Positions 1 to 64,000 are shown, counted from the stretch's first letter. The stretch: 64,000 nt of DNA from Candidatus Bathyarchaeia archaeon (GCA_050015395.1 JBEKBM010000012.1:19498-83497); one strand, 5' to 3'. Made by a program: numbers and translations. Notes: generated from the letters alone by a model not told the origin.

Positions 1-288
1 TGCGTTTGTTCTTGCGGCTGGTTCTCTTATCATTCTTGTTAATGCGGGAGAAGCTGCAACGACAATGGTGGGTATTACAATTTTTATCGCGATAGCCAAA
101 CCGAACCAAACGAAAAGGGAGAGAACAATCTTTTGAAGGACACTATAAATTAGTATCTGAACATTGCTGGGGCCAAAAATCGCTAGTGTACCAGTATTGT
201 AGACTATTTCAACTATCGCAAGGAGAACTATTAGAGCTGCAAGTCTCAATAAGAACCAGACGGCGTATTTTTTGAAAAGAACTTTCAT
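1..288 (-). CDS. N-terminal part of a membrane protein running off the window edge (possibly MscS-type channel)
   Basis: Manual translation from ATG at 288: MKVLFKKYAVWFLLRLAALIVLLAIVEIV...LSLFVWFGLAIAIKIVIPTIVV..., open to position 1, with hydrophobic helices. Family assignment is a guess. Confidence 0.55.
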   Translation of the reverse strand, partial: MKVLFKKYAVWFLLRLAALIVLLAIVEIVYNTGTLAIFGPSNVQILIYSVLQKIVLSLFVWFGLAIAIKIVIPTIVVAASPALTRMIREPAARTNA

Positions 289-459
289 CTGCAAATTTTG
301 GTTCTGCAAGACTTTCCCAGTTATTAATTTCGTTCGAATGCTATATAAAACTATGTCGTCTCTGCATTTAGACGTTAAAGGCTAACAAAACTCGAGTGCT
401 TGTGGAAGTCTTTTCGGATGCTATGTTTTTGAAGTTTAGGAGTTTTGTTAAGTAAGGAA

Positions 460-668
460 ATGATTGAGGCTGACTACGGCGAAGTTGTATTTTCTGATCT
501 CGCAGTGATGAGAAAACAGATGTTTTTGTTCGCCTTCAAACTTCTGGGATTAATAACGATGTGGTTCCGTTGCTTGCAAGAAGGATTTCTGAGGAAATAA
601 AAAAAGAAACTGGTTTTTCAAATAGCGTAAAAGTAATGATTGTTCCAGTTAGTATCTATAGTTCATAG
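460..668 (+). pseudogene. Possible frameshifted gene remnant
   Basis: MIEADYGEVVFSDLAV continues in another frame as DEKTDVFVRLQTSG...LARRISEEIKKETGFSNSVKVMIVPVSIYSS*. Protein-like, family not recognised. Confidence 0.2.
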
Positions 669-889
669 AAAAAGGATTCCAATCATCCTATCCAGCGACC
701 CTATTTGGCCATACTCTAGGATGATAATCAACCTTGCAACCATGAAAGTGAGACTTGCTAGATTCAAAATCTAAAATTCGTCAAATCATAAACGGATTTG
801 TACTCAGAAAATTTAGCTCACGCTAAGCACTCACTAGTAGTGCAGGCTGTTGTGCACTAGAAAACCTTATTTCCGTTCACCAGTGTATT

Positions 890-1315
890 ATGAAGATTAT
901 GCGCACAGTTAAAGAGATAATGAAGCCTGTCGTCAATATAGGTCCAAAGCAGACAGTCTTGGAAGCTGCTAACCTCATGAAGAAGTCTGATAGGGGCAGT
1001 TTGCTGATTGTTGATGGCAAAATTACTGTTGGCATCATAACCGAGAGAGATCTTGTTATAAGGGTCATCGCAAAAAACCTGCCTCACACTACTCCAGTTT
1101 CGGAGGTTATGTCATCGCCTCTCATAACAATTGACGCTAATGTTACCCTGAAGAAAGCTGCCAGAATTATGGGCGAACATAGGATAAGACGGCTTCCAGT
1201 CAGCGAGAGCGGAGGAGTGGCAGGAATTCTAGTTGCATCTGACGTATTGCGACAACTGTCCAACAAAACTTTAGCCGAGGATATCTGGGAAGCCCTTGTT
1301 GTAGAGCACCAGTAG
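890..1315 (+). CDS. CBS domain pair protein
   Basis: Two CBS repeats (VGIITERDL, IRRLPV...GILVASDVL). Confidence 0.9.
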   Translation: MKIMRTVKEIMKPVVNIGPKQTVLEAANLMKKSDRGSLLIVDGKITVGIITERDLVIRVIAKNLPHTTPVSEVMSSPLITIDANVTLKKAARIMGEHRIRRLPVSESGGVAGILVASDVLRQLSNKTLAEDIWEALVVEHQ

Positions 1316-1510
1316 CAAGTTTCATCGCGCACGCTTTCCTATCCATATCATTTTGATTATTGAAGTGCGCCCTCTGAGAACACGTGCGCGTTTCAGCCGA
1401 CATTGAATGCGTCCATAAGGCCGTTTGTCGCCCCTTCCAAGCGCGTGCGCTTCAAGTTTCAAGTTCATCGTAAGAGTTAAATTTGCCTTGCATTCATCCT
1501 TTTAGCAGAG

Positions 1511-1957
1511 ATGAATTTTATGCCTGAAATGAATTTTGAAGGTACCGCCACATGGAAAGGTGCAACAGAATGCGAACTATCAATTAAAGGCAAGAAACTC
1601 GTTACTGTCAGTCCACCACCGTCGTTTGGTGGAAAAGAAGGCTATTGTGTACCTGAAGACATTTTTGCTGCTGCTTTAGCTTCATGCATCAATACGTTGT
1701 TTCTTTTGATTGCAAAAAATAGCCAGTTAGGGCTTAAAAGTTTGGAAACCATTGCGAATGTTAAAATGAACGTGGAAGGCATGGAGAAACTGATTTTCAC
1801 AGATGTGCACTTCAACATGAACGTTGGCTTGGAGAATGACAATGAGCGTGAACGCAAGAAGGCTAACATGGTGTATGGGATGGCGCAGAAGATTTGTCCG
1901 ATTCGGCAGTCGTGGGGCGAAGCTGTTCCAATAAGTTTTGAACTCAATTTCAAGTAA
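1511..1957 (+). CDS. OsmC/Ohr family protein
   Basis: PPPSFGG, PEDIFAAALASC and distal CPI cysteine motifs. Confidence 0.85.
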   Translation: MNFMPEMNFEGTATWKGATECELSIKGKKLVTVSPPPSFGGKEGYCVPEDIFAAALASCINTLFLLIAKNSQLGLKSLETIANVKMNVEGMEKLIFTDVHFNMNVGLENDNERERKKANMVYGMAQKICPIRQSWGEAVPISFELNFK

Positions 1958-2089
1958 GACCTATTGGTTTAGCCTCCACATTTTCTTTTCTTGTATTTCT
2001 GGTGCAATAACCTAAAGTGAACGAGTTTTATGTGCAATGAGTGCGTTTGGAAAATGACCCTTCAATGAAGCAAAATAAGCGCGCTGCAC

Positions 2090-2518
2090 TTATTCATCTC
2101 GTTCTAAGTAAGGTTCTTCGTTAGCTTGGAGTTTTTTCAGTTTGGTTAAGCGTGCATCCACGGTTTGGTGTATTGTGGTTCTGAGTTCTTCTCCTTGAAT
2201 TGTTTTGCTAACTTTGTTAATTTCATTTGCTAGTTCGTTGTCTCCTAAGGTTTCTCTAATCCATATGGCAAAGTCTCCACGCTTAAAGTGGAACTCCACC
2301 GACTTAGCATCTATCGTCCGTATTGCGTTACAAAAATCCGCAAGGCAGGTTGAACACCTATTAGTGTACTGTCCAATATCTGTGAAGAAGTAGAAGGCAT
2401 TGTTGGCGGGCACAATTCTCAGAATATTTGAGGATAGTTTTGGATCAGTTTTGTCTTCAGCTTTTTTAGTTTTCACGCGCGGGCTGTTTGTCTTTCCGAC
2501 TATGGCGATTGCTAACAA
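2090..2518 (-). CDS. DUF5752-like protein
   Basis: AFYFFTDIG...SVEFHFKRGDFAIWIRETLGDNELA pattern. Confidence 0.7.
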   Translation of the reverse strand: MLAIAIVGKTNSPRVKTKKAEDKTDPKLSSNILRIVPANNAFYFFTDIGQYTNRCSTCLADFCNAIRTIDAKSVEFHFKRGDFAIWIRETLGDNELANEINKVSKTIQGEELRTTIHQTVDARLTKLKKLQANEEPYLERDE

Positions 2519-2743
2519 GCAAATGTCTCCGATTAAATCATGCTTTACCGAGAATAATACTTTTTTGTATCAAGCTATTTGAAACATATTTTGCGATCTT
2601 GATGCAATGTTTTTGAGGGAAGGTCTATACATTCAAGACTTAATGCCTTGCAGCCTAACAATTTTGAGCAAACCAGTTTTTCCTGAATCGGAATTTCAAG
2701 AAATCTTATATAATTCAGGACTAACTATCCACAGTGTTTCAAG

Positions 2744-3940
2744 ATGGTAGACCTTGTCTCGTTAGCCTTGATCACAAGCGCTCTTATTATTGTGATAGGT
2801 TTCTTAGGCAACTACCTCTTTGCAAAGAAAGGCATACCCGACATGCTGTTCCTCATAGTCTTAGGAATGATTGTTGGCCCAGTACTGCACATATTTGACA
2901 CCAGCGCAATTCAGGGATTTGCACCCTACATTTCAGCATTGGCACTTGTTTTCATCTTATTTGATGGCGGCATGGGCATAAGCATCAGACAAGTTCTTTC
3001 CCACAGCCTCAGGGCGGCCTTGCTCGCTCTGTTGGGTTTTCTGTTCAGTGTCTTAGCAGTAGCGCTTTTCATGGTTTCAATTTTTGGAGTCCCTCTTTCT
3101 TATGGTCTACTTTTCGGGAGCATTTATGGCGGAAGCAGCTCAATAGTGGTAATCTCCTTGGCTTCCAAAATCAAAATTAGCGAAAAAGGCAAAACAACAT
3201 TAATACTTGAATCAGCAACAACCGATATCCTGTGCATTGTAGTTTCTCTCGCCTTAATCGGAGCCATAATGACAGGACATACAGATTACATGTCAATCGG
3301 TGCCGGAATCGCAGGAAAATTCCTAATCGGAGCAGGACTTGGAATAGCGCTGGGAATTCTGGGACTCTTTGTCTTGAGGAGGGTTTCTTATTTGCCTTTT
3401 TCTTACATGCTAACATTAGCCATTGCGCTTTTCGCCTACTCAATCTCAGAAACCGTAGGAGGCAGCGGGGCATTGAGTGCACTAGTTTTTGGTCTGATCC
3501 TAGGTAACGAAACTGCAGTTTTCAAGGTTCTTCGGAGAAAGACAACGGCTAACTTGGCAGTGGATGAGGGATTGAGGCGTTTTAAATCTGAAATTGCGTT
3601 TTTTATAAGGACTTTCTTTTTTGTGTTTCTCGGGATAATTGCAACTATATCCAACGTGAATTTCATCTTTTTGGGAATTGCCCTATCACTTCTTCTTCTC
3701 ATTGTCAGATATGGCGCCGTTTATCTGACGACTTTGAGAAATAAGCTTAAAAATGAAAGATCCATTTTGACTTTTGTTCTTACACGCGGCTTAGCTGCCG
3801 CAGTTCTGGCGACTTTGCCTGCGGAGTACGGCCTGTCCTATGCTCCTTTGTTCATTAACTTTGCTGTAGTAATTATCATGTCCACTGCAGTTATAGCAAC
3901 AGTCGGCGTTATCGTCCTTTCGCGGAAACAAAGCGGGTAA
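2744..3940 (+). CDS. Cation:proton antiporter (CPA1, NhaP-like)
   Basis: About 12 TM segments; LFDGG, ILESATTD, TRGLAAAVLA motifs. Confidence 0.88.
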   Translation: MVDLVSLALITSALIIVIGFLGNYLFAKKGIPDMLFLIVLGMIVGPVLHIFDTSAIQGFAPYISALALVFILFDGGMGISIRQVLSHSLRAALLALLGFLFSVLAVALFMVSIFGVPLSYGLLFGSIYGGSSSIVVISLASKIKISEKGKTTLILESATTDILCIVVSLALIGAIMTGHTDYMSIGAGIAGKFLIGAGLGIALGILGLFVLRRVSYLPFSYMLTLAIALFAYSISETVGGSGALSALVFGLILGNETAVFKVLRRKTTANLAVDEGLRRFKSEIAFFIRTFFFVFLGIIATISNVNFIFLGIALSLLLLIVRYGAVYLTTLRNKLKNERSILTFVLTRGLAAAVLATLPAEYGLSYAPLFINFAVVIIMSTAVIATVGVIVLSRKQSG

Positions 3941-3996
3941 AGTAGAGACCACAAAAAAGCAGTTTTTTTTGGCACCGAGTTAACAAAGAAGGAATT

Positions 3997-4275
3997 TTAC
4001 TTTGGTGGTTGAATAAAGTTTTTTAGCTCACTGATTGGTTTGTTGAGGCTTACTACATCAGCCACAACCGCTATGGCGTCTATTGAAAGCAAAATATCTA
4101 TACGCCCCATGAATGGTTTCTTGTAACCCAGAATCTCGATTGCCTCATCAGATAATTCTAGCTGCAAACTGGTTACCTTCCAACTTACTGGGTCGATTTC
4201 AACGTCAAAGACTGTTCCCACTATCCTAGCTCCAGCTCCGACAACTTCTTTACCATTCAACTCTGAAGGGCGCAT
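3997..4275 (-). CDS. PRC-barrel domain protein
   Basis: SELNGKEVVG...IVGTVFDVEIDPVSWKV. Confidence 0.8.
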   Translation of the reverse strand: MRPSELNGKEVVGAGARIVGTVFDVEIDPVSWKVTSLQLELSDEAIEILGYKKPFMGRIDILLSIDAIAVVADVVSLNKPISELKNFIQPPK

Positions 4276-4483
4276 GATATCGCTTATCTCTCTTTTTCCA
4301 TTTAAAGATTTCCTGAATAACTAAATTCAGCGCGCCGCGCAATAAGTAGTGTGAAACCAAACTTTGAGAGTGGAAACAATTGGCTCTAATTCTGAGAAAC
4401 TAATAAATTAGCCTCTGCCGTAACTGAATGTTAAGGTGTCAAATTTGGTTGCTGAAAAAGTAATGCATTTTCACGGATGCCAG

Positions 4484-5728
4484 ATGGCAACCACTAATTC
4501 CGTGAAACAGCACAAACTGAGGAAGCTCATAGCGTGTCTATCAGACAAAGAGGGAAGGGGAATGGAGTTCATCTCGCTCTACATACCTCGAGAGACATCA
4601 ATAGATGACATAGTCGCAACCCTCAAGCAGGAGTCTGATTCTGTTGCCATGAAATCTGAGAGCGTTAGGGATCGCCTTCAAGACGCCATCAAAAATGTGA
4701 TCCAGCGTATAAAGCTGCAGAAGGAAATTCCAGAGAATGGACTCGCGATATTTGCTGGAACTTTCGTCGCCAACGAGGCGGAAAGCGAAGTTTTGAACGT
4801 CGAAGAGCTCATCCCACCAGAGCCAATTACCGCCTATCTTTACGAGGTTGACGACCATTTCCGGTTAGAACCGCTAAGGGAAATGCTGAGAAACCAAAGA
4901 GTTGTGGGACTTATCGCCATGGATTCAAAAGAGGCTAGCTTCGGAATACTCAATGGTGAACGCCTCGAATTAATCGAAAAAATCACGTCAGGGATTCCAG
5001 GAAAGACTGTAAAGGGCGGGCAGAGCCAAAGGAGATACGAAAGAGAACGCGACATGGAAGTCACATACTTTTTCCACAGGGTTGCGGAGCATGCAACAAA
5101 GGCATTTCTCGAGAACCATAAAGTAACGGCGTTGATAGTTGGAGGACCGGGCCAAACGAAAGAGGATTTCTTAAAGGGAGATTACCTTAATTATGAACTA
5201 AAGAATGCGCTTCTGAGCACAGTTGATACGCAATCCGCCGACAGAGAAGCGGTGAAAGAGGTGCTTGACAAATCATCTGAGACACTGAAGAATATGTGCG
5301 CGCCAGAGGAGAAGAAGACCGTGCAGCGCCTTCTGGCATACATGGGCAAACAAGATGGTTTGGCTATTTGCGGCCTAGATTCAGTGTTGAACGCGCTTAA
5401 GAATGGTGAAGTGGAAGTTGCACTACTGACAGATAGTACAGATATGATTGAAATTGTTGTAATGTGCAAAAGATGCGAACTATCAAGGGCGCAGATAGTA
5501 AATAAGGAGAAGAAGGTTCAAACTGTACAGGAAATGATATCTAGCCCATGCGAGAAGTGCAACGCGGTTGAATACGAGGTGGAGGAGAAGGACATAATAG
5601 ATGTCTTAGAGGATGTGGCTTCACAGACAGACGCAAGGGTTGAGGTGATATCTACAGAGTCGGAAGAAAAAGCAAAGCTCACAGCTTTGGGAGGCTTTGC
5701 CGCTCTCTTGAGATACAGACCTAGATAA
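4484..5728 (+). CDS. prf1: Peptide chain release factor aRF1 homologue (divergent paralogue)
   Basis: Three-domain eRF1 layout; PGKTVKGGQSQRRYER, GGPGQTKEDF, C-terminal LGGFAALLRY, CxxC..CxxC insert. ATG 4484 preferred over GTG 4436. Confidence 0.88.
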   Translation: MATTNSVKQHKLRKLIACLSDKEGRGMEFISLYIPRETSIDDIVATLKQESDSVAMKSESVRDRLQDAIKNVIQRIKLQKEIPENGLAIFAGTFVANEAESEVLNVEELIPPEPITAYLYEVDDHFRLEPLREMLRNQRVVGLIAMDSKEASFGILNGERLELIEKITSGIPGKTVKGGQSQRRYERERDMEVTYFFHRVAEHATKAFLENHKVTALIVGGPGQTKEDFLKGDYLNYELKNALLSTVDTQSADREAVKEVLDKSSETLKNMCAPEEKKTVQRLLAYMGKQDGLAICGLDSVLNALKNGEVEVALLTDSTDMIEIVVMCKRCELSRAQIVNKEKKVQTVQEMISSPCEKCNAVEYEVEEKDIIDVLEDVASQTDARVEVISTESEEKAKLTALGGFAALLRYRPR

Positions 5729-6047
5729 AGTGAAATGAGAATCGCGAGAACCTTTTCTGGGAGTTTTATCTTGGGAGCATTTAACTCCGAAACGGGGTCA
5801 AAGTTTTGAGATCGATCGATAGGAATACGAGTTTATCCGGGAGTCTGGAGAGCTCCTCGCAGGCCTTTGGTGTATGGGACACTTGATTTAAACAGGGGAA
5901 GCGTGTTAGAAGGCGACGATGAACTCGACGAATGACGATCCTACTATGAAAACCGCTAAAGCGTCTTTATGTTTGCTTAGACAGATTGATTAAGGGCTTT
6001 AGAGATTTAGAAAACAAGCTTCAATGAAAGTTGCAGCGAAAGGGTAG

Positions 6048-7604
6048 GTGGTTGTCCTGGTTCCTAGCATTGAACTCATTGTGGCGGCGTTCCTGCTTAT
6101 GGCTTTCTTAGCTGCCGTCCTATCTACAAGGCTTAGGATACCGTACACTCTGGTTTTGGTCTTAACAGGGATTGCAATCACCGTGGTCGCATCTTCGTTT
6201 ACTCTGGAAGGAGGGTCTTTCGAGAACCTGATTTCTCAGTTGAGATCACTCTGCGCTCAGCTTCTCGAAGGTGGCGGAGGCGGTCTTTTCGTGGGCGTCG
6301 TTGTTCCCCCCTTGATATTCGAAGCCATGATTCACCTTCGCGCCAGTGATTTGCGGGCTGTAATCAAGCCTTCGTTAGCCTTAGCAACCGTAGGCGTTTT
6401 GATAGCGACTTCTGTTGGGGGGCTTATCTTGTGGAAGGGCGTCGGTCTTTCGCCGTATGTTTCTTTTCTTTTCGCCGCGTTGATTGCCCCAACGGACGCG
6501 GTTACGGTTTTGGAGGTTTTTCGACGGGTCAAGGTTCCTTCCAAACTATCTACGCTACTAGACACAGAAGCGGCGTTCAACGACGCCACTGGCATCGTCT
6601 TATTCACTATAATCCTTTCAACTGTCGGTCTTCAAAAGGTCGCGGTAACGCAAACAGTGCTCAGTTTCGGGTTCATCCTTGGTGCAGGTGTCTTAATTGG
6701 GTTAGCGGTCGCGTTTCTAGGCGAAGTACTTTCAAGCTTGATAGCGGACAGAGTGGCCGAAACCATCTTGGCGGTTGCGGTGGTGTACGGGTCGTACGCT
6801 TTGGCAACAGGAATAGGCGCCTCAGGGCTAATAGCGGTCGCCGTGGCAGGGTTGTACTTTGGCAACTTCACGATGCGGTCCGCCATGGAAACCGCGTCAA
6901 AAGAAGCCGTGACGACATTTTGGCAGATAGCAGCCTTCTTAGGCAACTCGATAGCGTTTCTAATCATCGGTTTCGAGACAAATATTATCACTCTTTCGCA
7001 ATCAGTTCTGATCATCGTGGCCGCCTACGCCGCCGTAACCTTAGCCAGAGCCGCCACAGTGTACCCAATACTCGCCGTGTTCAACAAATTCGGAGACAAA
7101 ATATCCGTGGTCTGGCGCAACATTGCCATGCTTGGCGGGGTCCGAGGTGCCTTGTCCATAGCGCTGGTTGCCACAATAACAACTTCTGCAGTAATTTCTA
7201 AGGGAGATATAAACACCATAAACACAATGGTGCTTGGAGTAGCCTTTATCTCAATCGTGTTCCAGGTGCCTTTGCTGTTCCGCTACGTAAGGAAAAAAAT
7301 ACCGCAAACCGACACCGTGTCAGAAACAAAAATTGACGAACAATTCAATCTAATAGCCTCACACATGGAAGAAGTGAGAAAACTAAAATCAGAAGGCAAA
7401 ATATCCAATGAAGAATTCACAAAAAGAATAGAAGAAAACAAAAAGAAACTAGACGAGCTAATCGCAACCTCGCCCATCACAGTTGAAACAAGAAAAATTA
7501 TCCTCGCAAGAGCCTCCGCGTTATACAATTCTTTCCCCAAAATGCCTAAACGCAAAACCAAAGACAAAAACAAAGAAGCAAAAACCAAAACAACCAAAGA
7601 CTAG
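6048..7604 (+). CDS. Na+/H+ antiporter (CPA1 family)
   Basis: APTDAV, EAAFNDATG, GGVRGALSIAL motifs; charged cytoplasmic tail. Confidence 0.9.
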   Translation: MVVLVPSIELIVAAFLLMAFLAAVLSTRLRIPYTLVLVLTGIAITVVASSFTLEGGSFENLISQLRSLCAQLLEGGGGGLFVGVVVPPLIFEAMIHLRASDLRAVIKPSLALATVGVLIATSVGGLILWKGVGLSPYVSFLFAALIAPTDAVTVLEVFRRVKVPSKLSTLLDTEAAFNDATGIVLFTIILSTVGLQKVAVTQTVLSFGFILGAGVLIGLAVAFLGEVLSSLIADRVAETILAVAVVYGSYALATGIGASGLIAVAVAGLYFGNFTMRSAMETASKEAVTTFWQIAAFLGNSIAFLIIGFETNIITLSQSVLIIVAAYAAVTLARAATVYPILAVFNKFGDKISVVWRNIAMLGGVRGALSIALVATITTSAVISKGDINTINTMVLGVAFISIVFQVPLLFRYVRKKIPQTDTVSETKIDEQFNLIASHMEEVRKLKSEGKISNEEFTKRIEENKKKLDELIATSPITVETRKIILARASALYNSFPKMPKRKTKDKNKEAKTKTTKD

Positions 7605-7678
7605 CTGCCTGTATCCTTTTGGTTCAAAAAACCAAAAACTTTTAACGCTAATGTAATCAGTGATGAAGTAGTGTTTTT

Positions 7679-7981
7679 ATGTCATTTTTTGAGTCAATAG
7701 ATGCTAACGGCATCAAGCTAAGTTTTGTTGAAAAAGGAACCGGACCACCAGTAATTCTTGTTCACGGAATCCCCACAGATTACAGAGCATGGGAGAATCA
7801 AATGGAGGTTCTATCAAAGAGTTTCAGGACATTAAGCTACAGCAGAAGATGTTCCTACCCTAACCAAAACAAAGATTACGAGAACAGCACGATCGAAAAC
7901 AACGCCGAGGGCCTCAGCTGGTTCATTATCCTGAAGGAAGCTAAACCACAACCGTTCCAATCCATCCCCAACATCTTCTAA
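7679..7981 (+). pseudogene. Truncated alpha/beta hydrolase (N-terminus only)
   Basis: GTGPPVILVHG...W...SYSRR present, but the ORF ends at 100 aa before any GxSxG nucleophile elbow. Confidence 0.7.
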
Positions 7982-8039
7982 ACCAAAGCGAGTAGGCAAA
8001 AAGTATAATCGACTGTTGTGAATGATTCTTACTTTTCAG

Positions 8040-9266
8040 CTACCTGCCCACAGCCGAATTAGAAAGCGATTGCGTGGGCGATTTCTTTGGTTGCTTTTTC
8101 AATTTAGTTTTTAAAAATCGCTGCAACGCCACGATAGCGTCTGGTTTGCCAGCAGGTTTGATTTTCACAGCGCCTCTGTCGCATGTTATATAACATTCCA
8201 GACACTTGGTACACTTAGATAGTGAGTCTTTGTCAGTTAGGTTTATGTCTGCGGGGCAAACTTTTTCGCATTGTTTTTGGTCCGCTTGTCGGCAAGCCAT
8301 GCAGTAGTCCAGTCGATAGTCTTCGCAGGTTTTGGGGCATCCTTTCATAACGCATTTTTCGTCGTTGAGCGTGGGCTTGATGAGTGGGCTGAAGGAGCCA
8401 GCGATGTTCAGGGTTGCCCCGACTGGGCATATTTTTCTGCACCAGTATCGCCTCTCTCTCAAACTTACAAGTATAGCCACCGCGGGGATGGCCCAGAGTT
8501 CAGCGATTATGTAAAATAGTGTTCCGGTGTAGCCGACCAACACTGTCTTGAGATAAAAAACTGATTTAAGGTGGATCATTCCTCGCGTTGATATTCCGAT
8601 AGGGCAGATGGCGCAGAACACGGGAAACCTGAGAAGGGCGGAGCCGACTAGTGCAGTCCCAAGAATCCCATTTGTCAAAGTGGCGTTTTTGTTTGCAAGT
8701 AGTCGGCTAAAGGGGCATGTTGGGCAGGCTACGCTGCTTATTGATTGCGAGACGCTGAGTTGGGCGGCCTGTTTTGCTTTTCTCCTTTCTTTGTTTCGAA
8801 GACGCCTTTCATCTCGCCTCGCGTTTAGCCTTGGAATGTACTTTTCAACGCCTTTGTCGAAAGAGTCGATCATTGTGCCGAGGGGACAGACCCAGCTGCA
8901 GAAGACGTTGCCCAACACAAAAATTGGTATGAGGAACACGAGCAAGGCAACTATTGTGGGGATTAAAAGTGTGAGACCTGCTCTTCCAGTCAGTAGAATC
9001 TGCAGACCACCGAGAGGGCAAAGCAACCAAGCGCCGGGTCCTACTGAACCGTAGAAGAGTACCCAAGTGCTACATACGGATTCACCCATAGGCAGCGTGA
9101 AAAGTGGCTTGTTCAGTCCTCCAAAGAAGAGGCTGTACACGGGTTCAGCGCTGGGAGCTTTGGCGAGATAGAGGATGGGAACCACGAAAATTAGCAAGAA
9201 AGCAGCCTTGACTGACCATCTGAAATATCTGATAGCTTTTCTTCGATTGCCCTTCCTTTCAGTCAA
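8040..9266 (-). CDS. Membrane 4Fe-4S binding protein (NapH/MauN-like)
   Basis: TM helices with CPLG, FCSWVCPLG, WCRKICPVG and ferredoxin CTKCLECYITC motifs. Confidence 0.8.
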   Translation of the reverse strand: MTERKGNRRKAIRYFRWSVKAAFLLIFVVPILYLAKAPSAEPVYSLFFGGLNKPLFTLPMGESVCSTWVLFYGSVGPGAWLLCPLGGLQILLTGRAGLTLLIPTIVALLVFLIPIFVLGNVFCSWVCPLGTMIDSFDKGVEKYIPRLNARRDERRLRNKERRKAKQAAQLSVSQSISSVACPTCPFSRLLANKNATLTNGILGTALVGSALLRFPVFCAICPIGISTRGMIHLKSVFYLKTVLVGYTGTLFYIIAELWAIPAVAILVSLRERRYWCRKICPVGATLNIAGSFSPLIKPTLNDEKCVMKGCPKTCEDYRLDYCMACRQADQKQCEKVCPADINLTDKDSLSKCTKCLECYITCDRGAVKIKPAGKPDAIVALQRFLKTKLKKQPKKSPTQSLSNSAVGR

Positions 9267-9765
9267 CCCTTTTCACCACTTTCCTATCACGTCAACTATT
9301 AGAAACAAATGGTCATATTTTTTTTTGTGGGCCGTTAACGAAAAAGTGGCTGTAACCTAAAATACTTTTCTTAATGACCGTTGCAAAGTTCTTGAACAGG
9401 GCTATTTGTGATTTTAGCCATATTCCACATTTGAAGCCAAAGTGGTTTCCACATTCCAATTGTGCCACAAAAGGCTGAGACAGTAGTATTATTCGACAAT
9501 AGTTTTTGGCGAAAATGGTTTTTGAAAGGTATTCTGCTTGTATCTTTTTAGGAACTCTGCGGTATGTAAATTAATTGAGAATCAAACGTGGTTAACTTAT
9601 AGTAAGCTTCTGCTTGTAAAGTGTAGGGTCCTTTTGTAAGTTTTTATCCCCCCTTTTTGCAGGAGCACTGCGTCTTCAATACCGATTAAAGACGACAAAC
9701 TTGGCGCTTAATGTTTAATAGGCGCTACCGTAAACTATGCTTTTAACAGCTATTTCACGGTTGAT

Positions 9766-12351
9766 TTGATGGCGGATAACCAAGAGCTTTTGTCTCTGCC
9801 TGTTGACGACGTTTTAGCTCAGCTGAAGACGTCCCAGTCTGGGCTGTCTTCGCAGGAAGTTCAGAGCCGCCTTGCAACGTACGGGCCGAACGAGCTGGCT
9901 GAGAAGCAGAAACGCACCGGACTCGTTGAGATTCTCTATCACTTGAGAAATCCGCTTGTGCTTATCCTTCTGATTGCGGCTTTGATCTCTGGGTTTGTGG
10001 GGTACGTAACGGACGCGGTTATAATTTTCTTTATTGTGCTTCTCAGCATTGTTCTTGATGTGTATCAAGAATCTAAGGCTCAGAACGCCGCCGAAGCGCT
10101 TAAAGAAAGAGTGACCACAAAAGCGACGGTTCTCAGAGACGGCGTTAAACAAGAAGTGAATCTTTCTGAAATCGTCCCGGGCGACATAGTGTATCTCATA
10201 GCGGGAGACCTTGTTCCCGCCGATTGTAGATTAATCAGCGCGAAGGACCTGAACCTTAACCAGTCAGCGTTAACGGGCGAAGCGTTTCCGGTTGAAAAGA
10301 ATGCTGCTCCACTTTCAACGGTGACGTCTGAGCTGACGGGCTGGAACAATTACGTTTTCTTGGGAACCTCGGTGGTTAGCGGAACTGGAACCGCAGTCGT
10401 GGCGAAGACTGGCAGCTTAACCGAGTACGGGGGAATCGCCAAAGAACTTGTGACTAAGGCGCCTGAAACAGAGTTTGAGAAGGGGCTTAGGCGGTTCGGA
10501 GCTTTAATGACTGAGGTCACGCTTTTCCTTGTGGTTTTCGTCTTTTTTGTGAACGCGTTTTTCTATGCGGGCTCCCGCAGCATTTTGCAGTCGCTGCTTT
10601 TCGCGGTGGCTCTTGCGGTGGGCTTGACGCCGGAGCTTTTGCCCATGATAATGTCCATTAACCTGTCCAGAGGCGCCGTAGCGATGTCAAAAAAGGGCGT
10701 TATCGTGAAACGGTTGGCCTCGATTCAGAACTTTGGCAATATGGACGTTTTATGCACGGATAAAACTGGCACGCTCACCGAGAACAAGCTTTCGCTAAAC
10801 GAGTACGAGGATTTGGAGGGAAAAGAAGCCCCGAAAGTGCTGATGTACGGTTACTTCAACAGCGTTTTTGACGCGGGACTGAAAAGCCCTCTGGACGACG
10901 CCATACTTCAATACAAGCAGTTCGACGTGAACGACGTCCAGAAAATTGACGAGGTGCCGTTTGACTTTATCAGGAGACGCATTTCGGTGGTGGTCGAGTA
11001 CGAAGGGCAAAGACTCTTAATCTCCAAAGGAGCCCCCGAAGAAATCCTCAAAATCTGCGCCTACTGCGAAACTGACGAAAACCTGACCGATTTGACAACT
11101 GTTTGCCAAGGCAAGTTTGAGCAGAAATACAACGACCTCAGCGCTCAGGGATACAGGGTTTTAGCGGTCGCGTACAAGAAAGTTAAAGACGACAAAACGC
11201 ACTACTCGATAGACGACGAAACCGACATGGTTTTTCTGGGGTTCCTGTCTTTTCTCGACCCGCCAAAAGAAAGCGCGAAGGAATCAATCCGTTTGCTGGA
11301 AAGAGACGGCGTGGAACTCAAAATAGTCACCGGCGACAATGAGCTAGTCACAAAAACAACCTGCGAACAATTGGGCTTCAACATAAAAGGAATCATTCTC
11401 GGAAACGACATTGCTCAGCTCCAAGACGATGCCCTAGCTCGGGTTGTGGAGGACAACAACATTTTTGCTCGTGTGAACCCAGCTCAAAAAGATAGAGTGA
11501 TCAGGGCTTTGCGGTCTAACGGGCATGTGGTGGGGTATATGGGCGACGGCATCAACGACGCTCCTTCCTTGAAAACGGCGGACGTTGGCATATCGGTGGA
11601 GAACGCTGTTGACGTCGCGAAGGAATCCGCCGATCTCATACTGCTACGGCCTGACTTGACTGTGCTTGATCAAGGGGTTTTGGAAGGCCGAAAAACCTTC
11701 GGCAACACCATGAAGTACATCATGATGGGTGTCAGCTCGAACTTCGGCACAATGTTCAGCGTTGCTGGAGCGTCTTTGTTCCTGAACTTTCTGCCTATGA
11801 CGGCTATTCAGATTCTCCTAAACAACCTCTTGTATGATCTTTCCGAAGCGACTATACCAACAGACAACGTAGACGAAGAGTACATTGAAAAACCGAAAAG
11901 ACTGGATATCTCGTACATAAGAAGGTTCATGGTGATCATGGGACCGGTAAGCTCTATTTTTGATTTTCTGATTTTCTTTTTAATGTTGGTAGTGTTCAAA
12001 GCGGCGGTTCCCGTTTTTCAAACCGCTTGGTTCGTGGAGTCTCTTGCAACGCAAACGCTTGTGGTTTTCGTGTTGAGAACCAGAAAAACGCCGTTTTACA
12101 AAAGCAAGCCTGGCAGATATTTGCTGATAAGCAGCTTGGCCGTCGTGGCGGTCGCGTTCGCACTGCCCTACACGCCGCTCGGTGCAGTATTCAATTTTTC
12201 GCCTCCCCCTGCAACGTTCTATCTAGCCCTTGCGGGCCTAATAGCTGCATACTTGCTTCTGGCTGAGGTTGTCAAGAAATGGTTCACAAAACGATACGCT
12301 TACCTCCTGGAACAAAGCTACGTGCCGAAAAAAACAAAACTTGCGAGCTAA
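9766..12351 (+). CDS. mgtA: Mg2+-translocating P-type ATPase
   Basis: AVGLTPELLPMI, DKTGTLT, PFDFIRRR, KGAPEE, GDGINDAP, SSNFG, WFVESL. Confidence 0.92.
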   Translation: MMADNQELLSLPVDDVLAQLKTSQSGLSSQEVQSRLATYGPNELAEKQKRTGLVEILYHLRNPLVLILLIAALISGFVGYVTDAVIIFFIVLLSIVLDVYQESKAQNAAEALKERVTTKATVLRDGVKQEVNLSEIVPGDIVYLIAGDLVPADCRLISAKDLNLNQSALTGEAFPVEKNAAPLSTVTSELTGWNNYVFLGTSVVSGTGTAVVAKTGSLTEYGGIAKELVTKAPETEFEKGLRRFGALMTEVTLFLVVFVFFVNAFFYAGSRSILQSLLFAVALAVGLTPELLPMIMSINLSRGAVAMSKKGVIVKRLASIQNFGNMDVLCTDKTGTLTENKLSLNEYEDLEGKEAPKVLMYGYFNSVFDAGLKSPLDDAILQYKQFDVNDVQKIDEVPFDFIRRRISVVVEYEGQRLLISKGAPEEILKICAYCETDENLTDLTTVCQGKFEQKYNDLSAQGYRVLAVAYKKVKDDKTHYSIDDETDMVFLGFLSFLDPPKESAKESIRLLERDGVELKIVTGDNELVTKTTCEQLGFNIKGIILGNDIAQLQDDALARVVEDNNIFARVNPAQKDRVIRALRSNGHVVGYMGDGINDAPSLKTADVGISVENAVDVAKESADLILLRPDLTVLDQGVLEGRKTFGNTMKYIMMGVSSNFGTMFSVAGASLFLNFLPMTAIQILLNNLLYDLSEATIPTDNVDEEYIEKPKRLDISYIRRFMVIMGPVSSIFDFLIFFLMLVVFKAAVPVFQTAWFVESLATQTLVVFVLRTRKTPFYKSKPGRYLLISSLAVVAVAFALPYTPLGAVFNFSPPPATFYLALAGLIAAYLLLAEVVKKWFTKRYAYLLEQSYVPKKTKLAS

Positions 12352-12676
12352 ACAACCAATTAGTTCGGATTGTCCCGCTTAAGACTGAATATCTTTAGTC
12401 CGCATTTTTTCAATCCAACCACGACTCAACTCAAAACTCTGAACAGTTTTGGCTGTTTTTCCAGTTTTTTCTAAGTCAATTAACAATTTTTTTCAGTTCG
12501 GGCCAGATACCCCATTTGCGGTCAAATCCCACAGGTCAGGCTTCGGTTTCGTTCCCTTTTTGTGCGGTCTCCAAAAAATACATAAATTTACTGGTTTCAA
12601 TATTAAAAAATTATAGAAAATCCCAAAAAATGCAGACTTTAAATTAGAAAAATCTAAAAATAAATGTTTAGGGAGT

Positions 12677-12910
12677 TTATTCTTCCATCATTATTAAAGT
12701 TAAAGTTGACCTAACTTGCTTGATTGTGCGAATTTTGTGTGTCACTGAATCCTTTAGCTCTTCCATAGTGTCTGCTTTGACTCGTATGACTAGATCGTAT
12801 ACGCCATAGGAAACGTAAGCTTCTTCGACGTTATTTATGTTCCTAAGCTGTTTTAGAACGTTATCTTCTGATCCCGACTCAACATTAAATAATACATACG
12901 CTCGTGGCAT
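12677..12910 (-). CDS. Stand-alone Lrp/AsnC ligand-binding (RAM) domain protein
   Basis: 77 aa, YGVYDLVIRV...IRTIKQVRSTLT; no HTH. Confidence 0.85.
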   Translation of the reverse strand: MPRAYVLFNVESGSEDNVLKQLRNINNVEEAYVSYGVYDLVIRVKADTMEELKDSVTHKIRTIKQVRSTLTLIMMEE

Positions 12911-12977
12911 TCTAACACCTCTTTTTAATAAATTACAAAGGTAATTAAATAGTTTGGCATAAAAACGGTTTTATTTT

Positions 12978-13060
12978 AACTGTTAAACAGTTCAAGTTGA
13001 CGCTGTGCCTAATAAAATATTTACATTAAATTCCCTAAGGAACACTTTTCACATGTGAAA
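12978..13060. promoter_or_regulatory. Two palindromes in the divergent promoter region upstream of the hydrogenase operon
   Basis: AACTGTT-A-AACAGTT (12978-12992) and TTTCACATGTGAAA (13047-13060). Confidence 0.4.
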
Positions 13061-13155
13061 GGAAAAAGAAATTTTAATTTTAAGAGCTTTTTCCACAAAC
13101 GTTAAATGTACCTTGGCATTCATTTTATCAAAATCTTCCCGGAGATCCTCAAAAC

Positions 13156-15075
13156 ATGAAAATCATATCAAAAGAAGATTTCCAGAGCTTTATAGATGCT
13201 TTAATAAAAGATGATTCTTTGAACGTTATTGGCGTTAAATCGCGAGGAAATAAATTTGCTTTTGCCCCTCTCGAGTCCGCTGAGGAATTGCGTCTGGACT
13301 ATGACGTAACTTTGCTGCCTCCGAAAAAATATTTCTTCCCTCAACGTGAAACATTATTTACCTATGACTTGTCAGATGGATTTTCGGCTAAAAATCCAGA
13401 GGAAATCAAGCCGATGGTAATTGTAGGTGTTCACCCTTATGACATTGTAGCCCTACTTCACATGGATGAAATATTCAGGGAAACGAAGTCCGATCCCTAT
13501 TATTTTAAGAAACGAGACGCAGCAATAATAATAGGCGTCAACATTCAAAAGATGTCAAAATGGAATTTTTCTTCCTTTATGGGCAGTGCGGCTATAGATT
13601 ACGGCTATGATCTTATGCTTACAGACTTGGGTAATAGATATGCAATAAACATTGGCTCTCAAAAAGGAGAAGACCTATTATCTAAATACGCAAAGAACGT
13701 CACACTCGCATTGGCACGCGACGTCCAGATTGCTGGGCAGAAAAAAAGAGAAGTAATGGGCATGTCTCAGCAAAAGTTTGACTTTCCGCCTGAACTTATT
13801 CCTGAACTGCTTAAGGACAGTTATGGAAAAAGTGGATTCTGGGAAAAGCATTCTGAAAAATGTCTAGCCTGCGGTTCATGCGTTCTAGTATGTCCAACAT
13901 GTTATTGTTTTGATGTTAAAGAAAACCTTGATCTTTCCCTAGAGCACGGTGAGAGGATCAGAACGTGGGATGGCTGCTTACTAGAAGATTTTGCGAAAAT
14001 TGCCTCAGGAGAAAACTTCCGTGCTACAAGACCTACAAGATACCGCCATCGATATTTCAAAAAAGGAAAGTATTTGTTCGATACTTTCGGTTTTATTTCT
14101 TGTGTTGGCTGTGGAAGATGCTCTTCAAATTGCCTCCCCGATATAGCGAATCCTGTTAACCTCTTCAACGACATGTATCATGAAAATAAAGACAGCGGAG
14201 AGCAAATGGCAACCATCGCTGCTCAGCCAGACGTTAACATTCAAACAGAAGGAGACATAGATTACGTACCAAAGCTAGCAACCATAATCAAGAAAGTACC
14301 GATGACTTCGATGGAAACACTGTTTGAAATCAAACTAGATGACGGATCAGAACTTAGTCACAAACCAGGCCAATTTGTAGAAGTCTCAGTCTTTGGAATA
14401 GGCGAGGCGCCAATATCCTTATCCTCCTCACCGACAAAGAAAGAAACGTTCGAAGTTTGCGTACGCAAGTTAGGAAATGTTACTACAAAATTACACAGGC
14501 TCAATGTGGGTGATAAAGTAGGAATCAGAGGTCCATTTGGTAATGGGTTTGATGTTGGCTCTCTAAAGGGCAAAGACCTCTTATTCATAGCAGGTGGTCT
14601 TGGAATAGCACCCCTCAGATCCCTAATCAATTATGTTCTTGACAACAGAAAAGACTTCGGTCGCGTCTATCTGCTATACGGATGTAAAGAACCAAAGGAA
14701 CTGCTTTTTAGCGATGAACTAGTCTCAATAGCGTCCAAAGAAAATGTTGAGTTCAAACCTACTGTAAACTGGTGTCCTGAAAATGAAGCTTGGAGCGGCA
14801 ACATAGGTGTAATCACAACGCTTATTCCTCAAGTCTCTTTTGATCCAGAGAAGACGCTAGCAATATTATGTGGTCCCCCAGTCATGTACAAATTTGTAAT
14901 TGCAGATCTTAAAAAACGAAATGTCCCAGATGATCACATAATCATGTCACTTGAAAGAAGAATGAAATGCGGTGTAGGAAAATGTGGTCACTGCCAAATT
15001 AACCAAATCTACGTCTGCAAAGACGGCCCTGTTTTCAATTATTCAAAAATAAAAGGTGTTCCGGAGGCTCTGTAA
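13156..15075 (+). CDS. Group 3b [NiFe] hydrogenase (sulfhydrogenase) fused beta + gamma subunit
   Basis: N-half CLACGSCVLVCPTCYC, RTWDGC, CVGCGRCSSNC (beta). C-half PGQF, EAPIS, IRGPFGNGF, GGLGIAP, CGPPVM, ERRMKCGVGKCGHC (FAD/NAD(P), gamma). Confidence 0.9.
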   Translation: MKIISKEDFQSFIDALIKDDSLNVIGVKSRGNKFAFAPLESAEELRLDYDVTLLPPKKYFFPQRETLFTYDLSDGFSAKNPEEIKPMVIVGVHPYDIVALLHMDEIFRETKSDPYYFKKRDAAIIIGVNIQKMSKWNFSSFMGSAAIDYGYDLMLTDLGNRYAINIGSQKGEDLLSKYAKNVTLALARDVQIAGQKKREVMGMSQQKFDFPPELIPELLKDSYGKSGFWEKHSEKCLACGSCVLVCPTCYCFDVKENLDLSLEHGERIRTWDGCLLEDFAKIASGENFRATRPTRYRHRYFKKGKYLFDTFGFISCVGCGRCSSNCLPDIANPVNLFNDMYHENKDSGEQMATIAAQPDVNIQTEGDIDYVPKLATIIKKVPMTSMETLFEIKLDDGSELSHKPGQFVEVSVFGIGEAPISLSSSPTKKETFEVCVRKLGNVTTKLHRLNVGDKVGIRGPFGNGFDVGSLKGKDLLFIAGGLGIAPLRSLINYVLDNRKDFGRVYLLYGCKEPKELLFSDELVSIASKENVEFKPTVNWCPENEAWSGNIGVITTLIPQVSFDPEKTLAILCGPPVMYKFVIADLKKRNVPDDHIIMSLERRMKCGVGKCGHCQINQIYVCKDGPVFNYSKIKGVPEAL

Positions 15076-15812
15076 TGAAACCCAAAGTTGCTTTCTTTGA
15101 TTTTGCAGGCTGTGAAGGAGACCAATTACAAGTAGCTAATCTCGAAGAAGACATTTTAGCTCTTCTTGGTCAAGTTGAAATTGTTAGCTTTAGAGAAGTC
15201 ATGAAAGAACACAGCGACAATTATGACATAGCTTTTGTTGAAGGCTCTTGCACTAGGCTACAAGACGAGGATCGACTAAAAACGATCAGAAAAAACGCTA
15301 AAACCGTAGTTGCTATAGGATCATGCGCGACAATCGGCGGAATCAACTCTCTTAGAAACTACAAAGATTTGGATAACGTCAAAAAAACTGTGTATGGCGA
15401 GAATGCGAGGCTCTTCGATAGTTACGCTGCAAGACCTGTAGATGCAGTAATTCCCGTAGATGCCTACGTTCATGGATGCCCAATAGACAAAGATGACTTC
15501 TTACAAGTTGTCAAATCACTTTTACTGGGAAAGAAGCCGGAAACTCCGACTTACCCAGTTTGTGTAGAATGCAAAAAAAACGAAAACGTATGTGCCTTTG
15601 AGCGAGGTCAATTTTGTGTCGGAACAGTAACAAGAGCTGGCTGCAACTCATGCTGTGTAAATGAGGGAACAATATGTTGGGGTTGCCGTGGCCTTGTAGA
15701 CAATCCAAATGAGAATTCCCACAAGGAAGTTTTGATAAAATATGGTCTCACAGTTGATGACGCAATTAGTAAGTTTAGATTGTATTTTGGTTGGCAGGAG
15801 GCAAAAAGATGA
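15075..15812 (+). CDS. hydD: Group 3b hydrogenase small (delta) subunit
   Basis: GCEGD, VEGS, GSCA, GCP, CVECK, CWGCRG. Confidence 0.88.
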   Translation: MKPKVAFFDFAGCEGDQLQVANLEEDILALLGQVEIVSFREVMKEHSDNYDIAFVEGSCTRLQDEDRLKTIRKNAKTVVAIGSCATIGGINSLRNYKDLDNVKKTVYGENARLFDSYAARPVDAVIPVDAYVHGCPIDKDDFLQVVKSLLLGKKPETPTYPVCVECKKNENVCAFERGQFCVGTVTRAGCNSCCVNEGTICWGCRGLVDNPNENSHKEVLIKYGLTVDDAISKFRLYFGWQEAKR

Positions 15813-17119
15813 AAGAATCAAATATTGACGTTGAAGTCCACCATATAACCAGAGTTGAAGGACACGGAAACATCAATGTGAATGTCAAAAATGGACTTAT
15901 AGAAAAATGTGAATGGAGCATTTCAGAAGCACCAAGGTTCTTTGAAGCCATGGTTGTAGGAAGATCATGGAATGAACTACACCACATTACCTCTCGAATA
16001 TGCGGCATATGCTCAATTGGCCATTCACTTGCTTCATTGAAAGCCACAGAATCAGCCTTAGGCATAACTATAAGTGAACAAGACCTAAAACTTAGAAAGC
16101 TAGCATTACACGCGGAAAATATGCAGAGTCACATTTTACATTTAGGTTTTCTTGTTCTGCCTGATTTGATGGGTGTAGGTTCGGTAATTCCTCTTGCGTC
16201 TACAAATCTTTCAGAGGTTAAGATAGTTCTTCAACTTCACAGAACCGCAAATGAGATGTCAAACTTGATCTGTGGAAGAACAACACATCCTCAAAGATTG
16301 ATACCAGGCGGTTTCTCCAAAATCCCGTCGATGAAAGAATTGATAGTGCTTAGAAAGAAACTGCAAGATTCTATTCCAAACCTTCTAGTCGTGGCGGAAT
16401 TATTTAAGAGCTTAGCAGGCAGATTACCTAACTTCAAAAGAGAAACAGAATTCATTTCTTTAACTGACCCAAGTGAATACGCACTCTATGACGGAAAAAT
16501 GGCTTCATCAGACACTGGTACTGCACCAGTAAAAGAATATCTTGCATACACAAACGAGTACATTATTCCGCAATCTACCGCTAAATGGGCAAAGCATACC
16601 CGTGAATCGTACATGGTAGGTGCTTTAGCCAGGCTAAACATCAATTACAAGAGATTATCCCCAATGGCTCAAAAAACAGCTGAGAAGTTCAATCTTCTAC
16701 CAATGTGCTATAATCCTTTCATGAATAGTATTGCTCAACTTGTCGAAGTAGTTCACAGCGTCGAAGATTCGATACGCCTAATAAACGAACTTGAAGCAAC
16801 AGGTCTACAACCTCAACCAGACTACAATAAACCAGAAGTCAAATTGAAGGCAGGCACCGGCGTTGGTGCAGTAGAGGCACCAAGAGGCATATTATTCCAT
16901 GATTACACCTACAACGAAAAGGGGATATGCACAAAAGCCAATTGTATAATCCCAACCAACCAAAACCACGGAAACATTCAGTTAGACATGAAATCTATTC
17001 TTCCGCAGATTATCGATAAACCGCAAAAAGAGATCGAGTTAACGCTGGAAATGTTAGTAAGAGCTTACGACCCATGCATTTCTTGCTCCACACACGTTGT
17101 AAAAGTCAACTTAACTTAG
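15809..17119 (+). CDS. hydA: Group 3b [NiFe] hydrogenase large (alpha) subunit
   Basis: TRVEGHG, L1 SRICGIC, L2 DPCISCSTH plus 7-aa C-terminal extension; ATGA overlap with delta stop and GGAGG RBS. Confidence 0.93.
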   Translation: MKESNIDVEVHHITRVEGHGNINVNVKNGLIEKCEWSISEAPRFFEAMVVGRSWNELHHITSRICGICSIGHSLASLKATESALGITISEQDLKLRKLALHAENMQSHILHLGFLVLPDLMGVGSVIPLASTNLSEVKIVLQLHRTANEMSNLICGRTTHPQRLIPGGFSKIPSMKELIVLRKKLQDSIPNLLVVAELFKSLAGRLPNFKRETEFISLTDPSEYALYDGKMASSDTGTAPVKEYLAYTNEYIIPQSTAKWAKHTRESYMVGALARLNINYKRLSPMAQKTAEKFNLLPMCYNPFMNSIAQLVEVVHSVEDSIRLINELEATGLQPQPDYNKPEVKLKAGTGVGAVEAPRGILFHDYTYNEKGICTKANCIIPTNQNHGNIQLDMKSILPQIIDKPQKEIELTLEMLVRAYDPCISCSTHVVKVNLT

Positions 17120-17204
17120 ACCGAACGAATCCTTCAGCAGCCAAATATTGACTCAGCCAAAATTCCGATGAGTATCCATCAATAAAGACGGAATTTGATA
17201 TATG

Positions 17205-17320
17205 GTAGTAAGATTAATTCTTGATTCGGGAAGAAAAATGGTGAATTTGCTATTAGGGTAAGCGACTCATGGCACGGGCTAGGATTAGGATCAAAACTTA
17301 TGGATTACATTATTGGTGTA
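17205..17320 (+). pseudogene. GNAT acetyltransferase fragment (resembles Pat/acyl-CoA ligase GNAT domain)
   Basis: Manual translation NGEFAIRVSDSWHGLGLGSKLMDYII contains the acetyl-CoA-binding xxGxG motif; frameshifted, no intact start. Confidence 0.6.
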
Positions 17321-17398
17321 TATTTAGCTCTTGTTTTTTCTTCTTTAGTGCTTTTTTTCTACATTAAAAAACAGCTTTTTCTATGTTGAAAAGCACCG

Positions 17399-17517
17399 TT
17401 CTGCATGCAAAGTGCGCGGTCTTCGTTCTATGCACATCTATGTTGAATCATATTTGAAGCCTATTAGGATCATCTAGTAGACCGGGAGGTAGGCTGTAGC
17501 GCACACACAAATCCCTA
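17399..17517 (+). repeat. ~120-bp dispersed repeat, copy 1
   Basis: Aligns along its length with the reverse complement of 20296-20415. Confidence 0.85.
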
Positions 17518-17551
17518 AGACAAAAACCAAGAACTAAATGCATACCAAATT

Positions 17552-17869
17552 CTAAATATTTAAGTCGTTTAAAAATTTCCAGAATTCTTCGATACACCTG
17601 ATAACTCTTATTTCTAAATAGTTAAAGCCGTAATTTGTGTCCTCATCAATTGGTTCTCTGAAAAAACCCACCGTATGAGGATAATTCTTTTCAAACTCCA
17701 CAACATCCACAATATCCATTAAACTAACTTTAGACTTTGCGTTTCCCCTCTTCCGATCTTTGAACACTACTGAATAGTAAAGGTATTTTCTTCCCTCATT
17801 TCCTGACGCGGGAAAACTGATTAACCAATCCATCTCTTGGAAATGAAAACTTTTCGTTTTTCTTTCCAA
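17552..17869 (-). CDS. Hypothetical protein
   Basis: 105-aa ORF, AT-rich, protein-like composition. Confidence 0.55.
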   Translation of the reverse strand: MERKTKSFHFQEMDWLISFPASGNEGRKYLYYSVVFKDRKRGNAKSKVSLMDIVDVVEFEKNYPHTVGFFREPIDEDTNYGFNYLEIRVIRCIEEFWKFLNDLNI

Positions 17870-18366
17870 TTTCCTAGCGCCTCAACTCAACACATTCAAC
17901 TACCAATGAGCAACACACCTATGTTAATACTTGCCGTCAAAATTAAAGTTCTGACCAGCAAAAATTTTTGACAAGTATTCGATTAATTTTCCTTTTACGG
18001 TTTTTTCTAAGCAAAGGTAAATTTAGGTTATTTGGTTCCGACCCATTTTGGTTTCAAATCCCACATCCCCCGTCATTTCACAAATTATATCTGCAATTAA
18101 AATTAAGAAATTATCACAAAACAAGCTGGTGAAACTTGTATACTTGTCACCGCACATAATTTTTTTGGTTTGTTCACATTTTTACTTAGCAACAGTTCGA
18201 TTTTAGTTAGCGATTGTGAACGATTGTTCAGCTCAGTGATGATAACCTATTAATTGTGCTAGTTACTTTATTTTTGGAAACATAGAAATATAGCAGGCTT
18301 ATAGGACGTAGCATTTACGGGTACAAATAAAAAATAAAAAAAGCGATTCGAACAAGCAGTCCTCTT

Positions 18367-18492
18367 TTGAAGGTAAAGTTCCTAGAGTTTCCGATTGTTG
18401 GGATTGACGCTTCTGCAGGCGGCTTAGAAGCGTTTAAGGTGTTGCTTGAGGGTTTGCCGGTTGAGGCGAACAATCAACTCCACAACTGCTGA
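18367..18492 (+). pseudogene. CheB methylesterase N-terminal fragment
   Basis: FPIVGIDASAGGLEAFKVLLEGLP matches the CheB GASAGGLEA catalytic-Ser motif; stops after 41 codons. Confidence 0.75.
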
Positions 18493-18518
18493 AGTCGCCG
18501 AAAGCGGACAAACAGGAA

Positions 18519-18946
18519 ATGAAGGGAAATGATTTAGAGTGCAAGAATTTGAAAGCCGTCTGGGATGATGACAAGAAAAAAGCAGAATTCGCAAAAGGCT
18601 TAGAATCAGCTGCCCGAGCAAGATTTGCGCGAGACGTACAGCACTTGCCCGAAGAAATTTTGAATAAGTGTAAGGAATACATAAAAGACCAGGCTAAAGA
18701 CCAGGTTCAAGAGTTAACTGAAGATGCTATAACAGCTTTCTTTGTCGCGGTTCCCGAGTTGGGGTTCTGACACATGTTTTTGTCGAGGTATCCAAGTACA
18801 TGACGAAGGATACTGAAGCTGAACCAAGCTTGTTTGAAAAGTTTGTGAACGACTACAACAGCGTTATTAACACACACGCCGAGGCGACTCGATTAGCTGA
18901 GTTAGCCGACTTCCGATATAACGAGTACAAAACGCATTGTCTGTAA
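18519..18946 (+). pseudogene. Hypothetical helical protein, probably frameshifted near 18765
   Basis: The 83-aa ORF continues in another frame as VLTHVFVEVSKYMTKDTEAEPSLFEKFVNDY... Confidence 0.35.
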
Positions 18947-19083
18947 TTGCCTAAAACACAGTTTATTTGCATTTCGTGTTTTTCATATCTTCTTTTTGTA
19001 TTTCTGTTGTACGTATGCCTTTTTTAACAATAAGTAATAATGTTTATTAAGACTTACGACAGCTTACCTTTTAGGAAAATATA

Positions 19084-19551
19084 TTGGCCATCAATAAAGC
19101 TGTCCTAATTTCTATAGTTATATTAGCGCTTACTGGAGTTGTGCTTGCGGTGTTGTCGTCAGGTTTGCTCGTGGCGCAGCAGTCTGTTTCAACTAGTGGT
19201 AATGTTGGGGGGAGCATTTTAAGTTCGGTTAATATTGGTGTCTTCAGCGATGTAGCTGCAACTTCTAATTGCTCGAGCATTGATTGGGGGAGCTTAAGTG
19301 CGGGCAGCACAGTAACCCAAACCGTTTACGTGAAGAATACTGGCAGCACACCTGAAACGCTGAGCATGGCCACTTCAGACTGGAACCCGTCATCAGCCAA
19401 TTCATCTTTGACTTTGACCTGGAACATGGAAGGCACCTCTTTACCCGCTGGTTTAGTTGTAGCGGCAACGCTTACGCTCACCGTAGCAGCAAATACGGGA
19501 AGTTTAACCAGTTTCAGCTTCAACATAGTGATATCAGGCTCCGCGCAATAG
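19084..19551 (+). CDS. Secreted/membrane-anchored small beta-rich protein
   Basis: Hydrophobic N-terminal signal; Ser/Thr-rich with SIDWG, VYVKNTG, WNP motifs. Confidence 0.75.
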   Translation: MAINKAVLISIVILALTGVVLAVLSSGLLVAQQSVSTSGNVGGSILSSVNIGVFSDVAATSNCSSIDWGSLSAGSTVTQTVYVKNTGSTPETLSMATSDWNPSSANSSLTLTWNMEGTSLPAGLVVAATLTLTVAANTGSLTSFSFNIVISGSAQ

Positions 19552-19755
19552 CAAGAAACATGCTTTACATCTATGCCAGGGTCAATTGATCTGAGCAAGC
19601 AGTTTTTTTATCTGAATTTTTGTTATTCCAGGTTGTGAATCGTTTTTTTTAGGTATTTTTGGATGCGAATTTTAACAAGTTGCTTGGAGTGTTTAGTGCC
19701 TTTAAGGGGCAGTGTATGGAAAACCTTATGTTTCGTTCTGGAGTAATCAATTAAG

Positions 19756-20235
19756 TTGTTCGAGGAGAAAGGTGTGAGTAGAGAAGGAGAGACGCGATTG
19801 CGGGTTACTAAGGATTCGCCTCCAGCTTTTACTGATGCTTCTCTTGAAAGACTCAAGGTGCAAAAGGAATTAGTTGAGAAGCTTAAGGTTCAATGGAAGC
19901 TTTTGTGGAGTGAACGCTTCAACGATAAGGTGAGAGCTGAAGGCGTTTCGGTAAGTGACTACGCATCCTTGCGCGTGGAGCGTGGCACCATTATTCATGC
20001 AACTAGGGATTTTAAGGCGTTAAATTTTAAGGAAATCCTTGAACAGCACCTTGTTGAAGGCTCTGACCGTTTTGTTCAGCCAGTTGTTGATGTAGGAGGC
20101 TGGAATAAATTCGTAAAAACCAAAATCACCAATCGCATCCCTCAGAGAGACAAGCATAATCTGCTGTATGTTCCTAAGAAGCGGGAAGTTCAACAGCCCA
20201 AGAAAGGCGGGCGCGGTTGGCTTCACGCAACCTAA
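19756..20235 (+). CDS. Hypothetical protein
   Basis: 159-aa ORF with protein-like composition. Confidence 0.65.
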   Translation: MFEEKGVSREGETRLRVTKDSPPAFTDASLERLKVQKELVEKLKVQWKLLWSERFNDKVRAEGVSVSDYASLRVERGTIIHATRDFKALNFKEILEQHLVEGSDRFVQPVVDVGGWNKFVKTKITNRIPQRDKHNLLYVPKKREVQQPKKGGRGWLHAT

Positions 20236-20295
20236 ACTTCGCTTATTATCAATTATTAAATTTGGTTCTGTTAACTTGTGAGATTTCGGCTTAGA

Positions 20296-20415
20296 TAGGG
20301 CATTTGTGTGTGCGCTACAGCCTACCCCCTAGTCTACTAGATGCTTCTAATATGCTTCAAATATGTTTCAACATAGGTGTGCATAGAAGTGAGGTGCGCA
20401 CTTTTGCATGCAGAA
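20296..20415 (-). repeat. ~120-bp dispersed repeat, copy 2 (inverted relative to copy 1)
   Basis: Shares GGTAGGCTGTAGCGCACACACAAAT, CATCTAGTAGAC and CATATTTGAAGC with 17399-17517. Confidence 0.85.
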
Positions 20416-20622
20416 TTGGTGAAATTACATGTAGAATTGGATGCAAATTTGTTAGCTTAACATCTTTGCCTATAAAATTGGGTCAGCGATGATTGACGAT
20501 TTCTCACAGCTTGGGCTCGAAGCCGTCGCCTCACATCATCCAGGCGCTTAAATGGGTCTTGGAAGATTTATTTATTTTGATATTCAAAAATCAAAATGGT
20601 ACTAAGCCACTAAAAAAGCATT

Positions 20623-20850
20623 ATGAAATTTGATGGCTTTCCAAGAGAAAAGACAATCTTATCCTTCAAGCTAACAAATGGTGTAGGCTGGTTAACCACT
20701 TATCGCCTCATCATTCAACAAGAGAAGCATAACCCGCGCCTCAACATCATGGAGAGGCAAGACCCTGAAATGTACCTTTTACGCGATTTTGAGAAAGCCG
20801 AAATAAAAGACGAAACGCTCACCGTTAGTGGACTTTTTTTGAGCGTTTAA
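20623..20850 (+). pseudogene. Probable truncated hypothetical gene
   Basis: Protein-like N-terminus; the frame ends inside the 3' end of the convergent surface-protein gene. Confidence 0.35.
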
Positions 20851-21958
20851 TCATCATGGTCCACAATGCAAGTGCAGCCGCACAAGCGATGAAAGCACCC
20901 GCCGCGCCTATACTGCTTTCTGGAAGTACGAGTGGCATTGGTACCACAAAGGTTGCGGGGGCTGAAGTGCCTTGGTTGTCTGTTGCGTTAACCGTGTAGC
21001 TGCCAGGGGTTGCGGTTGCTGGGACGGTGAATGTTGCTTTGAAGGAGCCTGTGTCGTCTGTGGTGGTTGTCCCGCTTAGAGTTACGGATGTTCCGTCGAA
21101 AGTTGCTGTCATAGGTGAGTTAACGGCGAAGCCTGAACCAGAAATTGTGATTACATCACCCGGTTGACCTGATGAAGGTGTCAAAGTGATTGATGGTGCT
21201 GCGGGGAAGGTTACGAGTGTGGCTAGCCATGAGCCAACGCCTGCTCCTGTTGTTCCCGATTCGGCTTGACCAGTGGATGAAACAATGTTTTCAAGGTAAC
21301 TGACTGAGATTCCGTTGTTTAATGCTCCGTCAAGTAATAAGAAGCCGTTTGTGGGCGATGATTGGCTATAACCATTTAGGAGTGCGCCGCCAACCCATAG
21401 TTCATTAGCGTAAGTGGTTGTAGGTGTCTTACCAGTATCTATAACTGCGCTGTTACCCTCGGAATCGGTTAATTGGTCTATATAGTGGTTTTGTATATAA
21501 GCGGTGTCTAGTCCGCTGTATTCGCAAATGTCCGTAGTTGCGCAGGTTATGGTTCCTGTCCCTTGGATAAAGGGTAAGGCAATTGTTATGGTCTTTGATG
21601 CGGTTGCTGAATTTACTAGTCCCCACCACACTTGTATGCTGCAACCGCCGCTACTGCTAGTGGTAGTCCATGAATGGCTAGCGGGCCAGGTTACTCCGGT
21701 TTGAGTTATTTGGGGACCAACTTGGGGCTGGTTTGAACCAGTCAATTCTAGGCCCATTACAGCTATGAGAACATCGCCGCTCTGTGGAGTTTGTGCCAAA
21801 GTAACTGAAATGGGGCTGCTGCCTGTTGTTGTTCCTTGCGCAGGGCCTTGCACCCGCGTGATAGCTGGAGCTGGATCATTCGCATAAACAGGACTTGGTA
21901 CACAAATTATTACCATACTAAGGACTAGTATACTTATAACTAGAAGAGCCTTCTTCGT
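20825..21958 (-). CDS. Cell-surface protein with IPT/TIG-like domain and C-terminal PES-TM-basic sorting signal (paralogue 1)
   Basis: Thr/Ser/Gly-rich beta domains; tail LVLPESSIGAAGAFIACAAALALWTMMIKRSKKVH. The codon homologous to the paralogue 2 start is ACG at 21958; first ATG is at 21916. Confidence 0.8.
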   Translation of the reverse strand, partial: TKKALLVISILVLSMVIICVPSPVYANDPAPAITRVQGPAQGTTTGSSPISVTLAQTPQSGDVLIAVMGLELTGSNQPQVGPQITQTGVTWPASHSWTTTSSSGGCSIQVWWGLVNSATASKTITIALPFIQGTGTITCATTDICEYSGLDTAYIQNHYIDQLTDSEGNSAVIDTGKTPTTTYANELWVGGALLNGYSQSSPTNGFLLLDGALNNGISVSYLENIVSSTGQAESGTTGAGVGSWLATLVTFPAAPSITLTPSSGQPGDVITISGSGFAVNSPMTATFDGTSVTLSGTTTTDDTGSFKATFTVPATATPGSYTVNATDNQGTSAPATFVVPMPLVLPESSIGAAGAFIACAAALALWTMMIKRSKKVH

Positions 21959-22086
21959 AGTTTCCCCTCTCCCTTCCTCTCGTTAGCACCTAAATTACAC
22001 CATAGCTTAAATATCCTACATTTCTTGATTGACGGGAGCATGCGGTTGGATGTTTGCTTCTCTTGTCCAGTTTTTTATAGAGTAGC
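21959..22086 (-). promoter_or_regulatory. Conserved upstream region of surface protein paralogue 1
   Basis: Shares blocks TCTCGTTAGCAC, TTTCTTGATTGA, GGAGCATGCGGTT, TTTTTTATAGAGTAGC with 23933-24065. Confidence 0.7.
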
Positions 22087-22675
22087 GTATGCTAAATGCA
22101 AAACCCCCCACAACGCACTTCAAGCCAATCACAGAGTAGCAAATGCTTAAAATCTGGGCGAGAAAATTCAATCAAGTAACAAATAACAAATAAAAGCATA
22201 AACGTATAGGCGTGGATCTGCTGATATTACATCTGTTACTTTTGGCATAAGCAGAAATTTTAATGCTTACCTGAGAATTAAGGACGCGACGACTTATGAT
22301 AAGCTTGCTAACGCCAACTTCCTTTATCTTTTAACAATAAGCATCCGTAGCGTAGGCTAATATAGCAATAAAATGGCAAAAGTTGAACGCTTTTTCTTAA
22401 CAACTGGAAAAGTAACCTTAACTTAAAATAAAAAGATCTGAGAAAAACTCACCCAGCAATACAATGACAACACACAACTGAAATTAGCCGACAACCCCTC
22501 TGAAACCGATATAAGATTGATACAAAAAGCGCCAAAAAAATAATGGTGCATGCGATGTCTGTTCAGTTTCCTTCATTGAAATAGCCAGAAAAATATAAAT
22601 TGGTTCAACTACCGCGGTTTCGCCAAAGATGTTTTATAAAATATTACGTTGTTCCTTTAACAGGAAGTGAAAACT

Positions 22676-22780
22676 ATGAAAGGGTACGCAGTCAATCATG
22701 AAAAGGAAACCTTAAAAAACAGTAACTTCCGCCACGTTCTTTATACAGGCAGATATAACCAGCTTGTTCTGATGAGTTAG
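22676..22780 (+). pseudogene. Cupin-domain protein N-terminal fragment
   Basis: MKGYAVNHEKETLKNSNFRHVLYTGRYNQLVLMS* matches the NFRxVLYT..SQLVLMS cupin N-terminus; stops at codon 35. Confidence 0.7.
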
Positions 22781-22843
22781 CTGCGCCTTTTGAAAAGCTT
22801 GGTTGTATGTAAGCAATAAAAATCCTTAAAAAGAGAAAATTGT

Positions 22844-23932
22844 TTAGTTAATTTTCTTGCGTTTTGTCGCTATTGTCCATACTGCGAGGGCAGCTGCACA
22901 CGCAAAAACAGAACTAATCACGCCTACAGGGCTTTCAGGAGTCACTGTGAATGGATTGAGGCTATTATCGGCTGAAGCGCCTTGGTTGTCGGTTGCTATG
23001 ACCGTGTAGCCGCCATTGGTTTCGCTTGGGACTTGGAATGTGCACGTGAAATAACCTGTGCTATCTGTGGTTGTTGTGCCGATTAGAGTTAAGGGTGATC
23101 CGTCGAAAGTTGCTGTCATTGGTGAGTCAACGGCGAATCCATAACCAGTAAGCGTGATAGTAGCCCCCGGCCCACCGTAGTTAGGCGTTAGAGTTATCGA
23201 TGGGGTTGCGGGTAAGGTTACAAGTATGGCTACCCAAACGCCTGATCCACCAACCGCGGTGGTTCCTGACTCAGCGTTACCGGTTGATGAAACGATGTTT
23301 TCTAGATAGCTTAGGGAGATACCAGTGCTTATGGCACCATCAAGTAATGTGAACCCGTGAGTGGGCGATGATTGAGCGTAAGTGTTTAAAATTGCGCCGC
23401 CAACCCACAACTCGTTTGCATAAGTTGTTGGATCAGTTGCAGTAGTGTCTGTGGTTGTGGTGGGGCTAGTCTTTGTTTTTGAAGCAGTTTGGTCTCCCTG
23501 GGGGTGACTTATTATGTAAGCTGTGTTTAATCCGCTATACTCGCAAACATCTGCAACGGCAGAAGTGATTGTTCCTGTTAGAGAGATTGTTGTGGTTTTG
23601 GATGCGCTTGCTGAGTCGACTATACCAGCCCACACTTCTATATCGTAACCAGTCATTGAAGTGGAAAAGATGTTATACCAAGTTACTCCAGTTTGACTTA
23701 TTGAGCCAACACTAGGCGATGTACCCTTTGCACCTATTACAGCTACGAGCACATTGCCGCTGCTGGGTGTGTTTGACAGCGTAACTGAAAGAGAGCCCAG
23801 GGTTAATATTCCTCGGGCATTGCCTTGCACCCGTGTAATAGCTTGTGGACCGTTTGCGTGTACAAAGCTAGGTAAACTGACTAATACGATGCTCAAAATT
23901 AATACTATGGTAATTATAAGATTTTTCTTCAT
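22844..23932 (-). CDS. Cell-surface protein with IPT/TIG-like domain and C-terminal PES-TM-basic sorting signal (paralogue 2)
   Basis: Signal peptide MKKNLIITIVLILSIVLVSLPSFVHA; tail FTVTPESPVGVISSVFACAAALAVWTIATKRKKIN; collinear with paralogue 1. Confidence 0.85.
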   Translation of the reverse strand: MKKNLIITIVLILSIVLVSLPSFVHANGPQAITRVQGNARGILTLGSLSVTLSNTPSSGNVLVAVIGAKGTSPSVGSISQTGVTWYNIFSTSMTGYDIEVWAGIVDSASASKTTTISLTGTITSAVADVCEYSGLNTAYIISHPQGDQTASKTKTSPTTTTDTTATDPTTYANELWVGGAILNTYAQSSPTHGFTLLDGAISTGISLSYLENIVSSTGNAESGTTAVGGSGVWVAILVTLPATPSITLTPNYGGPGATITLTGYGFAVDSPMTATFDGSPLTLIGTTTTDSTGYFTCTFQVPSETNGGYTVIATDNQGASADNSLNPFTVTPESPVGVISSVFACAAALAVWTIATKRKKIN

Positions 23933-24065
23933 AGTTTACCCTCACCTTTCTCTCGTTAGCACTTAAATCAGCGCCACTAGTTTATATGTTTTATCCCTTT
24001 CTTGATTGATAGGAGCATGCGGTTAGATGTTTGATTCGCATACGCCCCGTTTTTTATAGAGTAGC
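23933..24065 (-). promoter_or_regulatory. Conserved upstream region of surface protein paralogue 2
   Basis: Second copy of the block at 21959-22086; GGTGA-type RBS before the ATG. Confidence 0.7.
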
Positions 24066-24112
24066 TTACTTCTGCCCAGTTGTTACGTCGTTCTATCTTA
24101 ACCTTAACGTTT

Positions 24113-26128
24113 TTAGTAGGGAACCCATTCCACGTATATTTCGTCATTTATAGCTGATATTTTTTGGTATAATATTTGATTTTGGCGGAATTCCTCTATT
24201 TTGTTTTCGTAATGATTTGCGTTCCCTTGCGGAAGGTCAGGGTTTTCAAATTGTTTGTTCTTAAGTTGTTTAAGCAGGGTTTTGTCTGCTTCGGGGAGGG
24301 CTGCGATTTTTTTCCGAGCCGCAACGCGCATTAATAATTTCTTGCCTGTCAGCGTGGCTATTGAGAAGATTAGTATTATGGCTACGAATATGGTGGATGC
24401 TTCTTGGTTTCTGTATATGTCAATGACGAAAGTGCTGTTGGATATTTTGAATTGACCCCATATGTTTTCGTAGGCTTGGCTAAGAGAGAACAGCTGAGTC
24501 GTTGCTGCTTGAATGTTCATTGCTTGAGCAGTTTGGTTGTTTATGTCTGTAACGTATTTTAGTAAAGTGATTTTGACGGCATAATTGGTTATTGTGCCGT
24601 TTGTTTCCAGATTGAGAGAGTCAAACCAGTAAACTAGATCAAGTGTCTGATTGAGGGTCGGAGCATTTGCAATGATTTCTTCTCCGTTTACGATGCTATC
24701 GTTTTGATCGTATATGGTTAGGTCAGTTATTTTTTCGATGTTTATGGGGTATGCTTGATAGTTTAGGCATCCTTCCCAAGTGTGGAATTGCGATTGAAGA
24801 TTGGAAACCTCGAAAATTGCGTATACTGTATTAGAGCTGCTATTTTGTGTGAGGAGGTAGTCGCCTACAAAAATCAAACCCAATTCTTGTTCAGCTTGTG
24901 TCTCTCGCCCTAAGAAAGCTGCAGACCAACCAGTGGCGTTTGAGAAAGCGGCAAGTTCACCCGTGCTAGGGTTGAAGTTTAGGGCTGATTCGTCCCCTTT
25001 CGCTACGACGTTATAATTTACTGCTGCCGCTTGAACTATGAGGTCTGAACAAATCAAAAGAAAAAGCAAAACTATCGCCATTCGTCTCCAGTCAATTTTA
25101 GTTTTGGGCCAATGGAGAATTCGCCCGCATTTGTCGCATATTGTTTGTGAGTTCTTGCAAAAAGAGCAAACGTTGGCTTTCCCTTGTATAAAAGAAAGCT
25201 TAAGCACTTTGCTTCCGAAATACAACAAAATTAGTGTTCCGACGAATGCAAGCGCTGTTCCGGCGACGTCATGGAAGAATTCGAGGGCCAAGCCGAGACC
25301 CCAAAAGTGCCCCAGAACAACCATTGTAATTATTCTAAACACATTAAGGAAGTAAGCTGCACAAACAGCGAGAGCAGCGTAAAGGATTTTTTTGATTGGG
25401 GAACCAGAAGCTAGGTAGCCGAAAACAACTGCGCAGAACAGAAAGGCGGTTAGGGAATATATTCCGGAACATGCGGCGTCCAAAGAAAACTGAATTTTTG
25501 CTCCAGCTGCGGTGATGGTGCTTAATACTACAATCGGTTGATAGGTAATGCCAATTGGAAGGAAGGGCTTAAGAATTGAGGATGCCAAAGCACCGTCCGA
25601 AGACATCAGGTTTCCGCCGTAAGCATCCATGAAAAATAGTGGAAAAGGACTTAGGAAAGCTACCAAGGCGATTGGAAAAACCAGTAGTTTAAGCGTGTCA
25701 GCGCCGAAAATAAGCAGGGTTACGCCTGCGACAAAGATGGGCAGAGATAGAAGGTGAAGTTGCAGTGAATAGAAGGAGTAGGAACCCAAAACATATATGA
25801 GAAGTGCTAACAGTAAAAGGGATACGCCAAATAAATCTTGAGACTTGGAGTTTTTGCGTGAAACCAAAAAGGCTTTTCTGCGTCTATAAAAGAAGTAGGC
25901 TACAACAAAGGGAACCAGCAGGACATACTGTGCTTCCTGATCGGATAGGGCGAGGCTAAACACTTGCACGAAGTCTTGAAAATACGTTACGATTGGAAAT
26001 ATGAGAAACAATGAGAGTTTAATGCTAAGGGGCACAAAATTCGGCGATTTTAAGGCTGCCCTCCAATTGAACAATCCGCTCTTTATTTTCTCAATGTTCA
26101 ACTGTCCTGGGTTCCCCTCTGGTCTCAA
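24113..26128 (-). CDS. Exosortase/archaeosortase family protein with C-terminal EpsI-like extracellular domain
   Basis: Multi-TM; catalytic triad contexts AACSGIYSL (Cys), NVFRI (Arg), FFHDVAG (His); CxxC..CxxC linker; FHTWEGCL in the C-terminal domain. Confidence 0.88.
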   Translation of the reverse strand: MRPEGNPGQLNIEKIKSGLFNWRAALKSPNFVPLSIKLSLFLIFPIVTYFQDFVQVFSLALSDQEAQYVLLVPFVVAYFFYRRRKAFLVSRKNSKSQDLFGVSLLLLALLIYVLGSYSFYSLQLHLLSLPIFVAGVTLLIFGADTLKLLVFPIALVAFLSPFPLFFMDAYGGNLMSSDGALASSILKPFLPIGITYQPIVVLSTITAAGAKIQFSLDAACSGIYSLTAFLFCAVVFGYLASGSPIKKILYAALAVCAAYFLNVFRIITMVVLGHFWGLGLALEFFHDVAGTALAFVGTLILLYFGSKVLKLSFIQGKANVCSFCKNSQTICDKCGRILHWPKTKIDWRRMAIVLLFLLICSDLIVQAAAVNYNVVAKGDESALNFNPSTGELAAFSNATGWSAAFLGRETQAEQELGLIFVGDYLLTQNSSSNTVYAIFEVSNLQSQFHTWEGCLNYQAYPINIEKITDLTIYDQNDSIVNGEEIIANAPTLNQTLDLVYWFDSLNLETNGTITNYAVKITLLKYVTDINNQTAQAMNIQAATTQLFSLSQAYENIWGQFKISNSTFVIDIYRNQEASTIFVAIILIFSIATLTGKKLLMRVAARKKIAALPEADKTLLKQLKNKQFENPDLPQGNANHYENKIEEFRQNQILYQKISAINDEIYVEWVPY

Positions 26129-26709
26129 TCTAAATAGCCATGGTTTATTAAGCTTTAAGAAGCAGAAATATAATTTGCATCCTTAAGAACATAGCGCAGA
26201 TCTAGCAGATTGACTGATCTGCAATTGTATTAGCAGGTTTTAAGAAGACAATTTACTCCTTTTTTTATTCAAGCCAAGCATAATTTCAAAAGCCAAAGAT
26301 AATATTCATCTAAAACTGAAAGCGTTCAACGTAGCTAATTTAGCAATTATGGAAAAAAATGAAACTTTAGCTTATTTCTTACGGGCTGATTGTCTCCCAT
26401 GTAACCTAACGCTTAACCGCATTGCTGAGCGTTGCTTTTTGCTTGGCTAAGTTCTCTCGGCATGGGACTTTTCGCGCCCGCGCCTCACCTGTTCCATAAT
26501 TGGGTAGAACTCCTTCGTCATAGGTGCAAGATTTGTTGTGCTTGCTTCCTCTGTTAAGTCCGTCGTTATGGGTGCTCATTTTTGGTGAGGCAATAAAAAT
26601 AAGTGCGAGGGGATTGGTTAAATGTTGCTGTGTGATCACGCATGTTCATTGTTACTAGTCACTAAAGTTCATTGTTATAGAGTGCTTTTGAGAGCGCTAA
26701 AAGTGCATT

Positions 26710-27708
26710 TCATTTGATTATGTTTTGCGGTTTGCCTTGAATGAAGGCTTTAATGTTTTCAATGGTGCCGTTAACAAGCCGCTCTAAGGACTCTTTACTG
26801 TTAAACGCGCAATGAGGCGTTATAATCACGTTTTTGAGCCTCAAAAGAATATGCTCTTGCAGCATCGTTGCCAACTGTTCCCGTGGAATATTATCCAAAA
26901 GCAACTGTGCCTCCTCTCGAATAAGTGCTTCTTGCTCCAAAACATCCAAGCCTGCGCCTCTGAGATGACCACTCAAAAGTGCTTCAGTTAGCGCTTGTGA
27001 ATCGATGAGCCCGCCTCTTGCGGTATTGATTACGACGGCGCCCCTCTTCATGAGTTTGATGGTGTCCTTGTTTAAGAAGTGATGAGTCTCATTGTTGAAT
27101 GGCAAATGTAAAGTAACCACGTCTGACTGCGCTAGCAAGTCAGGCCAATCCACATATTTGAAGCCTAAAGCGTCTGCCAAATTCATGTTAGGAAACTTAT
27201 CATAAGCCAACACTTCCATCCTGAAGCCCTTAGCTATCTCAATCACTTTGGTGCCAATCCTACCAGTGCCCAGAACTCCGAGGATTTTTCCGTTTAAATC
27301 AAAGCCTCGAACGCCTTCACATGTGAAGTCGCCTTGACGTGTTCTCTCGTAAGAGTCATGGATATTGCGTGAGAGGGAAAGAATCAAAGCGAACGTGTGC
27401 TCAGCAACAGTAACCTCGCCATAGGTAGGAACATTGCAAACTAAAATGCCCCTTCGCCTGCAAGCTTCAAGGTCTATGTGGTCAAAACCCGTTGAACGAG
27501 TAGCGATTAAACGTGCCTTTTCAAGTTTATCGATGACGCCGCTGTTCAGGTTAGAGTAAATGAAAACTGAGACAACCTCAAAATCCACAACTTGGTCAAC
27601 GTTTGCTTCACTTAATTCTTCCTTGAACAGGCGAATCTCATAATCGGCTAACCCCTTTTCTAGAAGGGGCTGCTCCCAGTCTTGAACCTCAAAGAAAGCA
27701 ATCTTCAA
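26710..27708 (-). CDS. D-isomer specific 2-hydroxyacid dehydrogenase (D-lactate dehydrogenase-like)
   Basis: RSTGFDHID, GTGRIG, INTARG, GLDVLEQE, ITPHCAF. Confidence 0.9.
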   Translation of the reverse strand: MKIAFFEVQDWEQPLLEKGLADYEIRLFKEELSEANVDQVVDFEVVSVFIYSNLNSGVIDKLEKARLIATRSTGFDHIDLEACRRRGILVCNVPTYGEVTVAEHTFALILSLSRNIHDSYERTRQGDFTCEGVRGFDLNGKILGVLGTGRIGTKVIEIAKGFRMEVLAYDKFPNMNLADALGFKYVDWPDLLAQSDVVTLHLPFNNETHHFLNKDTIKLMKRGAVVINTARGGLIDSQALTEALLSGHLRGAGLDVLEQEALIREEAQLLLDNIPREQLATMLQEHILLRLKNVIITPHCAFNSKESLERLVNGTIENIKAFIQGKPQNIIK

Positions 27709-28173
27709 AAAACTCGCCGCTGTAACATTGAGTCTTATGCTTGGTATAAATAATTTGGTATGTATTTTAATCCCTAAAGTGTGAAAAACAATGAGCAGAA
27801 CACATTAAAACTTCTATCACAGTACCAGAAATAGGGGTACTTTTTTTGGTCGTTTGGATAACAAAAAGAGGGTAAGTAGGTTATTTTTAGCTAGTGGGAA
27901 TAGGTCTAAAAAATAGGCAGATAGGCGTAATATTGCCTTAGACATTGCATAGAAAATCCTAAAAGGCGTATACTATTTGCTTGGCAGTTTCAGTAGCAAA
28001 AAGAAGGCTTCCCCCGTGGGTAAGCCAGCTTCTCAAACAAGCGTTTATAAGCTGTTATGGACGTGCCTTCCTTGGTAGAGAGTTAGCCATGTTATCTTCT
28101 AAGAGTTAAAACGCTAATTCCGATTGGTAAGGTTTAAGTGTGACATTCATGCTTTATGTGCAAGGTGCATTAA

Positions 28174-28335
28174 ATGCCAACTCACGGTTCATTATCTAAA
28201 GCTGGAAAAGTCCGCTCTCAAACGCCGAAAATCCAGGCGACACCAAAAACATCGCCAAGCCCAAAAAACCGAAGCAGACGCAACTACGAGAAACGCGTGA
28301 TTCTGCAGAGGAAACCTGGGCAAAACTGGCTCTAA
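28174..28335 (+). CDS. rps30e: 30S ribosomal protein S30e
   Basis: Not in the ORF track; manual translation [21 protein letters not shown]...RRNYEKR. Confidence 0.95.
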
Positions 28336-28419
28336 GCGTTAGACCTATAGAAATAGGTTATCGTCACTTTTTTGACAAAAGTTAAGAGAAGATGGCGGTC
28401 TTAATATTATGTGATAGAT

Positions 28420-28610
28420 ATGGATGAAACACCAGAAATTTATCCACAATTAAAAAAATTGAAAATGACATCGAAACTATTAAGATTCTTCTAATAAGAG
28501 GTCGAAAAATGCCAAGGAAAATAGCGAAGTTGGAAGGTTCACTTAAGGCAGAGATAAGCGAAGAGGATATTGAAGAAGCGGAAAAATCGATTTTCAAGTT
28601 TAGTGACTAA
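28420..28610 (+). pseudogene. Putative antitoxin, frameshifted in a poly-A run
   Basis: MDETPEIYPQLKK joins IENDIETIKILL...EISEEDIEEAEKSIFKFSD* if one A is added; lies directly before a PIN gene. Confidence 0.5.
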
Positions 28611-28611
28611 A

Positions 28612-28805
28612 ATGTATGTAACTGATGCGCATGCTTTTCTTTGGTTTCTTTTACAAGATAAAAAAGAAGGCAAGAAAGCCTTGGAAATTTTTCGAGCGAG
28701 CTGCATGACCGAATAATAGTTGCCACAGCAAAACTCTTGAACGCTAAGCTGATAACAAAAGATGCTAACATAATTGATTCCAAACTAGTTGAGACCATCT
28801 GGTAA
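28612..28805 (+). pseudogene. vapC: VapC/PIN toxin with internal deletion and frameshift
   Basis: MYVTDAHAFLWFL followed out of frame by ELHDRIIVATAKLLNAKLITKD...ETIW*; central part missing. Confidence 0.75.
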
Positions 28806-28894
28806 GTTTAACTCATAAGCAAAAACTGTTTTTTCAAGCCTTAAACGCTCCTCAACGTTAGTGTAGTTTATTTATCACTTAACTAAACCATATT

Positions 28895-30511
28895 TTGGTA
28901 CCTTCAACCTTGAAAAACGAAAATGCCTTACGGGAAATCATAAACATTCTAATGGAAATGCCGCATCCCACACGTGAAGAAGCGAACCGCCTAAAAATAA
29001 AAACCGCAGCCAAATACCAACTTGAGGAGGTGCCGTCAAACGCTGATTTAATAAGGCTTTTAACGCCAAAAGAAGCAAAGCGCCTTTTACCCATTTTGCG
29101 AAGGAAGACAACGCGCACAATCTCTGGAGTAACAGTAGTCGCCACCATGACTAAACCCTACCCGTGTCCACAGCCAGAACCATGCGCCTACTGCCCCGGA
29201 GGACCAACCCAGGGCTCTCCGCAAAGTTACACTGGACATGAGCCGGCAGCCATGCGCGGAACCCAAAACAACTTCGACCCCTACATGCAAGTCAGAAGCC
29301 GCATCGACCAGCTCTCAGCAATTGGGCACAAAGTGGATAAAATCGAGCTAATCGTCATGGGAGGAACTTTCCCCGCAACGCCCGTGGAGTACCAAACGTG
29401 GTTTATCCAACGCTGCCTAGACGCAATAACAGGCAAAAACTCCCAGAGCTTAGAGGAGGCAAAAGCAAACGCTGAAACAAGCAAAACTCGCAACGTAGGC
29501 ATAACCGTGGAAACTCGTCCAGACTGGGCAAAACAACCGCACATAAACGCAATGCTGGACATGGGAGTAACGCGCATTGAACTTGGCGTACAAAACCCAG
29601 ACGACGAGATATACCGTTTAGTCGGCAGAACCCACACTGTAGCAGACGTAGAAGAAGCAACACGCATCGCAAAGGACGCGGGACTCAAAATTGTTTACCA
29701 CTTAATGCCTGGAATGCCCGGCTCCAACCCGCAAAAGGACCTTGCCGCGTTCAAGCGGGTTTTCACTGACCCAGCCTTCAAGCCAGACATGATTAAAATT
29801 TACCCGTGCCTGTGCATCGCTGGCACAAAAGCCAATGAATGGTACCAAAGCGGCACCTACAAACCCTACACAACAGAACAAGCGGTTGAACTTATCGCTG
29901 AAGTCAAAAAGTTCATCCCGCCGTGGGTAAGAGTGATGCGTGTTCAACGGGACATTCCAGCAGGACTCATCTTGGCTGGTGTTAAGAAGAGCAACCTACG
30001 CCAACTTGTGCATGAACAACTCAAGGCGCAAGGCGACAAGTGCCAATGCATCCGATGCAGAGAAGTGGGGCACAGAATGGCAGTTGACCATGTGAAGCCA
30101 GATCTGGAAAAAATCAAAATCCAATCAATCAGGTATGATGCTTCCGAGGGCAAGGAAGTCTTCATTTCAGCCGAAGATCAACAAAATAACATCCTGTTAG
30201 GCTATTTGCGTTTGCGTGTACCATCCGCGAAGGCGCACAGGCCAGAAATCGCCGTTGCACCATCCGCTATTGTTCGTGAGCTTCACGTTTACGGTCCACT
30301 TGTGCCAGTTGGAAAACACTCTGTTGGCGCTTGGCAGCATAAAGGCTTTGGTGCAGACTTGCTAAGGGAAGCGGAACGCATGGCGCTTGAGGATTATGAT
30401 TTGAAAAAGCTTTTAGTTATAAGTGCGTTAGGAACAAGAAGATATTACATGCGTTTCGGTTACGAGCGCGATGGAGTTTACGTATCCAAAAAACTGGAGA
30501 ACCCTCGATGA
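28895..30511 (+). CDS. elp3: tRNA uridine(34) acetyltransferase Elp3 (radical SAM + GNAT)
   Basis: CPQPEPCAYCPGG, QSYTGHEPA, ETRPD, KIYP, RELHVYG, WQHKGFG. Confidence 0.95.
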   Translation: MVPSTLKNENALREIINILMEMPHPTREEANRLKIKTAAKYQLEEVPSNADLIRLLTPKEAKRLLPILRRKTTRTISGVTVVATMTKPYPCPQPEPCAYCPGGPTQGSPQSYTGHEPAAMRGTQNNFDPYMQVRSRIDQLSAIGHKVDKIELIVMGGTFPATPVEYQTWFIQRCLDAITGKNSQSLEEAKANAETSKTRNVGITVETRPDWAKQPHINAMLDMGVTRIELGVQNPDDEIYRLVGRTHTVADVEEATRIAKDAGLKIVYHLMPGMPGSNPQKDLAAFKRVFTDPAFKPDMIKIYPCLCIAGTKANEWYQSGTYKPYTTEQAVELIAEVKKFIPPWVRVMRVQRDIPAGLILAGVKKSNLRQLVHEQLKAQGDKCQCIRCREVGHRMAVDHVKPDLEKIKIQSIRYDASEGKEVFISAEDQQNNILLGYLRLRVPSAKAHRPEIAVAPSAIVRELHVYGPLVPVGKHSVGAWQHKGFGADLLREAERMALEDYDLKKLLVISALGTRRYYMRFGYERDGVYVSKKLENPR

Positions 30512-31866
30512 GTCAACTTGAAAATTCAGGTTACAAGGGCTCAGCCTTAGAAGCCCTCAAAAAGGCGGACTGCGACGTTGGAGACATCATACGAGTCATC
30601 AGCAAAGGCAAAAACTATGAAGGCATCCTTATTCCCCGCTCAGAACTAGGCGAAGGCACCGCCGTCATCGTTAAAATGAAAAGCGGCTACAACATCGGCA
30701 TACGCATTACACCAGAAGTTAAAATTGAAAAAATCGGGAAAGGCGCAAAACCCGCTTTCGCTTCGCCGCCCCTGCCAAAACAGAACCCAGCTTTGCCCCA
30801 TGTTGTGATAATGAGCACGGGCGGAACAATCGCCAGCCGAGTTGACTACCGCACAGGAGCAGTACGCTCAGCACTTTCCGCAAGCGACCTCTACGGCGTA
30901 GTTCCAGAACTCTCAGACGTTGCCCAAGTTGACACAGAAATAGTCTTCAGCTTATACAGTGAAAACATAACCCAGAAACACTGGAAAGAACTCGCAGAAA
31001 CAGTAGCGAAACGCATTGAAGAAGGCGTAGACGGCGTGGTAATTGCGCACGGCACAGATACGATGGCTTACACTTCAGCCGCGTTAAGCTTCGCACTGCA
31101 AAACCTGCCTGTCCCAGTCATAGTTGTTGGCGCTCAACGTTCCTCTGACCGCCCAAGCAGTGACGCAGCAACAAACCTTATCGGTGCGGTGAAAGCCGCT
31201 GGGGAAGGACCGTTCGCGGAAGTAGGCTTAGCCATGCATGAAGCCGTCTCCGACACCGCTATTGTCATTCATAGGGGAACAAAAGTCCGCAAATGCCACA
31301 CAAGCCGACGAGACACCTTCAAATCAATCAACGGGTTCCCAATGGCAAGAGTAAAAAATCAACAAGTAACCATGCTAACAAACCAGTACCAGCACCGTGA
31401 CACATCAAAAAAGCTGGTTCTGAAACCAAATTTCAGCGAAAAAGCCGCTTTAATCAAATTTTACCCAGGGCTTGACCCAGCAATCATCGACTGGTATGTC
31501 GACAAAGGCGCAAGGGGCATTTTGCTGGAAGGCTCAGGTTTAGGTCACGTAAGCAAATACTGCTTTGACAGCATCAAAAACGCTGTTGCAAAAGGCGTAG
31601 TGGTTGCGTTGGCTTCCCAGTGCATTTGGGGAAGAGTAAACATGAACGTGTACGACACGGGCAGAGACTTGCTATCCTTCGGCGTAATCCCAATGGATGA
31701 CATGTTCCCTGAAACAGCCCTTGTCAAGCTAATGTGGGTTCTGGGACAAACCGACAGCCCGCAAGAAGCAGCGAAGCTTTTGAAAACTAACGTTGCGGGA
31801 GAATTCTCGCCAAGAACGCTTCCTCAAGAAGACATCTTTGAAGGAGGAGAAAAAGTTGGCAATTGA
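30508..31866 (+). CDS. gatD: Glu-tRNA(Gln) amidotransferase subunit D
   Basis: KMKSGYNIG, TGGTIASRVDY, HGTDTM, GAQRSSDRPSSD. Confidence 0.96.
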   Translation: MSQLENSGYKGSALEALKKADCDVGDIIRVISKGKNYEGILIPRSELGEGTAVIVKMKSGYNIGIRITPEVKIEKIGKGAKPAFASPPLPKQNPALPHVVIMSTGGTIASRVDYRTGAVRSALSASDLYGVVPELSDVAQVDTEIVFSLYSENITQKHWKELAETVAKRIEEGVDGVVIAHGTDTMAYTSAALSFALQNLPVPVIVVGAQRSSDRPSSDAATNLIGAVKAAGEGPFAEVGLAMHEAVSDTAIVIHRGTKVRKCHTSRRDTFKSINGFPMARVKNQQVTMLTNQYQHRDTSKKLVLKPNFSEKAALIKFYPGLDPAIIDWYVDKGARGILLEGSGLGHVSKYCFDSIKNAVAKGVVVALASQCIWGRVNMNVYDTGRDLLSFGVIPMDDMFPETALVKLMWVLGQTDSPQEAAKLLKTNVAGEFSPRTLPQEDIFEGGEKVGN

Positions 31867-33751
31867 CTACGCTAAAGTAGGGTTAAAAGTTGGTTTAGAA
31901 ATCCACCAGCAACTGAACGCAAAAACAAAACTGTTCTGCAGTTGCCCGCTTGAACTCTTCAAGGAAGAGCCAGAAATCACTTTCCTACGCAGGCTAAGAC
32001 CAACGCAGAGTGAACTAGGCCAAGTTGACCCTGCTGCATATTTTGAGTTCCAGAAAGGCGTAAAAATCCTCTACGAAGCAAACAAAGCAAGCGCGTGCCT
32101 TGTGGAAATGGATGAGGAACCACCGCACCCCATAAACACGGAAGCAGTCGAGATTGTGCTAACAGTAGCATTAATGACGAACTCTGTGCCGATTGATGAA
32201 GTTCACGTTATGCGCAAAACCGTCATTGACGGCTCTAACACAAGTGGTTTTCAGCGAACATGCATTATTGCCTCTGACGGATGGATTAAGGTTGGAGAAA
32301 AAACCATTCCAATCCAAGCTTTAAGCCTAGAAGAGGATGCAGCGCGCAAAACAGGAACAGAAAACGAGGGCAAAACGATTCGTTACCGCATAGACCGCTT
32401 AGGCATACCGCTCATCGAAGTCACCACTGGACCAGTAATCTACTCGCCAATGGAAGCACAGGAAGTCGCGTTCGCCATAGGCAGGATTTTACGCGATACT
32501 GGCAAAGTAATGCGCGGTTTAGGCACTATACGTCAAGACTTGAACGTGTCCTTGCCAAATGGCGCTTTGATTGAGATTAAAGGTGTCCAAGAGCTTGAGT
32601 TAATCTCTAAAGTGGTAGATTACGAGGTTCAACGGCAACTTGGGCTTATCAGCGTAAAAGAGGAACTCACAAAGCGAGGCGTTAAAACAGAAGACCTAAA
32701 GCAAGAATTCGTTGACGTTTCAAATATCTTTAAGGAAACAAAATGCAAAGTCATCCAAAAAGCAATTGACAAAAACCAGAAAGTCCTAGCTGTTAAGCTG
32801 CCAAAGTTCGCAGGACTCTTAAAACGTGAACTTATGCCTGACTTCCGCGTTGGAACCGAACTTTCTGATAGGGCAAAGTTCTGGGGCAGAGTCGGCGGAA
32901 TATTCCACACTGACGAAATGCCCAATTACGACATCACCCCCCAAGAAGTAGAAGCCTTAAGAAAAACGGTTGATGCAGGTGAATTGGACGCGGCAGTTTT
33001 CGTTGCTGACACGGCAGAAAACGTTTTGGACGCCTTAAAAGCCGTTGTTGAACGTGCACAAGAAGCAGTAACTGGTGTTCCAGCTGAAACTCGCACGGCA
33101 AAAGAGGATGGAACAACAAGGTATATGCGCCCAAGACCAGGAGCAGCAAGAATGTACCCTGAAACCGACATCCCGCCAACACTGATAACCGACGACTTAA
33201 TGGAGACGGTTCGCAACAACTTGCCTGAGCCTGCCGAAAAGAAACTCTCACGCTTGATTAAGCAGTACGGTTTAAATGAGAAGTTAGCCAAGCAAATTGC
33301 CGACTCAGAATATAACCTTCTATTCGAAGAAATCGTGAAAGAAACTGGGGTTCAAGCTTCAACTGTGGCAGCGTTCTTAACTGAAACACTCAAGGCTCTG
33401 AAACGTGATGGTGCCCAAGTTGAAAAAGTCGGAGAAGACCAAATAAAAAGTATTTTTAGGGCTGTCGGTTCAGGAGAACTTACGAAAGAGGCTGTGCCAG
33501 ATGTTTTTAGCTGGCTTTCAAAAAACGAGGGCAAATCCGTGCAGGATGCCGTAGCCGCCTTGGGTTTGAAAATGTTAACTGAAGCTGAGTTGGCGCCGAT
33601 TGTTGACCGCGCGGTTGCAGCTAGCAAGCAGTCAGTTGATAAGTTGGGTAAGAATGCTTACGGAATGCTTATGGGCGCTGTAATGAAGGAAGTGCGTGGA
33701 AAGGCTAATCCTGAATTGGTTGCCAAACTGTTGAGGGAACGCCTCAAATAA
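31856..33751 (+). CDS. gatE: Glu-tRNA(Gln) amidotransferase subunit E
   Basis: GLEIHQQL, RRLRPTQSELG, RKTVIDGSNTSGFQRT, RPRPGAARMYPETD; TTG start at 31856 after GGAGG. Confidence 0.96.
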   Translation: MAIDYAKVGLKVGLEIHQQLNAKTKLFCSCPLELFKEEPEITFLRRLRPTQSELGQVDPAAYFEFQKGVKILYEANKASACLVEMDEEPPHPINTEAVEIVLTVALMTNSVPIDEVHVMRKTVIDGSNTSGFQRTCIIASDGWIKVGEKTIPIQALSLEEDAARKTGTENEGKTIRYRIDRLGIPLIEVTTGPVIYSPMEAQEVAFAIGRILRDTGKVMRGLGTIRQDLNVSLPNGALIEIKGVQELELISKVVDYEVQRQLGLISVKEELTKRGVKTEDLKQEFVDVSNIFKETKCKVIQKAIDKNQKVLAVKLPKFAGLLKRELMPDFRVGTELSDRAKFWGRVGGIFHTDEMPNYDITPQEVEALRKTVDAGELDAAVFVADTAENVLDALKAVVERAQEAVTGVPAETRTAKEDGTTRYMRPRPGAARMYPETDIPPTLITDDLMETVRNNLPEPAEKKLSRLIKQYGLNEKLAKQIADSEYNLLFEEIVKETGVQASTVAAFLTETLKALKRDGAQVEKVGEDQIKSIFRAVGSGELTKEAVPDVFSWLSKNEGKSVQDAVAALGLKMLTEAELAPIVDRAVAASKQSVDKLGKNAYGMLMGAVMKEVRGKANPELVAKLLRERLK

Positions 33752-33837
33752 CACTTTTTTCTTGCAAAAACCAGCGCTGAGGCGCAAATCCTAAAAAGGC
33801 TTAACATAGCTTATAGCAAGTAAGTGGAAGAGTTAAA

Positions 33838-34308
33838 ATGAAGCGTATTGAAGCACGTATTAAAACTCCTTTCGGAGAAGTGGTCATTGAGGGAGAAAAT
33901 CCCCAAGAAATTCTTGACATGCTTGGAGTTATCCCAGAAGGTTTCGTTGAGAAACTAAACGATTTTGTGTCTAACAAACTTACACCGTCAGGGGCACAGT
34001 TAAAAGGTATCGTTGAACCCACAACCGAAGGCCCAGTAATAGTTACACGTGAAAAGCTCACGCATTATGAGGCTGTAGGATTGATTCTTTACGCTTCAGA
34101 AGAAAAAAAGAGTACCGCAGCCCAAGTTACTAAACTTTTAGACTCTAGCGGCATAAACGCTATGGTTCCTGCACGATTAAATGAAATGACCAAGCGTGGA
34201 CAAATATTCAAGCCCGACCCGAATAAGCCAGAGTTTAAGCTTACAATTCAAGGTGAGAAATGGATTGAAGAAGAGGTTCTCACGAAGCTTAGAGGCAAAA
34301 TGAGTTGA
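33838..34308 (+). CDS. Hypothetical protein with probable C-terminal winged helix
   Basis: ARLNEMTKRGQI...FKLTIQGEKW resembles wHTH wing. Confidence 0.65.
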   Translation: MKRIEARIKTPFGEVVIEGENPQEILDMLGVIPEGFVEKLNDFVSNKLTPSGAQLKGIVEPTTEGPVIVTREKLTHYEAVGLILYASEEKKSTAAQVTKLLDSSGINAMVPARLNEMTKRGQIFKPDPNKPEFKLTIQGEKWIEEEVLTKLRGKMS

Positions 34309-34817
34309 GCATTAAAGCAGAAAAAATCCAGGTTCAAATCAAATATAAAGGAATTGAGCAGCAGTTTTCCGCTGACCCGCAAGACGCATGGCTTCTGGTA
34401 AACCAGTTTTTCAAAGACTTTATTCCCTCATTCGAAATAGCCCAGAAACTTTGGCTCAGCGTCGACCTTCAACAACTCGCCAAAGAACTAAATGGCATAG
34501 TGGCTTTTTCATGTGATGGCGCAAGCCTGCTGGCTCCTAAGAGCAAGTTAACGGATAATGAAGCTTTATCGATTTGGCTAACAGCCCAGTACCTTGGGCA
34601 TAAACTAGGCATGCTCAACAGCGACTCACTATCAAAAGATGAGTTGCAAGCTAAGCTTGGAAAAAGCGGCAAAATAACCAGCACACGCTTAGGCGAACTG
34701 GCAAAAAACGGTGTAGTGCAGAAGACTGCTGACGATAAGTTTAGGATAACAACCTACGGCGTTATGCAAACGCAAAAAGAGGTTATTCCAAAAATCAAAT
34801 CAAAAATTAAAGCCTAA
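34305..34817 (+). CDS. Hypothetical protein with probable C-terminal winged helix
   Basis: ITSTRLGELAKNGVVQK...FRITTYG; 4-nt overlap with the previous gene. Confidence 0.65.
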   Translation: MSIKAEKIQVQIKYKGIEQQFSADPQDAWLLVNQFFKDFIPSFEIAQKLWLSVDLQQLAKELNGIVAFSCDGASLLAPKSKLTDNEALSIWLTAQYLGHKLGMLNSDSLSKDELQAKLGKSGKITSTRLGELAKNGVVQKTADDKFRITTYGVMQTQKEVIPKIKSKIKA

Positions 34818-35229
34818 ATTTCTTCTTAACAAGTGAAGACAGTAGATTCGCAGGGCAAAAAGGGTTTGTGGTTTTGTTTAAAAGTTAACCTTTGGATTTA
34901 GGTTTTCTATTGCTCTGGGTTTTCAAAAGGGCTCCTTTAATATCTGTGTGATCTCTACCTACCTGGTAGGTCACAAAATATATACGTTTTGCATATACGT
35001 TTGTATATACACTGGGCATGTGCCTAAAGCGTTTAAGCCTAGTGCGAGGTCTTGTAAGTAAGTGCTCTTATCCATTGAAAGAATCTCTTAATACTGACAG
35101 GCTCTTGAGTGAATACTCCGCGTCATCGTTTCAGCAGGTTTCACGCCCAACTAAAGCTTACTTGCGGAACTACTAGAAGAGCAAAATGTATATTACTTGC
35201 ATGCTACACATTTTTATTGAGGTTGGCTA

Positions 35230-35484
35230 ATGAATTTTTCAATCTTACTGCCGACAATATATTCAATTCTCAGCAGTTTGGGACTCGGATCATTAAACAT
35301 ACCTTTTCTCATCATTCTGGTCATAATTGGCTTGATAATAATAATTCTGATAAAGCTATTTCTAGTGCTGATTCCTGCAATTATCGTTGCTGCCATCGTA
35401 TATTTCCTTTCTGGCCATGACCTGTTTTGGACTGGCATTGCCTTCCTAATAGTTGCGCTCTTATCGATACTATCCAAAATATGA
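35230..35484 (+). CDS. Small membrane protein
   Basis: 84 aa, almost entirely hydrophobic, GAGG RBS. Confidence 0.65.
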   Translation: MNFSILLPTIYSILSSLGLGSLNIPFLIILVIIGLIIIILIKLFLVLIPAIIVAAIVYFLSGHDLFWTGIAFLIVALLSILSKI

Positions 35485-35680
35485 AAAGCCTCTAAACATC
35501 AAATAAACAAGTTTCTTCTTTTTTTAACCACTTTGCTGACAAACGCTTTCTATAACTTGTTCTCTGAAAGAGCCTAAATAAGATTTTATTTTTCAGTTGC
35601 GTTAATGGTGTTTCATAAGACTTTTATATTGGGTCATGGGTTCTTGGTTATTACAAGAAATCCATTAGGAACACGATAAT

Positions 35681-35923
35681 ATGATGGAACCAAGTAAAAA
35701 ACCGTTGAATGTCCTCATAAAACAATTGCATGGAAATATTGAAGTCGTTCTTAAAAATGGTTTCGACTATAAGGGAAAAATGATAAAATGCGACGGGCAC
35801 ATGAACATTCTTCTTGAAGGCGCAAACGAATCCAAAGACGAACAATTAATGACAAACTACGGCAATGTGCTGCTTCGCGGAAACAACGTTCTCTACATTG
35901 TCCTAGACGCCGATAAGCATTAA
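35681..35923 (+). CDS. Sm-like archaeal protein (SmAP/Lsm)
   Basis: Sm1 KPLNVL...GKMIKCDGHMNILL; Sm2 YGNVLLRGNNVLYI. Confidence 0.93.
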   Translation: MMEPSKKPLNVLIKQLHGNIEVVLKNGFDYKGKMIKCDGHMNILLEGANESKDEQLMTNYGNVLLRGNNVLYIVLDADKH

Positions 35924-36819
35924 ATAGCCAAACTTCTGGTTTTCCCAGTCACGTAATCGCAGGCTTCTTCAATAGCCACTTTTAAGTTAAACTTGCGGTT
36001 GAAAAAAGTAAGTACGTTTTTAAGGTCTCGCTCAAGCAATTCCTCCGCGTTTGCATGATCAGTCATCACGTATTGTGGCCAGTCAATAATGAGGATATGC
36101 CCATCAGGTTTTAGGATGATGTTGTAGTCGCTGAGGTCTGCGTGAATAATGTGCGCTTTCAAGTACGCTTTCCTTACATTGCGCAATATTTCTTTTAGGA
36201 TTTTTTCAGGCTTTTGAATCTCTTTATATTTGGATAATTCTGCACCTTCAATCATTCCCATGGCAATAACGTGTCTGTTTTGGCTTATTGGCTCTGGTAC
36301 TGAAACGCCGTTTTTGTAAACAAGTTGCATCGCTTGGAACTCTTTTTCTGCTGATACATGCGATTGGAAAAGCCATGAGGAGTGTTCGCGTATGTAGCCT
36401 CTTTTTCTTCTTGTTTGCCTAAAGCTTATTCTTCCTAGCCTATGAAATTTCACGGCTATGCGTTTGCCGTCGGGGCTTAATGCGTCATAAACATCCGCTT
36501 CTTTTCCAACGCCTAGGGATTGCCCAAACGAGTCAATTACTCCTGCTTTGACAAGGGTATTTATCGCTAGGCAATCGTAGCCTGCATAGTTTAAGGTGTG
36601 CCCAACATAAGCTCCTTTTGTTCGGTAAATTAATCCTAGCTTGTTCAGCTTGCCCAACGTAAATTCTATACGTTCCATTGGCAGTTTTGCGTATTTTTGT
36701 ATTTGCTCTATAGGTACAAATTCGCGTTTGCTCATAGCAGCTTCGATAATGTTTAGTATTCTGAAATCTTCGCTTTCAAGTTGTCGGAATACTTTGACTG
36801 CTACTTCAGCACTTGACAC
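35920..36819 (-). CDS. rio2: RIO2-type Ser/Thr kinase
   Basis: N-terminal wHTH; GVGKEADVY, KFHRLGRISF, HADLSDYNI, IDWPQ. Confidence 0.93.
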   Translation of the reverse strand: MSSAEVAVKVFRQLESEDFRILNIIEAAMSKREFVPIEQIQKYAKLPMERIEFTLGKLNKLGLIYRTKGAYVGHTLNYAGYDCLAINTLVKAGVIDSFGQSLGVGKEADVYDALSPDGKRIAVKFHRLGRISFRQTRRKRGYIREHSSWLFQSHVSAEKEFQAMQLVYKNGVSVPEPISQNRHVIAMGMIEGAELSKYKEIQKPEKILKEILRNVRKAYLKAHIIHADLSDYNIILKPDGHILIIDWPQYVMTDHANAEELLERDLKNVLTFFNRKFNLKVAIEEACDYVTGKTRSLAI

Positions 36820-36979
36820 ACTTATGATGTAGGTTGCTTTTCACTTAAACACTATGTTCCCGTAGCATTAACAGAGTTTTTTGGGTTGGACTTATATGGA
36901 AGTAATGTAAGAATATGGTTAAATATGCCAAAACCGCCCACAAATAATAGATGTTTGATGTAACGTTTGGTTTTGAAAC

Positions 36980-37702
36980 ATGGCAGTAGATCAAGAAAAT
37001 ATTTCAAAGATACTTTCAATCCTTTCGCATTCTTTGCGAAGGGAAATACTGCTGAACCTGAGCGAAAAAAGCGAGTCATCCTTCACTGACTTGCTTAACC
37101 TGCTAAAGGTTGATACTGGAAAATTAAGTTTTCACCTTCGCTCGTTAGAGGTTTTCATAGAGCAAACCCCTACGGGCAAGTACAAATTAAGCAGGGCTGG
37201 TGAAAGCGCAGTAAGAGTTATCCATGACGTAGAAGGCTGGGCAGAAGTAGCGGATGTACAAAGAAAAGAAAGCCAACTTCCGCTTGCTTCTCTAAAAAAC
37301 AGAATTTCAGCTTTCGTAATTGATTTTGCGTTAATACTTGCAATCACGATGGCAATTATTTTTCTTCCCCAACTCATTTCTATGTCTGCGGCAACCTTTT
37401 TCGCGGCATTAACCAGAACAGTACTTTTCATTACTGTGGGTCTTCTTTGGCTTTATTCTACTTTGCTTGAAGGATTTAACAGTCAAACCATAGGCAAACG
37501 CATTATGGGTTTGAAGGTCGTTAGAACTGATGGAAAGAAAATGTCCTATGACCATGCAGCAGTAAGGAACTTTGGGAAAATTTTGCCTCTGTTGCCCTTT
37601 GACTTAATTATTGGGTGGCGACTGAAAAATCCCACATTCATGAGGTACTTTGACAAGTTTGCCGGTACAACCGTCATTGACCTGCGTTCATCTCACCTAT
37701 AG
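36980..37702 (+). CDS. wHTH (ArsR-like) plus RDD domain membrane protein
   Basis: LSHSLRREIL...TGKLSFHLRSL; RISAFVID, QTIGKRIMGLKVV, DKFAGTTV. Confidence 0.85.
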   Translation: MAVDQENISKILSILSHSLRREILLNLSEKSESSFTDLLNLLKVDTGKLSFHLRSLEVFIEQTPTGKYKLSRAGESAVRVIHDVEGWAEVADVQRKESQLPLASLKNRISAFVIDFALILAITMAIIFLPQLISMSAATFFAALTRTVLFITVGLLWLYSTLLEGFNSQTIGKRIMGLKVVRTDGKKMSYDHAAVRNFGKILPLLPFDLIIGWRLKNPTFMRYFDKFAGTTVIDLRSSHL

Positions 37703-37774
37703 TATTCCCCTCATTTTTAATGTAAAATCTTATTTGGTGCCAGATGTAATAGTCTTCTACTGGACAGGATTCAC

Positions 37775-38239
37775 ATGAGCGAAATGGAACTTCGGGTGTC
37801 AAAAATTAAAGACGGCACAGTCATCGACCACATTAGAGGTGGATACGCGTTGGATGTCATCAAGATTTTAGGAATAACAGGCAAGGAAAAACGGGTAATT
37901 ACTATCGCCATTAATGTTCCAAGCAAACGTTTCGGAGTCAAGGACATCGTGAAAATTGAAGGTCGAGCACTTAACTCTCAGGAGGTTAATCGAATAGCTT
38001 TAGTGGCTCCTCACGCATCAATCAACATTATTCATAATTACAAGGTTGTTGAAAAGCTGGAAGTTAAGTTGCCGAAGGCTATTGAAGGGATAGTTAAATG
38101 CGTAAATCCGTGTTGCATAAGTAACAGCGATGAACCAGTAGCCTCAAAATTTTACGTTAAGAACGAGGAACCTTTATCGTTGAAATGCCATTATTGCGGC
38201 ATCATTTTAGAACAGGCTGATGTTCTCCAACAACTCTAG
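37775..38239 (+). CDS. pyrI: Aspartate carbamoyltransferase regulatory chain
   Basis: IKDGTVIDHI, KDIVKIE, CVNPCCISN, CHYC. Confidence 0.96.
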   Translation: MSEMELRVSKIKDGTVIDHIRGGYALDVIKILGITGKEKRVITIAINVPSKRFGVKDIVKIEGRALNSQEVNRIALVAPHASINIIHNYKVVEKLEVKLPKAIEGIVKCVNPCCISNSDEPVASKFYVKNEEPLSLKCHYCGIILEQADVLQQL

Positions 38240-38247
38240 TAACGGCT

Positions 38248-38709
38248 TCACCCTAAGCTTTCTTGCGCCAACTCAAACAATTTTTTAAAATCTTTTTCAT
38301 GAAAAACTTTGCCTTGATTTATTCCTGGGCACTCAAGCGTAAAATCAAAATTATGCAACCCTTTCTTCTCATCAAATTTTAACTCAAAGGGATAAAACAT
38401 GCAAATTAATGGTCTTAACGGGTAAATGCTGCATTGATTGTCTTTTAAGTAGACGCATTTGCCTTCACTTGTCTTTTTCATTTCATAAACGTAAGGAAGC
38501 TTATCCTTAATTTCCCCTGAAAAATCAAGTATGAGCTGGGAAGTATGAGAGGCAATCTTTTTGGCTTCGGCTTCTAAGAGGAGAATATGCCTATTTTTTT
38601 GTTTAGTGTCACCGCAGCATAAACCACATCTATTGCAGTCGAACAGTATGTTAACGGGATAGGTAAAGTCCACTTTTGGTCCACAACTAATTCTTGAAAG
38701 AGGTGCCAT
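38248..38709 (-). CDS. YkgJ family cysteine-cluster protein
   Basis: CNRCGLCC, CVYL...CSIYPLRPLICMFYPF, CPG. Confidence 0.88.
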   Translation of the reverse strand: MAPLSRISCGPKVDFTYPVNILFDCNRCGLCCGDTKQKNRHILLLEAEAKKIASHTSQLILDFSGEIKDKLPYVYEMKKTSEGKCVYLKDNQCSIYPLRPLICMFYPFELKFDEKKGLHNFDFTLECPGINQGKVFHEKDFKKLFELAQESLG

Positions 38710-38733
38710 AAAAACTTCGCAGGCTACTTTGTT

Positions 38734-39078
38734 TTATTCAGGCTGTTTATTACGGTGACCTTCGCCATACTGGAAAGAACGGCTAAAGTTTTTGTCGAGT
38801 TTTCTTTGGAATACTTCGTCGAGGTTCATGTTTGGACAAGCTAAGCGGCTTGCATCTAAAACATAAAAGATCACATCGATTAATTCTTCAGCTATTTTTT
38901 CTTCAGGCAAACCTTTTTTCCAAGCATCACTTGCTTCGCCTAGCTCTATGAAGGCAAAAAGCAGTTTCTTTGGAATGTCTTCAGGCTTATTGTAAAATCC
39001 CTTGGCAATTACAAGAGATTCTATTTGCTTCTTCATCTGTTCCAGATTCAACTTCGGTTTCGCCTCAAGACTTAACAA
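38734..39078 (-). CDS. MazG-like nucleotide pyrophosphohydrolase
   Basis: ELGEASDAWKK...EELIDVIFY. Confidence 0.8.
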   Translation of the reverse strand: MLSLEAKPKLNLEQMKKQIESLVIAKGFYNKPEDIPKKLLFAFIELGEASDAWKKGLPEEKIAEELIDVIFYVLDASRLACPNMNLDEVFQRKLDKNFSRSFQYGEGHRNKQPE

Positions 39079-39374
39079 AAACTATAGCTCCCTTATTTAT
39101 AGTTAAATCTAGGCAGCGAAAGCTTGCAAGTTGCTTGTGACTGCTATAGCACTACCACAAATTTTTATTTTATATTAAACGCGTAGGATATTATCAGCGA
39201 ACATTGCGAGTCGTTTGGCAGGCAAACCTGCTGCCATGATATGGCTCTGTCCCAAATCTGCACTATGGGGCTTAGGCTCCCAAATGTGTATTTTTGGGCA
39301 TCCTTTTAGGCGGTTAGAGTAATCTGCCAAACGGCACCTCAACATTTAAAATTTTAAAAAAATGCTCGAGCTTA

Positions 39375-39722
39375 TTACTTTTCTATTTGCTTTAGCAATT
39401 GTTCAAGCAAAGGTTTGGAGCCTGCTAAATCAATCTTTGATGTATCCCAGAGTATTTGGAGGTCTACTCCGAAGTATTCGTGGATTAGTTTGTCTCGCAT
39501 TCCAGTCATTCTTTTCCATGCAATCTCAGGATGTTCCCTTTTTACGCTTGCAGGGATGTTTTTCGCTGCTTCTCATATGACAGCGAAATTCCTTATGACC
39601 GCATCGATAGTTTTATTGTCTTTGGAGAATTGCTCAAACGTTAGTCTCTCCAAGTACTGGTTTATTCTTCCAATGGCTTCCAAAATATCTTGAATATACA
39701 TTCTATAGTCTTTTTCACGCAT
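39375..39722 (-). pseudogene. HepT (DUF86/HEPN) toxin with in-frame stop
   Basis: MREKDYRMYIQDILEAI...DAVIRNFAVI*EAAKNIP...WKRMTGMRDKLIHEYFGVD; TGA at 39573-39575 replaces the conserved Gly; RxxxxH intact. Confidence 0.85.
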
Positions 39723-40020
39723 AAACCGTCTCTCTCAGAACACGTTCCTTAATGAATGGCTTCAAAGCGTCCCTTGTTACAAGATCAACCTTTATCCCAA
39801 GCTTCTTTGTCAAGAATTCCTCAAGTTCCAAAAACTTGAAGAAACCAACCTGGGCGTCCTTTGAGAAAGTTACAAGGATATCTACATCACTTTTTTTGGT
39901 TTGTTCTCCACGGGTGTAAGAACCGAAGACTCCTATCGTTTCCACCCCGAACCTGTCTCTGAGCGTCGGCTTAAGCGTTTCTAAGGTTGATTTTATTTCT
40001 TCGAGAGTCTTCATGAACAA
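39715..40020 (-). CDS. MNT nucleotidyltransferase antitoxin (MntA-like)
   Basis: GVFGSYTRGEQ...SDVDILV, KVDLVT; overlaps the HepT start. Confidence 0.9.
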   Translation of the reverse strand: MFMKTLEEIKSTLETLKPTLRDRFGVETIGVFGSYTRGEQTKKSDVDILVTFSKDAQVGFFKFLELEEFLTKKLGIKVDLVTRDALKPFIKERVLRETVYA

Positions 40021-40402
40021 CTATTACGCTGCTTCCTTCTTTTCTATTTTATGCAACAAAACTAAACGTAAGTTAGCAGAATTTGGTTTGGCTTTTTTGT
40101 AGAGCTCTTTATCGATTTTTCATCTAGCAAAGTTGTGGTTGGCTGTGTTTTTAGCATTCGTATTTACGATTTTCAAGAAAATGTGTGTAGGCAGAATCGT
40201 TGATACTTACGATCTAAAGGGCGTCAAACTTTCCATAAACAAAACAGGAAAGGCCGCTTGAAACAGCAGAAAAAATTTTGCTCAAACATTTCCATTAATC
40301 CCTTGCTGGATTAGCTATTTTAGTTATTATAATCTGTAAAAACAGTTTCGGTCAAGTAAACTTTTAATCTCATATTAGCAATTGACCTTAGGTTGATCAG
40401 GT

Positions 40403-40669
40403 ATGGCTAGGGTAAAATGCAAGAAATGTGGAAACGTCTTCGAATACACTTACAAACCGTTGGCTTCATTGGTGCATCTTGGACCTTACAAACAAGTCCA
40501 GTGTCCAGCCTGCGGAAAAAGCAGTTGGCTCAACACCTACTCATCAGTGAAAGACCCGGTAACTTGGCCTCCAGAAGGAAAACAGCAAGAGCAGTTTGCC
40601 CCGCCCCAGTTAACTGAGCAAGAACTGGAAAAGAAGCACATAGAAGAATCAAAATACGAAAAAGCCTAA
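40403..40669 (+). CDS. Small zinc-ribbon protein
   Basis: CKKCG and CPACG pairs. Confidence 0.7.
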   Translation: MARVKCKKCGNVFEYTYKPLASLVHLGPYKQVQCPACGKSSWLNTYSSVKDPVTWPPEGKQQEQFAPPQLTEQELEKKHIEESKYEKA

Positions 40670-40697
40670 ACTTAAATGATATTGGACAGCGCAGGGC

Positions 40698-41627
40698 ATG
40701 ATTGACACCGAGAATCTCACCCGAAAATTTGGCAATCTAACAGCTGTAGATAACGTCACCCTGCACGTGGACGAAGGCGAGGTTTTTGGTTTTCTTGGAC
40801 CCAACGGCGCAGGAAAAACCACCACTGTGCGCATGCTCTGCTGTCTAATCGGAAAAACCAGCGGCAATGCCCGCATAGGCGACTTTGCCGTTGACAATGA
40901 AGCTGATCGTCTCAAAATAAGAAAAATGGTTGGCATACTGCCCGAAAACGTCGGCTTATACGACAGTCTAAGTGCCTACCGCAACCTTGACTTTTACGGA
41001 AAACTCTACGAGGTCCCAGAAGCGAAACGGCGAGAAAACATTGAACATCTCCTGCGGCTGCTGGGCATCTGGGAGCGTAGAGACGACGCCGTCGGCACAT
41101 TCTCGAAAGGCACCAAACAGAAAATCGCCATCGCCCGCGCCCTAATCCACGACCCTCAAGTGTTGTTTCTGGATGAACCTACAGCGAATTTGGATCCTGA
41201 AGCCTCAAAAACAGTTCGGGACTTTGTTCTGGGCCTCAAAAAAGAGAAACGCACCATCTTCCTGAACACTCACAACCTAGACGAAGCGGAGCGGCTCTGC
41301 GACCGCATCGCCATCCTGAAAACTCGTCTAATCGTGGTTGACTCACCCAAAAACTTAGAGCGCAGCCTATACAACCGAAAAACCATAGTCCACCTAGACA
41401 GTGTCACCAGCGCGGTTTTAGCCGCCGTTAGGGGGCTGAGTGCAGTGAAGAACCTGAAAACCAGCGACAACAAGTTAATTCTTGACATGGATAATCCAGA
41501 GAGAGATAATCCTGAGTTGGTGCGAGCGATTGTAGCTGCGGGCGGCAACATCCAATACGTCACGGAGCTGCGGTCCACGCTTGAAGATGTCTACTTGAAA
41601 TTAATTCGGGAGGCGCCGGCGCAATGA
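40698..41627 (+). CDS. ABC-2 type exporter ATP-binding protein
   Basis: GPNGAGKTT, FSKG, LFLDEPT, H-loop NTHNL. Confidence 0.93.
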   Translation: MIDTENLTRKFGNLTAVDNVTLHVDEGEVFGFLGPNGAGKTTTVRMLCCLIGKTSGNARIGDFAVDNEADRLKIRKMVGILPENVGLYDSLSAYRNLDFYGKLYEVPEAKRRENIEHLLRLLGIWERRDDAVGTFSKGTKQKIAIARALIHDPQVLFLDEPTANLDPEASKTVRDFVLGLKKEKRTIFLNTHNLDEAERLCDRIAILKTRLIVVDSPKNLERSLYNRKTIVHLDSVTSAVLAAVRGLSAVKNLKTSDNKLILDMDNPERDNPELVRAIVAAGGNIQYVTELRSTLEDVYLKLIREAPAQ

Positions 41628-42376
41628 GATTATGGAAGTCATGGATAGTAACTTCAAAAGACTTGAGTGTATTCAAGAAAAACAAGTACATCCTCTACTC
41701 CTTAGTTGCTCTACCCTTCATATTCGGCGTGGTGCTTCCGATTATTTTCATACTTATTTTAGGAACTGAAGCGTCCCAGCTTACGCAAGCTCAATTCATT
41801 AATGTTGCTAATATACTCGCAAATACAGGTTCGACATATTTTGCTCTTATACCTGTGATTCTCCCTTCGATAATGGGTTCGTACAGTATTGTAGGCGAAA
41901 AAATCGAAAAAAGCCTTGAACCCTTATTGGCTACTCCGACGACGGATGGCGAGCTGCTGTTGGGCAAAAGCTTAGCCACCTTCCTACCCACCATAGGAGT
42001 AACTTACATCGGCGCAGCGATATTCATAACAATCATGGATGTTTGGTCCTACATTAAACTCGGGTTTTTCTTGCTTCCGAACACAGATTTGGCATTAATA
42101 CTTGGTGTGATGGCGCCTTTAGCCTGCGTCTTAAGTGTCGAAGCCAACATCATCATATCTTCCAAGGTAAACGATATACGTGCAGCTCAGCAATTAGGGA
42201 CACTTGTAGTTATCCCCCTGTTGCTCCTGTTAGTTTTTGCAGTCCAAATCACAATAATCCCCATTAGCTTGCTCGCCTTAATCGTGTCCGCAGTATTAGC
42301 CGTCGTAGACATCGCACTGTTCTACCTAAGCAAAGCAACCTTCCAAAGAGAAGAAATACTAACTAAATGGAAATAA
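41624..42376 (+). CDS. ABC-2 type exporter permease
   Basis: 6 TM; GEKIEKSLEPLLATP...LLGK. Confidence 0.9.
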   Translation: MRLWKSWIVTSKDLSVFKKNKYILYSLVALPFIFGVVLPIIFILILGTEASQLTQAQFINVANILANTGSTYFALIPVILPSIMGSYSIVGEKIEKSLEPLLATPTTDGELLLGKSLATFLPTIGVTYIGAAIFITIMDVWSYIKLGFFLLPNTDLALILGVMAPLACVLSVEANIIISSKVNDIRAAQQLGTLVVIPLLLLLVFAVQITIIPISLLALIVSAVLAVVDIALFYLSKATFQREEILTKWK

Positions 42377-42572
42377 ACCTCAAAATAACAAGGTCAAGAA
42401 AAATACGGGTTATACTTTTACTTACCTTTCTCTCACGCATTGTAGGTATAACACTTGCTTTTTCAACGTTTTAAGCCATGAATGCTGTTGGTAATCGTAC
42501 AAACAGGTGTTCACCAAAATAAGTAGCGGGCACGCTTGGAATTCAAGAGACTATTTTAGGCTACCGCATGAT

Positions 42573-42899
42573 TTATGGATTTTTGGTGAGTTCTATCAGT
42601 TGCTTCTTGGTTAATCCCGCTCCCGGCGTGGCATCAAGTCTTTTGTGCACTTTTCCTTTTTTGAAAAGAATCACAGTTGGGTAGTATTCGATTGAGTATT
42701 TCTCGCATAGGTCTGGTTTGTCATCGACTACCACGCTTATGCATTCATGCGGGTTGGCTTTCGCGTACTCCTCAAATATTGGTACAAACATTTGGGAAAA
42801 TGGGCACCATGAAGCATAAAAGAGGACAAAGGCTTTCTCTTTAGCCTCCAAAATACCATCAATATTTTCTTCGGCTTGCTCCTGCTTTTTCTTATCCAT
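42573..42899 (-). CDS. Thioredoxin-fold protein, monothiol (WCPFS)
   Basis: FYASWCPFS, cis-Pro YPT. Confidence 0.85.
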   Translation of the reverse strand: MDKKKQEQAEENIDGILEAKEKAFVLFYASWCPFSQMFVPIFEEYAKANPHECISVVVDDKPDLCEKYSIEYYPTVILFKKGKVHKRLDATPGAGLTKKQLIELTKNP

Positions 42900-42905
42900 T
42901 CTCTT

Positions 42906-43613
42906 TCACCTCTCTCTGTCCTCTTCTGGATAGTGACTGCTGTCACAAAACGGTTTATTTGAGGATTTTCCGCAGCGGCAAAGAGTCACGCGATTTCGCA
43001 CCTCATAGAGTTTTCCGTCCGCAGAGTAGACTGGGATTCCACCACGAACCCAAAATGGTCCACCGACGCCTATACTCGGATCCTCAATTATGCCAATCGA
43101 CTTGGCTAAAACAGGCTCAATTGTCATGCCAGTTTTCTTATCTAAAACTACAAGCCTGCCTGAGGGACAATCGCAAGCATTTTCTATCGCGTTTTTCTTG
43201 GCTTTCGGGTCGTCTGATTTGGGAATTACATCCCAGATATCGCCGCCTCGATGGCAAAAACGTGCCGAAGCACAGAGTATCTCTGCATCCTTTAACTTTA
43301 ATTCTGGACCATCAATTATTTTTGCTGCATTCTCGAAAGGCTCATTTGTGCTTGTTTCTGTTCCATCAAAATTTACTTTCAAATGAGTGCTATCGCAAAA
43401 TGGCTTGTTATTGGATTGACCGCACCGGCATAAGGCATAGTTTTCTGTAGTCTTCAAGTTTTTTCCTATGACCCATTTGGCTGGGGTCCCTTGTAAGTCG
43501 CATTTTATTGTCATGCTAAACAAAGGAATGCCTCCAGAAACCAAATATGGCCCATCCTTGCTAACGGTTATCTTGCAGTCTTCTTTTGCACTTGAATTTT
43601 TTGGCAATTTCAT
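42906..43613 (-). CDS. CDGSH iron-sulfur domain protein (two CDGSH domains plus central divergent 4Fe-4S domain)
   Basis: LCRCGQSNNKPFCDSTH, CASARFC..CPSG, LCRCGKSSNKPFCDSSH. Confidence 0.9.
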   Translation of the reverse strand: MKLPKNSSAKEDCKITVSKDGPYLVSGGIPLFSMTIKCDLQGTPAKWVIGKNLKTTENYALCRCGQSNNKPFCDSTHLKVNFDGTETSTNEPFENAAKIIDGPELKLKDAEILCASARFCHRGGDIWDVIPKSDDPKAKKNAIENACDCPSGRLVVLDKKTGMTIEPVLAKSIGIIEDPSIGVGGPFWVRGGIPVYSADGKLYEVRNRVTLCRCGKSSNKPFCDSSHYPEEDRER

Positions 43614-43721
43614 TACCTCAACTTTACTGAATCAAAATGAAAGTAATAAGGTTACTACGAAGTAAACCAAGTTGCAAGATAAAAATAGCGGGAAAGTTAG
43701 CAAAGAAAAATCAAAGGTTTT

Positions 43722-45212
43722 TCACTGTAGCTCTGTAATTTCAGCGTGTCTTAATTGCCGTTTTGCTATTCCTGCGAAGACCTTGTAAAATTCTTTCAGG
43801 GCAACTCGATACCCCTTATCCATGAAGGACATGTCTAAAAGATTGTCAACCCAGCGGATGCTGTGTTCGGCGCATTGGAACATTAGTTGCTTGTGGAGTT
43901 CATTCATTCCTGTTTGTGTGAACCAGTCTTTGTTTTTCAATCTCCCCAGAGGAACGAAGAATAAGGGCACAATGAGGCTTCGGCAATCTTTAACGTCGTC
44001 TATAAGCTCCATCGTTTTTATGATATCGTCCTCAGTTTCTTCAGGAAGTCCAACGATTAGAGTTCCGGCTGGAATCAACTTGTGATCATGCATTATTCCC
44101 AAGCCTTGCCGAGCAACCATGGGCCATTCTTCGGGCTTAAACGGAAGCGCTTTAGCTGGCATGATTTTTTTGGCAAGTTCAGCTGAGCCTGTTTCGATGC
44201 CGATTTCTGCTCCCCACCATGCTTGCTTTTGAAGTATGATTTCTGAGAGTTTGGAGACGAGCTTTGGTTTTGAAGCTACAGCAGCTAAGGAACAGTGGCT
44301 CCAACTTATGGTTTGGACCTTGCTCATGACTACTTCGTGAAGTTTTAGCAGCTTTTCGTCATTGGGCACTGCGTTCGGGGAACCATACAGCATGACGTCT
44401 TCCGAGTGCAAGCAGATAACACGCTGTTTACCGACCTCAACGTTGACTGTTAATTCCCGCACGATTTTATCAAGGGGATACCAACGTAGGGGTCTGAGTG
44501 TAACATTACAGAATTCGCATCCCCTGCAACAGCCTCTTCCAATTTCAATTAGACCATTAACTGAAGGCTGAACAATGTCTGGTATATCGTCCAATTTAGG
44601 CGCATCTTTAGATGAGACCTCGTAATGCGCTGGTAGTTCCTCGCCGCTCATGGCTGCTTTGATGATTTTTCCGATAACGTTTTCCGCTTCTCCCTCTACA
44701 ACGCAATCTATTGCTTTTTTTTCAACGAGCTGAGGTCGATAACTAAACTGCCATGCACCTGGGCCACCTACTATCACTTTTAAACCGTTCTTTTTTGCTT
44801 CTCTGACAACAGGACTGGTTACTAAAGCATGGAAGTGCCTTGCCAAGAACGGCTCTTTCTTAAAAACAGATGCTAGTGTGGTTGATGCTGGACCGAAACC
44901 AAAGGGATCCATGACGTGAATACCGAGAACCTTCGCATTTTTAATGTGCTTTCGAAGATGCTGTGGGCTAATTGTTAAAACGTTAAAGCCTTCTTTAAGC
45001 AGTTGAGCCTCGATTTTTCTTAAGCCATAAGGTGCAGCAGTTGGCAACCCATTGCTTGTCCCTATCGGTGGGAAAAACAGGTAACTGTACAAGACATCAG
45101 GGATGAAGTTGGAAGGAGCGCACGTACCAAAGCCCAGGAATTCATTGCCATGGTAATTGCTCATTAGTGTTCTGTCAGCTGTTAAGAGTACGTCCACACA
45201 ATTATTTGCCAT
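43722..45212 (-). CDS. B12-binding-like radical SAM protein (possibly Grs/Gms tetraether-lipid-modifying family)
   Basis: CCRGCEFC (CxxxCxxC), LTADRTLMS, APYGLRKIEA, GGPGAWQ, GIETGS. Confidence 0.8.
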   Translation of the reverse strand: MANNCVDVLLTADRTLMSNYHGNEFLGFGTCAPSNFIPDVLYSYLFFPPIGTSNGLPTAAPYGLRKIEAQLLKEGFNVLTISPQHLRKHIKNAKVLGIHVMDPFGFGPASTTLASVFKKEPFLARHFHALVTSPVVREAKKNGLKVIVGGPGAWQFSYRPQLVEKKAIDCVVEGEAENVIGKIIKAAMSGEELPAHYEVSSKDAPKLDDIPDIVQPSVNGLIEIGRGCCRGCEFCNVTLRPLRWYPLDKIVRELTVNVEVGKQRVICLHSEDVMLYGSPNAVPNDEKLLKLHEVVMSKVQTISWSHCSLAAVASKPKLVSKLSEIILQKQAWWGAEIGIETGSAELAKKIMPAKALPFKPEEWPMVARQGLGIMHDHKLIPAGTLIVGLPEETEDDIIKTMELIDDVKDCRSLIVPLFFVPLGRLKNKDWFTQTGMNELHKQLMFQCAEHSIRWVDNLLDMSFMDKGYRVALKEFYKVFAGIAKRQLRHAEITELQ

Positions 45213-45544
45213 TTGGAAATCATCCGTGTCAAACAGGTTATTTTTCTATAGATGAATATATCAGCTACTTAGCAATAGGATTAAATTATTGGTACATCCA
45301 AATAAACGTTACATAGTTATGTAATCTTGGCTAATGAAGGATTCGTCCAATAGATTGCTGTCCTATCTGGCAATAGGCCCTTTTCGCCTTTCACAATCAA
45401 TGTACATTTGTGAATTGTTCATGTATCGATTGTCTATTTAAGTGGTTTTGATTCTTACCATTGTTTACAATATTTCAATTTTTATGCGGTTATGTTTATA
45501 TATATCTTGTTTTACTAAACAAACGTCAAGTGAACCCTTAGGGT

Positions 45545-46027
45545 GTGAGAAGTTTGGGCTTAAAACTGAGTAAAAGCCCAACGAAAAAATTGGACGCCAT
45601 TGATCTGCAAATCATACGAGCATTGGAAGAAGATTCACGCGTAAGTTTGCGTAAGCTAGCTCAAAGAGTTGGAATAACCCCAAACGTTCTGCATAATCGC
45701 CTCGGCAGTCTAGAGCGTGAAGGCATAATTCTTGGATACGTACCCGTTGTCGATGCAGCTAAGATGGGTTATGCCTTGACCGCAATCATCATGATTCAGG
45801 TTGAAGGCGGGCATATTATTGAAGTCGAAAACGAAATTGCCAAAGAAAGCAACGTCTTATCCGTCTATGACATAACCGGAGAATATGATGCAATCGTCTT
45901 CGCCAAGTTCCGAGACAATGCAAGCCTTAATGGTTATTTGAAAAAACTGCTAACTGAGCGCTTCATAAAGAGAACCACTACGCTGATTGCTTTGAACGCT
46001 GTAAAAGAATACAGCAAAGTTATTTGA
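45545..46027 (+). CDS. Lrp/AsnC family transcriptional regulator (full HTH + RAM)
   Basis: LDAIDLQIIRALEEDSRVSLRKLA...YDITGEYD. Confidence 0.92.
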   Translation: MRSLGLKLSKSPTKKLDAIDLQIIRALEEDSRVSLRKLAQRVGITPNVLHNRLGSLEREGIILGYVPVVDAAKMGYALTAIIMIQVEGGHIIEVENEIAKESNVLSVYDITGEYDAIVFAKFRDNASLNGYLKKLLTERFIKRTTTLIALNAVKEYSKVI

Positions 46028-46169
46028 TTGAATCCCGCTTCCTGAATTGTTCAAAGCTCATACCGTTATCAGATTCATCGTTAACCTCGTTGCTACAAAC
46101 AAAATTGCAGAAAATTGTAAATACTTAATATTGCTGAGCAAGTATTACTGCACTTGAAATTGAGGGCGG

Positions 46170-46850
46170 GTGTTTGAGTTGAAAAGCCTTAAAGGTATCT
46201 TGGTTGTAGGTGAAAAAAACATTTTCATCGAGCTTACACAAATAATCGCCATCGCTATAGAAGCCAACACTCTTGTATTAAACATGTTCAAAGAAGATTA
46301 CAAAGAAAAAGAGTTAACTGAAGCCATGCATGCGATGCAGTCGCTTGAGAAAAAATCTGATGAAATAGCCTTCAGAATAAGTGAAGAAATTACAAGCGGC
46401 GCTATCAGTCCCAACATAATAGATAGCCTTCTTGAAGGCGTCCAGTTTGCTGACGACATAGTTGACCTGTATTATTACCTGAGCAGGGAATTACATCGAA
46501 TGGCGAAAGCATACTCATCAGGTTTCGAATTGCAGCATGCTGATTGGGACTCTGTGTATGAGAACATTCTTGCCCTCGCGGAAAAAGCTCTCTTGAAGCT
46601 CAAGCAGGCGCTCTCTTCATCCAACGTTACGGAGATTTTGGAGTTGCGCAAAGAAATTGAAGCCTTAGAAGAGCAGGGCGATGACGTAAAGGACGCGGGA
46701 TTTGACAGGCTATATAGTATAACGCCGAGACTGTATTACTTACAGTTCTATCATTATTCTGAACTTTTGCACAAATGCGACGACATACTTGATTCTTGCG
46801 AGGACTTCTCTGACCTGATTGTCTCCGTGGTTACTTCCATCCTTAAGTGA
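46170..46850 (+). CDS. DUF47/PhoU-like phosphate transport regulator
   Basis: Repeated LEKKSDE / LEEQGDD helical motifs; adjacent to PiT. Confidence 0.85.
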   Translation: MFELKSLKGILVVGEKNIFIELTQIIAIAIEANTLVLNMFKEDYKEKELTEAMHAMQSLEKKSDEIAFRISEEITSGAISPNIIDSLLEGVQFADDIVDLYYYLSRELHRMAKAYSSGFELQHADWDSVYENILALAEKALLKLKQALSSSNVTEILELRKEIEALEEQGDDVKDAGFDRLYSITPRLYYLQFYHYSELLHKCDDILDSCEDFSDLIVSVVTSILK

Positions 46851-46856
46851 CATGGC

Positions 46857-47771
46857 ATGCTGTGGCTTTCAATCGTTATTCTCGTATTAACTTTCATCGC
46901 GGTAATGTTAGTTTCAGGCAACAACCTATCCGCATGCGTTGGTCCCGCCGTAGGCTCAAGAATCATAAGTAAACGATTTGGCATGCTACTGGGCGCTGCA
47001 GGGTTTTCGCTGGGACTTGTTGCCCAAGGCATGGGAATGACAAAAACAGTAAATGTACTGCTGCCAAATGTGGCTTTGCAGTTTCGGGCGGAAGCTTTGC
47101 TGGTGGCGATAATAATTTTTGTTGCTGCCGACTTAATTAGAGTGCCGATGTCTCTTAGCATGTCGCTTGTCGGTTTGCTCGCAGGCTTATCCATTGCAAG
47201 TGGTACACTTACAAACAGTGCTTACGTAGCTGAGGTAGTTGCCATGTGGGTTGCGGCACCCCTAATTGCTATAGTTTTTGCTTTTTACCTCATCAGAATC
47301 CTCAATAGGCGCTGGCCTGAAAACATTTGGCGAAGACTACAAACCTACAAAATCTTGCTTATTGTTTTAGCATTTTCTACTTCATATGTTCTAGGGGCAA
47401 ATACCCTTGGGTTGATAGTTGCCACAGGCGGTTTCAATATAACAACCATTATAGCCGCAATCGTCGCAATATTTATCGGAACGTTGTATTTGAGTGCCGG
47501 CGAGATTCGTAGGGTTGCTCAAGAGCTTTTTCTCATGCGGTACCCAAACGCGACGGCGACACTTGTGGTTTCAACAGTTCTCGTAGAGGCAGCTACGATT
47601 TTAAATATTCCACTTTCCAACACGCAAGCCCTCGCGGCGGCAGTTTTCGGAACAGGCATATCTTACAAATCCAAGTTCGTATCGCTCAAGCCGTTCCTGC
47701 TGATAGCGTTAAGCTGGGTAATCGCGCCTCTAATAAGCTTCACAATAGGGTTAATTATAGGCTCCATTTAA
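46857..47771 (+). CDS. Inorganic phosphate transporter (PiT family)
   Basis: SGNN and LGANTLG signatures, PLSNTQ, SWVIAP. Confidence 0.85.
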   Translation: MLWLSIVILVLTFIAVMLVSGNNLSACVGPAVGSRIISKRFGMLLGAAGFSLGLVAQGMGMTKTVNVLLPNVALQFRAEALLVAIIIFVAADLIRVPMSLSMSLVGLLAGLSIASGTLTNSAYVAEVVAMWVAAPLIAIVFAFYLIRILNRRWPENIWRRLQTYKILLIVLAFSTSYVLGANTLGLIVATGGFNITTIIAAIVAIFIGTLYLSAGEIRRVAQELFLMRYPNATATLVVSTVLVEAATILNIPLSNTQALAAAVFGTGISYKSKFVSLKPFLLIALSWVIAPLISFTIGLIIGSI

Positions 47772-48200
47772 TGTCTGTTGTTTTATGGTTTAGCGGTTTA
47801 GGGGGTGTGTTGCTTGGTGTTTGTTGGCTGGTTTTTTTAGTTCGGTATTTGCAGTAACGCTTTAGCATGGCAGCTTTTTGTTGCTATTTTTAGTTGATTT
47901 TTGCCACAAATAGTAGGGTAGGTCTATAGGTGACGGTTTGTGTTCAGGGCTTGTTTTAGGTTGCTTTTCTGGTTTAGGGGTTGAATTGATTGCAGGTTGC
48001 GGCTGGAAAAGGTGTAAAATGATAAAAAAAGTGGAAAAAGGCTAGAACCCTTGAAGAGCTAAAAAGGACCTGGTGTTATTGCTGGTTGAAAGCTAAATCT
48101 AAAGGATTGGATTTAGTGAAGTGGCTTGAATTCTTTTTTTATTTCTTGTAGGTTTCATTTGTCTATGTTCAAAGAATATTATTGGAAACCAGTCCAGTAT

Positions 48201-48240
48201 TTCATAAAAGTTATGAACAAATATTAACTATGTTTATATT
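48201..48240 (+). promoter_or_regulatory. Shared promoter/operator motif, copy 1 (APC permease)
   Basis: TTCATAAAAGTTATGAACAAAT-N10-TTTATAT; contains inverted repeat TTCATAA-AAG-TTATGAA. Confidence 0.7.
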
Positions 48241-48282
48241 TCTCTGAACATATCAATTGGTAAAATTAAATTGGTGTTACTA

Positions 48283-48390
48283 TTGAAAAAAGCTTCAAAA
48301 ACCAGACAGAACATTGAAGAACTGATTATCATAGACGCTCGAGGACAACCCCACAGTATCTTTCAAAAAAGAATTTCGAGGGAAACGTAG
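48283..48390 (+). CDS. Putative 35-aa leader ORF
   Basis: TTG start; MKKASKTRQNIEELIIIDARGQPHSIFQKRISRET*; stop overlaps the APC GTG (TAGTG). Confidence 0.4.
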   Translation: MKKASKTRQNIEELIIIDARGQPHSIFQKRISRET

Positions 48391-49940
48391 TGTCTAGCGA
48401 ACAAAGCGCACCCCCTCAGATGAAGAAAACCTTATCCCTCAGTGGGCTAACCATCAACGCCATGGCGTTAATAGCGCCCGGTGCATTTCTCTGGCTTACT
48501 TACGAATTACAAGCTGCTCAGGTAGACCCTTCAGGAGTCTCCACAGCTCCGGACATATGGACCGGTCTGTTCCTAGCATTGATACTGTCTTTCTTGACTG
48601 CCGCTTCCTACTCATGGCTATCTCGCCGTTACCCGGACGCTGGTGCAGGCAGCTCATACTACTTTGCTCAACGTGCTTTGCTTGACAGAGGCAGCAGCAA
48701 CAAGACTGCTAGAAACGCCAAGTTTATTGTTGGTTGGCTTTCCCATCTGTACTATTGGGTTTATCCAGGTGTCATGGTGGGAATGATGGGTTTCTTCATA
48801 ACATACATTCTGTCGACAGTCGGCATAGTAATAGCTCCGCTAACCGAAGTTGCAATCGTAGTTGCGTTCGCTGTTCTTGTAGGTTTCATAGCTTTCAGAG
48901 GAATCAACGGCTCCACGCGAACAAACCTTATGATCAACATAGCGCAAATTGGCATGCTTATTGGTGTGACAGGTGTTGCGCTGGCTTATCGCTTCTTAAA
49001 CCCTGACCACGTGAAATTCTACTTCTCAAACCCTGTTAGCGTGCTAATACCGAGCAGTGCAAGCCACATGCTATTTCAAGCAACCATCGCCATACTCGTG
49101 CTAGTCGGCTTCGAATCCGTAACTGCATTGACCGGTGAAGCGAAAAATCCAAAAGATGTTCCAAAGGCAATTATTCTCTCACTCGTCATTCAAGGCGCAT
49201 TTTGCTATCTGCTAGAGTTCTATGGCATGCAGGCATGGATTAACTCAAAGTACACATTTGGAGCGGCAGCAGCTTCCAACTCCCCAATAGGCGATATGAT
49301 AATTCAATCAATTAACGGGTTGTTTGGCGGTGGCGGCTTCATCATTATGCTTGTCGTAGCTGCGGTCGTCGCAACGGCAATACTAGGTACAACTCTATCA
49401 TGCATGAACACGGGCGTAAGAGTCACGTATGCAATCAGCCGCGATACTGAGGTCCCTGAACCGCTCGGAAAACTCAACCCAAGATACGGTACTCCTGCCA
49501 TCGGCATATGGGTGATGACTGCTGTGTCAGCTGGAATAGGTGCCTTCGGTGTCCTGTCGTTAACAAACTTGAGTGCAATCACGTATCTGTCCAACTTCGG
49601 AACTTTCCTGCTGTATGGTGTCACATGTCTCATTGCAGTCTATGCGCTTTCTCGAGAACGTCGCTCAATCCTGACCAAATACATAATTCCAATCGCTGGT
49701 TTAGCCGCCAACGTAGTCATGATGGTAACGCTTATCTGGCTAGCCGTAATAGGTGGAGGCGCCACACAATTGGCAGGGTTCATTGCAATAGCAGCAACTG
49801 CGATATGGATGGCCATAGGACTTGGATACTTCGCTCTGAACTCAAGAAGCAAAGAATCAAGAATCTTCCCCTTCCCAGGCAAAGAAACTGCGGAGGACAA
49901 AAACAGAAAGTATAGCATGGAAGAATTTCGGGCCAATTAG
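48390..49940 (+). CDS. APC superfamily permease
   Basis: About 12 TM; AGSSYYF, VGFESVTALTGEAKNP, RYGTP. Confidence 0.9.
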   Translation: MSSEQSAPPQMKKTLSLSGLTINAMALIAPGAFLWLTYELQAAQVDPSGVSTAPDIWTGLFLALILSFLTAASYSWLSRRYPDAGAGSSYYFAQRALLDRGSSNKTARNAKFIVGWLSHLYYWVYPGVMVGMMGFFITYILSTVGIVIAPLTEVAIVVAFAVLVGFIAFRGINGSTRTNLMINIAQIGMLIGVTGVALAYRFLNPDHVKFYFSNPVSVLIPSSASHMLFQATIAILVLVGFESVTALTGEAKNPKDVPKAIILSLVIQGAFCYLLEFYGMQAWINSKYTFGAAAASNSPIGDMIIQSINGLFGGGGFIIMLVVAAVVATAILGTTLSCMNTGVRVTYAISRDTEVPEPLGKLNPRYGTPAIGIWVMTAVSAGIGAFGVLSLTNLSAITYLSNFGTFLLYGVTCLIAVYALSRERRSILTKYIIPIAGLAANVVMMVTLIWLAVIGGGATQLAGFIAIAATAIWMAIGLGYFALNSRSKESRIFPFPGKETAEDKNRKYSMEEFRAN

Positions 49941-49944
49941 ACTG

Positions 49945-49970
49945 GGTCAAATTTGTTTGACCTTCTTTTT
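49945..49970 (+). terminator. Hairpin plus T-tract after the APC permease
   Basis: GGTCAAA-tttg-TTTGACC followed by TTCTTTTT. Confidence 0.55.
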
Positions 49971-50138
49971 CTTAAATTTTTCTTTATTTCAATCCGCATT
50001 TAAGTCGGCTCCATTTCTGTTCGTGAGAACCTGCGCAGTTTGGAAGATGTGTTGTTTCAACATGTTTTCCTGACTTTATGTTTTGGATGCGCTCATGTTT
50101 TCAATTATTAGACATTTTCATGTAAATTAGTCCAATTT

Positions 50139-50178
50139 TTCTGAAAAATTATGTACAAATCATAAATAGCTTTATATG
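50139..50178 (+). promoter_or_regulatory. Shared promoter/operator motif, copy 2 (kdp operon)
   Basis: TTCTGAAAAATTATGTACAAAT-N10-TTTATAT. Confidence 0.7.
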
Positions 50179-50483
50179 TTGAAGATGTTATGGATATGAA
50201 AGTCAAGGAGAAAAAAGATTGCAGAGCTTTACAGCCCCGTTCTGGATGAGAACTGGCTCAGCAGCCTCAGCGGTTTCCGCTTTCCTAAATCGAAGCTTTT
50301 CGATTAAGAAGCGGGCAAAAGCTGAAGGGATTTCATAAGTCGTAAAAACGCAGGATTAGCGGGTTATTATATGGTGATTTATATGAAAAGTGTGTGTACT
50401 GAATGTTCGTTGCAAAATGACCGTAGAGACGAAACGGAGTCAACGGTAGCGATCGTTCCCTTAGCGGAAAGGATAGTCTAGTT

Positions 50484-50774
50484 ATGAACCGATTATTAGC
50501 ATCTGTTAATATATTCGTGGAGCCGCCCCAAAAAGACCAAGTATTGACGGCTCTCGCAGAACTTACCAACATCGAAGAAATCTACGAGGTAGCCGGAGAA
50601 TACGACATAGTTTCATTAGTTTCTGCATCTTGCCTTGAAGAGTTCAGGGATGTCCTGCAGAAGAAAATAATGAAGATTAAAGGCATAAAGAGCACTATAA
50701 CAACGATAATTTTGCAACCTCACAAAGGACCAAGATGTTTAGCCGTAAAAGCTAATACTTCAGTAGCAAAATAG
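50484..50774 (+). CDS. Stand-alone Lrp/AsnC ligand-binding domain protein
   Basis: YEVAGEYDIV...IKGIKST; no HTH. Confidence 0.85.
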   Translation: MNRLLASVNIFVEPPQKDQVLTALAELTNIEEIYEVAGEYDIVSLVSASCLEEFRDVLQKKIMKIKGIKSTITTIILQPHKGPRCLAVKANTSVAK

Positions 50775-50830
50775 AAAGGAGTGGAAAGGAGCCATAGTGA
50801 GCACGAATGTTATCTGGAGTTTCGAAATAA

Positions 50831-52489
50831 TTGATCAATGCAGTTCAGGCGCTGACAGTCATCCTTATACTTGGAGTAACAATAGTTTTAGCGAAACTTA
50901 TAGCGCCCTATATTGTTGGAGTCTTTAAACGAAAACCAAGCCGTTTAGATAAAATACTAAATCCCATCGAGAACTTCATTTACAAAATCATCGGTGTAAA
51001 CACAGAACAGGTGATGGGTTGGAAGCAGTACTTCCTTTCGGGCTTGTTAGTAAACGTTGTTATGATGGTTATTGGTTTTCTAATCCTTGTCTTCCAAGGC
51101 AGCTTGCCCCTTAACCCCATGGGTTTTCCCGGTATACATCCGGACCTTGCCTTTATGCAGGTAGTCTCTTTCGTGACAAATACTGACCTGCAGCACTATA
51201 ACGGCGAAGCTGCTTTTTCTTATCTTAGTCAAATAGGCGTCCTCCAGTGGCTTCAATTTACCTCCGCAATCACAGGACTATGCATGGGAATCGCATTTAT
51301 CCGAGGATTAATCGTTGGCTCCAAAGACATGGGCAACTTCTACGTTGACTTCACTAGATCCATTACAAGAATTTTCCTGCCACTCTGCTTTGTAGCCTCA
51401 ATTATACTTCTCGCTTTGGGTGTACCCCAAACCCTCACCGGCTACACCACAGTAAAGACCATAGAAGGAGCCACACAATCAATTCTAGTCGGACCAGTCG
51501 CTTCTCTAGACGGCATAATGCAACTAGGCACAAACGGCGGCGGATTCTATGGTGCAAACGCTGCCTATCCCTTCATGAATCCTTCCCCCTACACGAACAT
51601 TATCATGATCTCTCTAATGCTTCTGCTTCCCACAGCGTTGCTCTTCGTTTTCGGAGAAATGATAGGCAAAAAAAGCGAATCCAGACCGCTTTTGTGGGGC
51701 GCTTACATTCTCTTCGGAATAAACCTATCCCTAGCATTTATTCCAGCTATCCCCTTGGTGGCTCCAGGGATTGAAACGAGGTTTGGCGGTTTCATGTCCA
51801 CTTTCTGGACCGTCACTACAACTGTTGCCACAACAGGGTCATTAAACTCCGCCTTAGCTGGAATGCATCCTCTGGCAATAACATCTGGTTTCATGGGCAT
51901 GTTCATTCAGTCAATCCCAGGCGGGAAAGGAGTAGGAATGATGTACATGGTAATGTTCGTAATAATTACCGTCTTCATCGTTGGGCTAATGTCTGGAAGG
52001 ACTCCTGAATACTTGGGAATCAAGATCACTGGCCGTGACGTAAAGCTTGTCATGGTGGCTTTCCTAATCCACCCCATTATCATACTAATACCCACAGTAA
52101 TCGCTTATGCTTCGGGCGCAGCGGCAGCCATTGGAGTCAGTGGAAACTCTGTGGGTTACACGCAAATCCTGTGGGAATTCACGTCAGCGGCGGCGAACAA
52201 CGGTTCCGATTTTCTAGGCGCCCAAGGAAACACCCCGTTCTTTAACATAGCTACCGCTATCGTCATGTTAATAGGACGCTTTGGTCCAATTGTAATCTTG
52301 CTTGCATTGTCAGGCTCTATGATTGGACGAAAACGAACCGGCACCACCTCGGGGCTCAAAACCGACAGCCTATTATTCACTATAGTTCTAGTCGGCAGCA
52401 TCCTTATACTCGTAGTATTAGCGTTCTTCCCGTTCTTGGCGCTGGGACCAATTTCATCATTCTTCGGGGGGTTAAAGAATGGCTTCTGA
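50831..52489 (+). CDS. kdpA: K+-transporting ATPase subunit A
   Basis: SFVTNTDLQHY, LGTNGGGFYGAN, GRTPEYLG, SAAANNGS. Confidence 0.96.
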   Translation: MINAVQALTVILILGVTIVLAKLIAPYIVGVFKRKPSRLDKILNPIENFIYKIIGVNTEQVMGWKQYFLSGLLVNVVMMVIGFLILVFQGSLPLNPMGFPGIHPDLAFMQVVSFVTNTDLQHYNGEAAFSYLSQIGVLQWLQFTSAITGLCMGIAFIRGLIVGSKDMGNFYVDFTRSITRIFLPLCFVASIILLALGVPQTLTGYTTVKTIEGATQSILVGPVASLDGIMQLGTNGGGFYGANAAYPFMNPSPYTNIIMISLMLLLPTALLFVFGEMIGKKSESRPLLWGAYILFGINLSLAFIPAIPLVAPGIETRFGGFMSTFWTVTTTVATTGSLNSALAGMHPLAITSGFMGMFIQSIPGGKGVGMMYMVMFVIITVFIVGLMSGRTPEYLGIKITGRDVKLVMVAFLIHPIIILIPTVIAYASGAAAAIGVSGNSVGYTQILWEFTSAAANNGSDFLGAQGNTPFFNIATAIVMLIGRFGPIVILLALSGSMIGRKRTGTTSGLKTDSLLFTIVLVGSILILVVLAFFPFLALGPISSFFGGLKNGF

Positions 52490-54662
52490 TAATAAGAAAA
52501 CTTTAGCGCCGACAAAAAGTAACGAATCCGCCTCTGGAGGAATGAGGTCAGCTTTCTCTAGAAAAGTGCTGGTCGATTCGGTAGTCCGTTTAAGCCCTAA
52601 ATCACTGCTCAAAAATCTAGTGATGCTGATCGTTGAAATCACGTTCTTTATTGTGGTAGCAATGGCTATCGTTCCACAGGCTTTCGGGCCGGTAGCCAGT
52701 TCCGGGCTGCGAGTCTTCTATGTTGAAGTCGCCGCAATTCTCATCATTACAGTTTGGTTCAGCACACTCTCCGATGCTCTTGCAGAGCAACAAGCAAAAA
52801 GCACAGCTGGCGCCTTACGGAAATTGGAAACAGAGGTGCCCGCAAAAAAAATTGTAACAGAAGAATGGACGAGAAAGATAGTTGCCGTAAAATCGACTGA
52901 ACTCCGAAAAGATGATCTTATCCTTATCGAAAAAGGCGACATCGTTCCCCTAGACGCTGATATACTTGAAGGAATTGCCATGGTTGACGAGTCGCTTGTC
53001 ACGGGTGAATCAGCCCCAGTTCGGAAGGCGCCTGGAGACTCGCTTATCGGTGGATCGCGAGTGGTTAGCGACACTCTAACTGCAAAAGTAACGACGAACC
53101 CTGGAGAGACCTTCATCGACCAAATGATAAAGATGGTTGAATCGGCTAAGAGGCCAAAGACGCCCAACGAAGTTGCAATAACCATTGTGCTGATTGGATT
53201 GACCGCCATCTTCACCATTATAATAGTTGCTTTGCTAGGCATGTCGATCACGCTGGGTCTGGACGCTGACCTCTCCGTGCTAATCGCACTCTACGTTTGC
53301 CTCCTCCCCACAACCATAGGAGCTCTGCTTCCAGCAATCGGACTTTCCGGAATGTCCAGACTATACAAGAGTAAAATAATTGCAAAGTCCGGTAAAGCTA
53401 TAGAAACCGCTGGCGACGCAGACGTCGTTCTCCTCGACAAGACAGGCACCATTACGGTGGGCAACAGGCAAGCTATAAAGTTCGTACCATTGGAAGGATT
53501 TACAGAAGAAGAAGTAGGGGAAGCAGCATTCCTTTCTTCATGGCATGATGATACTCCAGAAGGACGCAGCATACTCAGGCTCGCATATGAGAAAGGTTTC
53601 ATACCAAAAGAACTGAACTCTCTCGCACTTTCAGAAACTTACCCGTTCTCAGCCAGCACCCGCACGAGCGGAGTGAAAATAACTCACATGGGCTTAACGC
53701 TTCCAAAAGGTGACAAATCAGGACGAGACCGACTGAGAATCAGAAGAAAATCCTCAACAGTATCCGAACCAGGCGTTGCCTCAAGAATCGAACCTGAAAT
53801 TGAAATCGTCAAAGGCGCTCCAGAAGCCATCAAAAAAATTGTAGCTTCCGTCCCTCCAAACTATGACCTCATCATAGAAGGAATATCTGCAGAGGGCGAA
53901 ACACCTATAGCCATCGCAAGAAACCGCGAAGCCATCGGAATAATCAGACTGAAAGACGTCCTCAAAGAAGGCATAAAAGAAAAAATTCACGATCTTAAAG
54001 TCATGGGAATACGCCCAGTCATGATAACTGGAGACCAACCACTTACTGCAAAAAGTATTGCATCAGAGGTTGGAATCGACGAGTATGTGGCGCAGGCCAA
54101 GCCCGAGGACAAGTACAACATCGCCAAGAAGGAGCAAGCTGAAGGCAGAATTGTCGCAATGATTGGCGATGGAACTAATGATGCCCCAGCACTTTCTGCT
54201 GCAGATGTAGGTTTGGCTATGAACTCTGGCACAGAAGCTGCTAAGGAGGCAGCAAACATGGTTGACCTTGAATCAAATCCCGCAAAAATAATTGATGTCG
54301 TCATGCTTGGCAAGCAACTATTAATGACCCGAGGCGCCGTCACCGCTTTTAGCATAGCTAACGATGTAGCTAAGTACTTTGCAATCATGCCTGTTCTGTT
54401 TGCCGCTGCTATACCTCAACTGGCAGCTTTGAACATTCTGCACCTTGGCTTGAAAAGTGCAGTCTTGTCCGCTTTAATATTCAACGCTATTATCATACCG
54501 CTTTTGATTCCTCTTGCCATGCGCGGAATCGCATTTAAACCCACCAGCACCATGACGCTTTTCCTCAAGAACACCTTAATCTACGGGGTAGGCGGCGTCA
54601 TCGTGCCATTCGTAGGAATCAAACTGATAGATCTGCTCCTTGTGGGAGTATTTCACGTTTAG
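52479..54662 (+). CDS. kdpB: K+-transporting ATPase subunit B
   Basis: TGESAPV, KTPNE, DKTGTIT, GDGTNDAPAL, SIANDVAKYF. Confidence 0.96.
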   Translation: MASDNKKTLAPTKSNESASGGMRSAFSRKVLVDSVVRLSPKSLLKNLVMLIVEITFFIVVAMAIVPQAFGPVASSGLRVFYVEVAAILIITVWFSTLSDALAEQQAKSTAGALRKLETEVPAKKIVTEEWTRKIVAVKSTELRKDDLILIEKGDIVPLDADILEGIAMVDESLVTGESAPVRKAPGDSLIGGSRVVSDTLTAKVTTNPGETFIDQMIKMVESAKRPKTPNEVAITIVLIGLTAIFTIIIVALLGMSITLGLDADLSVLIALYVCLLPTTIGALLPAIGLSGMSRLYKSKIIAKSGKAIETAGDADVVLLDKTGTITVGNRQAIKFVPLEGFTEEEVGEAAFLSSWHDDTPEGRSILRLAYEKGFIPKELNSLALSETYPFSASTRTSGVKITHMGLTLPKGDKSGRDRLRIRRKSSTVSEPGVASRIEPEIEIVKGAPEAIKKIVASVPPNYDLIIEGISAEGETPIAIARNREAIGIIRLKDVLKEGIKEKIHDLKVMGIRPVMITGDQPLTAKSIASEVGIDEYVAQAKPEDKYNIAKKEQAEGRIVAMIGDGTNDAPALSAADVGLAMNSGTEAAKEAANMVDLESNPAKIIDVVMLGKQLLMTRGAVTAFSIANDVAKYFAIMPVLFAAAIPQLAALNILHLGLKSAVLSALIFNAIIIPLLIPLAMRGIAFKPTSTMTLFLKNTLIYGVGGVIVPFVGIKLIDLLLVGVFHV

Positions 54663-54674
54663 GAAGCAATAACT

Positions 54675-55145
54675 ATGACAACTGAACAAAAAGAAAAATG
54701 GAACCTAAAGAACCTAAGACCGATTATAGGATTAGCAGTGGTTTCGCTGTTGATTTGCGGACTATTTTTCCCACTATTAATCACGGGTATAGGCCAAGTT
54801 TTCTTTCCCTACCAAGCGAACGGCGAAATCGTCCAGCTCAACGGGCAAGCTGTCGGATCAAATCTTATAGCTCAAAACTTCACCTTGCCCATTTTCTTCC
54901 AGGAAAGAAACGAGTCACAGTCAGCGTCAGGCGTGGACCCTGACATTACGCTTCAGCAAGCATATTCACAGATACCCCGAATAAGCAATGCAACCGGGAT
55001 TCCTGTCGATTCGTTAACAAATATAGTGAACCAGAATCAGGAGGGAACGCTTTGGATCTTTGGCAGCCCATACGTAAACGTCTTGCGAATCAATCTGGTG
55101 CTCATAAAAGAATATCCTGCCATCTATAGCGGATTTTCGGGATAA
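54675..55145 (+). CDS. kdpC: K+-transporting ATPase subunit C (short form)
   Basis: FPYQANG, GSNLIAQ, SASGVDPDI, VNVLRINL. Confidence 0.92.
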   Translation: MTTEQKEKWNLKNLRPIIGLAVVSLLICGLFFPLLITGIGQVFFPYQANGEIVQLNGQAVGSNLIAQNFTLPIFFQERNESQSASGVDPDITLQQAYSQIPRISNATGIPVDSLTNIVNQNQEGTLWIFGSPYVNVLRINLVLIKEYPAIYSGFSG

Positions 55146-55343
55146 TAGTTAGCGTCTGATGAAGCATCTCGACATAACCTGATGATATTTTCCAAAACGC
55201 CCACAGCAGTCTATTTTAAACAAATTTCCAGTCCTAAAGTATTTCATGATACAATTGTTGAGTAATAAATGGAATTGCTGTTTGTATGGCAAGATAAAGT
55301 ATAAATACATCGAACTCGTGTTCAATAAGGCAAGACGACCTGT

Positions 55344-55637
55344 ATGCCGAAACTACTTGCATTTGTGGACATATTTGTTGAATCTCCAGAGATGGATACC
55401 GTGTTAGCCTCGCTTGCCCAATTGGAACACCTCGAAGAATTATACGAAGTTACCGGCGAATTTGACATCGTAACTTTGGTTTCAGCTGCTGACATAGAAG
55501 AATTTCGAGACATCCTCAAGAACAAGATCATGAAAATAAAAGGTGTAAAAAGCACCGTAAGCTCGATTGTCCTTAAAGCTCACAAAGGACCAAAATGCAT
55601 CGAAGAAACCAACCTGCCAGCATCCGCACCTGTTTAA
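55344..55637 (+). CDS. Stand-alone Lrp/AsnC ligand-binding domain protein (paralogue of 50484)
   Basis: YEVTGEFDIV...EEFRD..KIMKIKG.KST...HKGP.C shared with 50484. Confidence 0.85.
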   Translation: MPKLLAFVDIFVESPEMDTVLASLAQLEHLEELYEVTGEFDIVTLVSAADIEEFRDILKNKIMKIKGVKSTVSSIVLKAHKGPKCIEETNLPASAPV

Positions 55638-55748
55638 TTTAGCAGTTTATTTTTTTGGGAACCATCACCTGTATCTTTCTTCTTGAAGTCACTACTTCTA
55701 AAAAAATCAAAAAAATGATTGAGGAACTTTCAGCTTCTGCATAAGAAG

Positions 55749-55985
55749 CTACATTGGTGACAGAACGATGGAAGTTTCGGTGCGGATTACGTTGGGATCT
55801 TTTTCGATTATTTTATAAACCACTTGGTTTATTTCTTCAAGCGCTGGGGCTTCTAAACCTATTATTGCGTCGTATCGGCCGAAGATGGCGTCGGCAATGA
55901 TGGTCTCTTTTACTTTTTCTTTTATTCTCTTAACGACTTCCAATGATGTGCCTGGTTTGGTGCTTAAGAGTATATAGGCTTTCAT
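55749..55985 (-). CDS. Stand-alone Lrp/AsnC ligand-binding domain protein
   Basis: AYILL...FGRYDAI...VIRTETSIV. Confidence 0.78.
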   Translation of the reverse strand: MKAYILLSTKPGTSLEVVKRIKEKVKETIIADAIFGRYDAIIGLEAPALEEINQVVYKIIEKDPNVIRTETSIVLSPM

Positions 55986-56098
55986 TTTTTTTTACCTCTT
56001 TGTGTTTTTCTTTTTCACTCGGTTTTTGTTTAAACGTAACACTATTTAATTTTATTGCATATAAATTTTCTGTTTTAATTTAGACGGCTGTCTAACTT

Positions 56099-56138
56099 TT
56101 ATGAAAAATTATGAACAAATCACAATTACATTTATATT
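56099..56138 (+). promoter_or_regulatory. Shared promoter/operator motif, copy 3
   Basis: TTATGAAAAATTATGAACAAAT-N10-TTTATAT. Confidence 0.7.
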
Positions 56139-56180
56139 TAGCTGGGCAATTAACTAAGTATAAAATAAAAAGGTGAAAAT

Positions 56181-56282
56181 ATGTTTGGAATAATAATTGA
56201 TGTAGCTTCAATAGCCACAATCATCGGTTCATTTGCCTTCATAGTGTACAGCATCAGGGTAGAACTCAAAACCAAAGTGTAA
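56181..56282 (+). CDS. 33-aa single-TM peptide (KdpF-like candidate)
   Basis: AGGTGA RBS; MFGIIIDVASIATIIGSFAFIVYSIRVELKTKV*. Confidence 0.6.
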   Translation: MFGIIIDVASIATIIGSFAFIVYSIRVELKTKV

Positions 56283-56523
56283 CACGAAAAACTTAGCTTA
56301 CATCCCTTAACAGTCTCTATATCAGTCATCCTAATGAAGACTCCAAAATACTTTCCAACGACCTTCAACTTTCATAAAAGCTAAATTACCGCTCCTTTCT
56401 CATTTAAAGAAACAAAAGAAAACATCTTCAAAGTGAAGCTCCACATATTCGTTCCTTGATCTTTTCTGCCTAATAGCCGCGCTATAGAAAGTGCCGCACA
56501 TTGCTTTTTTAAATTTAAGAAAG

Positions 56524-57510
56524 CTAATTTGCATCTTTAAAGAGTTTTGAGGCGTTTTCGCCCAGTATCATCTTTTTCTCTTCTTCGGTGATATTGAGTG
56601 CTTTTATGTTGGCGATGATCTTGGGTGTATCGCCCCAAGGGTAGTCGGTGCCAAAAAGCATGTGGGAAGAACCATAGAAGCTGTAAGCAAGATCCATGGC
56701 TGGTTTCCACATTCCTTCCGCAGTGTCAACATAAAACATTTTAAGGTATTCAATGGGCGTCTTTTTTAGCGGCGGAGGAGGAATACCATTCTTGCCCTGG
56801 CCCATCACGAAGCCGTTAATTCGCCCTGCCATTAGCGGAATAAGAGTTCCCAAATGGTGTGTTATTATTTTTAGGTCAGGATGTCTTTCCAAGATTCCGC
56901 TTCTGAAAATTCGAACCGTTGCAAGAGCAGTATCTATACCCCAACCCATCATCATGTTCATGTTGTACTCGTCATTCATCCAATCATAGATTGTCCTGAT
57001 GTTCGATGGATGAATCCACAATCCGCAACCAAGATGACTGACCTTGGCGTACAGTGGCTCAAACTCTGGCGAATCGAGCGATTTTCCCCGCACGTTTGAA
57101 AGCACTTGGACACCAAGCAATCCAAGGTCTTTCACTGATCTTTCAACTTCGTCAACAGCCTCTTCCACGTCAAGAAGAGAAACCGTTGCTATTCCCTTAA
57201 AACGCCCACGCGAATCCTCTGCAATCTTCGCAACGCCGTCATTGGCTGCTCTGTATATCCTGTTAAATTCCTGTACTGGAATGTTTGAGGGCAGATCATC
57301 TAGAGTTGGTTGAGGAAGAGACAGAATTTGTTTATCGATTCCGAACTTGTCCATCTGGCTTATTCGATAATCCAAGTCGGTTATTGCCTTTCCTCTCCCC
57401 GCCACAGAGAGATTATTTGAGGAAATCCAAGTTACGACCTCGGGAAAAGGCTTGGGTAGCGCGTCCAAGTAATCTTTGGGGTAAAAATGGTTGAAAACAT
57501 CAATGATCAA
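56524..57510 (-). CDS. Amidohydrolase-2 family protein (ACMSD-like decarboxylase fold)
   Basis: IDVFNH, WIHP, HHLG, FGTDYP. Confidence 0.87.
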   Translation of the reverse strand: MIIDVFNHFYPKDYLDALPKPFPEVVTWISSNNLSVAGRGKAITDLDYRISQMDKFGIDKQILSLPQPTLDDLPSNIPVQEFNRIYRAANDGVAKIAEDSRGRFKGIATVSLLDVEEAVDEVERSVKDLGLLGVQVLSNVRGKSLDSPEFEPLYAKVSHLGCGLWIHPSNIRTIYDWMNDEYNMNMMMGWGIDTALATVRIFRSGILERHPDLKIITHHLGTLIPLMAGRINGFVMGQGKNGIPPPPLKKTPIEYLKMFYVDTAEGMWKPAMDLAYSFYGSSHMLFGTDYPWGDTPKIIANIKALNITEEEKKMILGENASKLFKDAN

Positions 57511-57700
57511 AAGCTTACATCTCGGCTAAAAGAAATAAGAACTGAACCAAAGATAAAAAGATAGTCTTTACCTGCCTAGTAGATAGTTTTTTAAGTGTAA
57601 GCCTATATCGACTGCGCTCGATATTTGGGCGAGCGCTAGCTCCAGGCTATTTTCAGTTTCGCCCCCTTCACCCAAAAGTCGGGAGTGCGGTTTTCTAAGC

Positions 57701-57964
57701 ATGGCAAATAAGCGAGGTAGAAGAAACCCTAAATCTCAAGAGATTCGCAATCAATGGCAAGCTGCTCGTCAGTTTGTTCAAGAACAAGCTTTCTTTGACG
57801 GGCTTAAAGGAGAGTCTGTTTGTCTGGCTACAGTTGATGATGTGGCTTTTCACTTAGCGTTAAAGTTTGGAGAGCCAGTCCCTGAGGCAGTCCCTAACGT
57901 GGAGCGCGGTTTGGTTCTTACTAATCAAAGGGGCGAAAGAGTGTTTCAGTTAATAGAATTATAA
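57701..57964 (+). CDS. Hypothetical protein (mobile element remnant)
   Basis: 87-aa ORF abutting the integrase fragment. Confidence 0.45.
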   Translation: MANKRGRRNPKSQEIRNQWQAARQFVQEQAFFDGLKGESVCLATVDDVAFHLALKFGEPVPEAVPNVERGLVLTNQRGERVFQLIEL

Positions 57965-57965
57965 A

Positions 57966-58322
57966 GAGGAACCCTTCGGGTGCAACCATATTCACTTCGC
58001 AAGAGCCTTCCGCAAACAAAGAAAAAATGTTGCCAACAAACTAAAGAACGACCACATACTCAAAATCCACTTTCACACCCTACGCCACTGGAAAGCAACA
58101 ACCGAATACGAAAAAACCAAAGGCATCCTGCACGTCATGAAAATCCTTGGCCACAAAACATCCAAAACACCCTTCCTATACACGCAACTCATCGCCTTCA
58201 AAAACGACGAATTCCACTCAGCCACCGCAAAAACCGTTGAGGATGCCCAGAAGCTAATCGCGGCAGGATTCGAATACGTATGTGAGTTTGGAGAAGTCAA
58301 AATCTTTAGGAGACGAAAATGA
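57966..58322 (+). pseudogene. Tyrosine recombinase/integrase C-terminal fragment
   Basis: KIHFHTLRHWKAT (HxxR), LGH...YTQL, AGFEYVCE; N-terminal domains absent. Confidence 0.85.
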
Positions 58323-58339
58323 TGACTGACATCGCCCTA

Positions 58340-58357
58340 GGGGCCGCTGGGAATTTG
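58340..58357 (-). repeat. Imperfect duplicate of the tRNA-Pro 3' end (att-like)
   Basis: CAAATTCCCAGCGGCCCC versus tRNA CAAATCCCAGCGGCCTC. Confidence 0.7.
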
Positions 58358-58434
58358 GTGAGGCCGCTGGGATTTGAACCCAGGATCGCATACGCCCCAG
58401 GCATGTATCCTAATCCAAGCTAGACGACGGCCCC
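58356..58434 (-). tRNA. tRNA-Pro(GGG), CCA encoded, no intron
   Basis: GGGGCCG acceptor, anticodon arm CATGC-CTGGGGC-GTATG, T-loop GGTTCAAATCC, 3' ACCA. Confidence 0.95.
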
Positions 58435-58763
58435 ATACAACAGACTAGGACCCTGGAGCGATGTAGAGGAAACTGCTCTGGGGTTTATTTCCTTTTCCTG
58501 CAATAGCTATACTCTGCCCATTTTTTGGGACCATTCGAATGCTAAAACAAGCAAACTAAGGGTTACTAATTTACGAGACAGATTTATGAAAAGAATCGCT
58601 TATTTGAGATTTCAACCCCACTTGCTTTTTACAGCTTATTGCAGAAATACCAATAAACAATACATCAAAATTAAAAATCATTACTAATGATTGACGGTAA
58701 TAATTAGAAATTCATAACGCTTTACTTTCTTTCTCGCGTTTTAGAATTAGTGACCCTACAAAA

Positions 58764-59222
58764 ATGGGTTCACAACCTATCTGTGACGAAAGAAAAGGCA
58801 GCCGCTGTGATGAACAATTGAATAGGAATGACGGACGTAAAAAATTCGAAATCGTTCTACTAGAGGCTGTGGATGAAGCCTTTTCAACTTTAGGAGAAAG
58901 CGTAAAAACGTCAATTTACTTTCACTTGGAGCACAAATTCATCATTCCCAAGCAAGATATTCCTTACAGGATAGATGATTTTTCAGATGCACTTGAACGA
59001 ATTTTCGGCGTGGCCGCCAAACATTTGGAGATACTGATCATGAAGAAGCTTCATGAAAAAATCACTTGCTTTTACGAGTGGGGCGGTCCAAGTTGGCTTG
59101 TTCCCGATTTTACGCTTAGGCAATATGTTGAGCTCTTGAGGCTATGCTATGAAGGTAAAGGGAAAACGGGAAAATTAGAGGTCTGGGTTAATGCAGAGGA
59201 AAAGCAAAAGCAACGCATTTAA
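58764..59222 (+). CDS. Conserved archaeal protein linked to two-component genes (DUF3227/NitrOD5-like)
   Basis: LLEAVDEAFSTLGES...IYFHLE...FSDALERIFG pattern; overlaps the kinase start. Confidence 0.6.
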   Translation: MGSQPICDERKGSRCDEQLNRNDGRKKFEIVLLEAVDEAFSTLGESVKTSIYFHLEHKFIIPKQDIPYRIDDFSDALERIFGVAAKHLEILIMKKLHEKITCFYEWGGPSWLVPDFTLRQYVELLRLCYEGKGKTGKLEVWVNAEEKQKQRI

Positions 59223-62200
59223 AGATAACTTTCAAGAGCTACTAAACTTCGTTTCAGACTCTATTGTGGTCTTTAATCAAGAAGGTGTTGTGCTGGCTGC
59301 TAACAAAACCGCAAGCATTCTTTTTGGACTAGCGGTTGAGGAATTAATAGGCAATCATATTGAAGACCTAAAGATTATTGATGAAAAAACAAAGATATTT
59401 GTTAAAAATCAGCTCCAGAAAAGAATTAAAGGCAAAGAAATCGAGAATTACGACATTCCCGTTCTCGTAAATGGAGAAACTAGATACTTTGAGCCAAAAG
59501 GCAATAGAATCGATTACTTTGGAGAACCAGCTATCCTAATCATTCTACGGGATATAACAGAAAAAAGGCAGATTCAGGGACAGCTATTAGTAAAAATTGC
59601 AAAGATGGACGAACAATGCCAAGAATCTGAGGAGAAATACAGGAAGCTTTTCCAAGAATCAAAGGATGCTATGATCTTAGTTAATGAAAAAGCCAAGGTT
59701 ACTTGCTGGAACCCGGCTGCTGAAAAAACATTCGGCTACAGAAGTGAAGAGGCAATTGGCAAAGATATACACAAACTAGTTGTTCCAAATACGATATGCA
59801 AAGAGGGAAAAGAACGCATCAGCTCAAGCGTAAAGGTGTTTACTGAAACAGGCATGGGCTATTTCACAGTTGGAAACGTTGAATTAGCCGGGCGCCGCAA
59901 GGACGGCACAGAATTCCCTGCTGAATTGTCAATTTCACCTATAAAGTTATGCGGTAAATGGAATGCGGCCGGAGTAGTAAAAGACGTCACCGATAGGAAA
60001 AAAGCTGAGCAGAAACTAAGAGAGGCGGAACAACGTTACCATGCATTATTTAACGAAGCTCCTTTAGGCGTCTTGGTTATCGACTCTCAAACCGAAAAGC
60101 CCGTCGAGTTCAATGACATAGCCCACACCCAGCTGGGCTATTCCAGAGAAGAGTTTTCAAAACTGCGCATTTCAGATTTTGAAGCAAAGGAGACAGCTGA
60201 CGAAATAAGCACGCACGTAGCCAGAATGGTGAGGGAGGGAGGAGGCGAGTTTGAGACCAAACAGCGCACCAAAAACGGCGAGATCAGAGATGTTCTAGTA
60301 ACCACCAGAGCAGTTGAATTAGCGGGCAAACCCTTCCTCCACTGCATTTTCCACGACATAACAGAGATCAGAAAAGTGCAAGATGCCTTAATGAAAAGCG
60401 AATCGCAATATCGTCAACTAGTTAACGTTGCACAAGAGGGCATTTGGGCGATGGACAGCAACTATCGCACTGTTTTTGTTAATCCTCGAATGGCTGAGAT
60501 GTTGGGATACGCTGAAAGTGAAATAGTCGGGAAAAGCCTATTCGATTTTCTATTCAAAGCTGACGTCGAACAAGCCACGCAGTCTCTGTCACAGTTCAAG
60601 CAAGGGATGAAAGGAAATTTTGAATATGAATTAATTCGTAAAGACGGCTCCCGCGTCAACACAAGCATCGCTGCCGCTCAGATCAGAGATGACGAAGGAA
60701 GCTTCTTAGGTACTCTTGCCTTAGTCGCAGACATTACTCTGCGCAAAAAAATGGAGAATGAACTGAGACAAGAAACCGAAAAACTGGAAACTATAACAGA
60801 AAGCATAGGCGTTGGACTCACTATAACCAGCAAAGACTACCGCATTCTCTGGACCAACAAGGTCATGAAACGGATTAGAGGCATACCAGACTTAGTAGGC
60901 AGAACGTGCTACGCCACCTACAACTACTTAGACACCGTTTGCCCCGAGTGCGGCGTAAAAAAGGTTTTCGAGGGCAAAGAATTCGACTCTCGCGAGTACA
61001 CGGTTTTCGACCGAGAAAAAGGCTCCACCGTCTGGATACAGCTTATCGCCACGCCGATCAAGGATAAAGACGGAAACGTAACGTCCGCATTAGAGCTCGT
61101 GTTGCCAATAACCGAACGCAAAATGATGGAACAATCCTTGAAAGACAGCGAAGAACGATTCCGTGCCATCAGTACCTCTGCCATGGATGCCATCATTTTG
61201 GTGGATGGAGAAGACAAGGTCATTTACTGGAATCCCGCTGCAGAGAGAACCTTCGGCTTCGCAGAAAAAGAAGTAGTAAACAAAAAACTGGCAGAACTGG
61301 TCATCCCGCTACATGGACGCAAGAATCACGCAGCGCTACTAGAAGAATTGAAGCACAATTCATTTTCAAAAGAACACTTCGAGTTCACGGCGCTCCGGAA
61401 GGATGGGACAGAGTTTCCGATGGAACTGTCTGTGGCGTCCGTGAAGTTGAAAGACAAAAACTGCCTGCTATCAATTGTTAGGGACGTTTCGGAACGGAAA
61501 GCTATGGAAGAAGCGCTCAGACAAGAGCGAGACAAGCTTGAATCCATCACAAAAAACATTGGCGCGGGACTCGTAACCATCAGCAAGGACTACAAAATAT
61601 TATGGCTAAACAACTATTTGAAACAATTCACAGGCGCTTCGGAAAACAACCCATGTTATTCATCCTTTAATACATGTACCACAATCTGCCCTGATTGCGG
61701 TCCCAAAAAAATTTTTGAAGGGGCTCCTTTTGACACCCGTGAATACTGCAACAAAACGGAATACAACAAGGACCACCCAGTTTGGTTTGAACTTATCGCC
61801 ACTCCAATTAAGGACAAAGATGGAAATGTCGTGGCGGCGTTGGAACTCACGGTAAACATAACTGAAAAGAAGAATCTGGAGGCCAAATTGGCGGAGTATT
61901 CTCAAAAACTGGAGAAGCTGGTTGAGGAAAGAACGAAACAGTTGCAGCAGACTCAAGCGAAACTTGTCAAATCTGAAAGGTTGGCGGCCATTGGCGAATT
62001 GGCAGGCATGGTTGGTCATGACCTGCGCAATCCGTTAACAGGAATCAAAAACTCTTCCTATTACTTGAAAAAGAAAGGCGCCGAAATTTCCGAAGCCCAA
62101 GCTAAAGAAATGCTTGAAACAATCGACAAATGCGTAGACTATTCAAACAAAATTGTCAGTGACCTTTTGGATTACTCAAAAGAAATCCGTTTAGAGCTGC

Positions 62201-62700
62201 AAGAATGCTCATTACGAAAGTTGCTAGCTGAGGCTTTAGCCATGATGAACATGCCAGAAAAAGTGGAAATTCTAAACCATCTTCCAGATGAGCTACACCT
62301 AAAGGTAGATTCTGACAAAATAAAACGTGTTTTCATAAATCTTATCAAAAATGCTGTTGATGCTATGCCAAACGGAGGCAAAATAACGATTGATAGTAAA
62401 GAAGTAAATGGCAGTTTGGAAATCTCTTTCGCGGACATCGGCATAGGCATTAGTGACGAAGTCCTGCCAAAGCTTTTCGCCCCATTGTTCACTACGAAAG
62501 CGCAAGGTATGGGCTTCGGCTTAGCAATATGCAAACGCCTCATCGAGGCACATGGGGGAACAATAACGGTTAAAACAGCTAAAGGCAAAGGAACAACTTT
62601 CACAGTTACTTTGCCAATTGAACCAAAACTTGAAATTGGAGGTGAAAAAATTTGGATAAACATGCCAAAATCCTCGTTGTCGATGATGACGAAAACATAA
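59191..62700 (+). CDS. Cytoplasmic multi-PAS (7) sensor histidine kinase
   Basis: Seven PAS/PAC repeats; H-box GHDLRNPL, N-box NLIKNAVDA, DIGIG, FTTK, GMGFGL. Confidence 0.95.
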   Translation: MQRKSKSNAFKDNFQELLNFVSDSIVVFNQEGVVLAANKTASILFGLAVEELIGNHIEDLKIIDEKTKIFVKNQLQKRIKGKEIENYDIPVLVNGETRYFEPKGNRIDYFGEPAILIILRDITEKRQIQGQLLVKIAKMDEQCQESEEKYRKLFQESKDAMILVNEKAKVTCWNPAAEKTFGYRSEEAIGKDIHKLVVPNTICKEGKERISSSVKVFTETGMGYFTVGNVELAGRRKDGTEFPAELSISPIKLCGKWNAAGVVKDVTDRKKAEQKLREAEQRYHALFNEAPLGVLVIDSQTEKPVEFNDIAHTQLGYSREEFSKLRISDFEAKETADEISTHVARMVREGGGEFETKQRTKNGEIRDVLVTTRAVELAGKPFLHCIFHDITEIRKVQDALMKSESQYRQLVNVAQEGIWAMDSNYRTVFVNPRMAEMLGYAESEIVGKSLFDFLFKADVEQATQSLSQFKQGMKGNFEYELIRKDGSRVNTSIAAAQIRDDEGSFLGTLALVADITLRKKMENELRQETEKLETITESIGVGLTITSKDYRILWTNKVMKRIRGIPDLVGRTCYATYNYLDTVCPECGVKKVFEGKEFDSREYTVFDREKGSTVWIQLIATPIKDKDGNVTSALELVLPITERKMMEQSLKDSEERFRAISTSAMDAIILVDGEDKVIYWNPAAERTFGFAEKEVVNKKLAELVIPLHGRKNHAALLEELKHNSFSKEHFEFTALRKDGTEFPMELSVASVKLKDKNCLLSIVRDVSERKAMEEALRQERDKLESITKNIGAGLVTISKDYKILWLNNYLKQFTGASENNPCYSSFNTCTTICPDCGPKKIFEGAPFDTREYCNKTEYNKDHPVWFELIATPIKDKDGNVVAALELTVNITEKKNLEAKLAEYSQKLEKLVEERTKQLQQTQAKLVKSERLAAIGELAGMVGHDLRNPLTGIKNSSYYLKKKGAEISEAQAKEMLETIDKCVDYSNKIVSDLLDYSKEIRLELQECSLRKLLAEALAMMNMPEKVEILNHLPDELHLKVDSDKIKRVFINLIKNAVDAMPNGGKITIDSKEVNGSLEISFADIGIGISDEVLPKLFAPLFTTKAQGMGFGLAICKRLIEAHGGTITVKTAKGKGTTFTVTLPIEPKLEIGGEKIWINMPKSSLSMMTKT

Positions 62701-63104
62701 GGAACACTATGAAGACTATACTTGAGGACGAAGGATACATTGTTGATTTAGCAGCTACCGGAAGCGAAGCTATCCGAAAAACGAAGAAATCAGCCTATAA
62801 CATCGCGCTATTAGATATCCGACTGCCTGACATAGAAGGCGTTGAACTGTTAAAATTGATTAAGGACGCTGTTCCACGGACACGCAAAATAATGGTGACA
62901 GGTTACCCCTCAATGCAAAATGCCATAGCAGCCTTAAACAAGAACGCAGACGCATACCTGATCAAACCCATAGACATCGAAAACCTTCTAAACACAGTAA
63001 AAGAGCAGTTGCAATTACAAGAAAACGAAAAAGAATTTAGCGAACAAAAGGTAGCTGAATTCATTGAAACCAGAGTCAAAGAACTGTCCATAGACCAACC
63101 TTAA
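62652..63104 (+). CDS. Response regulator receiver protein
   Basis: ILVVDDD, LLDIRLPD, TGY, KP. Confidence 0.93.
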   Translation: MDKHAKILVVDDDENIRNTMKTILEDEGYIVDLAATGSEAIRKTKKSAYNIALLDIRLPDIEGVELLKLIKDAVPRTRKIMVTGYPSMQNAIAALNKNADAYLIKPIDIENLLNTVKEQLQLQENEKEFSEQKVAEFIETRVKELSIDQP

Positions 63105-63230
63105 GTAGTCGAAAAACTCCAATTTTTTATTTCTTTCTAAGCTTTATTCAATAATTTTAATTGTTGTTGTCATTATACTACCACGCATGTTAATACGGCA
63201 AATTTGCCAGTTGTTCTTTACGGTGAAAAA

Positions 63231-63440
63231 ATGGAAACATTAAGCGTAAATGACAAACAAGGAATGGAAATTTGCGAGAACGTTGGGCAAATACTTGTTG
63301 AAGAACTTGATTCTGAAGATGTCTGGAATAGAGTTGAACAAATGCTTGCCGATTACCTAAAAAATAACAACATAAACATGGATGCTTCTGACTTAACAGA
63401 CAAGCTTGAATGGTCAGTGAAAGTAAAACTAAAAAAATAA
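63231..63440 (+). CDS. Hypothetical protein
   Basis: GGTGA RBS before ATG 63231; acidic helical composition. Confidence 0.55.
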   Translation: METLSVNDKQGMEICENVGQILVEELDSEDVWNRVEQMLADYLKNNNINMDASDLTDKLEWSVKVKLKK

Positions 63441-63816
63441 GCTTTTTCCCAAAATCAAACACTAATTTTTTTCTGTTTTTTGGAGGTGACAGCTTTGGCG
63501 GAAGAGAGAAAGAAGGGCCAATTTACTATTAGACAACGAAAAAAGACAAGAGAAATAATTGAAGAAGGTCATCATCAAGTAAATATACCTCCAGATGTTG
63601 GCGACGAAGAAAAGAAGGCGTTGGAGCAAACTGGGGACGATGCAACCTCGGGATGGTAAAATAATTAACAAACTACGAATTTTTTCCATCTCTAATCAGC
63701 AAACAAAACAGCCCTCTTACCTTAAAAAAGCTGATTCCATTTTTAGCAGAAAGCTGTGTTATAACGTTTCAAAACCTAAAATTTTGAGTTATTTAGCTCT
63801 ATTTATTATATAAAAC

Positions 63817-64000
63817 TGTCATGTCAACTTTCCAACGTTACACTCGTAGAGGTCCGCTGGGTATGCTTTTACGCCTCTGTGAAAGCGTGAATGGTTAAAC
63901 CAGTCTCTGTAATCGCCTATTTGGCCGTTGAGCCATTGAGGAATCTTACGCAGATGATTAATGAACTCTCGGTTAAGGTTCTGAATGCACCGTTCAACCT
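63817..64000 (-). mobile_element. 3' end of an IS481-like insertion sequence (DDE transposase C-terminus, stop at 63819)
   Basis: VERCIQNLNREF...DWFNHSRFHRGVKAYPADLY...KLT*; element boundary begins with TGT at 63817 next to AT-rich flank. Confidence 0.7.

Follow-up and report, generated by a model that had tools for sequence, protein, structure and literature searches.

In bacteria, the pump genes kdpABC are controlled by KdpD/KdpE. An archaeal kdp operon lacking KdpDE has been described in Halobacterium salinarum, where kdpFABCQ has an operator and a BRE-TATA promoter, as outlined in the part of PMC4299497 that cites Kixmuller et al. (2011). The locus studied here lies in a 2.59-Mb, 98.9% complete genome of an uncultured peat archaeon of Candidatus Bathyarchaeia (G000), and resembles the bacterial system in its kdpABC genes and the halobacterial one in being an archaeal kdp operon without KdpDE. 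In contrast to the halobacterial operon, RAM-only genes lie inside the operon, and the operator is common to nitrogen genes in relatives; no kdpF was recognised. Moreover, the window (the whole stretch of 64,000 nucleotides analysed) holds no Usp-type kdpQ, as the first-pass annotation had noted; the two Usp genes of the genome lie on contigs C8 and C6. The absence of KdpD, noted earlier for the window, extends to the entire genome, with 0 matches to PF02702, a profile that matches 6 of 14 reference genomes.

Nitrogen control offers a second comparison. Amt and P-II form a classic nitrogen-controlled pair, and the operator of the NrpR regulon of methanogens is GGAA-N6-TTCC. In relatives of this organism, amt, glnA, asnB and, in three genomes, P-II stand behind one operator type, as in those systems. 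However, the operator sequence differs from that of NrpR and the site precedes the TATA box; the best match to the NrpR domain (PF01995) in this genome scored 19.7 bits, under the 25-bit cut-off. P-II has 0 matches in this genome and was found in just 3 of 81 family genomes. Ribbon-helix-helix (RHH) regulators such as Arc, MetJ, CopG and omega bear a further likeness, since the operator here is built from short boxes that follow one another at roughly one helical turn and may face either way. Omega recognises heptads whichever way they point, and the NikR half-sites GTATGA/TCATAC resemble TTATGA/TCATAA of the present module. Unlike the sites of these regulators, the one described here lies upstream of an archaeal BRE/TATA and serves uptake and nitrogen genes. 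Finally, Lrp dimers bind imperfect inverted repeats of 13–17 bp with an AT-rich centre, and the activators Ptr2, LysM and Ss-LrpB have their site near the BRE at a constrained distance, according to the sections of PMC2995911 on these sites.

Three 40-mers were located on the plus strand at 48201, 50139 and 56099, with the sequences given by the first-pass annotation, and their gap-free alignment was confirmed (identities of 30, 30 and 33 of 40). They belong to a 42-bp module composed of three heptad boxes one helical turn apart, with the consensus TTCATAA (box1), TTATGAA (box2) and ATCAYAA (box3) at a spacing of about 10 bp, and of the TATA box TTTATAT, 5 bp beyond the last of them. Copy M1 (48199–48240, plus strand) contains TTCATAA (48201–48207), TTATGAA (48211–48217), ATATTAA (48221–48227) and TTTATAT (48233–48239). 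Copy M2 (50137–50178, plus strand) contains TTCTGAA (50139–50145), TTATGTA (50149–50155), ATCATAA (50159–50165) and the TATA box at 50171–50177. In copy M3 (56097–56138, plus strand), box1 is a direct rather than an inverted copy, TTATGAA (56099–56105), followed by TTATGAA (56109–56115), ATCACAA (56119–56125) and the TATA box (56131–56137). Conservation among the three copies begins about 11 bases 5' of the 40-mer, extends through it and reaches no further than the TATA box; outside it the flanks have nothing in common, with similarity confined to 42 bp. Among 146 sites in all, box1-N3-box2 formed a perfect 7-3-7 inverted repeat at 66, and box1 was a direct copy of box2 (TTATGAA) at 14, M3 included. 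In addition, box3 is doubled, 10 bp apart, in two kdp promoters. A protein that reads repeated short boxes would fit this arrangement of box1 and box3 better than a strict palindrome reader.

The rarity of the module was evaluated genome-wide. The pattern TTATGWACAAAT-N10-TTTATAT, with ≤2 mismatches, matched three times in the window compared with 0.00 expected from 100 dinucleotide shuffles. A weight matrix trained solely on 78 instances from other genomes returned four sites over 5.18 million positions, scoring 65.0 (M3), 64.2 (M1), 62.8 (M2) and 51.2 bits, with all others at ≤12 bits. Without the TATA columns, the same four sites scored 34–45 bits and the runner-up 12.7, and none of the reversed or complemented control matrices, likewise without TATA columns, exceeded 15 bits. 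The fourth site lies outside the window on contig C2 (about 5838–5866, minus strand), where it precedes a 41-aa hydrophobic peptide. Ordinary promoters of this genome have nothing but TATA in common with the module. The fixed spacing from the TATA box claimed earlier is thus borne out, and the element, with four sites in 2.59 Mb, is a rare and specific promoter-upstream element, not one common at unrelated promoters.

The downstream genes named by the first-pass annotation were borne out by gene reading. Between M1 and the permease lies a 39-aa small ORF with a TTG start (48271–48390, plus strand), whose stop codon overlaps the permease start codon; by sequence reading, similar small ORFs occupy the same position at loci L032, L085 and L109. 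The first large gene after M1 encodes an APC-superfamily permease of 516 aa (48390–49940, plus strand; AA_permease_2, E 2e-23), for which a sequence search gave no PDB relative. Behind M2, the kdp operon opens with a stand-alone RAM (Lrp/AsnC ligand-binding) protein of 96 aa (50484–50774, plus strand), only 57 nt before kdpA, and a RAM-only gene is the first gene after the motif at 16 sites. It continues on the plus strand with kdpA (50831–52489), kdpB (52479–54662) and kdpC (54675–55145). Downstream of kdpC, a second RAM-domain protein of 97 aa (55344–55637, plus strand) is covered by a peat metatranscriptome contig from a related strain. A third, of 78 aa (55749–55985, minus strand), is divergent from M3 and has its own TATA-like sequence near 56060–56070 on the minus strand. 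M3 precedes P1, a 33-aa single-helix membrane peptide (56181–56282, plus strand) with its ATG 43 nt beyond the TATA box. Alignment of P1 with 16 relatives showed 5 invariant and 8 near-invariant positions, and P1 had no Pfam match even at E 10, KdpF included. The sequence evidence supports placing the APC permease, the kdp operon and the 33-aa peptide in one regulon. Upstream, a full-length Lrp/AsnC regulator, Lrp A (45545–46027, plus strand), lies 2.2 kb before M1 and is a conserved neighbour of the island; together with the stand-alone RAM genes it recalls the FL11/DM1 mixed assemblies. PhoU_div (46170–46850) and PHO4-family transporter (46857–47771) genes lie between Lrp A and M1 on the plus strand, with no motif before them in the weight-matrix scan.

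The module is kept at orthologous sites across the genus and in several sister genera, with a diverged form in one other family. Raw pattern matches occurred in 23 of 24 other genus genomes vs. 0 of 16 genomes of other families (reversed-pattern control, 0–1 matches per genome), and sites above 30 bits in 20 of the 24. Within the family, matches with ≤1 mismatch were found in 9 of 81 genomes and 7 of 70 genera. Source records of the relatives name peat, bog and soil. In a census of 83 unique sites from 21 genomes, with gene names from Pfam, the targets (sites/genomes) were the P1-type peptide (14/9), APC permease (10/9), RAM with or without kdp (6/6), Amt (6/6), CitMHS (6/6), glnA (2/2) and asnB (2/2). 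In other genera, KaiC-like and Amt genes follow the motif at six loci and Amt alone at one; the three P-II genes among the 81 family genomes all stand at the ends of such motif-led KaiC-like/Amt operons. Because the module outside the genus precedes KaiC-like/Amt(/GlnK) operons, ammonium uptake is, on comparative sequence grounds, its ancestral target. No motif stands before glnA, either amt gene or a P-type ATPase gene of this genome, so the nitrogen reading rests on the relatives.

The best candidate for the regulator is an RHH protein of 181 aa, conserved and single-copy, whose gene lies outside the window on contig C1 (32813–33355, minus strand). Its N-terminal part is an RHH domain, which Pfam RHH_1 matches in 8 orthologues at E 2e-8 to 5e-6; this is followed at the C-terminus by an uncharacterised alpha/beta domain that contains invariant His, Asp and Cys residues. 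In a structure modelled from 9 sequences (mean pLDDT 75.5), residues 4–47 matched DNA-bound RHH domains with Z of 5.9–6.7, among them PutA 2rbf (Z 6.7, rmsd 1.5, 44 aligned) and NikR 1q5v (Z 6.0); the N-terminal 45 residues are thus predicted to fold like those of NikR, PutA, AmrZ and Arc. The possession of an extra C-terminal domain also recalls NikR. However, NikR was matched by the RHH part alone, no Pfam or NCBIfam match beyond RHH_1 was found, nor in particular one to NikR_C, the ACT-like metal-binding domain of NikR, and the modelled C-terminal domain weakly resembles the H-NOX distal subdomain and Bet3, with a middling match to H-NOX (Z 8.1–8.6 over 72–80 residues). The 120 relatives listed of 828 are all unnamed or called generic RHH regulators.

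The distribution and position of the RHH gene follow the motif closely. It adjoins the motif on the upstream side in 14 genomes (an Lrp gene intervenes in G011) and lies directly 5' of it at 7 of 7 Amt loci of other genera and in G002, G007, G008, G014 and G015. A single genome from another family, G035, shows the RHH gene followed by a diverged motif (27 bits) and then Amt (E 7e-134); in G000, the RHH gene adjoins no motif. In the family draw, 9 of 9 motif-positive genomes contained the RHH gene, and the motif, searched at ≤1 mismatch only, occurred in 0 of 69 RHH-negative genomes; two of the three remaining RHH-positive genomes hold sites of 51 and 38 bits. Within the genus, motif and RHH gene were concordant in 21 of 24 genomes. 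Being related, the genomes compared do not count as independent observations. The motif-less G006, G017 and G018 are also without the RHH gene, and G017 and G018 keep the universal Lrp. The exceptions are G005 (92% complete) and G022, which have sites and no detected RHH gene, and G021 (65% complete) and G086, which have the gene and no site. These data point to the RHH protein as the most likely, putative binder, one that fits the motif's distribution and position better than Lrp.

We consider it probable on balance that the module is the site of a lineage-specific factor, most likely the RHH protein, with a nitrogen link and four units in this genome. The 42-bp regulated-promoter module would serve as the binding site of a transcription factor of one Bathyarchaeia family. 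We infer that several RHH dimers would occupy the three boxes on one helix face, right beside the BRE/TATA, and would govern how TBP and TFB are recruited, somewhat more probably by activation than by repression, the mode of many RHH proteins. Since the ancestral target appears to be the ammonium transporter operon, the signal is most likely nitrogen status, and within the genus the module may have been copied onto further uptake and assimilation genes. Here it would drive the small ORF with the APC permease, the RAM-kdpABC-RAM operon, the 33-aa peptide and the 41-aa peptide on C2, and the neighbouring Lrp and three RAM-only proteins probably sense ligands and help to regulate the island locally.

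The first-pass annotation had tentatively suggested control through an Lrp-family protein and named the Lrp at 45545 for binding assays. A broader form of that proposal, in which an Lrp-family protein binds the motif (Lrp A here, Lrp B for the amt islands), perhaps forming mixed oligomers with RAM-only proteins, and the RHH protein is a mere neighbour or further target, seems unlikely. The physical link of Lrp genes to motif clusters is supported: of 17 accessory Lrp genes in 24 sampled genomes, 13 have a motif site no more than 3 kb away and 16 no more than 11 kb; a site scoring above 20 bits occurs inside 6 kb at 34 of 35 loci with a close Lrp A relative vs. 0 of 45 distant-Lrp loci; and at 6 of 7 Amt loci of other genera, Lrp B sits just before the RHH gene. 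Furthermore, box1 and box2 together make an inverted repeat of 17 bp whose centre is AT-rich, near the BRE at constrained spacing, resembling the Lrp sites described in those sections of PMC2995911. The closest NCBIfam model to Lrp A is Halobacterium Lrp (121 bits, under the 190-bit cut-off), whose gene adjoins glnA and which induces glnA, according to the portion of PMC2894021 on this protein. However, no single Lrp clade tracks the motif. The Lrp A clade occurs in only 13 of 61 genus genomes, with the motif far wider; clades A and B differ in their recognition helices and flank the same motif; and neither was found at E 1e-20 in the motif-bearing G001, G004, G010, G022 and G024. The universal clade C, with the same helix, is present also in the motif-less G017 and G018, two other paralogues occur in genomes with and without the motif, and most genomes lack a third. 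In addition, the three boxes share the middle one, and the direct box1/box2 repeat of the P1 class is odd for a two-fold symmetric dimer. Lrp A as binder is thus weakened, and the two Lrp clades, both linked to motif clusters, probably act as co-regulators.

Granting the same factor, the signal may instead reflect the overall state of a peat organism with respect to cations, acid or scarce nutrients. Transporters for K+, NH4+ and amino acids or organic anions would then understandably be controlled together, but this we regard as quite unlikely. It is favoured by mainly varied transporter targets (Kdp, Amt, APC, CitMHS and a P-type cation ATPase), by the peat, bog and soil records and by the motif-free nitrogen-assimilation genes of this genome, whereas glnA and asnB encode assimilation enzymes rather than transporters, and the Amt/P-II pairing speaks for nitrogen.

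The earlier label of a K+ regulon, with a factor that senses K+ or turgor and stands in for KdpDE, is improbable as a whole, although part of it stands. The module or a recognisable variant was present at 14 of 17 kdp loci examined in the genus, so the motif is not absent from orthologous kdp loci, and KdpD is missing here. Two of the four units of this genome are tied to kdp, namely the operon itself and the 33-aa peptide, whose gene comes after the kdp operon in G000, G003, G009, G019 and G020. In two relatives, operons led by the motif also include, at more distal positions, a TrkH gene and an MscS gene. However, the widest and oldest targets are amt, glnA and asnB, CitMHS is also among those of the relatives, and the same element precedes KaiC-like/Amt(/P-II) operons in other genera. 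KdpA occurs in just 21 of 61 genus genomes, with the motif much wider, and in the kdp loci of G010, G059 and G070 the 2 kb before kdpA contain no motif. It is hardly credible that a strong constitutive promoter cassette or small mobile repeat simply spread without a specific factor: the module is gained and lost between species (glnA and the P-type ATPase gene have it in G016 and not in G000), but only 42 bp are common to sites with differing flanks, ordinary promoters share TATA alone with it, the boxes keep fixed spacing across genera, and no terminal repeats or transposase were seen.

Taken together, the sequence comparisons make the circuit look new and nitrogen-linked, not potassium-only. 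It is possible, though short of probable, that in a P-II-poor family and an NrpR-less genome, nitrogen and cation uptake run through a new RHH/H-NOX/Bet3-like regulator with Lrp/RAM partners and a captured Kdp. If so, the regulator would join an RHH domain to an H-NOX/Bet3-like sensor domain and read three heptads docked on the BRE/TATA, with Lrp and stand-alone RAM proteins as exchangeable ligand-sensing partners. Kdp would then have been captured by the circuit in this genus, so that high-affinity K+ uptake would be switched by nitrogen status, a form of kdp regulation independent of KdpDE and undescribed in archaea.

The three 40-mers reported by the first-pass annotation at 48201, 50139 and 56099 were recovered from the window exactly as quoted, all on the + strand, and their ungapped alignment gave 30, 30 and 33 identities over 40 positions. 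The stretch shared by these three copies of the 42-bp promoter module (M1, M2 and M3) extends from about 11 bases 5' of the 40-mer to the TATA box; on either side of this stretch the sequences show no relationship. The pattern TTATGWACAAAT-N10-TTTATAT, allowing up to two mismatches, matched the window three times, at M1, M2 and M3, and 100 shuffles predicted no match. A weight matrix trained on 78 instances from other genomes only was then applied to the whole genome (2.59 Mb), and four sites were obtained, scoring 65.0, 64.2, 62.8 and 51.2 bits, with all remaining scores at or below 12 bits. Without the TATA columns, the matrix still assigned 34–45 bits to the four sites and 12.7 bits to the runner-up, and the reversed-sequence control yielded no score above 15 bits. 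The fourth site is located on contig C2, 5' of a 41-aa hydrophobic peptide. As the genome-wide scan gave four sites only, the element is real, rare and distinct from general promoter features, and it is not common at unrelated promoters of its own genome. Four transcription units would therefore be placed under the module in this organism.

The anatomy of the element was derived from 146 unique sites collected in relatives and comprises three heptads, spaced by about 10 bp, followed by the TATA box. Box1 is TTCATAA at 71 sites and box2 is TTATGAA at 119, while box3 occurs as ATCACAA, ATCATAA, ATCTTAA, ATCTCAA or ATATTAA. A 5-bp gap separates box3 from the TATA box, which reads TTTATAT at 101 sites and CTTATAT at 28. 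At 66 sites, box1 inverts box2 exactly, and in the promoter class of the 33-aa peptide, M3 included, it repeats box2 directly. Moreover, strong conservation was found in the weight matrix at columns left free by the search pattern. A tandem box3 (+10 bp) stands before the TATA box in the kdp promoters of genomes G020 (locus L032, ~7767) and G055 (locus L183), and the spacer is one base shorter in that of G012; these three promoters are natural spacing variants of the operator.

In the window, the island begins with the gene of an Lrp/AsnC regulator (Lrp A, 45545–46027), followed by PhoU_div and a PHO4-family transporter, which lie between Lrp A and M1. M1 leads to a 39-aa small ORF (48271–48390) and an APC permease (48390–49940), the stop codon of the former overlapping the start codon of the latter. 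M2 leads to kdpA, kdpB and kdpC, in that order, with a gene encoding only the RAM domain (the ligand-binding domain of Lrp/AsnC proteins) before kdpA and another after kdpC. The minus strand encodes a third such gene between the latter and M3, and M3 leads to the 33-aa membrane peptide (P1). Similar small ORFs occupy the position of the 39-aa ORF at three loci in other genomes (L032, L085 and L109), and a small ORF whose ATG lies 40–46 nt past the TATA box is found behind many motif promoters. An Rfam scan of the window detected one tRNA only, and the long leaders that follow M1 and M2 gave no match. The APC permease, for which a KimA-like K+ transporter had been considered, matched no solved structure either as a single sequence or as a 12-sequence profile. 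P1 had no Pfam match at E values up to 10, and a KdpF-like role for it is a guess. Peat metatranscriptome contigs from one run (90–99% likeness) covered parts of the permease, a fragment of kdpB and the two RAM genes that lie downstream; because these contigs derive from related strains and lack starts, strands and levels, they were not counted as promoter evidence. One of them folds back by 256 positions over the minus-strand RAM gene (window 55729–55984), which probably reflects misassembly of a small transcript with high coverage.

Close relatives of the source genome are Bathyarchaeia/Bathyarchaeota MAGs from peat, bog, palsa and soil. Pattern matches were present in 23 of the 24 other genus genomes and in none of 16 genomes from other families of the order, and the reversed-pattern control gave 0–1 matches per genome. 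Matrix rescoring indicated that the matches in G006 and G017 are chance-like, that the higher-scoring of the two in G018 attains only 21 bits and that G021 has none; clear sites are therefore present in 20 of the 24. The targets were assessed in an unbiased sample of 83 unique sites scoring above 30 bits in 21 genomes, in which the first downstream gene was named from Pfam. This gene was a P1-type membrane peptide at 14 sites (9 genomes), an APC permease at 10 (9 genomes), and, at six sites in six genomes each, a RAM-only gene leading kdp, an ammonium transporter, or a CitMHS-type transporter followed by a second Amt. Other small peptides accounted for 12 sites, glnA and asnB for 2 each (2 genomes each), other ORFs for 10, and 15 were unclassified. 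A family of hydrophilic peptides of 20–21 aa ending in YFPHV lies ~40–47 nt behind the motif at L038, L042, L065, L068 and L072, with a longer relative ending in YFTHI at L039; at a separate site, L045, the motif is followed by a radical-SAM gene as its first large ORF.

Outside the genus, the motif (at most one mismatch) was found in 9 of 81 family genomes, representing 7 of 70 genera, and its targets there were a KaiC-like ATPase gene plus an ammonium transporter (six loci) or an ammonium transporter alone (one locus). P-II genes occur in three of the 81 genomes, and all three terminate these motif-Amt operons. Neither a P-II gene nor an NrpR domain scoring over the cut-off was found in the source genome. 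Taken together, the target lists suggest that ammonium uptake and nitrogen assimilation form the common denominator and that kdp is a genus-level addition. At L190, L191, L192, L194, L196 and L198, a single-domain KaiC-like ATPase (256–257 aa) precedes the ammonium transporter in the operon, and a KaiC-type ATPase may serve as an Amt partner where GlnK is missing. As a caveat to the nitrogen reading, the source genome's own glnA, both of its amt genes and a P-type ATPase are without the element, although the G016 orthologues of glnA and of the P-type ATPase bear it; between species, the module has been both gained and lost.

The kdp loci were compared in the same manner. As the first-pass annotation had proposed for the window, KdpD was not found, here in the whole 98.9%-complete source genome, and no KdpQ-like Usp gene lies in the window, the two Usp genes of the genome being on other contigs. 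KdpA was found in 21 of 61 genus genomes, and 17 of the 21 kdp loci were examined for the motif. A clear site precedes the RAM-kdp operon at 8 of the 17 and a weaker or indel variant occurs at 6, so that orthologous kdp loci carry a clear or variant motif in 14 cases; no motif was detected within 2 kb at the remaining three (G010, G059 and G070). In three genus genomes, kdpA lies in several frames or contains stop codons (G023, C15:65633–67158; G044, C5; G063, C28 and C4), and in G023 the motif is still upstream of the broken gene; these broken copies point to ongoing loss of kdp. A motif site also lies 0.3–0.85 kb upstream of the operon for ribosomal proteins S13-S4-S11 and RNA polymerase subunit D in G023, G012 and G010 (L063, L067 and L074). 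In the first two it comes with a P1-type peptide, and P1 copies are therefore not always beside kdp. For comparison, the Halobacterium kdpFABC promoter was mapped as an operator plus BRE-TATA elements (Kixmuller et al., 2011; as cited in PMC4299497).

The motif is a genuine regulon signal, and two kinds of protein were considered as its reader. The proposal of a K+ regulon acting through an Lrp-family protein is recast here: kdp is one member of the regulon, its control is probably linked to nitrogen, and a 181-aa ribbon-helix-helix (RHH) protein encoded outside the window is the likelier binder. Three further Lrp paralogues of the source genome were rejected, as their distribution does not follow the motif: two occur in all five genomes compared (three motif-bearing, two motif-less), and the third has no close match there, the best being 41% identical and in G010 only. 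Three Lrp clades are relevant here. Clade A, which includes Lrp A, sits beside the APC/kdp island and occurs in 13 of 61 genus genomes, and the clade B gene (41–45% identical) immediately precedes motif-amt in six genomes and is located close to kdp in three. The 24 sampled genomes hold 17 accessory (A or B) genes, of which 13 have a site within 3 kb and 16 within 11 kb; moreover, a site within 6 kb was found at 34 of 35 loci with a close relative of Lrp A and at 0 of 45 loci with distant Lrps. The linkage of accessory Lrp genes to motif sites is therefore real. However, clades A and B differ in their recognition helices, five motif-bearing genomes yielded neither, and the universal clade C is kept unchanged in motif-less G017 and G018, which makes an Lrp the less good candidate. 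An Lrp gene stands beside P3-type motif sites at one of six loci inspected (G024). RAM domains occur at 24 places in the source genome, in about eight full-length Lrps and about 11 RAM-only genes, three of which are in the island. In Halobacterium, lrp adjoins glnA and Lrp overexpression induces glnA (PMC2894021).

Several comparisons favoured the RHH protein. In other genera, a ~180-aa protein with an N-terminal RHH_1 domain is encoded immediately upstream of the motif at all seven Amt loci, and a clade-B-like Lrp precedes the RHH gene in six of them. The single orthologue in the source genome (contig C1, 32813–33355, minus strand) is 59–79% identical to these proteins. In the family draw, the RHH gene was present in 12 of 81 genomes, including all 9 that are motif-positive, and in two of the other three, matching at two mismatches gave sites that score 51 and 38 bits; the motif (at most one mismatch) was found in none of the 69 genomes without the gene. 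Gene and motif also agreed in 21 of 24 genus genomes, the exceptions being G005 and G022, where sites were found but no RHH gene, and the 65%-complete G021, where the gene stands without a site. A further exception, G086, also has the gene and no site. The gene lies 71–158 nt upstream of a site in five genomes (G002, G007, G008, G014 and G015), the order in G011 is RHH, Lrp B, motif, amt, and in G035, which belongs to a different family of the order, the RHH gene is followed by a diverged motif (27 bits) and then by an ammonium transporter (E 7e-134). These results suggest that the RHH protein, rather than the Lrps, is the better candidate for binding. By eye, a partial inverted box2 core lies ~90 nt upstream of the TATA boxes of both the Lrp A and RHH genes; because they score below any threshold, these cores may be chance or weak autoregulatory sites, and the one upstream of Lrp A (~45400–45430, below 8 bits) is not claimed.

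In its predicted structure (mean pLDDT 75.5, nine sequences), residues 4–47 of the RHH protein resemble the DNA-bound RHH domains of PutA (Z 6.7, rmsd 1.5 over 44 residues) and NikR (Z 6.0). Residues 100–181 resemble the H-NOX distal subdomain (Z 8.1–8.6 over 72–80 residues) and Bet3, matches that are middling by the yardstick of the tool; in the Protein Atlas, the best scores of this C-terminal domain (0.87–0.89) fell to unnamed archaeal clusters and are too low to be taken as meaningful. Mid-protein, there is a cluster of invariant His, Asp and Cys residues. Database relatives number 828, and all among the 120 listed are unnamed or generic RHH regulators.

We propose that RHH dimers would line a single face of the DNA across the three boxes, directly abutting BRE/TATA, that the sensor domain would set their occupancy, and that Lrp and RAM proteins could contribute local, ligand-dependent modulation. 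Many RHH proteins act as repressors. Activation is modestly favoured here as the sign of control; as with the signal and with binding itself, we infer it. Archaeal Lrp activators have a site wholly upstream of the promoter at fixed spacing, as in this element, according to a review (PMC2995911).

Bathyarchaeia are abundant and uncultured, and our literature search found nothing on gene regulation or regulons in this group. Judging by titles and abstract openings, none of the publications retrieved for Bathyarchaeota and kdp concerned kdp control there, and a search combining ribbon-helix-helix, ammonium transporter and archaea returned off-topic work only. The element marks a lineage-specific uptake regulon, probably linked to nitrogen, that includes kdp, and its reader is most likely a new RHH-sensor protein with Lrp/RAM partners. 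The sequence yields a complete circuit that can be put to the test, with a sharply defined operator, few targets and a candidate regulator that includes a sensor domain. It would show how ammonium uptake is controlled in an archaeon without P-II or NrpR, and it would be a second archaeal case of kdp control without KdpDE, after Halobacterium. Moreover, because orthologous genes gain and lose the module from species to species, the circuit is a natural case of regulon turnover.
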